A DNA stretch of 64,000 nt from Epithemia pelagica (GCA_946965045.2 OX337240.1:806001-870000), one strand, 5' to 3'; counted from the first letter of the stretch, positions 1-64,000 are shown. Numbers and translations: made by a program. The notes: generated by a model not told the origin, from the sequence alone.

Positions 1-3000
1 TCCCACTAATGGATTTTCGTCGTTTGGTCCCCTCCACGGCCGCTGTCTTGGGCGATAGCTGTGGTGTGGGACTACTACTCTCGTCCGGATCGTTCTTGTT
101 GTTGTTGTGGAGGAGAAGATCTTGTCGGGCCGTTTCCAATTGGGGAATCGCCTTGAGGAGGGTCGGATTGAAAATGCGGGCCAAATCAAAGGGCGATTGT
201 CCTGCGGTATTGCGCAAAAATATCGCTTCCGGAAAGCGTTCGGCCAAGAGTTTGACGACACGGACACTGGATTGCGATTGGGCACAGGCCATGTGCAAGG
301 GTGTATCTCCCGCGACCGTGGCCGCCTCCAAGGACTTTTTCGTACGACTATTGGCCGCAGAGGCCCGAATGAGAGAGTGGCAAATGGTTTCCGATCGTTC
401 TTGTTGCAAGGCCAAATGCAGGGGTAGGTAATTGCCATGGGAGGCAAGTTCCACCGCCTGGGGGTACACATCAATCAGTGACTGGACCATGGAACTGGAC
501 ACGCTGGAATTGCAAATGGCCACGGCCAAGGGCGTTCGTCCTTGAGAATCTTGCGCGGCACAGGCGTGGGGGCCACACAACGCCAAGGCTTGGACCATGT
601 CATGGGAACAAGGTTTTTGCGCACAGGCCATGTGCAAGGGTGTCACTCGTTCCGTCTGGGTGGACAACACACTGGCTTGGTGCATCCCTCGTGGCGATTT
701 TTTGCGCCACACGTGGACCAAGCGTTCGGCGGCGGCCCCCAGTTTGGCACAATAATGCAAAGGCGACCAGTGTTGGTAATTCTGCAACAAGAGGGCACAG
801 GTTGGGACCGTTGGGCTGCTACTATTGCTATTGCTGGTTGAGGAATCGATTCGAACACGGGTCGAAGGACTCGAACGTTTTCTTCCTTCCCGGGCGTTGC
901 TGCTCCCCGAGTGCCACTCGGAGGTGGATTTGGACAACAATTCGGCCAGTTTGGCCGTATTGCGGTCGAGATAATACTTTGGCTGGTTCGAACCTGACGA
1001 CGACGAATGACCCATGGACCGTCGCGTTTTCTTGGGTTCCTTGTTCTTCTTCTTCTTCTTCTTCTTGTCGTGCGTCCGAATGCTTTTGGAAATGCGGGAC
1101 AAGAGCAAATGGAGGGGTGCATCGCCCGTGTCGTAGCTTTGCGCGACCAGGGCTTGCGGGTAGGCCGCAATCAAGTCGTGGCAAAAGGTCCAGGGAATGA
1201 GGCTCGGATGCACGGCGACATAGTGCAAGGGATACCACCCACGGACATCGGGCAAGGCCGCGGCATGTCGCAAGTGCTGCAACAATTGCACCAAGACGAG
1301 TTCATGGGCGCCCCGAGCAATGGCGCCATGCAACAGGGTCAGACCGCGTCGATTGGCGTGCACGGCGACGGATCGCGGAACGCGCTGCAAACATTGGCCC
1401 AGGACGTCGTGGGCGGCCAATTCGGCCGCCATGCAGGTTTCCGTACTCCGATGCTTGTATTTGGCCTTGCTCAAACCGGGACTGGCCACCAACAAATGCA
1501 AGGGCGTGTCCCCAAAGTGATTGGTCCGTTCCAACAAGTGCGGCGCCAACACGACGAGTTGTTGGAGAATGGAAAACTCCAAGACGGAAAACGAGTGAGG
1601 CGTCGTGGTGGTGGTTGTCGTGGATGGTACTTCGTGAATGGATTCCGCCGCTTCGGAGGGATGGGAGGATTCTGATTCATCAATGGGAATCAAGGCAGGC
1701 ATGGTCACACCACCATGACTGTGCGAATGTCGTCGTTTGGCTTTCGATTTGGACGACGACTTGGTGCAGGACGGAGTGGACTTTTCCGGGCGCTTGCTGC
1801 TGGAAGATGGAGGACGACTTTTGACACGACTTTGACGTTTGGCACCGTGTTTGCTGCTGCTGCTGCGGCGGCGGGGACTTTCACAACTCGAACTCCGCTT
1901 GTCCCCACGGGCGGGCGACTGGCTGTGGGGACGACTCCGACTCTTGTCACGAGGATACCGACGACTGGGTGGCCGAGACCGGGATCGTCGGGAGGACGAC
2001 AAGGAGGAGCACGTTGTGGTGGTGGAGGAGGACGTTGTTAGCGTCTTGGGAGTACGACGACGACGGCGACTGCGGACATGAGCACAAACGGTATGCAAAA
2101 TGGTATTTTCGGCGGCATCCACGGCCGTGGTCAAGATGGATTCGGCCAGATTGAGTCGATCCAAGGCCTCCAAACACCGCAGGGCCACGGCCGGGGGAGC
2201 CTGGCAACAGAGGACTTGCAAAACGGTTTCCTGCGCGTCATTGCGGTGCAATAGCGCACGACGCAACAAGGACGGTGTGCCATACAATTGTTCGAGGTGT
2301 TGTTCCAAAAGGTCCCATTCTCCTTGACACAGGAGATTGTGCAGCACCTTGTCATTGTAATACTGATTTGGTTCGTCGTCCACATCACTTTCACTGCTGC
2401 TGCTGGGGAGCGGCGTGGTTCCGGGACTCGTACTATGTAGAGTATTGGTCATGTCCATGGACAAGTTGGACACCATGGTTTGACACTCTACCAGTTCCAA
2501 ATCGACATAGGGCATGGCCGTGTTGGCTGTGGCAGTCGTCGTTGTGGGAAGGGCGGCCGTGGCCATGCCCAACAAATCTCCCGACAAGGATCGTCGTGCG
2601 GCGGCAAGACAGGCCGCTTCATTGTCACTGTCATTCCAACTATCGTCATCGTCGTCATCCTCCAATTCCCACTCGGGTTCTGGCTCGTCGTGTGGTTCTT
2701 GGTAGAGGAGTGGTTCGTCGTCGTCGTCGTCGTCGTCGTCTTGTGGTGGTGGTGGTGGTTGTCCAGTCCTGTCCTTGTTACTGATAGTGTTGGCACCCTC
2801 TCGTGCGGTTTGGGTTCGGGTGCGGGATTTGCTTTGACTGCGTGGTTGCGGATCGGGAACGGTTCGTTGGACCGATCGGCTGCGACGACGAGGTCCATCA
2901 CTGGTCGTCATTCTTGTGGTCGATTTGGCAAACAAGTGGGTACCACCACCACCACCACGCAGTTCCTTGACCAAGGAACGAGCATCTTCTTGCGACGATA

Positions 3001-3031
3001 CAGGAGAGGACGTGTAGTCATAAATCACCAT
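1..3031 (-). CDS. Ankyrin-repeat protein, 3' end runs off the window
   Basis: Manual translation of the minus strand from ATG at 3031 stays open to position 2. It is absent from the ORF track, probably because it has no stop in the window. Repeated ankyrin motifs: GDTPLHLLVA, LTLLHGAIARG, WYPLHYVA, GDAPLHLLL, TPLHMACAQ (x2), RTPLAVAI, YLPLHLAL. Low-complexity S/R/D-rich linkers. Confidence 0.8.
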   Translation of the reverse strand, partial: MVIYDYTSSPVSSQEDARSLVKELRGGGGGTHLFAKSTTRMTTSDGPRRRSRSVQRTVPDPQPRSQSKSRTRTQTAREGANTISNKDRTGQPPPPPQDDDDDDDDEPLLYQEPHDEPEPEWELEDDDDDDSWNDSDNEAACLAAARRSLSGDLLGMATAALPTTTTATANTAMPYVDLELVECQTMVSNLSMDMTNTLHSTSPGTTPLPSSSSESDVDDEPNQYYNDKVLHNLLCQGEWDLLEQHLEQLYGTPSLLRRALLHRNDAQETVLQVLCCQAPPAVALRCLEALDRLNLAESILTTAVDAAENTILHTVCAHVRSRRRRRTPKTLTTSSSTTTTCSSLSSSRRSRSRPPSRRYPRDKSRSRPHSQSPARGDKRSSSCESPRRRSSSSKHGAKRQSRVKSRPPSSSSKRPEKSTPSCTKSSSKSKAKRRHSHSHGGVTMPALIPIDESESSHPSEAAESIHEVPSTTTTTTTPHSFSVLEFSILQQLVVLAPHLLERTNHFGDTPLHLLVASPGLSKAKYKHRSTETCMAAELAAHDVLGQCLQRVPRSVAVHANRRGLTLLHGAIARGAHELVLVQLLQHLRHAAALPDVRGWYPLHYVAVHPSLIPWTFCHDLIAAYPQALVAQSYDTGDAPLHLLLSRISKSIRTHDKKKKKKKNKEPKKTRRSMGHSSSSGSNQPKYYLDRNTAKLAELLSKSTSEWHSGSSNAREGRKRSSPSTRVRIDSSTSNSNSSSPTVPTCALLLQNYQHWSPLHYCAKLGAAAERLVHVWRKKSPRGMHQASVLSTQTERVTPLHMACAQKPCSHDMVQALALCGPHACAAQDSQGRTPLAVAICNSSVSSSMVQSLIDVYPQAVELASHGNYLPLHLALQQERSETICHSLIRASAANSRTKKSLEAATVAGDTPLHMACAQSQSSVRVVKLLAERFPEAIFLRNTAGQSPFDLARIFNPTLLKAIPQLETARQDLLLHNNNKNDPDESSSPTPQLSPKTAAVEGTKRRKSISG

Positions 3032-3584
3032 GATGATTGGTTTATAGTCTTTTTGGTGGTGCTTGTTGTGGTTGTGGTGAATGAAAGAAGAAACGAGACT
3101 GTTGTCAAGCGCTCTCTCTTGTGGCGATCGTATGGCAACAAAGTCTGTCAAGAGAGAAGCACCGTCGTCCCTCTGTTGGTTGGCTTCTTGTTGTGTTTGG
3201 TTTGTGGTTACTTGTTCTTGTTGCTTGTTGTGGTCTTGGGGGGAGTTTGGAGTTTGGAGTTTGGAGATTGGCACCTCGCGCAACAAAGCAGCAAACTTTC
3301 AAAGCCATCCGCACACCGTGAGGGGCTGTAGTAAGGCTTAACTCTTTGGTGTTATCACACTTTGAGACACTGTCTGGCATGAGGGAATGCTTTTCCGACG
3401 CCCGGGTCGCAATGGTAGTGTATCAAATTGTTGGGGTCGCGCATCCATGACTGTACACGCGTCAGAGCGAGTTCTACAGTATTCTAACGCTGGTCCGAGT
3501 AGCACCTAGAGAAAAATCGTGCCTACACGATGAATGATGAAGGAGGATGCAGGATGCAGGAGGAGGATGACGGAGGAGCTCAAT

Positions 3585-3790
3585 GATGGCCGATGACCCA
3601 TCTTACGGATCCACACAAGATCAAGATGGTCCATCACACCGATATCTTCCGTACATTCGTCAACAGGAACAACCTGATAATATATTACTGAAGCAATGGG
3701 AATCATCTCGATGGCCCATCCTTCCGGATGATCCACACAAGATCAAGATGGTCCAGAAAGGTTCCACCATCTTCCGTATAATAGTATCCA
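3585..3790. repeat. Imperfect tandem duplication, period c.122 bp
   Basis: ATCCACACAAGATCAAGATGGTCCA occurs at 3609 and 3731. The flanking ATCTTCCGTA and GATGRCCCATC motifs are also duplicated. Confidence 0.55.
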
Positions 3791-4828
3791 TCCGTGAGAA
3801 CACAACAGAATGGCAAGCAATGGTAAGATGGTGCTGCTACTTACGGACGGTGGCATTGTGGCCACGGCAAACTCAAACTCCTGGAACAGGCTAGTAGAGA
3901 TTGCGATTCCCGAACTGTGCGGCGGGGCCAGCGAAAAAGAGACACCACACCTACATGGAGATATAGCCTACTCTTATTCTTATGGTGTAGTCCCATTGGC
4001 AAGGATTGGTGACACGTACGAGCTCGTAGTGTGTCGAGTTCCAAGGACGAGGCGCTGGAAGAAGGGACAAACCAGAATCATCCTACGAAAGAATGAGGAT
4101 TCAATCACACATCCTTGTCACTGGTGTGGTCTGAAATCAGATGCCAGCTACCAGATTGCATCTCCCAACTCGAACGTTTGTGCCAGTCAGAAACTTATCA
4201 TATAACGACACGATAGAAATGAGATGCTCCTCATCCTATCAACGGATGTGGTACCTTGCCACCATCCGAGTCCGAGGTGCGATTGGGGAAATCATGATGA
4301 ATTGAGAGAGCATAGGCGCGATCTGTTTTTTGTGAGAGCGCGAGTGAGAGTACGAGTACACTGGCATTGGAAGTTGGAAGGCAGTGGGCTATTGAAAGTG
4401 CGAAATAAGGTTTTAAGCCTGTATGGACTTGATTCAGAAACAGGGAATGGGCAATACAAAAGGCAATTGTTCATCCGTGATCAAGATGCGATCCGCGGGA
4501 ATAGAAGGACAGAAAATCTCTCTTTTCCACCGATCTTTCTCCTGTCGGATAGGTCGCTTGTGAGACGCGAAAACATGTCGTTGTGAGGATGTGAGGCGTT
4601 TCGTGACAGCAAGAGGCGACCTAAGGCCATTCCTTTAGCTCAACAAAACCAATCCGTGCGGGCCGGGCCGGATTTGGTTTTGGAAATTGTGCCTAACGCC
4701 GTCCTTACGCATTCGCAAAACAAATCCAAAAGACCGCGCCTGTCCCCCATCCTGTCCCCCATCCTCCCAAATCAATGGTCGAGTTCTATCGCAAAAGATT
4801 ATGCCAACGATCGATAGAGTAGTGTTGG

Positions 4829-5385
4829 GGGCACGGTCCTGGAAGAGGGGTCACGGGTCATGGGTCACGCTGAGTTAAGGGGTCACAAAAAATGACCCCC
4901 GGCATGCCCCGGCATGCCCCTACGTAACCATTACGGCACCTCATGCAACATCAACACGTAAAGGACTTAGTAATTAAGGACATCATCTAAAGTGAACTCC
5001 TCTTCTTCTTCATTGGGACCAATAGTAGCTGTAGCATGTGCACTACTGGGGTTCCCCTTGATCCAGCAACCTCTCTATCCATTATCTCCTTCAAGACTGA
5101 CAAGTCGAACATTTGGCGAACGAATGACTGGGTATTACCTGTTATTGGAGGAGAAGGTGGTGGTCCCTCGACTTGTGTTCTAGGTAGACTTGATTCTCAT
5201 TCAAGAGAGTTTCCAGGATCATCACTGTCATGTTCTGTTACTGTCTGTATGTCAAATTCGACCTCAAAATCAACATCATCAACAGAGGTGGTCGCTTAAC
5301 AGTCGCGCTAAGTCGTGCGGCATGCCCCGACTATATTTTGCGATGAGGGGCACAGGGTCACGGGTCATGGGGGCATGCCCCGTGC
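4829..5385. repeat. Possible non-autonomous DNA-transposon remnant with clustered GGGTCAC / GGCATGCCCC motifs at both ends
   Basis: Multiple GGGTCAC(A/G) and GGCATGCCCC copies at 4847-4920 and 5319-5381. Short inverted ends GCACGG (4831) / CCGTGC (5380). No TSD found. Confidence 0.35.
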
Positions 5386-5599
5386 TTTGAAGTGTGTGGC
5401 TTGTACGCGTAGTTGTGCACAAAATCCCACTGTGAACTTGCACCTTGCACATTCATTGTGAGCATTCTCTGTGCCTAAGAAGGACTTGTCGGCTCACGTG
5501 CAATGCGCCGGCCGCCACGTCTATTGGACGAACAATACGCGCACGAATCAGTCTTGCCGTCTACCGGATGCGACCAACAAGTGACGTTGCAACCAATGA

Positions 5600-7330
5600 C
5601 ACGTCAACAACCAACGACACGTCAGCAACCACAACTATCAGAGTTGTAAACAGTGATCCAAAGTCCAAAGTCCAACGAAGGAAAAGATTCAAAAACATAG
5701 TCTCTGGACCGTTAACGACGATGGTTTCCAACACTTGGTATAGAGAATGGTTGGCGGGATTTACGCACATAGTCACTGTTCACCGTTCGATTCTACGACT
5801 TGATACTTGATATGGGGTGTTGTGAGCTTTGCTTTTTGTCTACGCCTTCTTGTGTCCTTTCTTCTTTCCTTTGTTTCTCACAGTTGACGAGTGATTCGCA
5901 GGGCTCAAGATCGTCGTTCGATTTCTTGTACATGCGTATGCTTCTATATGAGAAGGCTCTTCCCCCACCACAACATTACGAGGCTTGAGGAACAGAATAA
6001 GATATACGAGGAAGAGCTCAATGGGATTTGGTCTGCTTTTGCGCATGCAACAACCCAGGCCATGTCCAAGCTAGCAACTGCGAGCAAGCGGAAGGACTCA
6101 CGTAATCATCTTACAAGGCATGAAGGTCAAGATGAGGTTCAGTATGCTGGGTCGCAAGTAGGGATCCTAGTAGCCAAACACTGAAAATAAATTGGAAAGG
6201 AGATCTTTTTGGTGGAAAGAACAACAGTGAACATTATTCACTGCAATTTTTTGTCGGGACTCATCTTTTTTGTTTAAATTGTCTCGTCGGGCACGCTCCT
6301 GCGTTGGCAACAAGATCGATACAGATTGGTGCATGTTGGCGCCTTCCTTGATGCTCTTCTCGAGTGTACAGCAAGAATGAGATCGACGACCCGCAGGAAG
6401 TTGCTGGTGTAATTCAGTCCTGGGTGCCCTCCAAAATCCCTGGTCCCTCTCAAGGAGGCAACCATAAAAACAAGAAAACGCGAAGAAGAATCGTTGAGCC
6501 ATTTCTTGAATCCTTGGTTAACGAACTGAAGGCTAGTTTACCAAGGATCCAAGAAATGGCTCAACGATTCAGTTGTTTGAAAACAACGAAGCAGTCTTTT
6601 CTTACAGAACTCTGTCTCTGTAATAATTAAGATTACTTTGCTCTGAACCCCCAACTTGGTTTCTAGTAAACACAGATGAAGTAGGCTCCTCGTTCCCATC
6701 CGGATAACAATGATATGGCCTTTACGGATGGATCAATAGATTAGCATCCGAAACTTATGACATAATCATTGGACTCACATAGGGACGGACTTTCATGGGG
6801 TATATGTGCTCAGATCAAAGCGTGCACTGCTCGTACATTTGTCCCAATGAAGGAAACACTTTACCAATGATATGATATGATATGAGTGCTCTCTGTGTAA
6901 CTCCGAACAAGGCTAAGCTCTTGCAAGTCATTTCGTTTTTCAAGCATGGTGGATTCTTCAAAGGAGGCAAAGCACCCTTTTCCAAGGCGGCACGATCACC
7001 AACATGGCAGCCACATTATGATTTTTTGTCCCCGACTCCTTGTGGATGCTTCAACTCAATCTATCGCTCCATGTGGGACGAGACGGAGGCAGCGGTGGTG
7101 GGAGATGGATTCATTCTTGCGGTGAATGGATGGGATGCACAATACAACGATTTGCCAAGAATCCAAGCTCGCGGAATGGGACAGGGTGTGGTTCGTTTCA
7201 TTGGTCTGAACTCTGAACGTTCCAATGGCGTCCCACTCTGTCGGTTGTCCAGAACACAAGAACTGTGAGGGAGGAAGTTACGGGTCTCCGCAAACAACAG
7301 CAACAACAACAACTAGGAGCTGTGGTGGTG
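5600..7330 (+). pseudogene. Decayed gene-like block of unknown family, paralogous to 20030-22480
   Basis: Colinear near-identical stretches shared with 20030-22480, e.g. GAGGAAGAGCTCAATGGGATT, GATCTTTTTGGTGG(A/C)AAGAACAACAGTGAACATTATT, GGAGGCAAAGC(A/G)CCCTTTTCCAAG. Reading frames are broken by stops and frameshifts. Confidence 0.55.
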
Positions 7331-7569
7331 GGAGGAGAAATGCTAGAATGGTCACCCTTGTTGTATCCTCCAACACATAATGCGAAGACGAAAGATTCAA
7401 TTCCATTGATTCCATTGCACCCCAAACCAACATTTCTGCCACAGGTCAGTTCGAGAAAACAATATGCCATAATGAAGAATCACTGAAATCTGCCGAGCCA
7501 CGATCCATGCAATCGTCGAAACAGCAAAGATGAAACCATCGAATCTGACTCTGAAACGGAGATTTTGTA

Positions 7570-8175
7570 TTGAATGCAATAAGTCTCGACGGGAGCTTGT
7601 ACGAGAGGATCGTTCCTGTTATTGTTGTTATTGTTGGTCCACAAGAGTCCTTGTACCCATGTTTTTAATACTTGTTCACTCAAGGAATCGGCACATGGCT
7701 TGAGGAGACTTGTTGAAATCACTACGTTGGGGTAATTGGTGTTCTTGTATATTGTGTGGAGATGGTTTGGTTCTCAAGAGTAGGGAGGGACACGTCTTGG
7801 CATTGTGAGCACAGTGAGGTTCGTGCTCGTTGTGTGGATCTTGTTTGTTCCAGAAGGTTGTGTGTTTCACTGGTTGTTGTAGCCTTGGTCCTGATCCAGA
7901 ACGGAGCGGCTGGATCCGGATCTCGTGAACTGACCTGTAGTAGAGTTCCATCATTTGTCAAGCAGCCCACAATCACGGCCAACGCGAAAGCAGCACATGG
8001 AATGATGAAAAAGAGATTCTTTTTCTTCCGGATGATCCAGTGATACAAGTTCCTTGCAGTTTGGAAACTGGTTTTGATCATGTAACCGAAAATCCCATTA
8101 GTGTCTAGAAAAGTTCGTTGTGGTAGATCCTGCTGTGCATCGGAATTCTTGGTTTCGCTGTCGTCCTCCACCGAA
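7570..8175 (-). pseudogene. Truncated, frameshifted inverted copy of the 5' part of the sulfotransferase-like gene at 35356-36969
   Basis: Three minus-strand ORF fragments reproduce SVE(D/N)DSETK..QTARNLYHWII.KKKNL.FIIPCAAFALAVIVG, SGPRLQQPVKHTTFWNKQ and DSLSEQ(V/I)LKTWVQGLLWTNNNNNN.NDPLVQAPV, each in a different frame. Confidence 0.85.
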
Positions 8176-8432
8176 GCAGCAGCAGTTGAAGTTGAAGACA
8201 CAGAAGAACAAGAAGTAGAAGACGTGATTCAAGTTCACTCGAAAGTCTCAGTACTCACTCCTGTCAAGTTGGCGCAACACGCTAGGGGGATTTCGAATCT
8301 TCAAGGGACTGTCGTGAGATACACAAAGTCGGGTGAGCAAGTTTGGGTCCGCATTTGGAACAAGATCACGAACAAGTTTGAAGAACATCGAAGACAACTC
8401 AACAACGTGAAACTCATCCGAGAATCATAAGC

Positions 8433-11400
8433 ATGTCAGAAGCAAGACCTGACCAAGTGGACTCAGGTGGTCGAGGACGAGGACAACAAGGACGAGGTAG
8501 AGGAAATCAAGGCCATGGTCGTGGCGGACGCAACCGAGGAGGTACAACTAGTAAATTTGAAGGACAAGAGCCCTTGCTCAAAGGGTGCATTTTCGATTAC
8601 GCTGAAGACTCCCAAGCGAAGAGATACTTAAAAAACATAGAACTATTAATCGGTTACATCGGAACCAAGTTCTTGAAATACAACCAAGATTTTCAAGTCG
8701 CTGTGGAGAACCTCAACCTACAAGACCCAGTTGCACCAACGGAGCCAGGACCTACTGCAACCAACATCCAAGTCAAAGCGTGGAAGATGGAGTACAAGCG
8801 AATGATGGATAAGAGAGATGCAGTGGCAGATTTTCGATCTGCTCTATATAGTATTATATTGGGACAGTCAACAGAACTCCTCAAGGATAAACTTCGAGTT
8901 CACAAAGACTTTGGATCAATTCAAACCAAGAGAGACGGGATTGAGTTATTGCAACTCATAAAAACAACTACCTTCACCTACCAGCCTGGGAGAGTTTACA
9001 CTGGAATGGCAATGGATCGAATCCGGTTTGACTTTTATCACTTGAAACGGCATCCCGGTCAGAGTGTCCACCAGTTCTATGAAGTGTTTAAGGCGAAGGT
9101 GAAAGTGATAGAGGAACTTGGAATTATCCTCTATGATGCTGCCTATGTTGAAGAGATTGCTAAGAAAAATGGACGTTCTGGCAACGCCATCGATGAGGAT
9201 ACAATAGAAGCTCAAGAAAGAATGATCGCCAATCGCTTCATTCGAGCATGCCAGCAGAAGGAGTATGAAGCTCATCTTCATAACAACTTCCTAGATGGAC
9301 AGAATATTTATCCAGCTACCTTGGTCGATGCTAGAGCAATCATGGATGCAAGAATGTCAAGAAAACAAGAACAACAGAGTCAACATGATACAACAAATGC
9401 AAATGGAGGTACTGGTGTTGCATTCATCACCGATTCAACAACAACAACTACAAATCAAGGCGACACCCAAGGTGGTGTCAATCAACAAGGTTCGAATCAT
9501 ACTGACCATATATCAACTGTTGTTCCAATCTCACCTGTTCTTTCTCTTTCAACTTCCCAGACTAACATACCCAAGACCTGGATCCTACTCGACAACCAGG
9601 CAACAGTCCATGTCTTTTCAAATCCACAACTTCTACGAAATCAACCATCCAAGGCCCCACATCAGATAACAATACGGGGACATGGGGGATCCAGGACAAC
9701 AGCACTTCAAGGCAAATTTGACCCTTATGGAACGGTCTGGTTTGACCAAGGGGGCTGGGTCAACATCCTCTCATTCTATATCATTACCAAAACCCACAAG
9801 ATCAAGTATAACGATGACAACGATACATTCACAGTATATGACAAAAATGGAGACCAGGTGGACTGCTTCAAATCAAATGGAAAGGGTTTGTATTATACTG
9901 AGCGTAATTCAGATAATAAATCATGCCTAGTCACCACAGTGTCTAAGAATAAGCAAGGATATACGGAGAATGAAGTTGCTCGTGCTAAGGGAGTCCGGTC
10001 GCTTCAAGCAAAAGTAGGGCGACCAAGTGACCGTGAACTGTGTAAGATTCTGGACTCAAATTTACTTCCGAATTGCCCATTCACGAGTCATGATGTCAAG
10101 TTAGCAATGAAAATCTTTGGACCCGACATAGGGATCCTAAAAGGAAAAACAACGCGAAGACGCCCACACAAAGTGGAATTCCAAGAACTCGTTGACGTCC
10201 CCATCCCAGACAAACACAAAGATGTTGTTCTCAGCATGGATGTCATGCATGTTAATGGCGTGGGTTTCCTTGTCACCATCTCTCGGAATATCAAGTTCGG
10301 GACAGTCCATACCCTACCGTCAGTTACAGATCAGTCTGTCATTACGGCAATCAAACAGGTAGCGTCAATATATCGACGAGGAGATCTGAGACCACGTGTT
10401 CTCTTAGCTGATGGAGCCTTTGATACGACAGAGATCAATGCAGCACTCAACAACATTGGGATCAAGCTCAACCCAACTTCAAGAGAAGAACATGTTGGTG
10501 AGGTGGAGCGATACATACGAACGCTCAAGGAACGAATGCGTTGTGTTTATAACACACTCCCATTTCGCTATGTCCCAAGAATTATGGTGATTGAACTGGC
10601 AAAGTATGCTTGTTATTGGCTGAACGCTTTTCCAGCATCCCAAGGACTTTCCAACACACTCAGTCCTAGAACTCTCGTAACTGGGGAAATGATTGACTTT
10701 AATCGTCACTGCAAATTTGAATTTGGTCAGTACGTCCAAACTCACGAGCAGCATTCAAACAACATGGGACCAAGAACAGTGGGAGCAATTGCCCTTCGCC
10801 CTACAGGGAACCGCCAGGGAGGATACTACTTCATGAGCCTGGTCACTGGCTGAATCATCAACAGGAATCATGCAACAATTGTGCCAATGCCTGAAGGCAT
10901 CGAAAAACGCGTGTATGATTTAACCAATGCGCAAGATCGGTACCCTAATTTGGCATTTGGCAACCGTGACAACCGAATTGTAGCCCTCGAATTTGATGAT
11001 GATGATGAATCAAACGATGAGGAATTTATTGTTGACGAAGAAGAGCAAGATATTGATCTTAGGTATGATGAAGAGTATATTGACGGCGAGCTAGAAGAAG
11101 TGGATGAAGAGGTAGACGAGGAAGATGAAAACCATGGATTGGGTATGGAGTTCATCGGTGAGGAAGAGGAATGAATAGGAGATCCAATGGAGGAAATGGA
11201 GGAAATCAAGGAGTGGGGGATCAAGGAGTGGAGGATGTGGAAAACGATGATCAAGTATTCAACCAACCATCAGTGGAAGGAGAACCTTTAGATGGTCCGA
11301 TCAATGCTCCAGCTGAAAATCCAGAAGTGGAGCAGTATCACGAAGGAGAACTCAATGAAAATCCTATATTGGCAAATGAGATTGACCAACAGGACGAACA

Positions 11401-13261
11401 AAATATAGAATATTTTGTTGATCAAGCCGTGGCAGACAACATGTTAGCAGAGAACCAAGCTGAGCCGGCCCTGGAACCAGAACCCAGAACAGAACCCACT
11501 GCAGCACCAAGTGGCGACAGAGACCCATCTGAACGACGATACAATCTACGTACAAATAGAGAACGTAGCTACGCGCATAGATATGACCATGATATCTATG
11601 TGACGAGCGCTACCAACGAAACTCCACAGATGGGTATGAAACAAGGAGTGAGGATGTTTGGAGATCTGGGAGTCTCGGCAGTAAAGAAAGAAGTTCTACA
11701 ACTTCATGACCGAGACGTGATTCGGGCAATTCACAGGAGCCAACTTACGAAAGAACAAATACGCCAAGCCTTAGGATATTTGATGTTCCTAAAGAGAAAA
11801 AGGAATGGGAAGATCAAAGGTCGTGGTTGTGCAGACGGTAGAAAGCAGCGGGGTCATATTGCAAAGGAAGACACAGTCTCACCAACAGTATCAACCGAGG
11901 CGGTATTTATCACGGCAATAGTTGACGCGATGGAGAAGCGAGAGGTGGCAGTAGTTGACATCCCAGGTGCATTTATGCAAGTAATCATGGACAAGGACGT
12001 CTATATGCGCATAACGGGACTGATGGTCGACCTCTTGATCGAAATTGACAAAAGCTACGAACAATTTGTGGTTTATGAACGTGGAGAAAAAGTTATATAT
12101 GTGGAATTACTACGAGCTCTATACGGTACACTCAGAGCAGCAAGACTATTTTGGGAGAAGCTCACAAGTGTTGTGAAAAGCTGGGGCTTCGAGATTAATC
12201 CATACGATTCTTGTGTGGCAAACAAAACAATCAACGGCCATCAGTGTACTCTTACCTGGCATGTGGACGATCTTAAGATCTCTAACAAAGATCCTGCCGT
12301 GGTAACGCAAATCATTGAGGATTTGAAGAACACTTTTGCCACCCTTGGTGAACTGTCCATTTCACGTGGCAAGCGTCATGATTATCTGGGAATGTGGTTG
12401 GACTTTAGTGAGCCCGGTACCCTTATGGTCGATATGCAATTATACATCCAAGGATTGATTGAGGAAGCGCTAAAGGAATTTCATGGCAAAGCCTTGACAC
12501 CAGCAGCTAATCATCTCTTCATGGTGACAGAAGAGTCCCCAAAACTGAAACAAGACCAAGCCGACTATTTCCATAGTCTCACTATGCAGCTCATGTATTT
12601 GGCCCAACGGGCACGACCTGATTTGAGAGCAACTCTGGCTTTCTTGAGTACTCAAGTTTCTGAGCCGACTGAGGAGGACTGGAGGAAACTCTCCCAACTG
12701 ATGAAATACCTGCAATCGACAAAAGACCTCCTGTTACGCCTCAACTGTGATGGGAGTGGCATTGTCAAATGGTGGATTGATGCGTCATACGCAATTCATC
12801 CAAACATGCGTGGACATACTGGAGCAGTCATGTCAATGGGACAAGGGGCCGCTCTGAGCATGTCAAGCAAGCAAAAATTAGTTGCCAGAAGTTCGACTGA
12901 AAGCGAACTAATTGGGGTCCACGATGGACTTCCATTGATCATGTGGAGTAAGCAATTTATGGAGGCCCAAGGCTATCCAATAAAGGACGTGATCTTGTAT
13001 CAAGATAACAAGAGTACCATCTTGCTCGAGAAAAATGGACGTGCGTCAAGCAGCAAACGAACAAAACATATCAACATCAGATATTTTTATATCAAGGATC
13101 GTGTTGACAAGAAAGACTTACGAATTGAATATTGTCCGACTGAAGAAATGATCGCTGACTTCCACACGAAGCCGTTGCAAGGATCCATCTTCTATACTTT
13201 TCGTGATGCCCTAATGAATATCCCGAGAACTAGTAAATACCGGGGAGATACAAAAATGTGA
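8433..13261 (+). pseudogene. Copia gag-pol polyprotein, disrupted by a stop at 10851-10853 and a frameshift near 11170-11210
   Basis: Protease WILLDNQATVHVF; integrase SMDVMHVN..ADGAF..EHVGEVERYIRTLKER; RT KGRGCADGRKQR, VVDIPGAFMQ, RALYG, WHVDDLK; RNase H WIDASYA, SSTESELIG, YQDNKS, ADFHTKPLQG. Confidence 0.92.
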
Positions 13262-13310
13262 GTTGTGAGTTGTGAGTTGTGAGCTACGAGAGTTGTGAGT
13301 TGTGAGTTGG
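13259..13310 (+). repeat. (TGAGTTG)n heptamer minisatellite in the copia 3' UTR
   Basis: About 6 copies directly after the pol stop codon. Confidence 0.8.
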
Positions 13311-13560
13311 AAGCTATACATGCTATCCATGATAGGTATGCTAGGTGTCCCAACAGCCCCTAGTACGGTCATAAGCTAGATTTGTAGGAGTAAATGAGAG
13401 TTTACCCTCCGATTGCGGGGGTACCTCCCGTCTGCTGTCTACACGCTAATATCCAAATTTTTAAAAAAATATCATTTGAATTTTTTACAGTAACTTTTTT
13501 ATTTTTCTAGATTCAATAATTGGATATAACGGTCAAACAGACCTCCCCGAACCACAGTTA

Positions 13561-13749
13561 ACCTGTGGGCCATTTATACCCTATCCCTAATGACCCTACG
13601 ACAAATCCTTTTGATGCTCCCACCTGTGGGCCATTTATACCCTATCCCTAATGACCCTATGACAAAACCTTTTGATGCTCCCACCTGTGGGCCATTTATA
13701 CCCTATCCCTAATGACCCTATGACAAAACCTTTGGATACTCCCACCTGT
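13561..13749. repeat. 61-bp tandem repeat x3 (subterminal)
   Basis: CCTGTGGGCCATTTATACCCTATCCCTAATGACCCTA(C/T)GACAAA..CCTTT.GAT.CTCCCA repeated head-to-tail. Confidence 0.9.
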
Positions 13750-14350
13750 TGACCATCCATACGCTACTCCTCCACGGGATGATGTGACAGTGGCATGATG
13801 TCCGGTCATTCAGAACTTGGTCATCACAATCCAGCACACAGACTGGAAGGACCATATCTCCACATCTTCTGGTGGGATTTGAGTCAACCTTTTTTCCTTG
13901 GAACCGTCTTTGAGTCTACTTTCTGATACAATACTGCCCATCAGATTTGAAAAAGAAAGGCTGGCGCGAAAAGGAGGGCATGCGTTCCAAAGGCGGCGCG
14001 AATGGAAAAAGAATTTTGTTTTTGTCTATTTTATTTTTCCTGGACGACGGACAAACAAAGGTACCCCCCCCCAATCGCTCCCAAAAATGAGAGAACTGTT
14101 ATATCACCCAGCTTGCCTCCCACTAAGATTCCAATTGCAAAAATTAGAATTTCTACACGATGCAACAATGGAGGTATAAGAACACTTCTTTTCACATGTA
14201 TGTCCTAGCTAGCCTCCAACTAAGTTGCCAATTGGAAAAATTGGAATATACTACACGAAACAACAACGGGAGTACAAGATCATTTCATTTCACATGCATG
14301 TCCTAATAGTATGTAGTAAGTGTTATTGCTATGTAAGAAGTTTCTTTCCC

Positions 14351-17300
14351 TCATTTTGGACTGACATCATGTTGCAGCTCACGAACAACTTTCACCACTT
14401 CTGCTTCAACCCATCGCTTTTCCATGAATGACCTCATATGCTCTCTGCTCAATTTTCGCAAACATGTTGCTTCACAATGATATTGGGAAATCGTGTTATA
14501 ATTAAAGTTCTTTTTTTCTTTCCAATTATGACGTATGGTATTCTGTCCATATTCAATTCTTTTGCCACATCCCTGACAAGTTGGCCTTGGACCACGGCTT
14601 TGTATGTTCTCTCGTAATGAAAAGCCATGTGGAATGCGTTGCTTTGATGCACTTTTGGGTTTTTTCCTACTTACGTTGTCACTTTCTTCACTGCTCTCTG
14701 CTTTCCTTTTCCTTTTGTCGTCCTTGCCTTTCATTTTGTGTTTCCTTTGTTGTGACAAAATTTCGCTTGAGAGTTTTGTCAATGATTCTCCTATATCTCG
14801 CGGTACGCGATCAGATCTCTCAACATCAAACAATTCCTCCCAATCAACAAAATCCTGTACTTTACTGCTTGCATTATTGTCTGTTACTTCATATGTTCCC
14901 ACAACGAGAGTTTTAGGTGATCCTTCCATAATCAATTGGGTTTCATCGCATGAATACAATTTGAATTTGTGTGGATTACTGAGACCATCATACTGCATCC
15001 ACCCATCTTCACACTTAATCAAAGTTATGAAGTGTTCTCGTTGCTCATCCAGAAGGATACAACCACGTAGTATGAGCTCTTTGTCATCTATTTCAAACTG
15101 TGGTGTGAGGACCGAAAGATCTTGATATTTTCTTGTCGCGGTAGTTAAATCCAGGGCCACTGTATGTGGCCAAGTCACAGTGTGTGCTCTATCTACCCAA
15201 CCAATACTTCCACATTTGCATCTTCCACTTCTCAAATGACTTCTCAAATGGTCTCCAACCATCACCCTTTCCACTACCTCCCAGCTTGCCTCATGTTCTG
15301 GCTGAATATTGAATTCATTTTTGTGTGTCGTCGATATTTTTCCATGCTGATTATAACGACAACGTTCGCGGCGACAACAATGAAATTTGTGCTCTGCATA
15401 CATTGTTAGGCTCATCTGCATTGGGTGAACAGTTGTGACACCTTGTACTTCTTCCTGAAAAAGTGGATTTGGAGTGTTTGGGAAATGACAATAGTATCTA
15501 TTGACATTGCCAAGGCAATTCACAAAATCTTGGCGACTGTCGAAAGCTTGTTGCATTTCAAATGTATTGAACAAGTCCATCCACAAAACTTTGGCCTCCT
15601 CACTTCTATTTTGATCCAACAATGAAAATGTATTCGACAAAAAACTGGAATGATTTGACAATTCTGGATAAGGAGTCAATAATTGCCCCGCATGGTAGGG
15701 AGCATAAATCAACACTAGCCAGCAATCCAGAGCGCACGTATTGATTACACTGTTGTGCTTCATTCCCCAGCATGGACCATTGAAGATGTGACGTTGTTTG
15801 TTGTCATGCACCTCCTTGTTTTCTTTCGTTTGGTTAGTTTGCACATTGCAACTCGTTTTGTTTTCCATTTTATCTTTGTCCAAAATATTACACTGGATTT
15901 CTGGTTGTTTGCCATCTGACAAATCCTTTATATTGACATGAGTTTCCTTGTCTTCTTTCGATTCTTTTTCCAAATTGAGTGACTTGTTGGTGTCAGGTGC
16001 TCTTCCATCATTTTTGGACATCTTTTTTGTTCGCTTGGTTGAAGAACGTGGGTATTGCGCATATTGTAAAGGCATTCCTCTTGCAGAGTTTCTTCTGTCG
16101 CACTCGAACCTGTTAACAAACTTCCATGCATTAAGTACTGCTTCATTGACGCTCATTTTCCGGTTTCTTACTAGAAATAGATCCTGAAACTGCTTTCCAA
16201 CATTTTCTTGTGCATTTGTTGACGACGATAGTTTGGAAAATCTGTCAGCCTGTGATGATGTAAAATTTTGGCAGGCAGGGAAGAATGTTTGTGCTCTGTC
16301 CGGATGTAAATACCAACGAAGCCACGGCATAGCTTTTGGGAAATGTTGCATCATTTTCTGACACGCATTCCAATAGTGATGGAACTTTGATTTGACGTTG
16401 GTAAAGGTATGGATTAGTTTGCGAAAATCACCCTTTTTTGAAGGTGGGACCACAGCACCATTTCGCTCAATGCGAGTTACAGACCGTTCAAAGTGGACGT
16501 TGCATTTTCGCAGAAATGCTAACAAATCTTTTTTGTCGATTGCTTTGTCACCAAGTGTTATTGTGGCATGGTCGTAGAGTTCATCCATAAAAGACATCCC
16601 AAGAGCATCTGACCAATCTACAGTGACTCCTGGGAAAATTGCTGCAAAGGATTGCCAAGACGTGTTAATTGAATCTCCATAGCTATGAAAAAGGCTTCTC
16701 CAATGTGATCCATAATGCTTTTTGCTCCTTCCAAAAATTAATGAGATTAGAACTGGCACCCATCTTTCAAGGATGAAATCATATGCCGAAGTAAAATGAA
16801 CGTCAATTGTTCCTGTGAATTCAGGATCATCAATGACTCCTTCAACAGTATCAGATTGCATTCCGCTATTTGCTTCATGTAGGATTTCTCTCATGTAATT
16901 GCTTTGCAACGTTATAATCGCTTCATCTAGCTTCACAAGCTCGGCTTTTACTATAAAAGTTTTTTCCGGTAAATCCTTTGTAAATTGGAGCAAGGAACCA
17001 ATGCTGCCATAAATCCCCTGTGCTTTGATGGGTGTACGTCCAAGTGTCTTATGCCGAAGGTACTTAACACGGTTAATTGTGCTAAATGCATCATCTAAGG
17101 CAACAACAGAATCATTTGTCAATGACCCCATTCGGAGTTTCTGGGGACCAAGGGAAGGGTTGGCAGTAACAATTTCATTAAACTGTTCGACTGCGTGGGG
17201 AGATGGTTTTGTTACTGGTGGGTTGGGATGATTGTGTGACCCTTTATGCTCAATCAACCACTGCTTCTTGTCTTTGATGAACTCACAAACAATCATGCAT

Positions 17301-18184
17301 GGGACATCTTCTTTATTCTGTGATCGTGAGTTTCCCTGTTGGATTCCACCAGTACATGCAATCCATTTCAGAGGTAGCTCAGGATGAATCGGACAAACAT
17401 ACTTTGCAGGACGTGGCGGGGCACCGAGTTTTTTGGATTTTGGTTGCATTGGTCTTTGCAGAAAATTACATTTTGGATCTTGACATGCCATCACACCAAG
17501 ACAATACAAATACCGTTTTGAATTCCCATTTGAATGTGTCTTGGTATAAAGATGACATAATGCGTATCCAAAGTATGGCTTACCATCATTGGACAAAAGG
17601 CCGGTGTCTAAGAGATACTTAGTATTCCCGTTTGGCCAATACACATCTGACAAGGCCTTGGAAGCTGTATCATCTTTGACATTCTGCTGATGATGTTTAA
17701 TAAAATGTTTTGTCGCATCCATATTGGATGTCTCTGGACAGGCACCTTCTGTAGCTATTCCTTCTTGTGGTGCTAAAACTGGAGTAGAGTCATTGGCATT
17801 CATGGGTGTGCAACTCTCTGGAAATAAATTGCCCCGTACTGGTGGAGACGCCGTTAGGGATGTTCCATTACCTACTCGAACAGGATGAGTTTGCTGAGAG
17901 ATGACACCACTATTTGGGTGATTGGGAAGCATATGCGAAAGAGACATCAATTCACGTCGTTGTCGCAAATTTCTATCCATCTCTATAAGTGATAATGACT
18001 GGACAACACCTTGGAACATTGTCCTGGAAAGGATGGATGACTGTTCTCCAGATGATGCAAGATTCTGCATGAGAAGTGTCATGAGAGGGTCGACACCAGT
18101 AGAACTAGCAGTGTTGGCAGAGTCATTCTGCTGGTCTGTTTTGTCGTCATCCGAGTCTTGAGCATTACTCCTAGAAGAAGACAT
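14351..18184 (-). CDS. 1277-aa transposase-like protein: GCM domain + MULE-type DDE core + putative USP/papain-like protease + PARP-type zinc finger
   Basis: GCM: WPNG..GYAL..YCLGVMAC..C..RP..CP..L.WIACTG..KGSHNHPNP. MULE core: QSDTVEG, VTVDWSDAL, KCNVHF, STNAQE. Protease-like: NTCALDCW ... EHFITLIK..GWMQYDGL. C-terminus: TCQGCGKRIEYG..IR...QYHCEATC. Confidence 0.8.
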   Translation of the reverse strand: MSSSRSNAQDSDDDKTDQQNDSANTASSTGVDPLMTLLMQNLASSGEQSSILSRTMFQGVVQSLSLIEMDRNLRQRRELMSLSHMLPNHPNSGVISQQTHPVRVGNGTSLTASPPVRGNLFPESCTPMNANDSTPVLAPQEGIATEGACPETSNMDATKHFIKHHQQNVKDDTASKALSDVYWPNGNTKYLLDTGLLSNDGKPYFGYALCHLYTKTHSNGNSKRYLYCLGVMACQDPKCNFLQRPMQPKSKKLGAPPRPAKYVCPIHPELPLKWIACTGGIQQGNSRSQNKEDVPCMIVCEFIKDKKQWLIEHKGSHNHPNPPVTKPSPHAVEQFNEIVTANPSLGPQKLRMGSLTNDSVVALDDAFSTINRVKYLRHKTLGRTPIKAQGIYGSIGSLLQFTKDLPEKTFIVKAELVKLDEAIITLQSNYMREILHEANSGMQSDTVEGVIDDPEFTGTIDVHFTSAYDFILERWVPVLISLIFGRSKKHYGSHWRSLFHSYGDSINTSWQSFAAIFPGVTVDWSDALGMSFMDELYDHATITLGDKAIDKKDLLAFLRKCNVHFERSVTRIERNGAVVPPSKKGDFRKLIHTFTNVKSKFHHYWNACQKMMQHFPKAMPWLRWYLHPDRAQTFFPACQNFTSSQADRFSKLSSSTNAQENVGKQFQDLFLVRNRKMSVNEAVLNAWKFVNRFECDRRNSARGMPLQYAQYPRSSTKRTKKMSKNDGRAPDTNKSLNLEKESKEDKETHVNIKDLSDGKQPEIQCNILDKDKMENKTSCNVQTNQTKENKEVHDNKQRHIFNGPCWGMKHNSVINTCALDCWLVLIYAPYHAGQLLTPYPELSNHSSFLSNTFSLLDQNRSEEAKVLWMDLFNTFEMQQAFDSRQDFVNCLGNVNRYYCHFPNTPNPLFQEEVQGVTTVHPMQMSLTMYAEHKFHCCRRERCRYNQHGKISTTHKNEFNIQPEHEASWEVVERVMVGDHLRSHLRSGRCKCGSIGWVDRAHTVTWPHTVALDLTTATRKYQDLSVLTPQFEIDDKELILRGCILLDEQREHFITLIKCEDGWMQYDGLSNPHKFKLYSCDETQLIMEGSPKTLVVGTYEVTDNNASSKVQDFVDWEELFDVERSDRVPRDIGESLTKLSSEILSQQRKHKMKGKDDKRKRKAESSEESDNVSRKKPKSASKQRIPHGFSLRENIQSRGPRPTCQGCGKRIEYGQNTIRHNWKEKKNFNYNTISQYHCEATCLRKLSREHMRSFMEKRWVEAEVVKVVRELQHDVSPK

Positions 18185-19207
18185 GATTAATGCAGAAAAC
18201 TAACCAACTGAGTTCCCTGCTGTAGTTATCTCTCCCTTACCAGTCGGGTAGAGATGTCACGACTAATGACGAAACGCGTGATCCACAGCAGTAGAATGCC
18301 AAAACACCAATGGAATGTAATCAGTACCGGGAGCAGTTGTCACTGGGCTTGCCTGGCAAAGCTAATTAGGTGTGACACGCTTCCACTGCAGTCTTTAGGC
18401 TAGGTAGCTACTCGGAAGTAACCAAGAACTAGCAAGTTCTGACGGTAACTGTTCTTGTCTCCACACACCGGGATTGCCAGTCCCTAGCCCAATCTCCAGA
18501 CATAGACAGTTGAGGAATTGTAAGGAGCAAGATGAACTCTGGCTACTCTGGCTGCACTGAAATCGTTCCAATTTGATGAATTCCACGCTTGTCCAATTTT
18601 GCAAAAGTGTAGATTCTCAAGACGGACCAACCTGCCACAGCACAAAGATAGAGAGCCTTGTCGCTTGGCAGGCGACAGCAACAGATGCTTTGTTAGGAAA
18701 CAAGCGGTGTGCCGGAGCACGCGAAGTAGTACCTGTTGAGTACCTTAACTTCGCCCCCCTAACGATATCCAGCCGGTCTGGCAAGGATCGCCCTCTTTTC
18801 AGCCTGTTGGCCTACTTGTACAATCACGTGCGGGGTGGGGGATTACACAGTCTCGCGGGGACTGGGAATTGGGTTGGCCGTGGGATTGGTTACCTCGGAT
18901 ATGTCCCCCAATTCAGTGGAAAAACTCACAATGCCAGGTATCTAGTTACGGGACGGGGCAAGCACAAAGAGGCCCAATGCAATATCAGGTGGGTCTAGTG
19001 ACGCTTCTTGCAAGATAAATTCAAAAATGAGCACGCAGCACACAAAAACCAATCGCACAAAAAACACAACAGATTTCTATTCTGTTATCTCACAGATTGT
19101 GAGAAGTAGAGGAAAAAATGGTCGGGATTAGTGCCTCAGGGGTATCTTCTAGTCATTGAACTTGGTGTATGCTGTATGCTGGATAGTTAGAGTAGTAGTA
19201 CGTAGCT

Positions 19208-19550
19208 GGCCCAATACAACATCAGATAACGAGCTCACATCTTTTTCTTCTTTTGTGCTCCAGGGAGTTCCTTACCTAGGCCCAATAAAAATCAGATGAC
19301 GAGCTCACATCTTTTTCTTCTTTTGTGTTCCGGTGAATTCTTTTATTTGGCCCAATACATTATCAGATGACGAGCTCACATCTTTTTCTTCTTTTGTGTT
19401 CCGGTGAATTCTTTTTTTGACCCAATACAATATCAGATGACGAGCTCACAACTTTTTCTTCTTTTGTGTTCCAGTGAGTTCTTTAGCTCACAACATTGGA
19501 CAAAATGAAATTTTTCTTATGTGTTCCAGTGAGTTCTTTAGCTCACAAAA
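19208..19550. repeat. c.70-bp tandem repeat x4 plus a shorter duplicated tail (subterminal)
   Basis: G(G/A)CCCAATA starts at 19208, 19279, 19349 and 19419, each followed by ATCAGAT(G/A)ACGAGCTCACA.CTTTTTCTTCTTTTGTG. GTGTTCCAGTGAGTTCTTTAGCTCACAA occurs twice after that. Confidence 0.9.
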
Positions 19551-19731
19551 TTGGCCAAAAAATCAGACGGTCGACAACTTGAACTCACAAAATTTGCCAT
19601 TTAGTACCAGTGAGACATCTGAATAATGTCCGAAGAATCAAAATTAGATTCAACTATCGTCTATTGTGAGTATTGAGACATAATGTGGACAAAAAAAAGA
19701 AACTACCCTTAGAAACTCCCCTCTAGGCTGT

Positions 19732-19772
19732 GGACAATTTTGTGAGCTCACAACGAACTCACAAAATTATCC
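19732..19772. other. 15-bp stem hairpin 6 nt from the transposon right end
   Basis: GGACAATTTTGTGAG (19732-19746) / CTCACAAAATTATCC (19758-19772), one mismatch, 11-nt loop. Confidence 0.75.
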
Positions 19773-19805
19773 TCCCTCGTAAATACCATTCCTCGCGAAG
19801 GAGTG

Positions 19806-20019
19806 TGTTAAGACAAGTGGATGCAAGTAAGGCAAAGGAAACGAAAAGTGCGACTGAAGAGGAAAAGGCCCAATGGACTTTGGTGACACGTCAGAGTCAT
19901 AGGCACAAGATCGAGGCGAAACAAACAAATGAGCCAAGAAGAGGCTCATTCTTTTTAAAATAACACGAGATCATCTCTTGTGGTTACTTGTACGGTACGA
20001 CCGGAGTTGTGTTTCAACA
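19806..20019 (+). repeat. 3' LTR of copia element 1 (214 bp)
   Basis: Starts TGTTAAGAC right after a purine tract (CGAAGGAGTG) and ends GTTTCAACA, an imperfect inverted match. No partner LTR is visible in the window. Confidence 0.6.
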
Positions 20020-20029
20020 TCGATTGCAC

Positions 20030-22480
20030 GTCGTCAGCAACCACGGCAGATGCCGAGGATCTGGTCATTCTATTATTGAGTCAGCCCGTGCCAACATCCC
20101 TTCAAGTTTCAAGAAGCGTCCATCATTATGTCTTGTGCCTTTTCTTTTTACTTTGTTTCTTATGTGGCTCCATCATATTAGCCACATGAAAAGTGATTTG
20201 CAAGGTTCAATCTCGTTGCTCGGAGCATACTCATGTACAACATTCGATCAACTAGATTGAGCCCTGCGAATCACTTCTCAACTGTGAGCGCTCCGTGCTT
20301 TCCAAGAAAATGGATCAAGTGCTCGAAAAGTTCGACGCTCAGGAGAAAATGACTGAAGAGCTCCGGGAAAGCTCAGGAGACGAAGAATGACAAATCTAGT
20401 GCGAGAATCATGGAAAGAAATGAATTTTACGGAGCCGAGATTACAAATCTCAAGCAAGAAAATCAGGTTCTCAAGCAAGACCATCACGATCGCCAGGGAA
20501 AGGATGAATTTTACGAAGCGGAGATTACAAAGCTCAAGCAAGACAATCAGGATCTCAAGCAAAGCATTACGAAGCTCGAGGAACAGGATAAGAGACTCGA
20601 GGAAGAGCTCAATGGGATTAGATCTGCTTTTTGCAACAACCCAGGCCATGGCCCCGAAGCTTGCATTCTTGACCTTCATTCCTTTTGAGATCATAAGAGA
20701 CGTGAGTCCACATGAAAAGTGATTCGCAAGGCTCAATCTCGTTGCTCGGAGCATACTCATGTACAACATTCGATCAACTAGATTGAGCCCTGCGAATCAC
20801 TTCTCAACTGTGAGCGCTCCGTGCTTTCCAAGAAAATGGATCAAGTGCTCGAAAAGTTCGACGCTCAGGAGAAAATGACTGAAGAGCTCCGGGAAAGCTC
20901 AGGAGACGAAGAATGACAAATCTAGTGCGAGAATCATGGAAAGAAATGATTTTTACGGAGCCGAGATTACAAATCTCAAGCAAGAAAATCAGGTTCTCAA
21001 GCAAGACCATCACGATCGCCAGGGAAAGGATGAATTTTACGAAGCGGAGATTACAAAGCTCAAGCAAGACAATCAGGATCTCAAGCAAAGCATTACGAAG
21101 CTCGAGGAACAGGATAAGAGACTCGAGGAAGAGCTCAATGGGATTAGATCTGCTTTTTGCAACAACCCAGGCCATGGCCCCGAAGCTTGCATTCTTGACC
21201 TTCATTCCTTTTGAGATCATAAGAGACGTGAGTCCTTAGGAGTCACGTCTCGTTTGATCTCAAAGGGCATGAAGGTCAAGAATGGCCAAGAAGCGGTTCA
21301 ATATCCTTGGTCGCCAGTTGGGAAGAAGGTCCTACCTAGATGAACTCCTCTTGGCAAATGATCCTCGCCAAACATTGAAAATAAGTTGGGAACGGGATCT
21401 TTTTGGTGGCAAGAACAACAGTGAACATTATTAACTGCACTATTTTGTCGGGACTGAGCTTTTTTGTCAATACAGTCGAGCACGCTGCTGAGTTGGCCAC
21501 TAGATCGAAACAGATTGGTGCATGATGGCGCCTTCCCTGATGCTCTTCTTGGGTTTGACAGCAATAATGAGATCGACGGCCTGCAGAACGTTGCTGGTGT
21601 AATTCAGGCTTGGGTGCCCCCCCCCAAAATCCCTGTCCAGCTGGTCCCCAAAGGAGGCGACTACCTTTAACAACGAGCAAACGCGAAGAAGAATCGTTCA
21701 GCCGTTTCTTGAATCCTTGGTAAACTAGGTAGCTGAAGGCGAAATTACCGAAAGGAAACATTGCCATCAGTTGTTTGAAGACAACGAAGCAGTCTATTCT
21801 TACAGAACTCTGCAATAAACAGGGCTACTTTGCTCTGAACCCCGCAACTTGGTGTCTAGTATACACGGAGTAATTGGATGAATTCGATTCCACGTTCCCA
21901 TCCCCTAAACGTTCCCATGCTGAGATTACAAGGATTTGGATGGATTACTAGATTAGCATGCACAACGTATGACATAATCTTTGGACTCCCGTAGGGGCGG
22001 ACTTTGATGGGGTGTATGTATTCAAATCACAGCGTACAGTGCTCGTGCATTTGTCCCACTGAAGGAAGCACTTTGCCTAGGATGTGATATGAGTGCTTTC
22101 TATCAATGTAGCTCAGGACAAGGCTAAGCTCTTGCCAGTCATCGCGTTTTTCAAGCAAAGTGGATTCTTCCAAGGAGGCAAAGCGCCCTTTTCCAAGACG
22201 GCACAATCACCAACATGGCAGCCACATTGTCATTCTTTGTCCCCATCTCCTTGTGGACGCTTCACCTCCATCTATCGCTCCATGTGGGATGAGAAGGACA
22301 TGCTGTGGCAGCGGTGGTGTGAGATGGATTCATTCTTGTGGTGGGTGGGTGGGATGCACATTCCAACGATTTGCCAAGAATCCAAAACCCGTGGAATGGA
22401 CAGGGTGTGGTTCGTTTCATTGGTCTGAACGTACCTCAATGGTGTCCCACTCTGTCGGTTCGAGGATCCACTGCCGTTTC
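20030..22480 (+). pseudogene. Decayed gene-like block with a coiled-coil exon, paralogous to 5600-7330
   Basis: Colinear homology to 5600-7330; coiled-coil ORF EITNLKQENQVLKQ..ITKLEEQDKRLEEELNGI; in-frame stops downstream. Confidence 0.55.
20182..21233. repeat. Near-perfect 526-bp tandem duplication
   Basis: CCACATGAAAAGTGATT starts at 20182 and 20708. ORFs at 20410 and 20936 differ by one residue. Confidence 0.95.
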
Positions 22481-23037
22481 GAGGCGGAAGAATTCTCTGG
22501 CATCAAGAGGGGACCCTCAAACCATAGCTTTCCATCGCATAATAAGAATATGCCATGGATGAGACTATTGAAAGTGTAGATTGTACTCGTGTATTGTAGT
22601 GAATGCGGCCACAAAATCATTGCGAGCATGCAAATTGTGACAGTGCTCTTTGCCATGAAGAACGACTTGTCGGCTCACGTGAATTACGCCGGCCACCGCA
22701 TCCAGAGCGTGTCCAAGACTAAACCGTCCGAAACACGACCATGCAAACGACAGGCCAACTGACACAATCACGGACGACTCGGCTACACTCAAAGTCGTCG
22801 TTTTTGTTTGTCTCTCTTCTTGTCACTTGTCATCTTTCGTGCTGTTGGAAGATTCAGCATTGATCCAGCAAAAGAACTGTCTCTGTCTCTCGTTCCATCC
22901 AGCCGTAGATGGAAAGGTGAAACAAAGAAGAAGAACGATCCTCTTGGTGACGATTGCAGTGGCGTTTCCTGTTGGGGCAAGGAACGAGACGAGCGATTCG
23001 CCGCGTGGGCTACTGTCATTGCTGCTATTGTATCACC

Positions 23038-26000
23038 ATGATGAAAGCGGACGATGACGACGGCGAGGGTGTCGAACAACGGCAGTCGACCACGACCCGT
23101 CGTGCCGCCGCAAGGACCACAACGCCCGTCGTGAAACGAGCTCGCACGGCGGCACGACGATTGCAATTGGCGTGGCAAACGGCACGAACCCAGGCAAAAG
23201 CGCAACAAACCCTCCAACACTATGAAGGACTGCAAACCGAGTTATCACGAGATTCCTGGCACAAATCCACCCACTCGCTGTCAGAACACAGTGATTCCTC
23301 AACAACCAGTTTTTCCAACAGTGCCTTGTATCCAAATTCGTTGGACGACAACAACAGCAGCAATCACAGTCATGGCCACAACCGTGCTCGTTGTCGAACC
23401 ATTGACCATGCCATGGCTGGTTTGTATTCGCTACCCGTCGAATCATCATCATTATGTGGTCCACAACAAGTATTGGAGGAGCCCATGGTGCCCGTGTTGC
23501 CCTTGCATTCGTCCTTTCAATTGTCGCAAGGTTGGGATGCCTTGGAACATGCCGCCGCGGCCTCCCTCACTCCGCAAGACGTGGCCTGGACCGATTATTG
23601 GCAAGGCCAATTGTATCCAGGGCCGGCACTACCGCAACAAAAAGCCAACGAAACAGGATCTATGCAGCAACAACAACAACAGCAACAACAAATGGTTCAA
23701 GAATGGGAACAAGAAGTGTATCAGCTTTTGCACACGGCGACACAACGACCCTTGATGCACCTGTTTGAACGTGACGAAGAGGACAACCACAAGGATCAGC
23801 CATGTACAGGCCAGGAAATTTCACAATCCCCACAGGTGATTCATCACATGGACACACAGGAGGAAGAAGAAGAAAAGAAAAATGACAAGGAAGACCGTCT
23901 TCATGAACCGCAACCGCCAAGCTATACTCACACACAACCCAACAACAAGGCAACGAATTCCAATCCACAGCAAAACAACAACGATATCGAGGACGACGAT
24001 GACGACGACTTTGGAGATTTTCAATCCACCACGGCCTTTTCGAGCATGAGTGGTGCCGCGGTCACCACAGCTTCGACCAGTACCAATTCAAGTACCAACA
24101 CGCCCACATTGGTCGATAACCCTGATACATGTTCCGGCTCGTCCTTGCCGGTTTCGGATACAAATGACACGGACATCAATCCAGAACCGGACGTGGACGA
24201 AATGTTTCACACACCAGAACAACCACCACCAACGCCGCTGGCGGCTGCAGTGGAGGGTAGCCTCCATCCTGGCGAAAAGGAACAGAATGAAATGGCCAAG
24301 GAAGAGGAGGATCCCTCCAAAACATCCGATGGGACTGCCTCACTGATTGCTCGGGTAGACCATATTTTGGGCACTTCCGAAACGGTCGATTCACCGTTTA
24401 CGTCACCACACGAAGCAACGGCAACAACCACAACTTCTCAGTACTTGTCCACCCCTCAACTCGTACATATGGCGCAAACGTATTTGGGACCGGAAGCCAC
24501 CACAACGAAAAAGAAGCAAGCACTACCAACAAACAATGAAGCATTGCAAAGTGCTCTGGACAACAACCCAACCGGTGCGGCCTTGTCCCCTCTTTCCCTC
24601 CCACAACCATATTTGGAACCGTTTTCTCCCGTGTCTCCGCAATCCACGACAGCTACCACTCCCATTGTGGCCATGACCAAGAAAAGTTCCCGGGAGGTTC
24701 CGTCCTTGTCGCCACCCTTGCAACCAACCATGTTTCAATCCTCCTCACCCCTTCCTTCCAGTCCATCGTCTGCCTTTGATTCACCGGCACACTTGTCGTC
24801 ATCGTCATCGTCCGATCGTAAAGCACGACAAATAACCCCATTGCAACGACAGCAAGAGGCGAAACAAGATTTGATGGCGACACACGATCATGTCTTGATG
24901 CCAACACAGGAAGAAGAGGACGAATCTACGAGCGCGGATGCCGATTCAAAGGACCGACACTCAGCCGAACGTACGAGCCGAGATGTCAAGCTTTTTCCGC
25001 AAGAAATACCGGACTGGGGAGGAAACACCACATCTCTGAAACCTTCTTTATCGTTACCCTTGGAGGATCTCACGTCCTTGGAAGGACGATGGACACGACG
25101 ACGACAATTGGAATATCAACACAATCCACAGGGAACTGCACACAGTGTCGTGGAGCCACCTCGAACTGTACACACGGAGCAGAATGGAACCGAGCCACTG
25201 CAAGACTTGGCATTTTTGGCCCCTCGAGACGAAACGGTGCAACTACTCAATTCACTTCCCTGGGAATATGTGGCGGGGTTTGCCGAGAATGACGACCACG
25301 ACGGGGCCATGGAGGATACCCATGCGTTTCTCGCTTCTTCGTCTCTCCAACATGGCGGAGAATCAGAATTGTGGGATCAAGTCATGACGGACCGACTGTG
25401 CAAGTACGATAGTCGACTGGAGTTGGTTCAACATGAAATGGCTCGTCGTGTGGATCCAGCCAAAATGGAACAAGTCAATGAGTTGATACACATTTGGGAC
25501 ACCAATTTGCGTGTTGCCCAGGTGTACTATGAAAGGGCTGTGGAGTCGCTCTGTTCGGCCGTGCATCGGACCGACTTGCAATCCGAACATGCCACCGAAA
25601 TTCCTCAAGAAGAGGAGGGAATCGGCTTGTACGGGCAGTCCGTCCTGTTGGAATTGTGGCAAGCAAAGGAAGATTACAAATGCTTGGACGATTTGTTGAG
25701 CGAACTCCAATCCATGTTTGATATTGAACAAGAAATTATTCGACGCATTGACAACTTTGATGCGCAACAATCCAGTGCATTAGAAGAGTACCGTGACGTC
25801 CGGGCCTTGGCCGATCAGGTGATACAAATAGCCAGTGGACCGTTGTTGGCTTCCATGTCGTGCCTCTCGGAAACCCGCGATCGACTGGCGACGCTGGGCG
25901 ATCGTTTCTGGAATCGACTCCAACAACAACTGACCAATCTAGTGACCCGCGTGTGTCGTCGACGTTCACGTCCCACGAGTGCAGTCGTCAGTCGCTCCAA

Positions 26001-28679
26001 TAGCTTTTCGAGTGGCCGGTTGAACCACAGCAACAATAGCAAGATGAAGGCATTGCTCATGCGAAGTAACAGTACTACTAGCAGTGTTTCGGGGAGCAGC
26101 CTGAGTGAAACTGTAGCAACAGCGGTGGAACGAACGGAATACAATCGTATTGTTCAAATGCAAATGGATCGAAATACCGATTGGACAGAATATCAACGCA
26201 TTATACGGGCCGGTCTTGATCTGAAAAATGTCGCTGTGGTCGGTGATGCTGCATCTGCAAGTGCTTGGTCTCAGACCATTGTCGAGTCCTTATCCTTTGA
26301 AGCCATGCGATGCTTCGCAGTGGCCTTGCTTGATCCACCCGACCGACGACCCAGTCGTTTCGATCCAGATTTGGTCCAATTGTCAACGGAACTCAAGGAC
26401 TGGGGCGATGCGAGCAAACTCAGGCAAACGTGCCACAACCTTGTCACTATCCGATTCCAGTTTGAGGCTTCCGAATTTTACTTTCCTCGTGTGTATCAAC
26501 ACCTGTGCGATGGACTCATCAAGTAGGTCATCTGCTCATATGAGAAAGTTGGATTGTTCGCTCCTGTTTGTTTTCTAACGGTTCTCTATCTCTTTTGCAT
26601 TACAGTATCCTACGGATGGCGACTGATTTTGTTGAATTTCACCGACATGCGTCGTCCAACGCCGGAGAAGGCGATGGAGATGTAGCAAGGTTGGCAGCTC
26701 TCACGGTGGCTCTGAGTGAATCTCTTGAGCCGCTTTGGGCCCAATGCGAAGACGTTCTTGTTCAGTGTCTTGACGAATACTTGAACTTTGCTGGAAAGAG
26801 AGACTTTTTCTCGTTTCCTTCAACAAACCTGGAAAACGGAGAAACTACAAATACAACGATTGACGATTCGGTTTGGATTGAGGATCTGGCAGGCCTAGAG
26901 AACGTATTGTTGGCGACTGAGAACTTTCTGAGCTACCGAAGCTGGTTACTGGATACGGCAAAAACTACCAGCTTGACGTCAATGCTTGAGTCGGGTGGTT
27001 CGGAATCAAATCTGTTTGATCGTCTCTCACAGCTTTGTCAGGCTCATCTACGCTCCGTTCATGTTGAAATGATGAATTGCATGGGAAAACAAATATCGCA
27101 GGACAGCTGGGATTTCGTGCCTATTAAGGACGCTAGTGGCGTTGATTTGAAGGGCTCCAATACCTGCGATATTCTTCAAAAGGCTCTGGAAAGCAGACTG
27201 AACAAATATGAAGATGTTATGGAAGAACTGAAGGCATCGGCGGTGGGTAGTCTGGTGGGGACTTCTCTGACTGCTCACCGGGAAGAATGGTCTGGCTTAC
27301 TGGCCTCAGACAGCTTTTGTGACGAGACAGCAGTTTCTCAGTTCATGAATTCTTTTAGACCTTGCAGTAATGACGAGTCGTTCCGAGTTGCGCCAGTCAG
27401 CATTGGAGAAGGCTTCGTTGGATGGATCGCAAGACTCATCCTTATTGCTGACAAGTTGCCTCTTGTAGCTGACGCCATCGGTGATGTTGTTACAAACACA
27501 TTCGATCTCTATGTTACCACTGTTCTCCGTCTTTGCGCAGGAAACGCCAAAAACGAACGCGTGTTGATTGGCTGTGATCGTCCGCTTCCAATCCGTGCCA
27601 TAGTTGAGGACGGCCGAAGAAGTCCTCTTCCGATTGCAAAACGACCGGCATCACCGGCAGTCTTCTTTGGAAAAGAAAGAAGAAGAAGCAAGCCACCGAA
27701 AGCACAAATTGCTAGGCCTGTCCTACGAGAAGTTGACATCTGTGCTCCTCTCCTCAGAGACGAAGTTGCATATCTTGCCATGCGCAAGTTTCTGGTAAGA
27801 GCCCAAGAGAGCCTTCAAGGAATCGTCAACCTCGACCGAGTTGACAGTTGGATTCTTGATCCTGAAGGATCTTATGATCCCAGATCCTCTACTCGCATTC
27901 TTGAACGGAAGACATCGGCCGCCTGGAGCTGTTTTGTTCTTGCTTCTCTAGGTCGTCTTTGTTGCTCTCTCAGTTCCTCCAGACTTGTCAAGAGGCACGG
28001 ATCGATAGTCAGGGACAAGCTTCAATCACTTGAAGAATATATCCACTCGCTGGAAGTCGTTGTGCTTACACTCGCTGAATCGACTACTCTGTTTTCATGC
28101 GTGAAGGCGATCAACGGGCAAGGAATCGTTTCGAATATAATTTCTGTGGGTGCTGGATGGGAAGAGTGCAAGCTACATGAACATTCTAACGACTATGTCG
28201 AAGAATTGGTTGAAAGGTGTTCAACGGTGTGTGGTCTCCTTATGGAATCTGAGACGGTTGCTCCGCAAATCGCCATCGACTGTCTTGACCATGTCGTGCA
28301 GGCGGGGTACCTTTGTATGCTGGAAGGATTTTCACGAGTTGCATTTTGTTCCACGGAAGGACGAGCATTAATGGCCTTAGATCTGGCTTCCTTCTCAGCG
28401 GCAGGCGTTGGCAAGGCATCCACTAAACACTGTGAGAAGATCCAATTCACTGACACAATAAAGAGAGTTTCGCATTCCGACGGCATCAAAAGAGTCGACA
28501 CTTATATCAAAGTATTCTACTACCCCCGAGATGAAGTGTTAAAGTGGGTCAAAGAAAACTTTCTTGAATACAGCATGAGCCATTCTATGGCACTAGTTGC
28601 GAATTTTTTCGACTCCTCAGGAATGGAAGAAACACTCGACAATCTTCTCCAAGAAATAAAGAAAATTTATGAATCTTAG
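23038..28679 (+). CDS. VPS50: VPS50/syndetin (EARP subunit)-like protein with a long low-complexity N-terminus; intron 26523-26605
   Basis: C-terminal syndetin-like motifs CSTEGRALMALDLASF and VDTYIKVFYY..EVLKWVKEN. The GT..CAG intron joins the two ORFs in frame (LIN-ILRMATDF). The start codon is inferred. Confidence 0.8.
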
Positions 28680-28708
28680 GACTGACGCGGCTTCATTGGG
28701 ATCATATA

Positions 28709-31700
28709 CTATCGAGCCTTGGAGTGGACGGCGAGGCGAGCTGCTTCCATCTTCATTTTCCTGTCCACTTCGTTCAGAACAGCTTTCCTGATATCCGCTA
28801 CCCACGATTTCTTTTCCTCCAGAGAATTACAAAGAACGGCAAAGCGTTTTCTGGGATGATGGATTTCAAACATTTGTTCGCGATTCTTCTGAGTCTCAGG
28901 AAACCAATCTGTCACTTTCAATTGATGGAGTGGAAGTTCTTCATGCTGTGAAAACAACGAAACAAATTAGTTGATTGAGGACACTCTTTCCTCAAACAAG
29001 GAACGCTCATGTATCCGAACTTACTATAATCATTTTTGAATCCCCTTCTCTAGCATATAGAAGCAAGTCTGAAAAAAGGAAAAAGTGATAGAGTGAAACA
29101 CGTCCGGTGCGACCAGACTTTTTGATCAAAGGTCCGGAGCGAATAAACGACCGAGCTGGATCTTGTAGGAAAATATCGCCATCTTCTAGTGCAGCCACAG
29201 CTTTGGTCAACTCTGCTTTGTTTTTGACATCGTCGAATATCTCGGTTTGTACTGACCCCATCCATTCGTGGATATTCCGGAGTGCCCACGCTTTTCGGTC
29301 TTCGTCAGCGGATATGGCTTGCTCTAGTTCTATGTACCACTCCTCTCGTCGGAACGAGTCGAAATCTGGTGTCCCAACCCATCGTCCCTGGCGAAGCTCT
29401 TCAAAAGATTTCAATCGTCCCAACAGGCCAAGAAAAGCCGACTTTTGGGAAGTCATATTGAGACACACCGCCGTTGACAAAGCGTAGAGAAGAATATCGG
29501 CACACGATTCCATTGCTTGTAGGTCAAGATGTGCTGTTTCAAGACATGTATTTATGACACTATGCCAATGATGCCAGGTTTTTTCAGCAGCTTTCCGAAT
29601 TATATCTCGTGACGATACTTCCGGCGAAGTTTGCGAAGCTTGGGCAACATCCTCGAGTGTTGCGAAACGGAAATCATGTACTGCTAGTCCTCTGAGCAAA
29701 GACTCGGCACTTTGGATATTGTCCAGGATATCGCTTAGTTCCCTCTGTCCATCCTCTTTCAGACTTTCTTCCTCCAGTATGATAGGGTGTTTTTCAATAG
29801 ACTCGTACAGGGAATTGAGGTACTCCTTCGACACCTTGGTTCCTTGTCCGCTATTTCTTAGATTCGCGACAAAATCTTGTTTCGTCATCTTTTTCTTCCC
29901 TCGTGCACTCTTGTCGGATGCTTTGTGAAGGTCAGTGTTCAACATGATAAGAGCAAAGCATATCAGATAGACTTCGTCTTCATTTGGAAATGGACAAAGC
30001 ACAACATCGCCTGCATTGTCTTCGAAGAAGCATTCAGCGAAAGTGTTCATGATTCTGTCAACTTTTTGGGCTTCCCCAGGAAGCCGGAAGCCACAGTGAG
30101 TTAAGAAATGACGCAAAGCGTCGTCCAGATTCATTCCCAAAAACGAGATTGCTCTGACAAAGCCATGTCGAATTGAATTCCAGTATTCTTTCTCTGTGGC
30201 ATCAATGCCAGTTTCGCCCAAGTATTTACCAAGCTCTGCTTGGTTAAACCGGTCTTTGTGTAAACGTAAATATGTGGCAATTGCACGAGGTGTTGGGGTC
30301 AGTGCTCCACAAGCAACCAAGTAATCCACAGCTTTCTTTAATCCTTTCTTAGAAGCGATCCCAACAGCAACGTCAAGCGCGTACGCGGCAGATCCTTCCA
30401 AAACTCCCTTTGATGCCTCGTCAAAAGGAACAATCTGTTTGTTGTTCGTATTATCTACCTTTACAAGTTGAAGCTCGTTTGCATCCTTCTTACCATCCGT
30501 CAGCATCTTCATCGTTTCGGCAGAAGGATCGACATCACTCCAAGAAACAAACATAGTTGCAAACTGAGGACTCGTTGCGACACCCGATGATATGGCCAAT
30601 GCTCGGACTATTGATGCGATACATTCCAGAGACGCAGTCCGCAGCTTCCTGGCGGATTCTCTCATAGAGGCTTTATCTGTATTGGAAAGATCACCCGTGC
30701 CTGACTCGGCAGTCCCTTCCTGTGAGGAATGAATTTTCGCTCGATGCTCCTCTATTTGGTGCGCAATGACCTCGCCACATTGTTCCGTCATGGAACTAAC
30801 TGCAGCGCAAAGTCGTTGAAACAGTTTCCATCTCGTTCCTGGCATGGGTTGCAGAGACCCAGACGCATCAGAGGCCAAGTCAGTATCGTAGTTCAGGAAC
30901 ATCAGGATTGCATCTTTTGGATCGTCGTGTAACATTGATTTGAGTTGTCGTAAAAGTTCTAATTGATGGCCATGCAGACAAACTTCCGCGAATCGAAGAC
31001 GGTACTTCTTGTCTGGTTTCAAACGGGGTCCCAAGAGTAGGAAGAAAACAAAGAAATGGTCAATCAGAACCCCAAGCTCTGCCCTGCAATGAGACCGATT
31101 CACCGGCGACCGCCACAACTCGGCAACAATACGCAGAACTCGGCTGAATATGTTTTTATCCTGAAGAGCTGCTTTCGTATTTGATAGCAAACAAGGAACG
31201 ACCAATCTACGAACCGCGTAAGCCAATGTGTCAGTGGAAAAAGGTTTCCCTGAATGGGTGTTTTTACGCTCCATTTCATCCATCGCTTCTTGTTCATCGT
31301 TCCAATACTCCAAGAAATGGAGCAGGAGCTCAAGGGACAGCTTCTTGCTGGCAACATCCCTTGCCAGGAGATCCGTCGATGACGAAGCCCGTACTTTTCC
31401 AGAAGCGACCTTGACTAAGTTTGCCATGAGAGCAAACACAACCACGTGAACCTCTTGTGAGGCTTCCGAGAGATCAGGGTCTTTCCCGAATAGACCATTT
31501 CCACACACATTTATCATGTCGTGCCAGAACAACTCACTGCCACCACTACGGTAGATTTGATGGATAGCAATCTGCGCAAGATTTGCTCGTTCAACTTTAT
31601 CGACAGCTTTGTCAACGACCGTGGAAAGAACTTTGTCCAAAAGTGAGTCAAACGTCTTGTTTTCCTTGTTGGCGGCCCCTCCATCCCACACTGCAAGAGC

Positions 31701-34190
31701 AACGCAATTTTGGACAGCAGTCTTTCCTAGCCGAATAATGGAGAGCGAAATGAGCTCCTTGAACGCCAATGCTGCTGCTTGAGGAGCCCCTCCAGGAAAA
31801 TATGGACAGGGTTCTTCTTGATCCTTTGGATTCCACAGCATGCGAAAGTCTCCGGAGGCGTCTTTTGCGGACTTGCTGCTGGTCGTCCAGCATGCCGAGG
31901 GCCAGTTCCCAGATACGGTCGGAGAGCTGGCACCAAAGTAAAAGACAAAAAAGTAGAAACGAACCACATATCCAATCGTACGAGTATTCAACTGGGCATG
32001 GGAAAATTTCAAGGCCGCCGAGACGAATTCGACACAGGCCCCAAAGGTAGGTTCCAGAGCTCCCGATCCCGCGACGTCACACACGACCTGAATGGCTAAA
32101 TCCAGGAGGGTAAATCGGGTGCACGATTCATGGTCGTTTTCGTCCAAGAGAAAGACATCGTCATTGAAAAAGTCGGTAGTGGTCAGTAACGAGTACAGAC
32201 CCTCCACAGCCCGCAACGCCGCCCCACCATGGCGCGTGTAGCAGGCCGTTACAATGGGAACCATCAAGGTGATCCTGGACTGGTGCCGAAAGAGTGCCGG
32301 GGCTCGGGCATCCCGTTTCGCGGCCACATCAATCTCCGGTATGAAATCCAGAGCATTCAAAAGACCTCGGTACTCGGCATCATCTTCCGGAAGAACGGTT
32401 TGTGGAAGGGAATACATTTCCTGCTTCCGTCGACTGGAAGGCACTACTAGAGTCCCCGGCGAATGACCCACTTTGGAATTCGGAGTGGCGGGAGCTTGGC
32501 TCGCCGAGTCATCGAGAAGGGTCTTCCCTGCCTTTTCCCTGGACTTATTAATGAGCGATAGACGATTGGTGACCGAACTTGGACTCAACAGGGTGTGAGT
32601 GGATCGGTCCAGGACGTGGAAACGACCCACGTGTGCGGGCGTCACACAACCGGAGGTGGAGTAATATCCCTTGAGCTCTAAATTGTCCGGGGTCGAAGCA
32701 AGGCTTTTGTGGGTCCCCCGATAGACCGAGTCGTCCTCCGCTACTTTTCGTTTCACAGCCAACACAAACGGAAGAGGACGCAAGGCTTCTAAATTGGCCA
32801 ATCGTTGCCGAATCGCAAAAAAGAGCGGTTTGTGGGTAGCTCCTTGGTTCAGATCTGCCACAAAATTTCGGGGACTTCGCTCCACCACCGTGTATCCGGG
32901 TGGCACCAGATCGCCATCTCCCGGAGACAGTGGTAGGATTCCTGTAATGGGATTGCCTTCGCGAGATCGACGAAAGCAAATAAAGACTCGTTCCATGGTT
33001 CCAACGTCGGCTGGTTCCCCAACACATTCTTCATGCGCTGCTTTCCGGTTCTGTCCGTCCCGAACGACACTAAAGCCGGGTGGAATAAACTCATTCCGGT
33101 CCGGAAAAATGACCGTCAGAGCCGTGACGCAAGGCCTCTGTGCGGCCTTGTCCCAGTTGGGCTCTTTTTTGATATCCATATGCCAGGTGGATTTGCCTCG
33201 TCCCAGCTGGAACGGCTCTTCACCCTGTCTTATTCGATAGTAGCCGGTGGGAGGCGGTTTGTCATCCGGCGTTACGACAATGTCCAGGATCGCCCCCGTT
33301 TGAATGGACGTGTAGGTTTCATCCAGAAACAAGGGTCTCCCCAAAATCTTGGGGGGTTGTGGCGTCTTTTTTTTCTGTTTGGCGTCGGACCGTTGTTTTG
33401 GTTTGGCAATGTGACGCGCGTATTCGGACCCAAACATTTGCAGTCGAACGTTGGAACCCTGAGCAATGACCTTGAGTTTCTTGGATTCTTTTTTTCGGGT
33501 CCCCAATGTCCAAGACGAAGGACCACCCATTCGGTGGGTGGGTGAAATGGTGGTCGGTACCGGGCGTGTTTCTTGAGTGGTGTCCACTTGGAGAGGATTG
33601 TTTGGCGATTTTGCTTCGAACGTGTCCAACGTCCATTGGCACAAACTCTCCAAAGACTGTTGTCCTAGCATGTCTCGTTTTTGCACGGCATGAAAGCATA
33701 TCTTGCGATACTTGGAGACTGGATGGTCCTCGGAAAACTGTTGTGGGGGGCCATCGGTGATGGGTTTGTCGACCCGAAAACTCTGGAGCGAACGATCCAC
33801 GCTACTTTCATCCGTTTCGAACGATCCAGCCGACTGAATGAAGCTCGTCCTCCGACTTGTGGAAGACATGCTGTTGGATCGGGTAATTTTGTGGGACGTG
33901 TTGTTGTTGTTGTTGTTGTGGAAATTGAAATGCTTTCGTTCTACCGACATGGATGGTGACAGTACTGGATCCACGTTGGGACCCGATGATGCATTGGCGG
34001 GAGGGTAATCCTTTAACGCCAGTTGATCCAATACATTCTGCACAACCGTAATGGCCGAGGTCATGGTGGCTCCCAGGTCCTCCGACCCCGCACTACTACT
34101 ACTGGCGGGTGAGCTTGAACTGTCATGGCTTTCCAACAGAACCAGCTGGTTGCCCATGGCGTTGTGCACTCGGAATGCCTCTGCACTCAT
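28709..34190 (-). CDS. Large Sec7-domain ArfGEF (BIG/GBF-like) with N-terminal MABP and C-terminal PH domain; intron 28946-29024
   Basis: Sec7 motifs LGKYLGE, FRLPGEAQKVDRIMNTFA, LIMLNTDLH. MABP-like IPPGFSVV..VFICFRR..PITGI..VPPGYTVVERSP..ADLN. PH-like FFLFSDLLLYA..HEELPL..KKSWVADI. First ATG at 34190; the true start may be upstream. Confidence 0.85.
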
Positions 34191-35355
34191 TGTGGACGTT
34201 CGCGCAACCCAATCCCCTTCGTTCTCTCCCAATTGCCTCGCCGTTCTCTCTCTCTTTCTTTCTGTTGCTTCCCGGAAGAGTGAAACCGTGGGAAGGTGCC
34301 ACTTCTTCCTTTGTGGAATGCCGCGGCGCTTTCTTCGCGCCAAATCTGTGATTGTGAGTGTGCGGATGGTCGATGCTCGCCATGTGCTGGCGCGCTGGCC
34401 TGGACACGGCAACACATCCAATCAGGTCTGCGTCCGGGACTTTCTCCGTTCGTGGGATTCCGAATTCGGAACAGGATTTTACTCTAGAGAATTCTGTACA
34501 ACGGACCGAACCAATGGTGCGACTCCGCTCCAAAAGTGTGACAGAGACCCCGCATCCGCGCAATCCCGGCTCGTCGGCATCAGGGCCATGTGCCATCATC
34601 GACAATCGACAAGAGAGAGCAGTTGCATGGTTGCGCATCCTGTTCCATGTTCGTGGCATCAATCATGTGAACAAAGTAATTGGGAAACGAATCTTCCGCT
34701 AGATCGAGGGTCGTATAATAGTAGGATGCCGGGACTTTGGAGACTGGCGAAGGCCCAACAACGCACAAGATGTTTGGAGCTGATGGAACTCCCGTACTTC
34801 TATGGTACGGACGAGCAACGGAATCGGGCAACCAGACTTTGGCAACAGATCTTGTGACGGACTGCTCATTCCTCCCAAGAAGCGTTCCATCACCTCCGCA
34901 GATAGTATTGTCGACAGAAAACTCGGAAGCCTAGAGTTTCCCAACCCAGGTTTTGCTATATTGCTTTCAGTATCGTTCACAGTCCGTCGGAAAGCGCTAT
35001 CGAAACGCAAGTCGGAATAGATGCACTCGGCTCTTGCATGGTCAGCCTTCAACATGGAGGCCCGTAGGTCTATCGAAAAGAAGGTTCCCATATATACGAG
35101 TACGAGTACTCCTAGATTAATCCATCAGTTGAGGCAAAGGAGAAGGAGCTCGGGTAGCTCATTGTCGTCAAGATGCCTCACATCCTCACAACGACATTTT
35201 CCGCGTCTCACAAGCGACCTATCCGACAGGAGAAAGATCGGTGGAAAAGAGAGAGACCTCTCCGCCCGAAGATACCAAAAGAGAGAAATGAACTCTTCAA
35301 TCTCCTCGATTATCTAATACACGAACAAATAAAGGCGGAGACAGAGTCCAGAACG

Positions 35356-36969
35356 ATGCGTCAACGACAGCCACCCGGTCGATCCAAGGAATCGGTGGAG
35401 AACGACAGCGAAACCAAGCATTCCGATCCACAACAGGATCCACCGCAACGAACTTTACCAGACAATAAGGACGCCATCCAAAGGACTGTCCAGGGCATTT
35501 TCGGCTACATGCTCACAACCAGTTGCCAAACTGCAAGGAACTTGTATCACTGGATCATCCAGAAGAAAAAGAATCTCTTGTTTATCATTCCATGTGCTGC
35601 TTTCGCGTTGGCCGTGATTGTGGGCTTGACAAAGGATGGAACTCTACTACAGGTCAGTACACCCGATCCGGATCCAGCCGCTCCGTTCTGGACCTTGTCG
35701 TCGTCAGGACCAAGGCTCCAACAACCAGTGAAACACACAACCTTCTGGAACAAGCAAGAACCACACAACGAGCACGAACCTCACCATGCTCACTATGCCA
35801 AGACGTGTCCCTCCCTACTCTTGGGAACCAAACCATTGCCACACAATATACAAGAAAAGCAACATCAACAATTACCCCAACGCAGTGATTTCAACAAGTC
35901 TACTCAAACCATGTGGGTAGCGTCCTTTCCCGATTCCTTGAGTGAACAAATATTAAAAACATGGGTTCAAGGACTCTTGTGGACCAACAACAACAACAAC
36001 AACAAGAACGATCCTCTCGTACAAGCGCCCGTCAAGACTTTTTACATGCAAGCCAAACGCAAAACGACTGGGGATGGTCCTAGTTTTATCTTGCGAAAAT
36101 GTCAAAGTGCCATCAGTGTGACCGTCCTATGTACGGTCGTGCATCCCATGGTACTCATGTCCCCTCCTCCCACGGCACCGCAATACACCAAATACATGCA
36201 TCCCACCACTCTCTACGTATTGCGCAATCCCCTATCGGCCATTCCCGCTCACCTTCAAGCCAAGGCCATCAAGTATCACCATTTACCCGCCACTCAACAA
36301 GTTTCATTGGCGGAATGGCGTTCCTTTCGCACTCAATACCTAAAAGGTTCTGTCCATTCCTGGAAAGATCAACTACGCGCCTGGATTCCATCCTCCACAG
36401 ATCCAAACTACTACTATCACCTGGGCCTTGTACTTCCCGTGGAACATGTTCGGCATCCGGTCTACGGGCCTCAACTCTTGAACCAACTGAGGCAAGTTCT
36501 ACAAGACGCCGGACATGTTGTGGTTGCTGCGGCCAACGATACTCCTCCAATGTCGTCGTCGTCGTCATCCTTTCCCAACCAGCAAGTACCATCCTGGTTG
36601 GACTGTGTGTGGTATTCGGCCATTGACCAGGTACCCACTTCGGGGTCCGTGTTGCCGTCGTCATCGCCGGACGACTCGTATTGGCAACGAATTCATTTTT
36701 GGGATGTGAGTCTCGAGTACTTACCGCCCTATACGGCCACCGAATTGCAATGGATGCAGAACGAACTACGCGAGTTTGTTCAGGAATTGACCACCACCAA
36801 CGACAACAACAAGAGTACGTCCATGAGCACGTTGATCCAACTTTTGCAGTCCTACATTCAAGACATTCAAGAGTATCCCGTCGTGGAACCTGAATCCAAC
36901 TCTACAACGACGACAACCAAAAAGGGATCAAAAGAACAGGATACAAAGTCGGGATCACACAACAGTTGA
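35356..36969 (+). CDS. Type II membrane protein, sulfotransferase-like (P-loop fold)
   Basis: Single TM segment (LLFIIPCAAFALAVIVGL), then WVASFPDS (5'-PSB-like) and VLRNPLSAIPA (3'-PB-like). The start at MRQRQ is inferred. Confidence 0.55.
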   Translation: MRQRQPPGRSKESVENDSETKHSDPQQDPPQRTLPDNKDAIQRTVQGIFGYMLTTSCQTARNLYHWIIQKKKNLLFIIPCAAFALAVIVGLTKDGTLLQVSTPDPDPAAPFWTLSSSGPRLQQPVKHTTFWNKQEPHNEHEPHHAHYAKTCPSLLLGTKPLPHNIQEKQHQQLPQRSDFNKSTQTMWVASFPDSLSEQILKTWVQGLLWTNNNNNNKNDPLVQAPVKTFYMQAKRKTTGDGPSFILRKCQSAISVTVLCTVVHPMVLMSPPPTAPQYTKYMHPTTLYVLRNPLSAIPAHLQAKAIKYHHLPATQQVSLAEWRSFRTQYLKGSVHSWKDQLRAWIPSSTDPNYYYHLGLVLPVEHVRHPVYGPQLLNQLRQVLQDAGHVVVAAANDTPPMSSSSSSFPNQQVPSWLDCVWYSAIDQVPTSGSVLPSSSPDDSYWQRIHFWDVSLEYLPPYTATELQWMQNELREFVQELTTTNDNNKSTSMSTLIQLLQSYIQDIQEYPVVEPESNSTTTTTKKGSKEQDTKSGSHNS

Positions 36970-37706
36970 TCCAAGAAAACACTGGACCAATCTCCAAGGA
37001 AGAGAACACACCAGAGACGATTGACAGACACAAGTGTGATTGAAGATGGAAATCAACCACGAGGAAGAAAGGCCGTTCCTGTCATTGAGTTTTCGCATTG
37101 TCCTGTGGTTTTGGTGACAACACAAATACGGTGTCGGGTTGTCGTTGGGGGATGGTTCGATTGCGGGTTCCTCCTTTCGCAACCAGCACTATTGTTGCGG
37201 CTGTGGAAAAGAAGACACGGCATTCAGTTGACATGTACTCTCCCAAGGGGAGTCGTCATATTATTTTGTGGTGGAAGGACAAGTACTCAACGATGGCGTT
37301 CAGTGGAGACAGGTTACCAACGAATCCATCTAGACATTTTGTGGAGTCCCGACGAGTCCATCTAAGTACCAGCAAGCGTTGTATCCACAACCAATGGTAT
37401 GTGGTGCGGTTCGCACGGGACAAGAGGTCTCTTTCTCCTGTAGAGGAAGAAATGCGAGGCGAGATCCCTTGAGCATCGGAAGTACAATGTCGTCTCTAGG
37501 AGAGCTCATTCGACATGAAGACACAAAAAGGACAAACCTAGAGTTAGTCTTTGGATTCTACTCCTAGAGGAGTACAAGGTTACTCTAGGCCCTAGGTAGG
37601 CTATTCCGTTTCCGGGTCCCCCGGGAATGGCCTCTCTACAACCGGTCGCGGAAGAGGTCGCACCATGTCTCGCACGGATGTCGAGACAGGACGTGTTTGG
37701 TTCGAG

Positions 37707-37880
37707 TGTATAAATCCTGCCACTACACGCTACAACACGGTGTGTACGGCGTGCAACAAGTGGCTAGACCAAAATTATGACTAGAAAACTAGATGCGTAG
37801 CAGCATATGTAGGCGATGCATATTCGCCAATATGCGACCATGTATCCGCCAATATGCGACCTGTTGGCGGGATTTATTCA
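37707..37880 (-). repeat. 3' LTR (174 bp)
   Basis: TGTATAAATCC...GGATTTATTCA, identical to 44606-44779. Confidence 0.97.
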
Positions 37881-38034
37881 GTCCCCGCGAGCTAGATCGG
37901 AAGCATTTCGACTAGGTCGCCCACGACTTGTTTCAGCAGAGGCCGGTCCATCAGGACTATTTTTTGTCAATTAAGAGGGGTGTCTATTCGGACAATAAAA
38001 GAGGGGTGTGAGGACAATGAATTCGATCATGTAA

Positions 38035-41000
38035 TCACCACAAAACACGTTGTGCTAGAAAACGCAATCGGGGTCCTGGTAACGATTTTGTCAGCAGGTC
38101 CGCAAGATTGGTTTCACCTTCTTCCCAGGCGATACGCACGATGTTGGCGGCTTGTGCCTCACGTGTGCGATGGTAAGCAATAGCATTGTGTTTCTTCTTC
38201 AGAGTGACTTCAGGCATGGTTGCACTCTTGAACACAGATTCATTATCACAGAACAAATTGGTTTCGCCATCAAGTGGAATGCCCATCATTCTCAACTTGT
38301 AACGGAAACCCTCTATCTGTTCGATGGCAGTCTTCATTGCGACAAATTCGGAGCCAAATGTTGATGTCTCAACAGTACTCTGTCGTTTGGAATACCACAA
38401 GATAGGTGCTCGTTGTAAGAACATAAGAATACCAGTTTGTGAGCGACGCGTAGCAAGACAACCAGCGTGATCGGCATCAACAAAACAAGTTGTGGTAACA
38501 GCCCGTCCACGAGGTGGTGGCATATTGGGCGGCAAAGGGTCACTAGCATCAGGGTAGTATTCAGACCAGTCTGCCTGGAAGAAACGATCCTCGTCGAAGG
38601 TCGGAGTTGTGTCGTCGAACACTAGGGTGGAACGTCCATGCGCTTTTAGGTATGCAAAAATGTGCAAGGCTTGTTCGAGGTGTCCTTCACGTGGCATGGC
38701 TAGATATCGGGACAGTTGTGATACGGCAACAATGATATCGATACGACCAAGTTCCACAACCCAACGAAGGATACCAATTAGTCCCTGATAGTAATTTGCA
38801 CGTCGGGGGTCCAGTTCAGGAGATGAGTCGATCTCAGGACGATACCCAGTGGCAAGCGGAGTTGAGACTCGTGTCTGTAGCTTTTGGCCAACTTTAGACA
38901 GTTCGGTCTCAATTTCAGATATGGCACGTTTAACATATTTGTCGGAGGACATGGCCCATCGGGGTTTGTTCTCAGGATCGTCAGTATCTGGTATGGTATA
39001 GTGTCGAATCTCAGATCCCAAGTATTCGTCTGGGTCTTTAATACTCTCGGGTTTGATGGTATACCGTTTTTCCAGATCATTCATGATCGATCGCGGATCA
39101 TGACTGACACAGAGTATGTCGTCTATGTAGACAAGTACATACTCATAGTATTGGAACCCATCAGATGGTCGGACTTGAGGTCGAAGCCAGACATCAGGGT
39201 CAGCCAAGCAACTGTTGAACTTCATTTCACGAAGTGTTGCGGCAATGTGATCACGCCAACGAGCAGCAGAACTCTTCAAACCATACAGAGCACGAACAAT
39301 CAGTGCAGGTCGGCCAACGTTTTCGGGACCAAATTCTAGTCCCGCCGTAATATAAGTTCGCTCTTTTGTTGGTGCATTGAGGTATGCATTTTGTACGTCC
39401 CCGGCCAACACGTCCAGGCCATTAAGGGCAGCGATAGTGAATGCAATTCGTACGCTATCACGGGATACAACACTGGAGTACGTGGATTCCTTCGGTGGAT
39501 CAGTCTTATGCCCACCGGCAACCAGTCGGGCTTTACGGCGAAGATCAGACTTGATATCAAAGACCATATGACATGGGATATGTTTGTATCCAATTGGTAC
39601 TTTGTCATCATCACGGAATTCAAAGGCAATGCGAACATTTTTCATCTCCTTTTCGATGGCTTTCCGCCAGAAATCAGTCCCCGTTCGACGATCAATCTCA
39701 AGAGCTTCTTGAACGGTTTTGGGCAGTTCAATACCATATTTGTGGGTACGTTTCCAATAGCGAGATTTTACTTTCGCAAGAATCACACCACGTTTGCGTA
39801 ACGTATGTGGAACCCACCAGGCATAGGCCGGTTCTTTGGCAAGCCCCGCCGCAACAGCATATTCGGCTAGTTGTACAGGCGAATCGTTTTTGAGATCTTT
39901 GAGAGGGATCCAAACAGTGGAACCATCGGAGAGTTCACACTCATGTTCCCAACCAACGGTTGTATGGCGTTTACGGCCATTCAACCAGTCCGGATCCGTT
40001 CGGAGGACAGCGTCCTTGGTTTTGCGATGTCCAATGATATCCTTTACAATGGCATAGGAGTTGCCCTCAGTGTCGACTTGAGAGTAAAGGTTCTCGGCAA
40101 TGAGATTGGCAGCAAGAGATTCGGTCGATCCATCGGGATACAGCACGTCATAGAAACGTGTGTCTAAGATTGGATTTGGATCACGTTTGCCAATTGGTCG
40201 GCCATGTTCATCCTTGGAGCGGCCTATGATCTTGGCTCTGGCCTGGTCCCCGCCATGCGGCAGCATGACTTCGGCTGTGAGATATTCGTCTAACTCCTCC
40301 GGAGTGTAGTCGTCAGCATCAGGGAGAGGTGTATCGGAGTCAAGAGCAGCAGGAAAGAGAGATTCGCTTTCGTCTTCTCCAAAGAAATCATCGGGTGGAT
40401 CAGGGGAAACGTTGGCGGCATCTTCATCGGAGGACGGCGATGTATCCACGAGGAGAGTCTTGATAAGACCATCATAGACTTCCATTTGTTGACGGATTGT
40501 GGGATTTTTCATATCGTCGTCAGGGATTGCCCACACATCTTTTCGGACAATAACTCGACCTTTCTCTGTCAAGACGTTGAAGGCCATGTCATCAATACAG
40601 TCATCGGCAAGACCAAGCCAGCGCCCAATACATTTACGCTCATGAGGGAAGTCATGCGACGGCGTATAATAGTATACAGGTTGATAGAAATCAAACAAAG
40701 CCATGGGAGAGATGTCGGGTGTCGATCCAAGAACGTGTTCAAATGGCGTTCGTCCATTAAGTTCAGGGATATCAGAGGCAGTTAACTGGCGGACAGAGGC
40801 AACCCACTTCAGCGCATAGGACCATGTGCGTCGTGGTGCACCAGTTTGACGTAACTTCCTAATAACACCTTTCTTCAACTCACGGATGCTCGCTTCCGCG
40901 GCATTCTGCCATTGACTGTATGGGACGGTCACTTCTTGTTTGATACGGTACTCATTACAGATCTCACGAGAACGTCCATGAAATAGCTCTTGCGCACCGT

Positions 41001-42291
41001 CAGAAATTAACGTCTGAGGAATTCCGACATTCTGGATAAGGGACATCAGACCTTCAGGGTGTTGCTTCTTTGATTTCCAGGGATAGACAAAATCATAGCC
41101 CTTTCCATCAGTAAATACGGAAGCACCCGTGTGAAGATCAAGCGATGGGCACTTGGAGAACATCTCGTCGCAAAACCATCGTCCCTTGACATTCGGGAAT
41201 TTGAGCCATGGAGCTTTCTTTCGAACCTTGCGTTCAGATGGGACAAGGACATTTCGGACCCCAGCCTGGGTTGTCACTTGTAAAGTCTTCTTGGCCTTAG
41301 TTAGGCCGACGTTCCATCGAGAAGACAAGGTCTGGGGATCAAGTACAGGCTTAGAAGAAGATGGCAAGACTTTTACGGCTTTCGTTGGTCGTGACGAAGC
41401 AGACTTAACGGCTTTGAGAAAGTATTCGTCGGGATCAAGGTCCTCAATGTCCACAGTGTCCTCGGCACTTGGTGGATGGGACACTCGAACGGCAGCAACT
41501 AAGCGGTTGCATAGTTCATCCTCGTCATTCTCAAGTTCCATGCAATAGCCATAGGTGTCGTCGTATGATCGGACGGCAGCAACCAATCGCGGGACACAGG
41601 ATGCGGCAATCGAATTCGGATCAACTTGGCGGACAGCAGATGCATTGGATGCATTGGCTTTCTCCTCCGCGGCAGCAAAGGTGGACGAATGAGGGTGCCA
41701 CACCGAATCAGCAGTCATGACTATCCGTGGGAGCGACTCGAGCTCCTCCGGGGTTGGCTTCGTGGTCGCGAAGCCAGAGATAACACCGGACATTTCTAGA
41801 GGAATGGTCAGGTCAGCATCGGGAATACGAATGCTGTGTGTGCTGTAAGAGTCAAACTGACGCGGCACATCATGGACAATGAGGCCGTTTGAACGCAGTT
41901 GATTGGGACAAATCAATGATTGGGACAATCGGTCCCCGAAGAATAACGACTCGTGAAACAGCAATAGATAACTATTGTTGTGGGCATCAGTCCAGACAGT
42001 GGCGGTCGTGGTGACGGGGATACGCTTGAGGGGTTTATATTCCTCTGAGAATGGGGAAACAGTGATGTAACGGTCAGGTTCCCTGAATTTTACAAAGTTG
42101 CGACCAACACAACAAGTGTCAGCATGCGAGTCCATTTCACATGTCAGATCAATCGGATCAGTGGTATGGGACTGTGATACGGCAGCACATAAACGGTGTG
42201 CAAAGGCTAAGCTGAAGGTAGGGGTGCCTACAAGTGAGAAATGTGGACGGATAAGATTCGTTTTATCAATTTCATCACTGGGCACACAGCC
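38035..42291 (-). CDS. Copia pol (PR-IN-RT-RNase H)
   Basis: EMDSHADTCCVG; FCDEMF..ISDGAQE..WQNAAEASIRELK; RKARLVAGGH, AGDVQNAYLNA, RALYGLKSS, VYIDDIL; FVDADHAG, TFGSEFVA, FCDNES, NLADLLTK. Same frame as gag after a single TGA. Confidence 0.95.
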   Translation of the reverse strand, partial: GCVPSDEIDKTNLIRPHFSLVGTPTFSLAFAHRLCAAVSQSHTTDPIDLTCEMDSHADTCCVGRNFVKFREPDRYITVSPFSEEYKPLKRIPVTTTATVWTDAHNNSYLLLFHESLFFGDRLSQSLICPNQLRSNGLIVHDVPRQFDSYSTHSIRIPDADLTIPLEMSGVISGFATTKPTPEELESLPRIVMTADSVWHPHSSTFAAAEEKANASNASAVRQVDPNSIAASCVPRLVAAVRSYDDTYGYCMELENDEDELCNRLVAAVRVSHPPSAEDTVDIEDLDPDEYFLKAVKSASSRPTKAVKVLPSSSKPVLDPQTLSSRWNVGLTKAKKTLQVTTQAGVRNVLVPSERKVRKKAPWLKFPNVKGRWFCDEMFSKCPSLDLHTGASVFTDGKGYDFVYPWKSKKQHPEGLMSLIQNVGIPQTLISDGAQELFHGRSREICNEYRIKQEVTVPYSQWQNAAEASIRELKKGVIRKLRQTGAPRRTWSYALKWVASVRQLTASDIPELNGRTPFEHVLGSTPDISPMALFDFYQPVYYYTPSHDFPHERKCIGRWLGLADDCIDDMAFNVLTEKGRVIVRKDVWAIPDDDMKNPTIRQQMEVYDGLIKTLLVDTSPSSDEDAANVSPDPPDDFFGEDESESLFPAALDSDTPLPDADDYTPEELDEYLTAEVMLPHGGDQARAKIIGRSKDEHGRPIGKRDPNPILDTRFYDVLYPDGSTESLAANLIAENLYSQVDTEGNSYAIVKDIIGHRKTKDAVLRTDPDWLNGRKRHTTVGWEHECELSDGSTVWIPLKDLKNDSPVQLAEYAVAAGLAKEPAYAWWVPHTLRKRGVILAKVKSRYWKRTHKYGIELPKTVQEALEIDRRTGTDFWRKAIEKEMKNVRIAFEFRDDDKVPIGYKHIPCHMVFDIKSDLRRKARLVAGGHKTDPPKESTYSSVVSRDSVRIAFTIAALNGLDVLAGDVQNAYLNAPTKERTYITAGLEFGPENVGRPALIVRALYGLKSSAARWRDHIAATLREMKFNSCLADPDVWLRPQVRPSDGFQYYEYVLVYIDDILCVSHDPRSIMNDLEKRYTIKPESIKDPDEYLGSEIRHYTIPDTDDPENKPRWAMSSDKYVKRAISEIETELSKVGQKLQTRVSTPLATGYRPEIDSSPELDPRRANYYQGLIGILRWVVELGRIDIIVAVSQLSRYLAMPREGHLEQALHIFAYLKAHGRSTLVFDDTTPTFDEDRFFQADWSEYYPDASDPLPPNMPPPRGRAVTTTCFVDADHAGCLATRRSQTGILMFLQRAPILWYSKRQSTVETSTFGSEFVAMKTAIEQIEGFRYKLRMMGIPLDGETNLFCDNESVFKSATMPEVTLKKKHNAIAYHRTREAQAANIVRIAWEEGETNLADLLTKSLPGPRLRFLAQRVLW

Positions 42292-43842
42292 TCAGGTCTG
42301 CTTTGTGGCCTTATCAGTAAGGGCAGCTTTCGCAACGGCAGTTGTAGGCTCCTTGGTTTCATCAGGGTTGTGCGGCTTTGTAGATCCTTTTTTACTATGG
42401 GCAAAGCGTCCGAAACTGTTTCCGGCTGAGGTTTTGGGAACAGTCGGTTCATCAGCAACAGGAGGATCAGGCTCGGAATGGTTCGGCGCGTCGTCGCCAT
42501 CCAGGTCAATGGTCTCCAATTTCATGTCATCAGACTTTGGAGTTTCAGGTTTACTCAACTTGCGAGAACCATTTTCATCTTCAGTGCGCACGGCTCCGGC
42601 CTTGCGCTTTCCATTAGCGTCTTTCTGTTCTTTACGGGCACGGAGGATTTCAGCCTTCTCTTCATCAGAGAGCTTGCGCCATTCATCCAAACTGTAATGA
42701 CGCGTCTTCTTTTTATTCTGCTTGTTACGACCATTCTTCTTTCCACTAGTCTTAGTCGTACCCACACCAGCAATCTTTCGATTCTCGTCATTGGTCTTGT
42801 CGGTACGGGATGCAGCAATCAACGTGCCAAAATACTGCTGGCATGCTTCAAAATCAGAAAGCTTTGCTGCGTCACCGTTGACGACCGTCTTTCCCGCCGC
42901 CAAAGAGGGATCCGATATACCTTTGAGGAAATCGGTTACCTTTTTGGTTTCGGCAACGGGTTCATCAAGTTCAGCCAACGTATTATGAGCTTTCTGATGG
43001 CGGTGAACATATTGTTGATACGAGAAACGACCGCGGCCTGTAAACTTCGCGTCGGCAATAGCAGCGTATGCTTCTTTCTTGCGGATGGTGACAGCTGCTG
43101 TTCCAGTAGCTTGGCGAGTCAACGCAAGATACGCTTCACGGCCGTCCTTCTTCTTCTGGTGTGGCTTGATGAACGTCAGGCCAGGTCCGCCAACAAGAAA
43201 AGGTTTCATCAGTGTGAAGACGCGTTGATTGTCAAGGGCATACTGATCACCTTGCAGGATAGTAGTAGCAATCAAATCGTCATCGATAGTATCGTAGGCA
43301 GCATTCCTTGCTTCAGAACCAACAGGCTTAGTTTCACGAAGGACGTATGTCAAAGGGACACCCGTTGTGGGATTGCGATGCTGTGCGAGGAACGTGAGCA
43401 AGGCATCGTTAAACACCTCCCACTGAGTAAACGAAGTCAACTCTTTCGGTGGGGTCAGTTCATCGGAGGCAACTTCCTTGTTGAGTGCAAACAGTTCCTG
43501 GGTACGTTTGGTCCATTTCTTGATCAGGGGCGGATCAGAGAAAAGTGAGACTTTAAGAGCCTGACCACGAGACGAACGGTATTCGAGCCACATTCGGAAA
43601 CCGCGGAGCTGCAGGTTAGCACTGAAGGGAAAGGCCCCGTTCTCTGGAGGGGTCTTCGCCATCATCTTCAACATCGACGGCACTTGATGGACCGCAACAG
43701 TCATGAACGATTGAGCATCATCAAAACCCTGCTCAATGATGTAGGTCACGGTGGCATCATTGTATCCACAGCGTTTAACGGCAGCCTTGAAATCTTCCTT
43801 GGGATTTTCAGGGGCAGTGGATGAAGACATGGTGGAAGGCAA
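42292..43842 (-). CDS. Copia gag-like protein, 516 aa
   Basis: Lies upstream of pol inside the LTR pair. Diatom-copia gag-like motifs GVPLTYVLR, DNQRVF, KKDGREAYLAL, KVTDFLKGI, YSLDEWRKLS. Confidence 0.88.
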   Translation of the reverse strand: MPSTMSSSTAPENPKEDFKAAVKRCGYNDATVTYIIEQGFDDAQSFMTVAVHQVPSMLKMMAKTPPENGAFPFSANLQLRGFRMWLEYRSSRGQALKVSLFSDPPLIKKWTKRTQELFALNKEVASDELTPPKELTSFTQWEVFNDALLTFLAQHRNPTTGVPLTYVLRETKPVGSEARNAAYDTIDDDLIATTILQGDQYALDNQRVFTLMKPFLVGGPGLTFIKPHQKKKDGREAYLALTRQATGTAAVTIRKKEAYAAIADAKFTGRGRFSYQQYVHRHQKAHNTLAELDEPVAETKKVTDFLKGISDPSLAAGKTVVNGDAAKLSDFEACQQYFGTLIAASRTDKTNDENRKIAGVGTTKTSGKKNGRNKQNKKKTRHYSLDEWRKLSDEEKAEILRARKEQKDANGKRKAGAVRTEDENGSRKLSKPETPKSDDMKLETIDLDGDDAPNHSEPDPPVADEPTVPKTSAGNSFGRFAHSKKGSTKPHNPDETKEPTTAVAKAALTDKATKQT

Positions 43843-44509
43843 AAGGAAAGCAAGAGAGCCAGAAGCAGGAGAGGTTCAGAGCAAAACACAGGCAAAAAAC
43901 ACAGAAGTGTGGAGGCATTGCCAAAAGGTGATGCAGATCGCAGATTTTGCGATTCTACCTGGAATTAAGGTGCACAAGTAGTGTCGACTTGCGTTTGCGC
44001 TGCAGTCGGCAGAGAACAAAAACTGATGACGTGTGCATCGGCACAGTGCAAAAGGAGGTATCCATATTTTTATGTATGGAGAAAAGATTACCAAAACAAT
44101 CGCTCACTTAAGCGAGTGCTCCCCGTCACGTGGGAGAGTGCCATGGGTCACACATCACGAGTGTGAACTATAAGTAGTGCCGCAAGCATACCGTGACGAG
44201 TAGCTTAGCGCGAACACTCCCAAGCGGTGATCAGCCGCTGCCAGTACGGGCAAAAGGCAGAGAGCAAGACTCCAAGGAGTTTCACATGATGCATAGCTTA
44301 GCTAGCATAGTTGGTGAGTTAGACAAAAAAACGTATTAGTTCCCCCGTGCATTGGCATATAGCGTATGTACAAGGCGGTGAACCCCAGTCGACCGGGGTT
44401 GATCGGCCACCCTTGAGAAGAACATGCACTTTTAACCAGCGGGGAAACGTCTTGTACCATACACCCCAAATCTGGCGGCCCCCAGAAATTGGGCGTCTTA
44501 ACTAAAAGT

Positions 44510-44583
44510 TGAGTCTGAGGGGATTCGAACCCCTGGCACCACGAGCCAACAGCTAACATTTACAAGCTAAACCACTGCGGCTC
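44510..44583 (-). other. tRNA-like structure in the copia 5' leader
   Basis: Perfect T-arm AGGGG-TTCGAAT-CCCCT followed by CAGACTCA, with a D-loop-like GCAGTGGTTTAGC upstream. The acceptor stem does not pair canonically. Confidence 0.45.
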
Positions 44584-44590
44584 TGCAGTT

Positions 44591-44605
44591 GTGGGTCTGA
44601 TAAAC
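44591..44605 (-). promoter_or_regulatory. Putative primer-binding site complementary to a tRNA anticodon arm
   Basis: GTTTATCAGACCCAC directly abuts the 5' LTR. Its complement G-UGGGU-CUGAUAA-AC has anticodon stem/loop geometry. Confidence 0.45.
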
Positions 44606-44779
44606 TGTATAAATCCTGCCACTACACGCTACAACACGGTGTGTACGGCGTGCAACAAGTGGCTAGACCAAAATTATGACTAGAAAACTAGATGCGTAGC
44701 AGCATATGTAGGCGATGCATATTCGCCAATATGCGACCATGTATCCGCCAATATGCGACCTGTTGGCGGGATTTATTCA
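44606..44779 (-). repeat. 5' LTR (174 bp)
   Basis: Identical to 37707-37880. Confidence 0.97.
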
Positions 44780-44841
44780 CGAGAGTGATCCAAAGATCCA
44801 ATCCACAAAGATCGCTCCTCTCATAAAACGTACGCACCACC

Positions 44842-46136
44842 ATGACAACCACTGAGGACTTGACCACTCAAGCCTTGACGCGAGAAGCCATTGTCGCACG
44901 AATCCAATCCGAATGTGTCTCGTTCAACAAATCTCATCAAACGCAATGGAGGTTTGAGTGCTCACTTCCACCGCCCCAGCAAAACGAGACAGCGGTCGAC
45001 GACAGCCCTCCGAGCAACTTTTTTGGGATTGTGGCCCAGACTGTGGAGTCGTCGTCGACAACATCTTATCATTCTTTTGCCACTTTTTTCTTGGCATATT
45101 CGACATGGGATGGCCGCGTTTTGTTTCGCGACTTTGAAAAAAGTTCCCCGATTATTACAAGTGACACCGAAACGTCCTTATCCATGCTTTGGTTCCAACT
45201 GTTGGCCAAGATTGCCGTGAGACTGGGGTGCAATCGATTGGTATGGTCTCAGTACAACCAAGTTGCCGTTTTCCCTCATGTCCAGCCCGAAACACTGCCC
45301 TCGTGGTTGACCCTCCATTGGGATTTGCCCGAAATGCAACAGTTTACCGCTGGAAAAACCGTGTCGTCGTCCCTCCATGATACTGGCAGTGACTTGCGGA
45401 CGAAATTTGTCCATGCCTTGGAGGAGGTCCAATCGCCACCACAATCCAACGATACAACGGTTCCGTTTTCCTTGCGACTGGCATCGCAGGACGACGTACC
45501 CGACATTACCCGATTGGTACGAGGGTTGGCCAAGTTCGAAAACGAGTTGGACAGTGTCAAGGTGAAACCACAAGAATCGGTGGTGGATGGATTTGGTGAC
45601 TTGCCCCTCTATTACTGCGTCCTCCTGGATTGTGTCGATAGCAATCAAAAGAGAAGGAACGCCTGTGGCATGGCCTTTTGTTACATTGGACACACGTACG
45701 AAACGGGTGGCTTTCTCTACTTGGAAGACTTGTTTTTGGAAGAGGCTTTTCGAGGCAAGGGGGGAGGTACAATGATCATGGGCGCATTGGCCGCCGCGTC
45801 CCAATCCCTTGGTTGCTCCAAAATGGTGTGGCAAGCACTCGACTGTACGTACTACTACAAATACGACGACTTCGTTTGGAACAATCCACCACGGATTGAG
45901 GTGGAGAAATATGTGATTCCCCTCTCTTGGATTCTCTGTCTGTCTCACTTACGGCTCGTCGTTTTCCTCGTTTCCGTGTTTTCCTCGTAGGGAATGCTCC
46001 GGCCTTGGCCTTTTACAACAAGATTGGTGCACAGGTACAGTCAGGTTTATTAACATGTCGTTTCAAGGGAGCAACCTTAACAGACTTTGCTGCTGCTGCA
46101 GCAGCGACTACCGCAAGTACATCCTCCTCCTCGTAG
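44842..46136 (+). CDS. GNAT acetyltransferase, SSAT/diamine N-acetyltransferase-like, two tandem GNAT halves; intron 45845-45990
   Basis: C-half: DVPDITRLVRGLAKFE..GFLYLEDLFLEEAFRGKGGG..WQALD-W-NAPALAFYNKIGA (spliced). The degenerate N-half retains FFLAYSTWDGRVLF. Confidence 0.85.
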
Positions 46137-46811
46137 AGAGGAGATGACAGGGACTAATCTACTACTCCTACGAACTAGGTTTGACGGACTGCACGACAGA
46201 CGGACTGCACGACAGAGAACGGTCCTTGCTGCTTTGACGGACTGCACGACAGAGAACGGTCGACCTTCCGTGTTAAATCCTTTAGAGAAGAAAACACTAC
46301 AATACTCTCTATGCTACGCCATGGTATCAACGGTAGACAATGTTCTCATGTCGATAGAGATAGCTTGTCTGGTTCGATAGATTTTCGAGTCTTGGCAAAA
46401 CGAGAAAAGATACACCCGGGTATCTTGGCATGTCATGTTCCCGTTTTTGTATGTGCCATGACGTGGTATTTAATTTGGTCACACGTCACACTTACGTTCT
46501 GGTCGCTTCACAGTTTTCACCATCCTTCATGTGAGACCGGGCCTTAACGTTTTGACACAGAAATTTGTTCTGGTTTACTTTTGCCCCTCCCCCTCCCCCT
46601 TCCACAAAGATTGCACAGATACAAGAGAGCAGTGTCGTCTGCAGGCACCACCATTGATTAAAACACCAACCAAGATTTCGTTTCGCCTCGGCAATCAACT
46701 CTTCAACCAAAAAGAGAACACGAGACAGCCAGTAGATAGACCGAGGGATCTCTAGCTAGTTTTGGGTGGATCGAGAGAGAAATCGAGTTCGAAGCGCGAG
46801 AAACACGTACC

Positions 46812-49800
46812 ATGGACTCTCCACCGGAAACCAACCACAACCATGCCGAAACTGGCGACAATGCTCCAAGTAAAGACGAAACCCCGACGGATTACCACAG
46901 CAACAAGGCTTCCTTGCCGCCGTCCCACGCCATGGAGGCCATGGAACCGAGTACGACCGCCACGACGCTGTCTCCCAAACCCAACAAGATGCACGAAACG
47001 GATGACGAAAAGGCACGATATCGACAAGCCGGTGCTACGGTTCCGGGGGCTGTCGCAATGACCACCACGAGTACACCCGTCAAGTCGTCGTCTCCCGATG
47101 GAGCAGCCACGACACCCAGCAAAACACCCACGGAAAAGGCTGGATATCTTTCCACTCCCACCAGTAAACCGGGTGCCGTGGCCGTGGGAACCACTCCTAG
47201 CAGCTCCACTACTCCAACCAAACCCAACGACGATGACATGTTGGATCCCCCAGCACCGACCACGCTCCCCGTGAGCACCCTGTCGGCCACGGAACCACCT
47301 CGTCCGGCCATGGCGGCTTCTGCGGCTTCCACCAATAAGGATGCCTATCGAAGCACGGCTGCCGCGACGGTCCCCGGTGCGCAAGCGGTGAGCAACAGCA
47401 CTCCTCCCACCCCGAGCAAAAAGGATGATTCTTCTGCCAAACAACAACAACCACAAGCCCCCTTGTCCTCGACTACTTCGGCCACGGCGGTCGATGCCCA
47501 AACGGCGGTCATTGTCCAATCGGTCGAATCCGATCTCCTTGACGACAAGAAGAAACACGGTCGAAATTCGGGAACGACCCGTCCCGGAGCCGTGGCCGCC
47601 GGTGGTGTGGCGGTTGCCGCCGGAGCCGCCACGGTAGCCATGTCGGGTGACACCCAATCGGCCGTCTTGCAACTCAAAGAAGATGCCGCCACGGCCAAGG
47701 TTGCCGCGGCAGCGGCGGAAGGAGGAGCCAATCCACCGCCGCCCCAAGTCACGGCAGCCTCCCTGGATGCCGAGACACGAGACGCACTCGTGCAACTCAA
47801 AATGGCGTCCGATGGTGGACCGTCGGAAAAGAGCATGGAAGAGAAAAAGGTGCTCGTGATGACGGAAAAACAACCGTCCCTGGACCCACCCGCCAAAGAA
47901 AAAGCCCCAGCAGACCCCGAAGAACCAGTACACACCAAGACCTTTTTGGAAGTGAACCGTTCGGTCCAAGACGAGGAATTGGCATCTCGTCAATGGGAAA
48001 AGGATATGAGTTCTCGATTTACAGTGGAATCCATACCGGCGGCGGAAATGTCGAGTTCGACACTCCTGAGTAATACTAACAAGGACCGAGAAAGTCAACG
48101 AGATATGAGTTCTCGATTCACTGTCGAATCCATACCGGCGGCGGAAATGTCGAGTTCGACACTCCTGAGTAATACTAAAAAGGACCGAGAAAGTCAACGA
48201 GATTTGGCCGTGGCCATTGCCATTGATGAAGATGCCGAAAAAGAAAAATTGGCCCATGCCGAAGATTTTCAAGCCCGCAAGAGACGAGCTTTGTATCAAC
48301 GACCCTGGTTCCTCTTCGTTTTGGCTTGTATTGTCAGTGTCTGTGTCGCTGCCATTGTCACGGGTGTCGTGGTGGCCAACAACAACAATAACAATGACAC
48401 GGATGACGACCTGGACAGCACCGATGACCAGTTGGCCAACTCTCCGACCGCGTCACCCTCGATGGCACCCACAACATCTGATCAAGTGGTATTGTACGAC
48501 TGGCTCCTGACCGAAAAGAATCTTTCCATGACCAAGATCAATTCGGCCAAGACGGCCTTTGACTTGGCGTTAGATTGGTATGCCAATCAAGATCCAGGAC
48601 GTAACATGTCGATACCTGTGGAGGAATTTGAATGGGACTACAATCGATTCTTGATGGCGTGGCTGTATTTTGCCCTCTCGTCCAATGGGACCAAACCATG
48701 GGTGAGTTGCAACCCTCCCAATTACGACGCCGGCCAAACGAACGAGTGCATTTTTTTGGAATTCAAGGAGGTTGCCAGCAATCTGGAATGGATCACATAT
48801 AACCAAGTGGCTGGAAAGCGATGGCTCTCCAACTTTAGTCTATGCGAGTGGGCGGGCTTGGAATGTATACCGGATCAGCCTCCCTCATCACCCTTTTTCA
48901 CCTGCAATGGCGCCCCCTTTCGTATTCTTTTACGAGGCTTTGGCTTGTCCGGTCCCTTGCCGGAATTTATCAATGAACTCGTTTGCCTCATCGACTTGGT
49001 CGTTTCCTACAATTCCGATCTAACGGGCTCTGTTCCTTCGACCATGTTTGACTTTCCACCGGATAGTGTTACCAAGGCTCGCATGAATTCGGTCTCCATT
49101 TTTAATAACACTGGAATGGAGGGGCCTATTCCCGATGCTCTGTGGGCCCTGACTCGGTTGACCTCCATTATTTTGGGTGACAATGGGTTCACCGGAACCT
49201 TTCCCGATTTGAGTGGCGCGAGCACATTGCCGGCATTGCGGGAGCTCCTTATCTATGGCAACAATTTTGGAGGTCCGTTGCCTGTTCTAGGTGCGGAACA
49301 AGGAGCATTGCGAGACTTGCGACTCCAACGGTCCGGATTTACAGGAACGATTCCTTCCACGTACGGGGACTTGGCCAATTTGCGGGAACTCTGGCTTTTT
49401 GAAAACTTTCTCAATGGAACCATTCCCGAAACCTTTGCCGAACTTTCACGCCTTCGGGAACTTCGCTTGCAGAAAAACGATTTGACAGGAAATTTGCCTG
49501 CTTTGGAATGGACAAGGATCCGAGACTTTGAGGTTAGCTCCAACAAGCTGAATGGAAGCTTGCCACTTGGAATTGCGGGTATGACACGACTCGAACGACT
49601 GCTTGTCGACGAGAATGATTTCACGGGTGAAGTTCCGGATAATTTCTTTGCCAATCTGACATCTCTAGAACAAGTGAGACTACGGGACAACATGTTCAGG
49701 GGACCCATTCCATCCAGTCTGAGCGGTCTAGAGAACATGGTGGTATTGCAACTCAACGAAAATGCGTTTACCGGAGATGTCCCGTTTGAAATCTGTTTGC

Positions 49801-49928
49801 TCCGTGGTCAGTTGACAAATCTTCAGGCGGATTGCCTGGGTGTTCCTCCTCAAAATGAATGTTTCTGCTGTACAGCCTGCTGCAGCAATGGCGAAGATTA
49901 CCGAACCTGTCAGACAATAGAAGAGTGA
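46812..49928 (+). CDS. Single-pass membrane leucine-rich-repeat protein (diatom PGA-motif LRR family, no kinase domain)
   Basis: N-terminal repeated PGAVA motifs, TM segment WFLFVLACIVSVCVAAIVTGVVVA, many LxxLxLxxNxLTGxIP repeats and a Cys-rich end (ADC..ECFCCTAC). Confidence 0.9.
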   Translation: MDSPPETNHNHAETGDNAPSKDETPTDYHSNKASLPPSHAMEAMEPSTTATTLSPKPNKMHETDDEKARYRQAGATVPGAVAMTTTSTPVKSSSPDGAATTPSKTPTEKAGYLSTPTSKPGAVAVGTTPSSSTTPTKPNDDDMLDPPAPTTLPVSTLSATEPPRPAMAASAASTNKDAYRSTAAATVPGAQAVSNSTPPTPSKKDDSSAKQQQPQAPLSSTTSATAVDAQTAVIVQSVESDLLDDKKKHGRNSGTTRPGAVAAGGVAVAAGAATVAMSGDTQSAVLQLKEDAATAKVAAAAAEGGANPPPPQVTAASLDAETRDALVQLKMASDGGPSEKSMEEKKVLVMTEKQPSLDPPAKEKAPADPEEPVHTKTFLEVNRSVQDEELASRQWEKDMSSRFTVESIPAAEMSSSTLLSNTNKDRESQRDMSSRFTVESIPAAEMSSSTLLSNTKKDRESQRDLAVAIAIDEDAEKEKLAHAEDFQARKRRALYQRPWFLFVLACIVSVCVAAIVTGVVVANNNNNNDTDDDLDSTDDQLANSPTASPSMAPTTSDQVVLYDWLLTEKNLSMTKINSAKTAFDLALDWYANQDPGRNMSIPVEEFEWDYNRFLMAWLYFALSSNGTKPWVSCNPPNYDAGQTNECIFLEFKEVASNLEWITYNQVAGKRWLSNFSLCEWAGLECIPDQPPSSPFFTCNGAPFRILLRGFGLSGPLPEFINELVCLIDLVVSYNSDLTGSVPSTMFDFPPDSVTKARMNSVSIFNNTGMEGPIPDALWALTRLTSIILGDNGFTGTFPDLSGASTLPALRELLIYGNNFGGPLPVLGAEQGALRDLRLQRSGFTGTIPSTYGDLANLRELWLFENFLNGTIPETFAELSRLRELRLQKNDLTGNLPALEWTRIRDFEVSSNKLNGSLPLGIAGMTRLERLLVDENDFTGEVPDNFFANLTSLEQVRLRDNMFRGPIPSSLSGLENMVVLQLNENAFTGDVPFEICLLRGQLTNLQADCLGVPPQNECFCCTACCSNGEDYRTCQTIEE
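48003..48200 (+). repeat. 99-bp in-frame tandem duplication (33 aa x2)
   Basis: DMSSRFTVESIPAAEMSSSTLLSNT(N/K)KDRESQR occurs twice. Confidence 0.95.
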
Positions 49929-50338
49929 TTATAAGTAAAGGGACCTTGATCTAAAATCACCCGATCACGGGTGATAGTCATGGAACAATGTACTTCCTCT
50001 CCGCTCGCTCCCATTTGGAAGTACGGTCCACATACCTGTTCCTATTTGTTCTTGACGTCAGACTGCTTTCTTGTGGAAACCAAACAGTGTTCATCCATAG
50101 ACAACTTTCTTTGTTAATTCGATAAGGCTATAGTTCAAAGCACTATGTGAGACTCTCCGGACAAGTAAGGAGTAGCAAGATAGCTGAATTCCTATAAGCG
50201 ACTCAAAGGCTTTCGGATCTTCGAGTTTCGAAGCCCACGAAAAGCGAAATAGTGAAGTGAAGTACATCGAGGACGATAACACCAAAGACAGCCGCAATCC
50301 GATCCCTCGGCACGAACAGTCACCGCAAGAAAAGGGGT

Positions 50339-53300
50339 ATGCTGCCAGAGGAGCAGGACGCGGACCCGCCATGGGCCATGCCGGCTAATAACACGTTTCC
50401 CATGGCCGAAGCACGACCCAACCACCAACCAAAAACCGATCCACCCCCGTCTATCGGTTGGAAACACATACAACGCACGGCGGCCCCAACATGGACCATG
50501 GAATCCCTCCATGGTCTCCGAAAACACAAACCAAATCAACACCATCGACCCCGGCATCTCATCGCCCGTCACCATGGTACAACCCAGAAACCAGCGATAG
50601 CCAAAAACACCGAGCCCAACGGACACAACAACACGGCGCAACTGCTACGGAGTAGCAACACCAATCCCCCAACAAGCCAGCAAACTACAAAACCAACAGA
50701 GCAAATGACCAGGCCGAAAAAGACGATGACTCCGCAAGACCACGGGCCCACAGCAACAACAAGCGACAGACACGAAACAGGGCACGACGACCCAAGCCAC
50801 GCCGACAACACTAAAAGCCACCAACCACTCCCCCGCAAAAGCATTCGTACACCAGCAACGACAACACAAGAGTCGATGACCCAACCGACCGCCACCAACC
50901 AAACAGACACAAGCAGGGCACGCACCAGGCACCAGACCAGCTGCCTGCCGCCACCAAAAGGAGTCATCCGGCAACTGGAACAAGCCTTGCAAAGGGTCAC
51001 AGCTGCAATGAAAATGACCCTGCCACCACCAAACCGAACGACCAGGCATTCTCACAAAACCAGTGAAAACTCCGTTTTCCACCCGAAGCCCAGACCGGAA
51101 GCACCAGCAAACCAGACCAAACACCACCCGCCAACGATGCAAGTCCACTCCAAGCCCTCTGCAGGCCGCCGCCCGAACCGTTCGACCAACACGACGGCCC
51201 TCGGCCCGATTCCCCTTGTCGCGGCAAAACTGCCCAACAACATCACCGCCATCACCCCCGACCGCCCCAACAAAAACAAAGAAAACCAAAAAACCAACAA
51301 AAACAACACCGAGAACAAGAGCACCACCACCCACAACACCGACGAAAACACCCAAACCAACCAGAACCATTACGAAACCCTGGACAACAAACAGGAACAG
51401 GAGAACAACGTCCACAACAACAAAGAGACCCAGCCCACCACCAACAAAACAAACAACCACAACGACGCCGCCGACTCGGACGACGAAAACCCACCGAACA
51501 CCAACAAAACAAACAACCACAACGACGCCGCCGACTCGGACGACGAAAACCCACCGAACAACAACGACCAAGGAACACCACGGGCCAACCCGTACCTTCA
51601 ACCAAAGGGCGAAACGAAACGTCCGCCGTCGCCCGAACCGAAAACACTTATTCATCTACACGTGGCGATCAACCATCACCCCAACCCACAAGTCGAGTCA
51701 ACTCTCCCACGGCTCACCGAACAAGCCTTAAAGACGCATTTCAATGAAGTCTTTTTCCACCACAGCAAACGAGAAGAGCCCATGTGGCTCCAAGTCCATT
51801 CGGTCGATTTCTTGGAGACCAAGCAGTCGGGCACACGATCTTTTCGCCACAACAACCAACACGGGTCACACAAGGGAGGAGGGCACACCTCCACGTTCCA
51901 CGTAACCCTCTCACCAGCACCTGCCAACGACGTTTTCGATTCAGAGATTTTCATCGAACAAGGACTCCGATTCGTGCTACAAATGTGGCACAAACACCAC
52001 AACGACGACTTTGTGTACGATGAATTCGATTCACAGACGGTCCTACCTCCCGGAACGAAACAATCGAACCCGACAATCAATCCTCGCTTCGACCAGATCA
52101 ACGTGTACCACCCAGCCTGCAACAACAGGAAGAGTGACACGTTCGGAATCATCGTCGGTGTGCCCGCCCAGACAATCAAACATCGCCGGGCGGCACTGGA
52201 TCTCACGTCCGACATCCAGAACACCCTCACCCCTCATCTCCCTAGGAAGTTACACTACATGGACTTCTTCAACCACATCGGCTGCCGTACGGGGACATTT
52301 AGCGGCGAGCTCAAGAACAAACAAAAAGGACAGGTTCCTGCCATCTACGTCACGGCATCAACAAGAAACAACTTCGAAGCATTGCTTCGAAGCTACAACG
52401 CCTACATGGCCGCAAATCGCAACTCCGAAATGAAATGGAACAAAAACAACATTCAGCTGATTCCCATGCCAACCAGTCAACCCAATCGGACAGCAACACT
52501 GGAAGCAATCAAGGACATCGACCAATTTTTTAGCGCGTGCGTACGCATCAAGCTCAAACCAATCAACCCGGAAGCGACCGATGGAGATTGGAAACAACTT
52601 CGACAACTACGCGAATTCGTCGCCGTATTCCCGGAATACAACAACGAGGACCCAGAGGCGCAATACTACACCCTATACCTGCGCAAGACCCCTGACACAC
52701 ACATGCTCACCACCAACACCATCCGCCAGTTCACAGACTTCCCGACCAACATCCTTCTCCCCACCCTGGCGGCCGTGACCGCGTCACCTCCAAGACAACT
52801 TACAAACAACCAAGACCCGACAACTCCGACTTCTTCCAGCCACACCAACCGACTCGTCGCCTTTACCAACCGTCTTCTCAGGCGCAAACACAACAACCTA
52901 GACGACACACCAGCTGACGAAACACCTGCCAAGACAGAGGACAACGGACCCGAGTCGCCGAACAGGCACAACCATTCAAGCAACCAACCAAACAAACGGA
53001 GGGCAGCCGCCATGCAACCAACAGAGGACGACGACAAAGACCCATACGACGACGGCACAGATTGGACAACAGTGGCAGCGAAAGCCCACCACATTCAGAA
53101 CCAAAACAACGAGGTCGACGACCGAAAACCAGCAGCCAAACGGAACCAATTCGCCCCGTTGGCCGAACAACAAGACGACCAAACAGCTAACGACGACATG
53201 ATGGACACGGAAGAGTCCGACGACCACTCACGTGCCCTCATCGGAAGCGACGACAACGGAGACAACCATGCACAAGACGACCATGAGTTTTCAGCCACCA

Positions 53301-53533
53301 CCATGCAAGAAATCGAGCTCATATTCAAATATGTGGCGGCCAACAACCCCTCACGCATCGACGAAATGCGTGAGTTTCTCGAGCATACCAAATCGTTTAC
53401 GAACGACACCGACGCGCAGGATGCTTGGCGCTTTGCCCAGTCTTTAGTCCAGACCGGCAACACCAACATCGCCGACTCGCGCACCGGCCATGTGGTCCCG
53501 CATGACAAATGGGCCAAAGGGCCAAATGAGTGA
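50339..53533 (+). CDS. LINE ORF1, 1064 aa, unknown function
   Basis: Long open frame with the same composition as ORF2 and overlapping its start. Low-complexity ends flank a globular-looking core (c.aa 440-800). Confidence 0.7.
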   Translation: MLPEEQDADPPWAMPANNTFPMAEARPNHQPKTDPPPSIGWKHIQRTAAPTWTMESLHGLRKHKPNQHHRPRHLIARHHGTTQKPAIAKNTEPNGHNNTAQLLRSSNTNPPTSQQTTKPTEQMTRPKKTMTPQDHGPTATTSDRHETGHDDPSHADNTKSHQPLPRKSIRTPATTTQESMTQPTATNQTDTSRARTRHQTSCLPPPKGVIRQLEQALQRVTAAMKMTLPPPNRTTRHSHKTSENSVFHPKPRPEAPANQTKHHPPTMQVHSKPSAGRRPNRSTNTTALGPIPLVAAKLPNNITAITPDRPNKNKENQKTNKNNTENKSTTTHNTDENTQTNQNHYETLDNKQEQENNVHNNKETQPTTNKTNNHNDAADSDDENPPNTNKTNNHNDAADSDDENPPNNNDQGTPRANPYLQPKGETKRPPSPEPKTLIHLHVAINHHPNPQVESTLPRLTEQALKTHFNEVFFHHSKREEPMWLQVHSVDFLETKQSGTRSFRHNNQHGSHKGGGHTSTFHVTLSPAPANDVFDSEIFIEQGLRFVLQMWHKHHNDDFVYDEFDSQTVLPPGTKQSNPTINPRFDQINVYHPACNNRKSDTFGIIVGVPAQTIKHRRAALDLTSDIQNTLTPHLPRKLHYMDFFNHIGCRTGTFSGELKNKQKGQVPAIYVTASTRNNFEALLRSYNAYMAANRNSEMKWNKNNIQLIPMPTSQPNRTATLEAIKDIDQFFSACVRIKLKPINPEATDGDWKQLRQLREFVAVFPEYNNEDPEAQYYTLYLRKTPDTHMLTTNTIRQFTDFPTNILLPTLAAVTASPPRQLTNNQDPTTPTSSSHTNRLVAFTNRLLRRKHNNLDDTPADETPAKTEDNGPESPNRHNHSSNQPNKRRAAAMQPTEDDDKDPYDDGTDWTTVAAKAHHIQNQNNEVDDRKPAAKRNQFAPLAEQQDDQTANDDMMDTEESDDHSRALIGSDDNGDNHAQDDHEFSATTMQEIELIFKYVAANNPSRIDEMREFLEHTKSFTNDTDAQDAWRFAQSLVQTGNTNIADSRTGHVVPHDKWAKGPNE
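51440..51560 (+). repeat. 60-bp in-frame tandem duplication in ORF1
   Basis: TNKTNNHNDAADSDDENPPN occurs twice. Confidence 0.95.
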
Positions 53534-56500
53534 ACGAAAGACAAAAACCCCCCGACACTGTCCAGTACCCGACTGCCCATGGACAGTGTCATCATCATCA
53601 ACCAACCCCCATGCCTCCCTGAAGGAACACCTAATCACCGAGCACAGCGAAACCCACCCATCAGACTACCTCACACCCCAATATTGCAACCAACACGGCT
53701 TTCATCCATGCCTCAAATGCGACACGCCTACCGCCATCTTCACTACGGAAGGGCATCTAAGACAACACGTAACAAAAGAACATAGTAGGGCGAAAACAAA
53801 CCTCCAGTTAGTCCTACAAACCTACCGACATTCTCCACCAGAAACTGAGAGACAATGGAAAGATAGCTTAGCTTATCTGCACAAACTACAGCTTTCACCA
53901 CCACCATTCCGCCGAAGTATCTGGCACAAACTAAAGCCTCCCATCAAAGCAGAATTTTACACAACATACAACACGGTTGTGTCTTGGATCCTTGAAGCAA
54001 CACCACCCCTGTCCCCCTCGGTCCTGAAGGATGACAGACCACCACAACACGACATCGACGCCAGTCCCTTTTGGAAACTGTTAATTCTATTAGAGTCCCT
54101 CCTGCTGGCACCAATCAAAGGAACAGTGCACCTCACCTATGCAAACGCCTTTCGAGCCCGGCTCTCCTGGTTTAAGACCGGCAGACTCGAAGAACTCCAC
54201 CACATCATCTGGAATCCAACACCACTCCCAAAACAGGGAGCAAACAACAAGAAAAAACAGAAACAACGACATCGGCAACAACATCACCCCTCTCCGTCCG
54301 ACCAACTGCCACAATGGCGTCTCCACTCAGCTCAACAATTAGCCAACCTTGGCAATTACCGAGCAGCAGTCAAACGACTCACAACAAACACACCACCAGC
54401 AACATTGACCGCACCAAGAGTCGAACGTTGCCAGAACGAACTCTTTCCACAAAGACAACGACCACCCCCGTCAACAAGATCACATGGTCAACCAACAATG
54501 GGACCCCCAGCCGCACAGTATTTAAAACTGACAGACGAGTCCTTCGAAAGGGCACTGCGGCAGATGACACCGGGGACGGCCTCTGGACCGTTCTCCACAT
54601 GCATCGACACCATCGTGTCGATGGCTCTCCACAAGACAACAAAAGCGCCGGATGCAACAAGACCGTACTTCCGCAACATCAAATCTCTCATACAACTCGT
54701 AGTGACTGCCCAAGTACCGACAACAATCCAACCAATTCTCGCCAGCAATTACTTTCTTGCTTTGCATAAAGACATGAACAATCTGGAACGGCTACGACCC
54801 ATTGGGATTGGAACAGCCATCCGAAGAGTAGCAGCCAAGACAGCCCTGGTACACCTTACCGATGCCATTCAACCCCTCCTGCTCAAAGGAGGCCAGTACG
54901 GCATACAAGTACCCGGGGGAGTCGATTTTGTCGCCCAAACCACGGCCATGGCAGTGCGACAATACATCGACCGAAATCCAACAACGACAGACTCATCAAC
55001 CACATCAACAACAACCGAAAACCGGACGACAACGACAAACCCATCAACACCATCAACAACAACCGACAGTCGGACGAGACCGCCGAGCCGAGCACTGGTC
55101 ATGCTAGATCTAACAAATATGTTCAATAATGTGAGCAGAACTGAAGCAAGAAAAATCTTGTTAGAGCATGACGAAACAACACCACTGGTCCCCTTGTTTG
55201 ACCTGTTAACACAACACACCTGCAAGCAATGGTACTTCGACGAAAACAAACAAGCAAAGTTTTTACGGCAAGAAGAAGGGTTCCCCCAAGGCTGCCCTTT
55301 GAGCCCGCTATTCTCCTGTCTCGTCTTACTGGCCTTAACAAACAAGCTGAACAAAGAACAAGCCAAAAGAGCACAACAACGACAGCGCAACAACAACCCA
55401 CACGACGACGAAATGGGCGGAGTAGGACACACCGCATCCATCATGGATGACACATCCGTGTGTTTGCCCCACTGCAACGTCCCATGGTTCCTAAAACGTT
55501 TCGAAGCACTCGGTCAGCCTTTGGGAATCATTTTGAACAAAAGCAAAACAACAATTCTTACCTCCACCGACGGTACACCCCCCGACACGCTAGACCCAAC
55601 AGACAAACAGTTCCTCGAACAAGCGCTGTCGTTCCTTTCTCCCGCCGACCCGGCAAAAGCCGAGATCACAAACGGGGTACGATTTCTCGGACAGCCTATA
55701 GGTTCGAGTAACTTCGCCCAGCAATACATCCAAAACAAAGTGAAAAAGATGCATCACAAACTGGACTGTTTCTTGCAACTGCCAGACCTCCAGACCAAAC
55801 ACAACCTTTTCAAATTTACCATGGTATCGTCCCTGTTGCACCTGCTACCATCAGATGTCTACCTGGCGCACACGACAACAAATCCAAGAACAACGCTTTG
55901 GTCCAGCCCAACAACATTAGAGACAGAAAAAATCGTCGCACGCTTTCTATCAGAACTCACCTCGCTCCCCGAAACCGAGATCAGCTCTTCGGCGTGCCTC
56001 ATTGCGGCAATGCCACAACGACTGGGAGGCCTCGGCTACCAACAAGCGGCCACATCGGCGTACCCACGATTGCTAACCCAAACGGCACGAGCAATCGCCT
56101 TAGCAACCTCGAGCAAAACACCAATCCCGAGAGTCCACCGAAGGGAACTTAACAATTGGCAAGAAAGCACCGATGAGTACATGACAATTTTCAGAAAAAC
56201 ACTTTCACTCTACGCCAAAGAATACGCAGAAGAACAATTGTACACACCAAAGAGGTATGACCATACCACTCACAAAAGACTACTCCATCACACAGTCCAA
56301 GAACATACCCTGCCGCGCTTGGTAGCCGAAACCCCACCAGAACAACGAACCTTCCTCCCCGGTTTATTGTCGCCTCTCACCAGTTTGGCCCTGTCCCTAC
56401 CTTTGACAGCAACACAGTTTTGCTATCCAAACGAAGTATTCCAAACGGCAATCAAAAGAAAATTGCGGCTCCCCTTGTTCGTGAACGATCCAACCCAGTC

Positions 56501-57467
56501 TTGGCCCCAGAAATGTCGCTGCTCCAAAACCAAGACAATTGACCCTCTGGGAGACCATTTGTTCTCATGCACCTCCGCTTCGAAAACAGCCCTTTCGAAT
56601 GCAATTCGAGACACCTTATTCGACGTACTTCGACAACTTGCACCTGCAGCTGGAACAGTCGAAACCACCCACGACGTCCACGTTGAGCCACCTGGTTTGG
56701 CTCCGCAACACGAGCGAAACATACGGCCCGCCGATGTCGGGATGCTCCTCCGCAAGCCACACCGCAACGACCACTTTCAATATGTGGCGATAGACATCAC
56801 CATTCCCCCACCTCAACAACCTTTGCCAATCCACGACCCGTCCGACCACAAAACAATAGCCACAATGGCATCAAGGGCGCATCACGAGGCAGCAAGGGCT
56901 AAGTTTTGTCGGGATCCACAAACAGCAACACACCTGCTCCACAACGGCGTTTATCTCTTACCATTCACCGTCGACCACCTGGGTTCCTTGGGATCTTTCG
57001 CCACTACCCTTCTTTTCCCATCAGAATATCACCACCCAACCTTGTCAACAACCGAACCTCCGCCATGGGATAACCCCTTTTTCGGAAAAGACGAAAAGAG
57101 AAGTAAATCACATCCAGCGGCCTACGCACTCTTCCAACAACTAAAAGAAGCCCCAAACAACATGCTTACAAAGGCAAACAAAAACACAAAAAAGTTTAGC
57201 TATCCAGAGGCTAACATATACACAATCGGACACTATGCCAAAGCCTCACTGGGCCATGCAATCATCTCGGCATTGGCCAACCACGCCAATAATAACATCA
57301 CAGCGATAAAACATCACCAATCCCATCGAAAAATTCGAATCACACAATTGCAAAATCTGGCAACACCATGTTTTGCACCAGTCACTCCGATCTACTCCCC
57401 GGCTCCAATGGCACAGTTCATCACTGCCACGGACACAACCCCACTCCTTTGCGAACTCCCCGCTTAG
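53526..57467 (+). CDS. LINE ORF2: 2 C2H2 zinc fingers + reverse transcriptase + CCHC/restriction-like endonuclease
   Basis: CPVPDC..H...H and CLKC..H...H; LRPIGIGTAIRRVAAK, LDLTNMFNNVSR, GFPQGCPLSP, IMDD, FLGQPIG; CRC..DHLFSC, RPADVG, AIDIT, LPFTVDHLG. Confidence 0.92.
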   Translation: MSERKTKTPRHCPVPDCPWTVSSSSTNPHASLKEHLITEHSETHPSDYLTPQYCNQHGFHPCLKCDTPTAIFTTEGHLRQHVTKEHSRAKTNLQLVLQTYRHSPPETERQWKDSLAYLHKLQLSPPPFRRSIWHKLKPPIKAEFYTTYNTVVSWILEATPPLSPSVLKDDRPPQHDIDASPFWKLLILLESLLLAPIKGTVHLTYANAFRARLSWFKTGRLEELHHIIWNPTPLPKQGANNKKKQKQRHRQQHHPSPSDQLPQWRLHSAQQLANLGNYRAAVKRLTTNTPPATLTAPRVERCQNELFPQRQRPPPSTRSHGQPTMGPPAAQYLKLTDESFERALRQMTPGTASGPFSTCIDTIVSMALHKTTKAPDATRPYFRNIKSLIQLVVTAQVPTTIQPILASNYFLALHKDMNNLERLRPIGIGTAIRRVAAKTALVHLTDAIQPLLLKGGQYGIQVPGGVDFVAQTTAMAVRQYIDRNPTTTDSSTTSTTTENRTTTTNPSTPSTTTDSRTRPPSRALVMLDLTNMFNNVSRTEARKILLEHDETTPLVPLFDLLTQHTCKQWYFDENKQAKFLRQEEGFPQGCPLSPLFSCLVLLALTNKLNKEQAKRAQQRQRNNNPHDDEMGGVGHTASIMDDTSVCLPHCNVPWFLKRFEALGQPLGIILNKSKTTILTSTDGTPPDTLDPTDKQFLEQALSFLSPADPAKAEITNGVRFLGQPIGSSNFAQQYIQNKVKKMHHKLDCFLQLPDLQTKHNLFKFTMVSSLLHLLPSDVYLAHTTTNPRTTLWSSPTTLETEKIVARFLSELTSLPETEISSSACLIAAMPQRLGGLGYQQAATSAYPRLLTQTARAIALATSSKTPIPRVHRRELNNWQESTDEYMTIFRKTLSLYAKEYAEEQLYTPKRYDHTTHKRLLHHTVQEHTLPRLVAETPPEQRTFLPGLLSPLTSLALSLPLTATQFCYPNEVFQTAIKRKLRLPLFVNDPTQSWPQKCRCSKTKTIDPLGDHLFSCTSASKTALSNAIRDTLFDVLRQLAPAAGTVETTHDVHVEPPGLAPQHERNIRPADVGMLLRKPHRNDHFQYVAIDITIPPPQQPLPIHDPSDHKTIATMASRAHHEAARAKFCRDPQTATHLLHNGVYLLPFTVDHLGSLGSFATTLLFPSEYHHPTLSTTEPPPWDNPFFGKDEKRSKSHPAAYALFQQLKEAPNNMLTKANKNTKKFSYPEANIYTIGHYAKASLGHAIISALANHANNNITAIKHHQSHRKIRITQLQNLATPCFAPVTPIYSPAPMAQFITATDTTPLLCELPA

Positions 57468-57530
57468 GAGTCCCACTTTACCATAGACAGTAACGTACTA
57501 AAAAAAAAAAGGTACGGATGTGGATCGACA

Positions 57531-58937
57531 ATGGCGATCCGACGGCGACACATCAAGAACTCCTGGACATGCCATGGACCCGACAGGTTATCATTAATCA
57601 TATTGATCAGTCTTGTAGTTCTGGATGATCTCCATTTATCAAGATGTGCGTCAACCGCTTCTGCCTGGAAGATTCCACTCGTTCCATCAACATCAACAAC
57701 TTCTCTGATGGCCGATCGACGGCGGTTGATTCTTGATCTTCCTTTGGCTATCGCAATGGGATCGTTGTGTCCGCCAGTTCCAACAGACACAGGAGCACAC
57801 TGTGCTTGGGCGGCTGATGTATCACCTCAATCATCGGACGATAGTTTCATTCGGGTTCCGCGATCACCTAGTGACACTGCCAGGCTTCCACGTATTGGAT
57901 ATTCCATGTACAAGACAGTTCGCGAACAAGTCGGGGAAGGAGTTTCATTGGCTTTGCTAGCCGGTGTCCGCCATTTTGATTGTGCTACTCAATACAGTAC
58001 GAATGCGGAGGTGGGTCGAGTCTTGCAACGATACATTCAGTCAGGTACTATCGAAACACGGGATGGTACTGTCAAAACAAGCAAACAAAGCCAAGAAAAG
58101 CGCCGAAATGAGTTATATCTTACTCACAAGGTATCAAATGCTGAACAATCTTTGTCAAGGGAAGAACTGCAGCGCAATGTTCTTCTTCAAGGAAGTGTTC
58201 TTTTGGGAAATACGAAGTCAAAAAGTAGACCGCCGTTGGATTTAGTAATGCTCCATTCTCCATTGACCGACCGCAATCGTCGACTTTCGTCTTACGCATC
58301 TTTGTGTGATTTGGTTGATCAACAAAAGATTGGAGCTGTGGGCGTGTGTCATTTTGGAGTGAAACCACTGCAGTAAGTGCACAAACACTGGGTTTGTCGG
58401 TGAGCCATGATCATGTCGAATTTCATACATCGATGTCTTTTATGTGATTGCTTTTTTGCTATTGGCAGAGAGATTGTAGATGCAGGTCTGCCCCCTCCAT
58501 CCGTCATTCAATTGGAGTTGTCACCCTTCAATCAACATACGGAGGTGGCGGCATGGGCCGCTTCTAATGACTGTCTATTGTCATGTGCGGCATGGTCCAA
58601 ATTGTCTTCCACCAATGGTCCCACGCAAGGTTGGGATATTCTTGGGTCCATTGCCAACGCTCGAGGAATGACCAAGCAACAAGTCCTCATTCGCTGGGCC
58701 ATCCAACGGGGCTACATGTGCGTACCCCGATCCAGCAGTCAATACAAGGTGGAACGACAGGCCATTGCCGAAAATTCCTGGACAGTCACGGAACCATTTG
58801 TACTGACAGACAAAGAAATGGCAATTCTTGATGGCTTGGATGAACAAATTTCGGCAGGGCAGCTTGGTGTGAAGGACGGCTGGGAGGAAAGTGACATACT
58901 GAGCAACAAATGGGATCCTACAACTGCAATGGTATAG
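57531..58937 (+). CDS. Aldo-keto reductase with an N-terminal hydrophobic leader; intron 58373-58468
   Basis: LPRIGY, GVRHFDCATQYSTNAEVG, LYLTHK, DLVMLHSP, VGVCHF, QLELSPF, QVLIRWAIQRG..VPRSS. The intron joins the frames (PLQ-EIVDAG). Confidence 0.92.
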
Positions 58938-59100
58938 CCGAACCGGGTCTTTGATGTACTCCTAGACGAGAGCATACTAACCGTTCAAGGGCAACTAGTC
59001 ACTCTAAGTAATGATGTAGGAGTACAGCAACTCGTGATCACTCAAAATCAACATATATTACTGAAGATCCATCCTCGGGATGCATTGGTGTCATGGGTTA

Positions 59101-60644
59101 CTAGATAATGTCACCGTCTCCCAGGTCTTCCTCTTCTTCTTCTTCAGCCTCTTCATCGTTTGTTTCAGTGGCTGTTCCACCTTCTGCTGTGTCGTCTTCG
59201 TCTTCATCTTCCTTCACATCATCTGGATCCTTGAAATCCACAAGCAGATCGCCAGCAGGTTTCTTCCTTGCGGGGGATCTAGTAGGGGAATCAACGCCGG
59301 TCCTCATGGGACTTCCAGCTCCTAAAATTTCAAGGAAGAAATCAAGTCAGTTCTGTCAAGAAAAACAAGATAAATGACCGTCATAGCAAAGTCACAGGAC
59401 ATACCTTTCGGGAAGTGGTGTTCCATCCAGAAATCGGCAATTTCCTCGCGTGTGCAGATCCAGACATCGCGACCATAGCTTCGAGCAAAGTCCAGGAACT
59501 CGGCAACAGCCGCCGCTCGTCCGGGACGAGCCAAACGACAATGCAAGGCTACCGTCATCATTTTAGCATGTCCTCCACGTCCTTCTTCCACCAGGTATCG
59601 AAGTGTGTCTTTCAAATCCTTGGCAAAGGCTTCCGCATTGGGATATCCATTGGGTTGTGTAAAACGCATATCGGTCTCAGTCATTGTGTAGGGAATCACA
59701 AGGTGCAGCTTGCCGTCAAAATCCATGTTCCAGTATGGCAAGTCATCCGCATAGGAATCCGAATCGTACTTGAAACCACCCTCCTCAACCACAAAGCGAC
59801 GAGACTTTTCGTTTGGCTGCAGAAAAAAATGACAAGTTGAGAGAGGACATACAAGCTCCCACGTTTATCCAGCTGAATGAACGAACCTTTCCAAAATAAA
59901 TACCAACGGGTCTTTTCCCTATCAACTGCTCGTGAATTTGAATGCAACGTTGTAGGTGCTCATTTTCCAGCTCTTCGTCCATTCCTGTGTAGTCCATTTC
60001 ACGATATCCATGAGACGCTACTTCCCAGTTCTTGCACAACCGACAGAGAAACAATACAAAGTCGTCAGAAACAATGAAAACAAGACAAGACTCAACCACT
60101 ACGAAAATTGTCACTGGGTACTCACCGACTGATCGCGCAACGCGTGACAAACGGCGGGATTTCGTTCCAGTGCCATTCCGACGGCAAACACTGTCGCGGG
60201 AGTCTTTTTCTTGGAAAACAAACGGTGCAAGCGCCAGAACCCAGCTCGCGAACCGTAATCATACTTTGATTCCGAACTAAGATTCCGCTCCACTCCTATC
60301 AATACTCGTCACCAAGAGAAAGCCGCAAATAATGAGGGAATCGCTTCAAGTGAGTCTCAAACTTCCATAGAAACAAAACAAGACCCGAAATCCACAATCA
60401 GATCGAATCGAATCCTGACGGCATGCGCACCTGTATCTCCATGCAATACACATTCCTCGCCACCTTCTTCGTAATTGATCACAAAGTTGAGCGCCACCTT
60501 TGCGCCCTTTGGCCATTTGACAGCAACTGCCGATGGTCCATAACCAAGCATATCTCGGTACGTGCCGGGTGCGCCATATTTGACCATACGGTCGTTGTCA
60601 TGAATCGACAAAGGCCACGTTTCTTTGTCTTTCTCGGTTGTCAT
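59101..60644 (-). CDS. PuuE-like allantoinase / polysaccharide-deacetylase family protein, 5 exons
   Basis: RDMLGYG..WPKGAKVALNFVINYEEGGE, DYGSRAGFWRL, TVFAVGMALERNP, WEVASHGYR, YDSDSYADDLPYW, KMMTVALHCRL. Introns 60031-60125, 59817-59886, 59322-59404. The first intron starts at 60430; its acceptor is unresolved. Confidence 0.85.
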
Positions 60645-61912
60645 GTCTCTCAATTACCAACCTCTAACACTCGCTTCAATCAATGACGACGATAGGGCTT
60701 GGATCAAAGGGTCTTCTTGGAAGCAAAAGAATGACCCCCTTCTCAGACACGAGCGTGAATCAGCTGTGCTATGTGCTCTACCCTATGGATCTTGCTACTC
60801 CGTGGGTACCTCTAGCTAGGAGTAGCTACTCCTAAGAGGAGTTCGAGGCAGGAAATCATCTCTTCTATGAACAACATCATGTTAATAACATGCTTCATGT
60901 CCTGATTATCACAAGCATGGTGGAGGGTGGAGCTTGCAAACAAGGTCACGAGCAACGGTTCGGTGTTCTGACAACTGCGCTGACTATTGAAGATATGGGA
61001 AGATTGGGTATTCGGGAAGGAGTCGATAAATGACGGCCGATAATCGCAAACAGCCTCTTGTGGTGCCTTGGTTGGATGGGTTCGTAGCCCGATAATGTAA
61101 TGGCTTTCTGGGATCTTCGACGCACAGCAAGATTCATGTTTTATCATGCCTCCGTCGAATGTTTCTGCAGGGAAATACTGCGAGACAAAATATTGTAGTG
61201 CATCTTACCTGCTCCTAATGCTCATCTTCCATTAAGATATCGGGTGACAACAGGATCATTTTATGACCTGGAGTCAAGAGAGGTGTTAATGAATAAGTCA
61301 CTACAATTTTCTCCGATCTTTCCTTGCACACGTATCCTTCTTGGAAAGATTTAAGCTCTTTTACAAGATTGATATATGTCTATGGCGATGAGAAGCATCG
61401 CATCCCAAAAGGTCACGGTCAAGGTGCTCCTTTCAAAGGCGACATGAGGCAAAAAAGGCATACGCCCAAAGCCCAAAGACCCAAAGAAAAAGACTGGGTT
61501 TGAAAGCGAAGAAAAATGCCTCTCGGGACGATCATACGTTGCAGCTCGCCGCGCGCGCTAATTTTACCATGCGCGAAGATGCATGTGCTACTATTGTATT
61601 GTACGAAGGTACGCTTATGTAAATAGTCCCCCGTGACTGGGGGATGCGCGGAGAGGCATGGCGAGGTACACTAACTATCGGTCGAGTCTCGCGTCTTGCC
61701 TCATTTTTCTCCTCCGTGTTTTTTGGTGGGCGGATCCAACCATGAAGCGGCGCACCTCGAACCTATGAAATTGGTAAGTCGCTTCGTGGAATCGTAAAAG
61801 TGCGCACCTCACTGGATGATAACGATAGCTCATTCACCGGTCTGCTCAACAAAAAATATTTTCCTTAATCTCTCTTTACAACTCGATCCTCAAAAGTATT
61901 CCACTCTCCACC

Positions 61913-62689
61913 ATGGATCCTCCCACATCAGTCAACAAGGAACAAACACAACCTTCAGGATCATCGTCGGATGAGATGCTTCAAAAGTTGCAGTCTGGAT
62001 GGTCGACGGTTGTGGAGCAAACAAAGGTTTCCATGAAGCATGTGGAAAATGCATTAACACCGACCGTTGAAGAAAAGAGTAAAACCACTCAGGATCGTAG
62101 CACACCAGAAGGAGCTTCGAACGACGATATGCTTCAGCACATTCAGTCCGGATGGACATCTGTGGTGGAGCACACCAAGGCTTCCATGAAGAAGATGGAA
62201 GATGCCATTACCCCCAAACCGGGAGAAGGAGAAGTGGACCCTACAAAGCAAGTCGAACAAGCCGAAGGTGGTACAGAAGCCAGCGACAACATGCTCCAGC
62301 ATCTCCAATCTGGTTGGAGTTCGGTCGTGGAACAGACCAAAGCGTCCATGAAGCATGTCGAAAAGGCAATCACACCGACAGTCGACACCGAGAATACCGA
62401 ACGATCGACCGAAACACCATTGCCCGAGAGTGGCGCGCCCTCCTCCAACAACGACGATATGCTTCAGCACATTCAGTCTGGCTGGACCACGGTTGTAGAA
62501 CACACCAAGGCCTCTGTTAAGGAAGTCGAAAAACATATTCCGACTGTGGTGGAGAAGACAAAGCAATCTCTTCAAAAGGCTCATGAAGCTGTCTCCTCGC
62601 GCACTGGATGGTTTGAGCAAACGGCTGAGGAGGACAAGGTTGACATTCCAGTTGTGCCAGAGATGAACGAGACGGCTGGCAATGCATAG
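61913..62689 (+). CDS. 258-aa protein with four amphipathic MLQHxQSGWxxVVExTKASxK repeats
   Basis: ATG-initiated open frame containing four conserved c.25-aa repeats separated by acidic linkers. Confidence 0.8.
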   Translation: MDPPTSVNKEQTQPSGSSSDEMLQKLQSGWSTVVEQTKVSMKHVENALTPTVEEKSKTTQDRSTPEGASNDDMLQHIQSGWTSVVEHTKASMKKMEDAITPKPGEGEVDPTKQVEQAEGGTEASDNMLQHLQSGWSSVVEQTKASMKHVEKAITPTVDTENTERSTETPLPESGAPSSNNDDMLQHIQSGWTTVVEHTKASVKEVEKHIPTVVEKTKQSLQKAHEAVSSRTGWFEQTAEEDKVDIPVVPEMNETAGNA

Positions 62690-63081
62690 GAATGTTTCAA
62701 AATGATGGTCTTGTCTCTGCTCATTTGTTTGTTTCGTGATTTTAGCACTCGATCAAGTACTCGTTCATATATATCAGGTCGACCTATTTACGTCCCTTGT
62801 CTCTTATTAATACTCGTAAGTTAAAGGGAAGTCACCCATATTCTTTCTAAGTAGCATCATTGAATCCCATACTCCAGGAAATCATGCAGTTTACTTGCCG
62901 GTAAGACGAAACTGTTCATGTTAGATCAAGAGATCGCATCCTAGAACCACAGCATTGCGAATTGCGAGGCTTTGGGAGACCTAACATGGAGCCAATCAGA
63001 TAGCCTTGGATTCCACGTGTAGGCTTCTCCACGTACCATGGGTTGTTTCGTCGCCATCAAATCGCAGAATTCAACACAAAA

Positions 63082-63999
63082 ATGAGACAACACAGAGAAA
63101 TGAAGTCGTTGGCGGTACTAGTACTATTTGTTGCAATGGCAAAAGTTGACGGACTTGCAATGATATGGGGTGGATGGAAATGGGGACAGTCATGCCAGGT
63201 TGCGACGCGGCTCTGCGTTGACAGTCGGCGATTTCGTTTTCGATCATTAACATCAACGACGACGACTAGCAGTACCAGTAGAGCACTGAGTACAAGTACT
63301 TCGAATGAAGATACAAATCACCATCAACTCACTCTGACTGCTGGTTCGATTCACGAATCGGAATATGAAGTGAAGAAGAGCAAGTTTATTGGTTATGCTA
63401 CTCATGTTCAAACCTGGGACGAAGCGTCGTCTTTTCTCGCTGACATTAAAGGGCAACATCCCAAGGCTCGGCATTGGTGTTATGGTTTTCGAACCGGTAG
63501 TCAGAATCCACAACCTGGTATAAACATGGACAACGACGAGAACAATGGGGAATCTGGATTCTTGTCAGAACGGTGCTCGGACGACGGTGAGCCGACAGGG
63601 ACGGCTGGAGCTCCCATTTTGGGTGCCATTCAAGGACAAGGCTTGACCAATGTCATGTGTGTTGTGGTCCGTTACTTTGGTGGCATCAAACTTGGAGCTG
63701 GAGGTCTCATTCGTGCCTATGGAGCCTCGGCTCGACAAGTGTTGAGGGAGGCCGAATCGAACTACCAAGTGGTCCTTCCCACGACTCCTCGCACTGTTAC
63801 TGTGTCGGCACAACAAGTGGGAGCCCTGTACGACGTATTACAACAACACCAACAACGGGGGACCATTGTTCGTTCCGGGGAGGAAACCTATGGACTCGAT
63901 GGGAGTCTCACCCTTTCGGTAAATTGCGTTGTGGACCATGTGGATGCCTTTGAACGGGCACTGCAGGATGCTACACGGGGAAAGGCAGTTATTTCATGA
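63082..63999 (+). CDS. IMPACT/YigZ (UPF0029) family protein with a possible signal/transit peptide
   Basis: EVKKSKFIGYA, HPKARHWCYG, SDDGEPTGTAGAPIL, VVVRYFGGIKLGAGGLIRAYG. Stop at 63997-63999. The start is either 63082 or 63100. Confidence 0.92.
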   Translation: MRQHREMKSLAVLVLFVAMAKVDGLAMIWGGWKWGQSCQVATRLCVDSRRFRFRSLTSTTTTSSTSRALSTSTSNEDTNHHQLTLTAGSIHESEYEVKKSKFIGYATHVQTWDEASSFLADIKGQHPKARHWCYGFRTGSQNPQPGINMDNDENNGESGFLSERCSDDGEPTGTAGAPILGAIQGQGLTNVMCVVVRYFGGIKLGAGGLIRAYGASARQVLREAESNYQVVLPTTPRTVTVSAQQVGALYDVLQQHQQRGTIVRSGEETYGLDGSLTLSVNCVVDHVDAFERALQDATRGKAVIS

Positions 64000-64000
64000 T

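Follow-up and report, generated by a model that had tools for sequence, protein, structure and literature searches.

A single long reading frame in the genome of the diatom Epithemia pelagica raises the question of how many functions a transposase can hold in one chain, and whether the element that encodes it is mobile. In the window, the whole stretch of 64,000 nucleotides analysed here, an initial annotation made from sequence motifs had read a 1277-residue product as four joined modules: a GCM zinc domain, a MULE-type DDE transposase, a USP-like protease and a PARP-type zinc finger. We conclude with high confidence that the locus holds an autonomous DNA transposon of the cut-and-paste kind, which belongs to the MuDRF branch within the Mutator (MuDR/MULE) superfamily, and that its protein carries, in order, a GCM zinc domain, an RNase-H-fold DDE core, a USP-fold cysteine peptidase and a PARP-like finger.

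Results

The transposase ORF (14351..18184, minus strand) starts with ATG, encodes 1277 amino acids and a stop with no internal stop, and is the sole copy within the window. The motifs that had been quoted lie where the initial annotation placed them (WPNG at residue 183, CLGV at 228, DWSDA at 523, CNVHF at 561, TNAQE at 656, NTCALDC at 815, HF at 1051, YDG at 1065, CQGCG at 1203 and YHC at 1235). A Pfam search with the window protein alone gave zero matches even at E ≤ 10, and confirmation of the motifs had to come from relatives and not from this one sequence. Exhaustive searching with phmmer returned 1062 proteins at E ≤ 1e-3, 113 of them at E ≤ 1e-30, and the modules were tested with family profiles and with AlphaFold models of the two halves of the protein.

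The GCM domain is present in all 76 relatives that retain an N-terminus and the USP domain in all 53 that are long enough to show one; the C-terminal finger is found in 35 of these 53 and was not seen in the other 18, many of which are fragments. All four modules occur together in 25 proteins. For GCM, DDE and USP the calls are backed by profiles, folds and conserved residues across more than 50 relatives, and the putative PARP-like finger, called from profile matches and conserved ligands, is the weakest of the four. Since distant relatives keep the whole arrangement, we regard both peptidase and finger as working parts of the transposase, and the earlier label of "cargo" for the USP domain, which is integral to the transposase in 53/53 cases, has to be dropped. 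The extra modules are nonetheless not universal in the clade, since the locus of a fungal relative in Ephemerocybe encodes GCM and DDE with no detectable USP domain. Other relatives vary at the C-terminus: one from Mycena ends in a C1/PHD-like module, and another, P0069, combines a USP-like and an Ulp1 domain in one protein. Some fungal relatives carry the name "GCM domain-containing protein" only. Outside the modules, the N-terminal region (aa 1-177; 17654..18184, minus strand) is of low complexity and had no matches in Pfam and single-sequence searches, and low-complexity linkers flank the USP domain (aa 733-800 and 1100-1182), the second with a K/R-rich stretch at about aa 1146-1182.

The predicted GCM-type zinc DNA-binding domain (aa 178-325; 17210..17653, minus strand) is identified by profile, fold and ligands. 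The family profile matches mouse GCM1 (1odh_A) at E values of 2e-12 and 6e-13, and Foldseek aligns the domain model with GCM1 at 3.4e-5 (TM 0.57 by target). Its eight ligands (C228, C234, C239, C264, H267, C277, H317 and H319) follow the GCM order for two zinc sites, are conserved in 41-49 of 44-50 sequences and align to 1odh. The domain thus has the same two-zinc arrangement as animal GCM1/GCMa, with all eight ligand positions retained and one Cys of GCM1 replaced by H267, whereas the animal factors lack a transposase, peptidase or finger. The PF03615 cut-off (25 bits) is unreached, with two relatives matching below it (7e-5 and 6e-3).

The MULE-type DDE module also stands. The Mutator/IS256-type transposase (aa 336-735; 15980..17179, minus strand), recognised by conservation, model and fold match, has its DDE residues at D445 (nt 16850-16852, minus strand; conserved 55/58), D523 (nt 16616-16618, minus strand; 60/60) and E660 within TNAQE (nt 16205-16207, minus strand; 56/56). 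Between the second D and the E lies C561xxH564, with C and H each conserved 60/60; conservation of the triad together with this C/DxxH motif places the protein in the Mutator superfamily. NDGRAPDT is likewise conserved at aa 725-732. The model (pLDDT 90.4) has D445 on a strand, D523 after a strand and E660 on the helix that follows an all-helical insert. Its best Foldseek match is the IS256/Mutator-family transposase ISCth4 (6xgx, 6xg8; 1.2e-5 to 1e-4), which outranks Hermes and Transib, places the core among RNase-H folds and aligns its TTNTIE with TNAQE. The nearest Atlas models carry PF10551 (MULE), and neither this family nor PF00872 is matched by the window protein (E ≤ 10) or by 22 full-length relatives (E ≤ 0.1). 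The missing PF10551 match fits the published status of MuDRF as a distant branch, found only after four rounds of PSI-BLAST (PMC3164196).

The candidate finger occupies aa 1183-1275 (14360..14638, minus strand) and is assigned from profile matches and conserved ligands (C1203, C1206, H1236 and C1241, in 21-25 of 21-26 sequences). A profile of 34 homologous fingers has PARP1 Zn1/Zn2 as its eight best PDB matches, at E values of 3e-6 for a two-finger chain and 0.008-0.16 for single-finger chains. PARP1 and ligase III detect DNA nicks with such fingers. The likeness to these PF00645 fingers extends over C-x2-C, about 29 residues and then His and Cys, over the Gly that precedes the first Cys, the Arg that follows the second and a later Trp, and over the order of three strands followed by helices in a model with pLDDT above 90. 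The differences are that the finger here is single, C-terminal and part of a transposase, with putative nick binding, and that the window protein and most relatives have the spacing C-x2-C-x29-H-x4-C, not the canonical ending H-x2-C. Three relatives align with H-x2-C, and an upstream His leaves x4 possible there too. The initial call of a PARP-type finger is supported by the PARP1 profile ranking and the ligands; in Pfam, 12/34 members match PF00645 (best 4e-4), all below the cut-off of 39.3 bits. On balance the finger is probably of PARP type, judging from its sequence.

It is possible, although we think it the less likely case, that the finger is an ordinary zinc module for transposon-end DNA or a protein partner and not a break sensor. 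The sub-threshold PARP matches and the H-x4-C spacing would fit this, as would a single-sequence match to eL34 (E 0.1), a mixed set of language-model neighbours (zf-PARP 18/100, scores ≤ 0.79) and the other C-terminal modules of relatives, C1/PHD-like in Mycena and Ulp1 in P0069. However, PARP1 fingers rank above all other zinc fingers in the profile search, and the alignment takes in the Gly, Arg and Trp positions as well as the ligands.

The USP-fold cysteine peptidase (aa 800-1095; 14900..15787, minus strand) is supported by profile, fold and a conserved triad. The predicted catalytic residues are C817 (nt 15734-15736; 39/39), H1051 (nt 15032-15034; 37/38) and D1066 (nt 14987-14989; D in 34/37 and N in 3, so Asp/Asn in 37/37), all on the minus strand and in the Cys box, His box and Asp/Asn arrangement of C19 (PF00443). 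A zinc ribbon (C936, C942, C989 and C991) is conserved in 36-38 of 37-38 sequences. The profile matches USP46/USP12 at E 3e-9. Foldseek gives at least 269 matches at E ≤ 1e-3, the best at about 1e-7, and every one of the best 50 is a USP-family or Pan2 pseudo-USP chain. In VIA structure comparison, USPL1 comes first (Z 15.1, 225/251 residues aligned), ahead of USP35 (14.5), CYLD (14.0) and USP12 (13.8); more than 30 USP entries score Z 12-15 over model residues 4-308, and all 47 chains at Z ≥ 8 are USP or PLpro-like, with PLpro at Z 8-11. The C-terminal segment that had been suspected of a papain-like fold is thus modelled as a USP. Of the Pfam families that had been named for checking, PF10551 found no match and PF03615 and PF00645 were matched by relatives below threshold; UCH was passed by the relative P0068 alone (28.2 against 23.9 bits), with the window protein below. 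Catalytic activity of the peptidase is predicted from its sequence, and we consider it likely.

The fold might belong to an isopeptidase for SUMO or another ubiquitin-like protein, functionally like the Ulp1 (C48) enzymes of Mutator, Ginger and CACTA-type transposons, and this reading, which we hold to be rather unlikely, draws on the first rank of USPL1, a USP-fold SUMO protease, and on Ulp1 being the usual MULE peptidase (PMC2836005). The margin of USPL1 over USP35, CYLD and USP12 is small, however, the best profile matches are USP46/USP12, and the pairing of a USP-like domain with Ulp1 in P0069 speaks for separate tasks over redundancy.

Coronavirus PLpro has a USP fold and cuts polyproteins. 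That the peptidase acts in cis, cutting its own 1277-residue product into pieces, is improbable: the low-complexity linkers on either side of the domain and the PLpro chains among the fold matches are compatible with it, and cleavage of this kind was suggested for OTU-bearing MULE transposases by Babu et al. (PMC1702500), but neither linker has a Gly-Gly or LxGG-like site that is conserved in the family consensus, and cellular USPs outscore PLpro. A catalytically dead scaffold like the Pan2 pseudo-USP, which supplies some of the best Foldseek matches, is very hard to credit, since Cys, His and Asp/Asn are retained in essentially all relatives and a scaffold would be under no pressure to keep all three.

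The element itself spans 6537 bp with one long gene (13242..19778, minus strand). A second copy, L001 (ENA ERZ21939226 ctg1349l), served to place its boundaries by comparison; L001 is 99.3% identical over 5.7 kb, lies in an assembly of this genome or a close one and has flanks unrelated to those in the window. An identical 9-mer, GTAAATACC, flanks the window element on both sides as a perfect target-site duplication (13233..13241 and 19779..19787), and L001 has its own perfect 9-bp duplication, GAAAGTGAG. The window element sits inside a copia pol gene, and when its flanks are joined with a single GTAAATACC the interrupted pol ORF grows from 696 to 748 aa. This restoring empty site, together with separate 9-bp duplications in two copies, demonstrates mobility, and the element is an intact, recently mobile transposon.

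The termini are inverted repeats of about 45 bp, imperfect and short for the superfamily. At the 3' end in gene orientation (13242..13316), the repeat reads GGGGAGATAC..TGTGAGTT, pairs imperfectly with the opposite end and includes a TGTGAGT heptamer array (7-bp unit, 7.3 copies by TRF, 13257-13309); at the 5' end (19735..19778) it reads, from the terminus, GAGGGAGGATAATTTTGTGAGTT..GTTGTGAGCT. TTGTGAG is enriched at both ends in inverted orientation, and a 5' subterminal array of four 70-bp units (19207..19484) has GAGCTCACA in each unit. Classical MULEs typically have inverted ends of 100-200 bp, and Mutator target-site duplications are 8-11 bp, typically 9. The 9-bp length is common to the window copy, L001 and L005, a 38%-identical relative with a similar terminus, GAGTGTGGTGAATTTTGTG, and three subterminal repeats at each end.

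The two copies differ near the 3' end, where a 678-bp segment of the window copy (13405..14082), which includes a 61-bp × 3.2 tandem array (13561-13756), is replaced in L001 by the 6 bp TTGTCA. Contigs from public runs contain both forms, with a loose end at 14083, and the segment is either a nested insertion in the window copy or a deletion in L001; it might impair the window copy. The public runs that carry the element appear to be DNA assemblies and give no sign that it is transcribed. L001 is out of frame in the N-terminal region, so its called product begins at residue 51, and after that codon the two copies differ by nonsynonymous and synonymous changes at about 17:10, which indicates no clear purifying selection at this scale. 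Although the ORF is intact, its modules are conserved and some fungal relatives bear no transposase name, a domesticated host gene is the least credible of all readings given the duplications, the inverted ends, the near-identical second copy at another place, the 22 sequences in the 90% cluster and the insertion within a copia gene.

Discussion

Part of this architecture is known. MuDRF elements (Repbase; Cantu et al. 2011, PMC3164196) have been described from Basidiomycota and Naegleria as combining GCM with a distant MuDR-type DDE and 9-bp duplications, and MuDRF-1..3_PSt and others share with our element a single protein in which GCM is N-terminal to the DDE core. Their description names these two modules only, whereas in our element, as in at least 53 relatives, a USP domain follows the DDE core, a PARP-like finger ends the protein in 35 relatives, and the host is a diatom. 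This comparison uses the published description of MuDRF rather than the Repbase sequences, with Basidiomycota protein matches (Mycena, E 6e-9; Ephemerocybe, E 2.6e-10) as a proxy for similarity. Our literature search found no paper describing a USP domain or a PARP-type finger in MuDRF-type transposases. The initial impression of an unrecognised architecture therefore needs dividing: GCM, DDE and the 9-bp duplication were already catalogued, and the USP domain and PARP-like finger, not found described, are apparently new.

Peptidases of the ubiquitin and SUMO systems recur in unrelated transposons. Ulp1 (C48) MULEs, Ulp1/OTU Ginger1 elements and OTU Helitrons have such a papain-like enzyme fused to or carried with the transposase (PMC2836005, PMC1702500), but these are C48 or OTU enzymes, whereas ours has the USP/C19 fold with a PARP-like finger alongside. 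A closer precedent for the fusion is Trichomonas vaginalis XP_001314237.1, in which transposase_11 is joined to Peptidase C19 (in Bao et al. 2010, PMC2836005); it is IS5/PIF-like and not Mutator, lacks GCM, has no reported PARP finger and is one briefly noted protein rather than a characterised family. Diatoms also harbour SWIM-type MULEs (Dupeyron 2019, group 37), and a Phaeodactylum MULE has a gene for a UBR-type E3 ligase (bioRxiv 10.1101/2023.01.02.522487). These share the Mutator superfamily, 9-bp duplications and, in Phaeodactylum, a ubiquitin-system gene with our element, but they have PF10551 with SWIM, inverted ends of about 200 bp and the ligase in a separate ORF, in contrast to GCM without SWIM, short ends and a fused peptidase, the opposite enzymatic direction.

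Taken as a whole, a MuDRF transposon with four modules and the following mechanism is the best explanation, and a reasonably probable one. The GCM domain would bind the TTGTGAG-type repeats of the two ends. Excision and insertion of the element, with a 9-bp stagger, would fall to the DDE core, and the K/R-rich linker may carry the protein into the nucleus. For the peptidase and the finger we infer roles: the finger could keep the protein on nicked, gapped or hairpin DNA made by transposition, and the peptidase could strip ubiquitin or a ubiquitin-like modifier, SUMO being a serious candidate, either from the transposase or from chromatin or repair proteins present there. The enzyme would be stabilised in this way, or the repair of donor and target sites directed. 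Ulp1/OTU peptidases have been proposed to act in post-transposition repair (Bao, Kapitonov and Jurka 2010; PMC2836005). The initial proposal of an element that senses DNA breaks and edits host ubiquitin marks stays a hypothesis, of which the conserved triad and zinc ligands are the established part. A role for the peptidase at DNA lesions, with host ubiquitin or SUMO conjugates as its targets, is a tentative reading. Somewhat more doubtful still is its full form, a transposon-encoded, lesion-targeted deubiquitinase whose finger docks on the nick, gap or hairpin left by the DDE core and whose peptidase then strips ubiquitin or SUMO from histones, PCNA or repair factors, or from the transposase; if true, the element would control repair of the donor gap and the 9-bp target gaps or, alternatively, escape ubiquitin-dependent silencing or degradation.

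In this family, which includes young, apparently intact copies, one compact protein has two further modules hard-wired to a DDE transposase: a USP-fold enzyme that keeps its triad intact, and a finger of the nick-detector type. As a Mutator-type element intact in a diatom, the transposon is also a candidate tool with which to mutagenise diatoms by insertion. The GCM family, long regarded as animal-only and taken as such by Babu et al. 2006, is extended here to diatom transposases, which supports a transposon origin of the GCM transcription factors.

An intact transposase with hidden relatives

The uninterrupted 1277-aa ORF that the initial annotation placed at 14351–18184 is real; it starts with ATG, lies on the minus strand and is the only copy of the transposase ORF within the window. 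Its proposed division into a GCM domain, a Mutator-type DDE core, a USP-like protease and a PARP-type finger could not be verified with this one protein, because it matched nothing in Pfam when searched alone, even at E ≤ 10, and its sole match among PDB sequences was a weak C-terminal one of eL34 type (E 0.1). Word-indexed homologue searches, two of three of which were nearly empty, returned P0001 (99% identical, with a 90% cluster of 22 sequences), a second protein of 27% identity and one protein from Mycena capillaripes. The family was revealed by an exhaustive phmmer search with residues 151–1277, which recovered 1062 cluster representatives with E-values of at most 1e-3, of which 113 reached 1e-30 or better. 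Most of these relatives come from metagenome or transcriptome contigs; those traced to a named source are from the diatom Attheya sp. and two Agaricomycetes, M. capillaripes and Ephemerocybe angulata, and the relative from the latter agaric is labelled "GCM domain-containing protein" in UniRef.

With these relatives, the observations in the initial annotation were confirmed, and its interpretation was partly supported. The N-terminal GCM domain was recovered by a profile of 23 full-length relatives, which matched mouse GCM1 (1odh) at E 2e-12, by a profile of the N-terminal half (60 sequences; 6e-13) and by an AlphaFold model of residues 170–740 (pLDDT 90.4; 3.4e-5, TM 0.57 by target). The family keeps all eight zinc ligands, one of them as His267 in place of a Cys of GCM1. 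The best fold match of the same model is ISCth4, an IS256/Mutator-family transposase (1.2e-5), with Hermes and Transib lower. The Mutator-type catalytic residues are likewise conserved among homologues: D445 in 55/58 sequences, D523 in 60/60, C561xxH564 in 60/60 and E660, within TNAQE, in 56/56. In the model, these residues are predicted to occupy the positions required in a DDE enzyme of RNase-H fold that carries a helical insertion. Directly after the transposase domain, an NDGRAPDT motif (aa 725–732; nt 15989–16012, minus strand) is almost invariant across the family (N725, D726, P730).

Other affiliations fared less well. A Kyakuja-Dileera-Zisupton identity, raised by the Mycena match, is rejected, as Pfam showed no KDZ domain and the closest fold is that of IS256/Mutator; a link to Drosophila Foldback-NOF, whose only basis was language-model features (0.90) and a TM of 0.45, was not established. 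The element probably belongs to MuDRF, a distant MuDR branch in Repbase described by Cantu et al. 2011 (PMC3164196) from Basidiomycota and Naegleria, with 9-bp duplications and one protein that carries a DDE domain and a GCM domain "specific for MuDRF". The combination of GCM and DDE is therefore not new. Babu et al. 2006 considered the GCM family to be animal-only.

A USP-fold peptidase and a PARP-like finger

The USP-like call held both in profiles and in predicted structure. The family profile matched USP46 and USP12 at 3e-9 to 1e-6, and one relative, P0068, exceeds Pfam's own UCH threshold. A model of residues 795–1277 (pLDDT 78, with the USP core mostly >90) had at least 269 hits in Foldseek at E ≤ 1e-3, and chains of the USP family or of the Pan2 pseudo-USP make up all of the best 50. 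VIA gave Z scores of 15.1 for USPL1, 14.5 for USP35 and 14.0 for CYLD, and every one of the 47 chains at Z ≥ 8 is USP or PLpro-like. The triad is kept (C817 in 39/39 sequences, H1051 in 37/38, D1066 in 34/37 with Asn in the other three), as are all four Cys of the zinc ribbon in the finger subdomain of the USP domain. The nearest ESM Atlas model to this domain (795–1277 model; window 14354–15802, minus strand) is a vertebrate cluster named "Chromosome 14 open reading frame 28", 331 aa long and not assigned to Pfam (256 residues aligned, with a TM of 0.62 by that row); judging from the models, this uncharacterized protein of vertebrates may adopt a similar, minimal USP fold.

Of the four assignments, the PARP-like identity of the C-terminal finger is the weakest. 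In its favor, the eight best PDB matches to a profile of 34 fingers are PARP1 Zn1/Zn2 (E 3e-6 for a two-finger chain, 0.008–0.16 for single-finger chains), and the ligands are conserved; against it, their spacing is C-x2-C-x29-H-x4-C rather than the canonical H-x2-C, and the PF00645 matches, found in 12/34 members, are all below the cut-off.

Across the family, GCM is present in 76/76 relatives with enough N-terminus, and a USP-type domain in 53/53 with at least 330 residues past the DDE domain; the peptidase is thus an integral part of the transposase. The C-terminal finger occurs in 35 of those 53, and 25 proteins contain all four modules. There are variants: P0069, a relative of 1715 aa from a Logan contig, has a USP-like domain (833–1091) followed by a Ulp1/C48 domain (PF02902; 1354–1529, E 5e-17), the Mycena protein ends in a C1/PHD-like finger, and at the Ephemerocybe locus, with GCM and DDE, no USP was detectable.

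The architecture, which the initial annotation did not recognize, is in part already described. GCM plus DDE was already published as MuDRF, whereas the USP-like and PARP-like parts, both present here, are not named in that text, the comparison being with the published description. Dupeyron et al. 2019, who surveyed Mutator elements, use none of the terms ubiquitin, protease, GCM or PARP, and their diatom group is SWIM-type. Full-text literature searches that paired a transposase with a USP, C19 or deubiquitinase domain, or with a PARP-type finger, found only Bao et al. 2010 (PMC2836005), who noted that an IS5-like transposase of Trichomonas has a C19 domain fused to it and proposed that transposon Ulp1 and OTU domains serve repair after transposition. 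On this literature, what is new is the USP fold together with the PARP-like finger; what is known is MuDRF and, broadly, transposases with ubiquitin/SUMO-system peptidases.

Element ends, a recent second copy and a proposed model for transposition

Comparison with a second copy (L001; ENA ERZ21939226 ctg1349l) places the element at 13242–19778 and shows that 9 bp of target are duplicated and that the inverted ends match imperfectly. Over window positions 19778–14083 and 13404–13241 the two copies share 99.3% identity, and their flanks are unrelated. The target-site duplication (13233–13241 and 19779–19787) is a perfect 9 bp, GTAAATACC, and L001 is flanked by a 9-bp duplication of its own. The terminal inverted repeat is imperfect and about 45 bp long, and TTGTGAG-type motifs are gathered at both ends in inverted orientation. 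At L005, the locus of a relative with 38% identity, the target duplication is likewise 9 bp, the terminus is similar (GAG..AATTTTGTG / ..CTCCCC), and each end carries three TTGTGTCCC repeats; the loci L003, L004, L006 and L007 stop too near the gene to reveal the ends of their elements. The window element is mobile, its second copy is recent, its ORF is intact, and no catalytic or zinc-binding residue is missing. Nonsynonymous and synonymous differences between the two copies stand at 17:10, as expected from post-insertion drift.

The window copy carries an extra 678 bp (13405–14082) where L001 has 6 bp (TTGTCA). An inverted CGATTG(G/C)GGGGG..TACC stretch is common to the two ends of this segment, which contains a 61-bp × 3.2 array and has no other copy within the window. 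Either a miniature element nested in this copy or a loss from L001 may explain the difference. Public runs contain both forms; the three in which the sequence occurs resemble assemblies of DNA, with contigs as long as 0.5 Mb, and we therefore draw no inference from them on transcription or introns.

We propose that the GCM domain would bind the terminal repeats and the DDE core would carry out cut-and-paste transposition with a 9-bp stagger. The finger could keep the protein on broken or distorted DNA, and the peptidase might act on the transposase, or on chromatin or repair factors nearby, by stripping off ubiquitin or SUMO. Alternatively, the peptidase may be specific for SUMO or process the protein in cis, and the finger may be something other than a break sensor.

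Insertion site and neighborhood

The element is inserted in a Ty1/copia pol gene near its 3' end (window 11171–13241 and 19788–19960). The interrupted copia ORF, of 696 aa (11171–13261), continues into the duplication and the element, and it lengthens to 748 aa once the element and one duplicate are deleted in silico. Just past the copia remnant, window 20278–21240 holds two tandem, near-identical units of ~530 bp with overlapping ORFs on both strands (e.g. 20410–20688 and 20936–21214, with a coiled-coil-like product of 92 aa). Relatives evidently reside in transposon-rich DNA. On the Logan contig of the 38%-identical relative, only ~300 bp separates that element's end from a piggyBac-type transposase gene (PF13843; L005:5683-6852).
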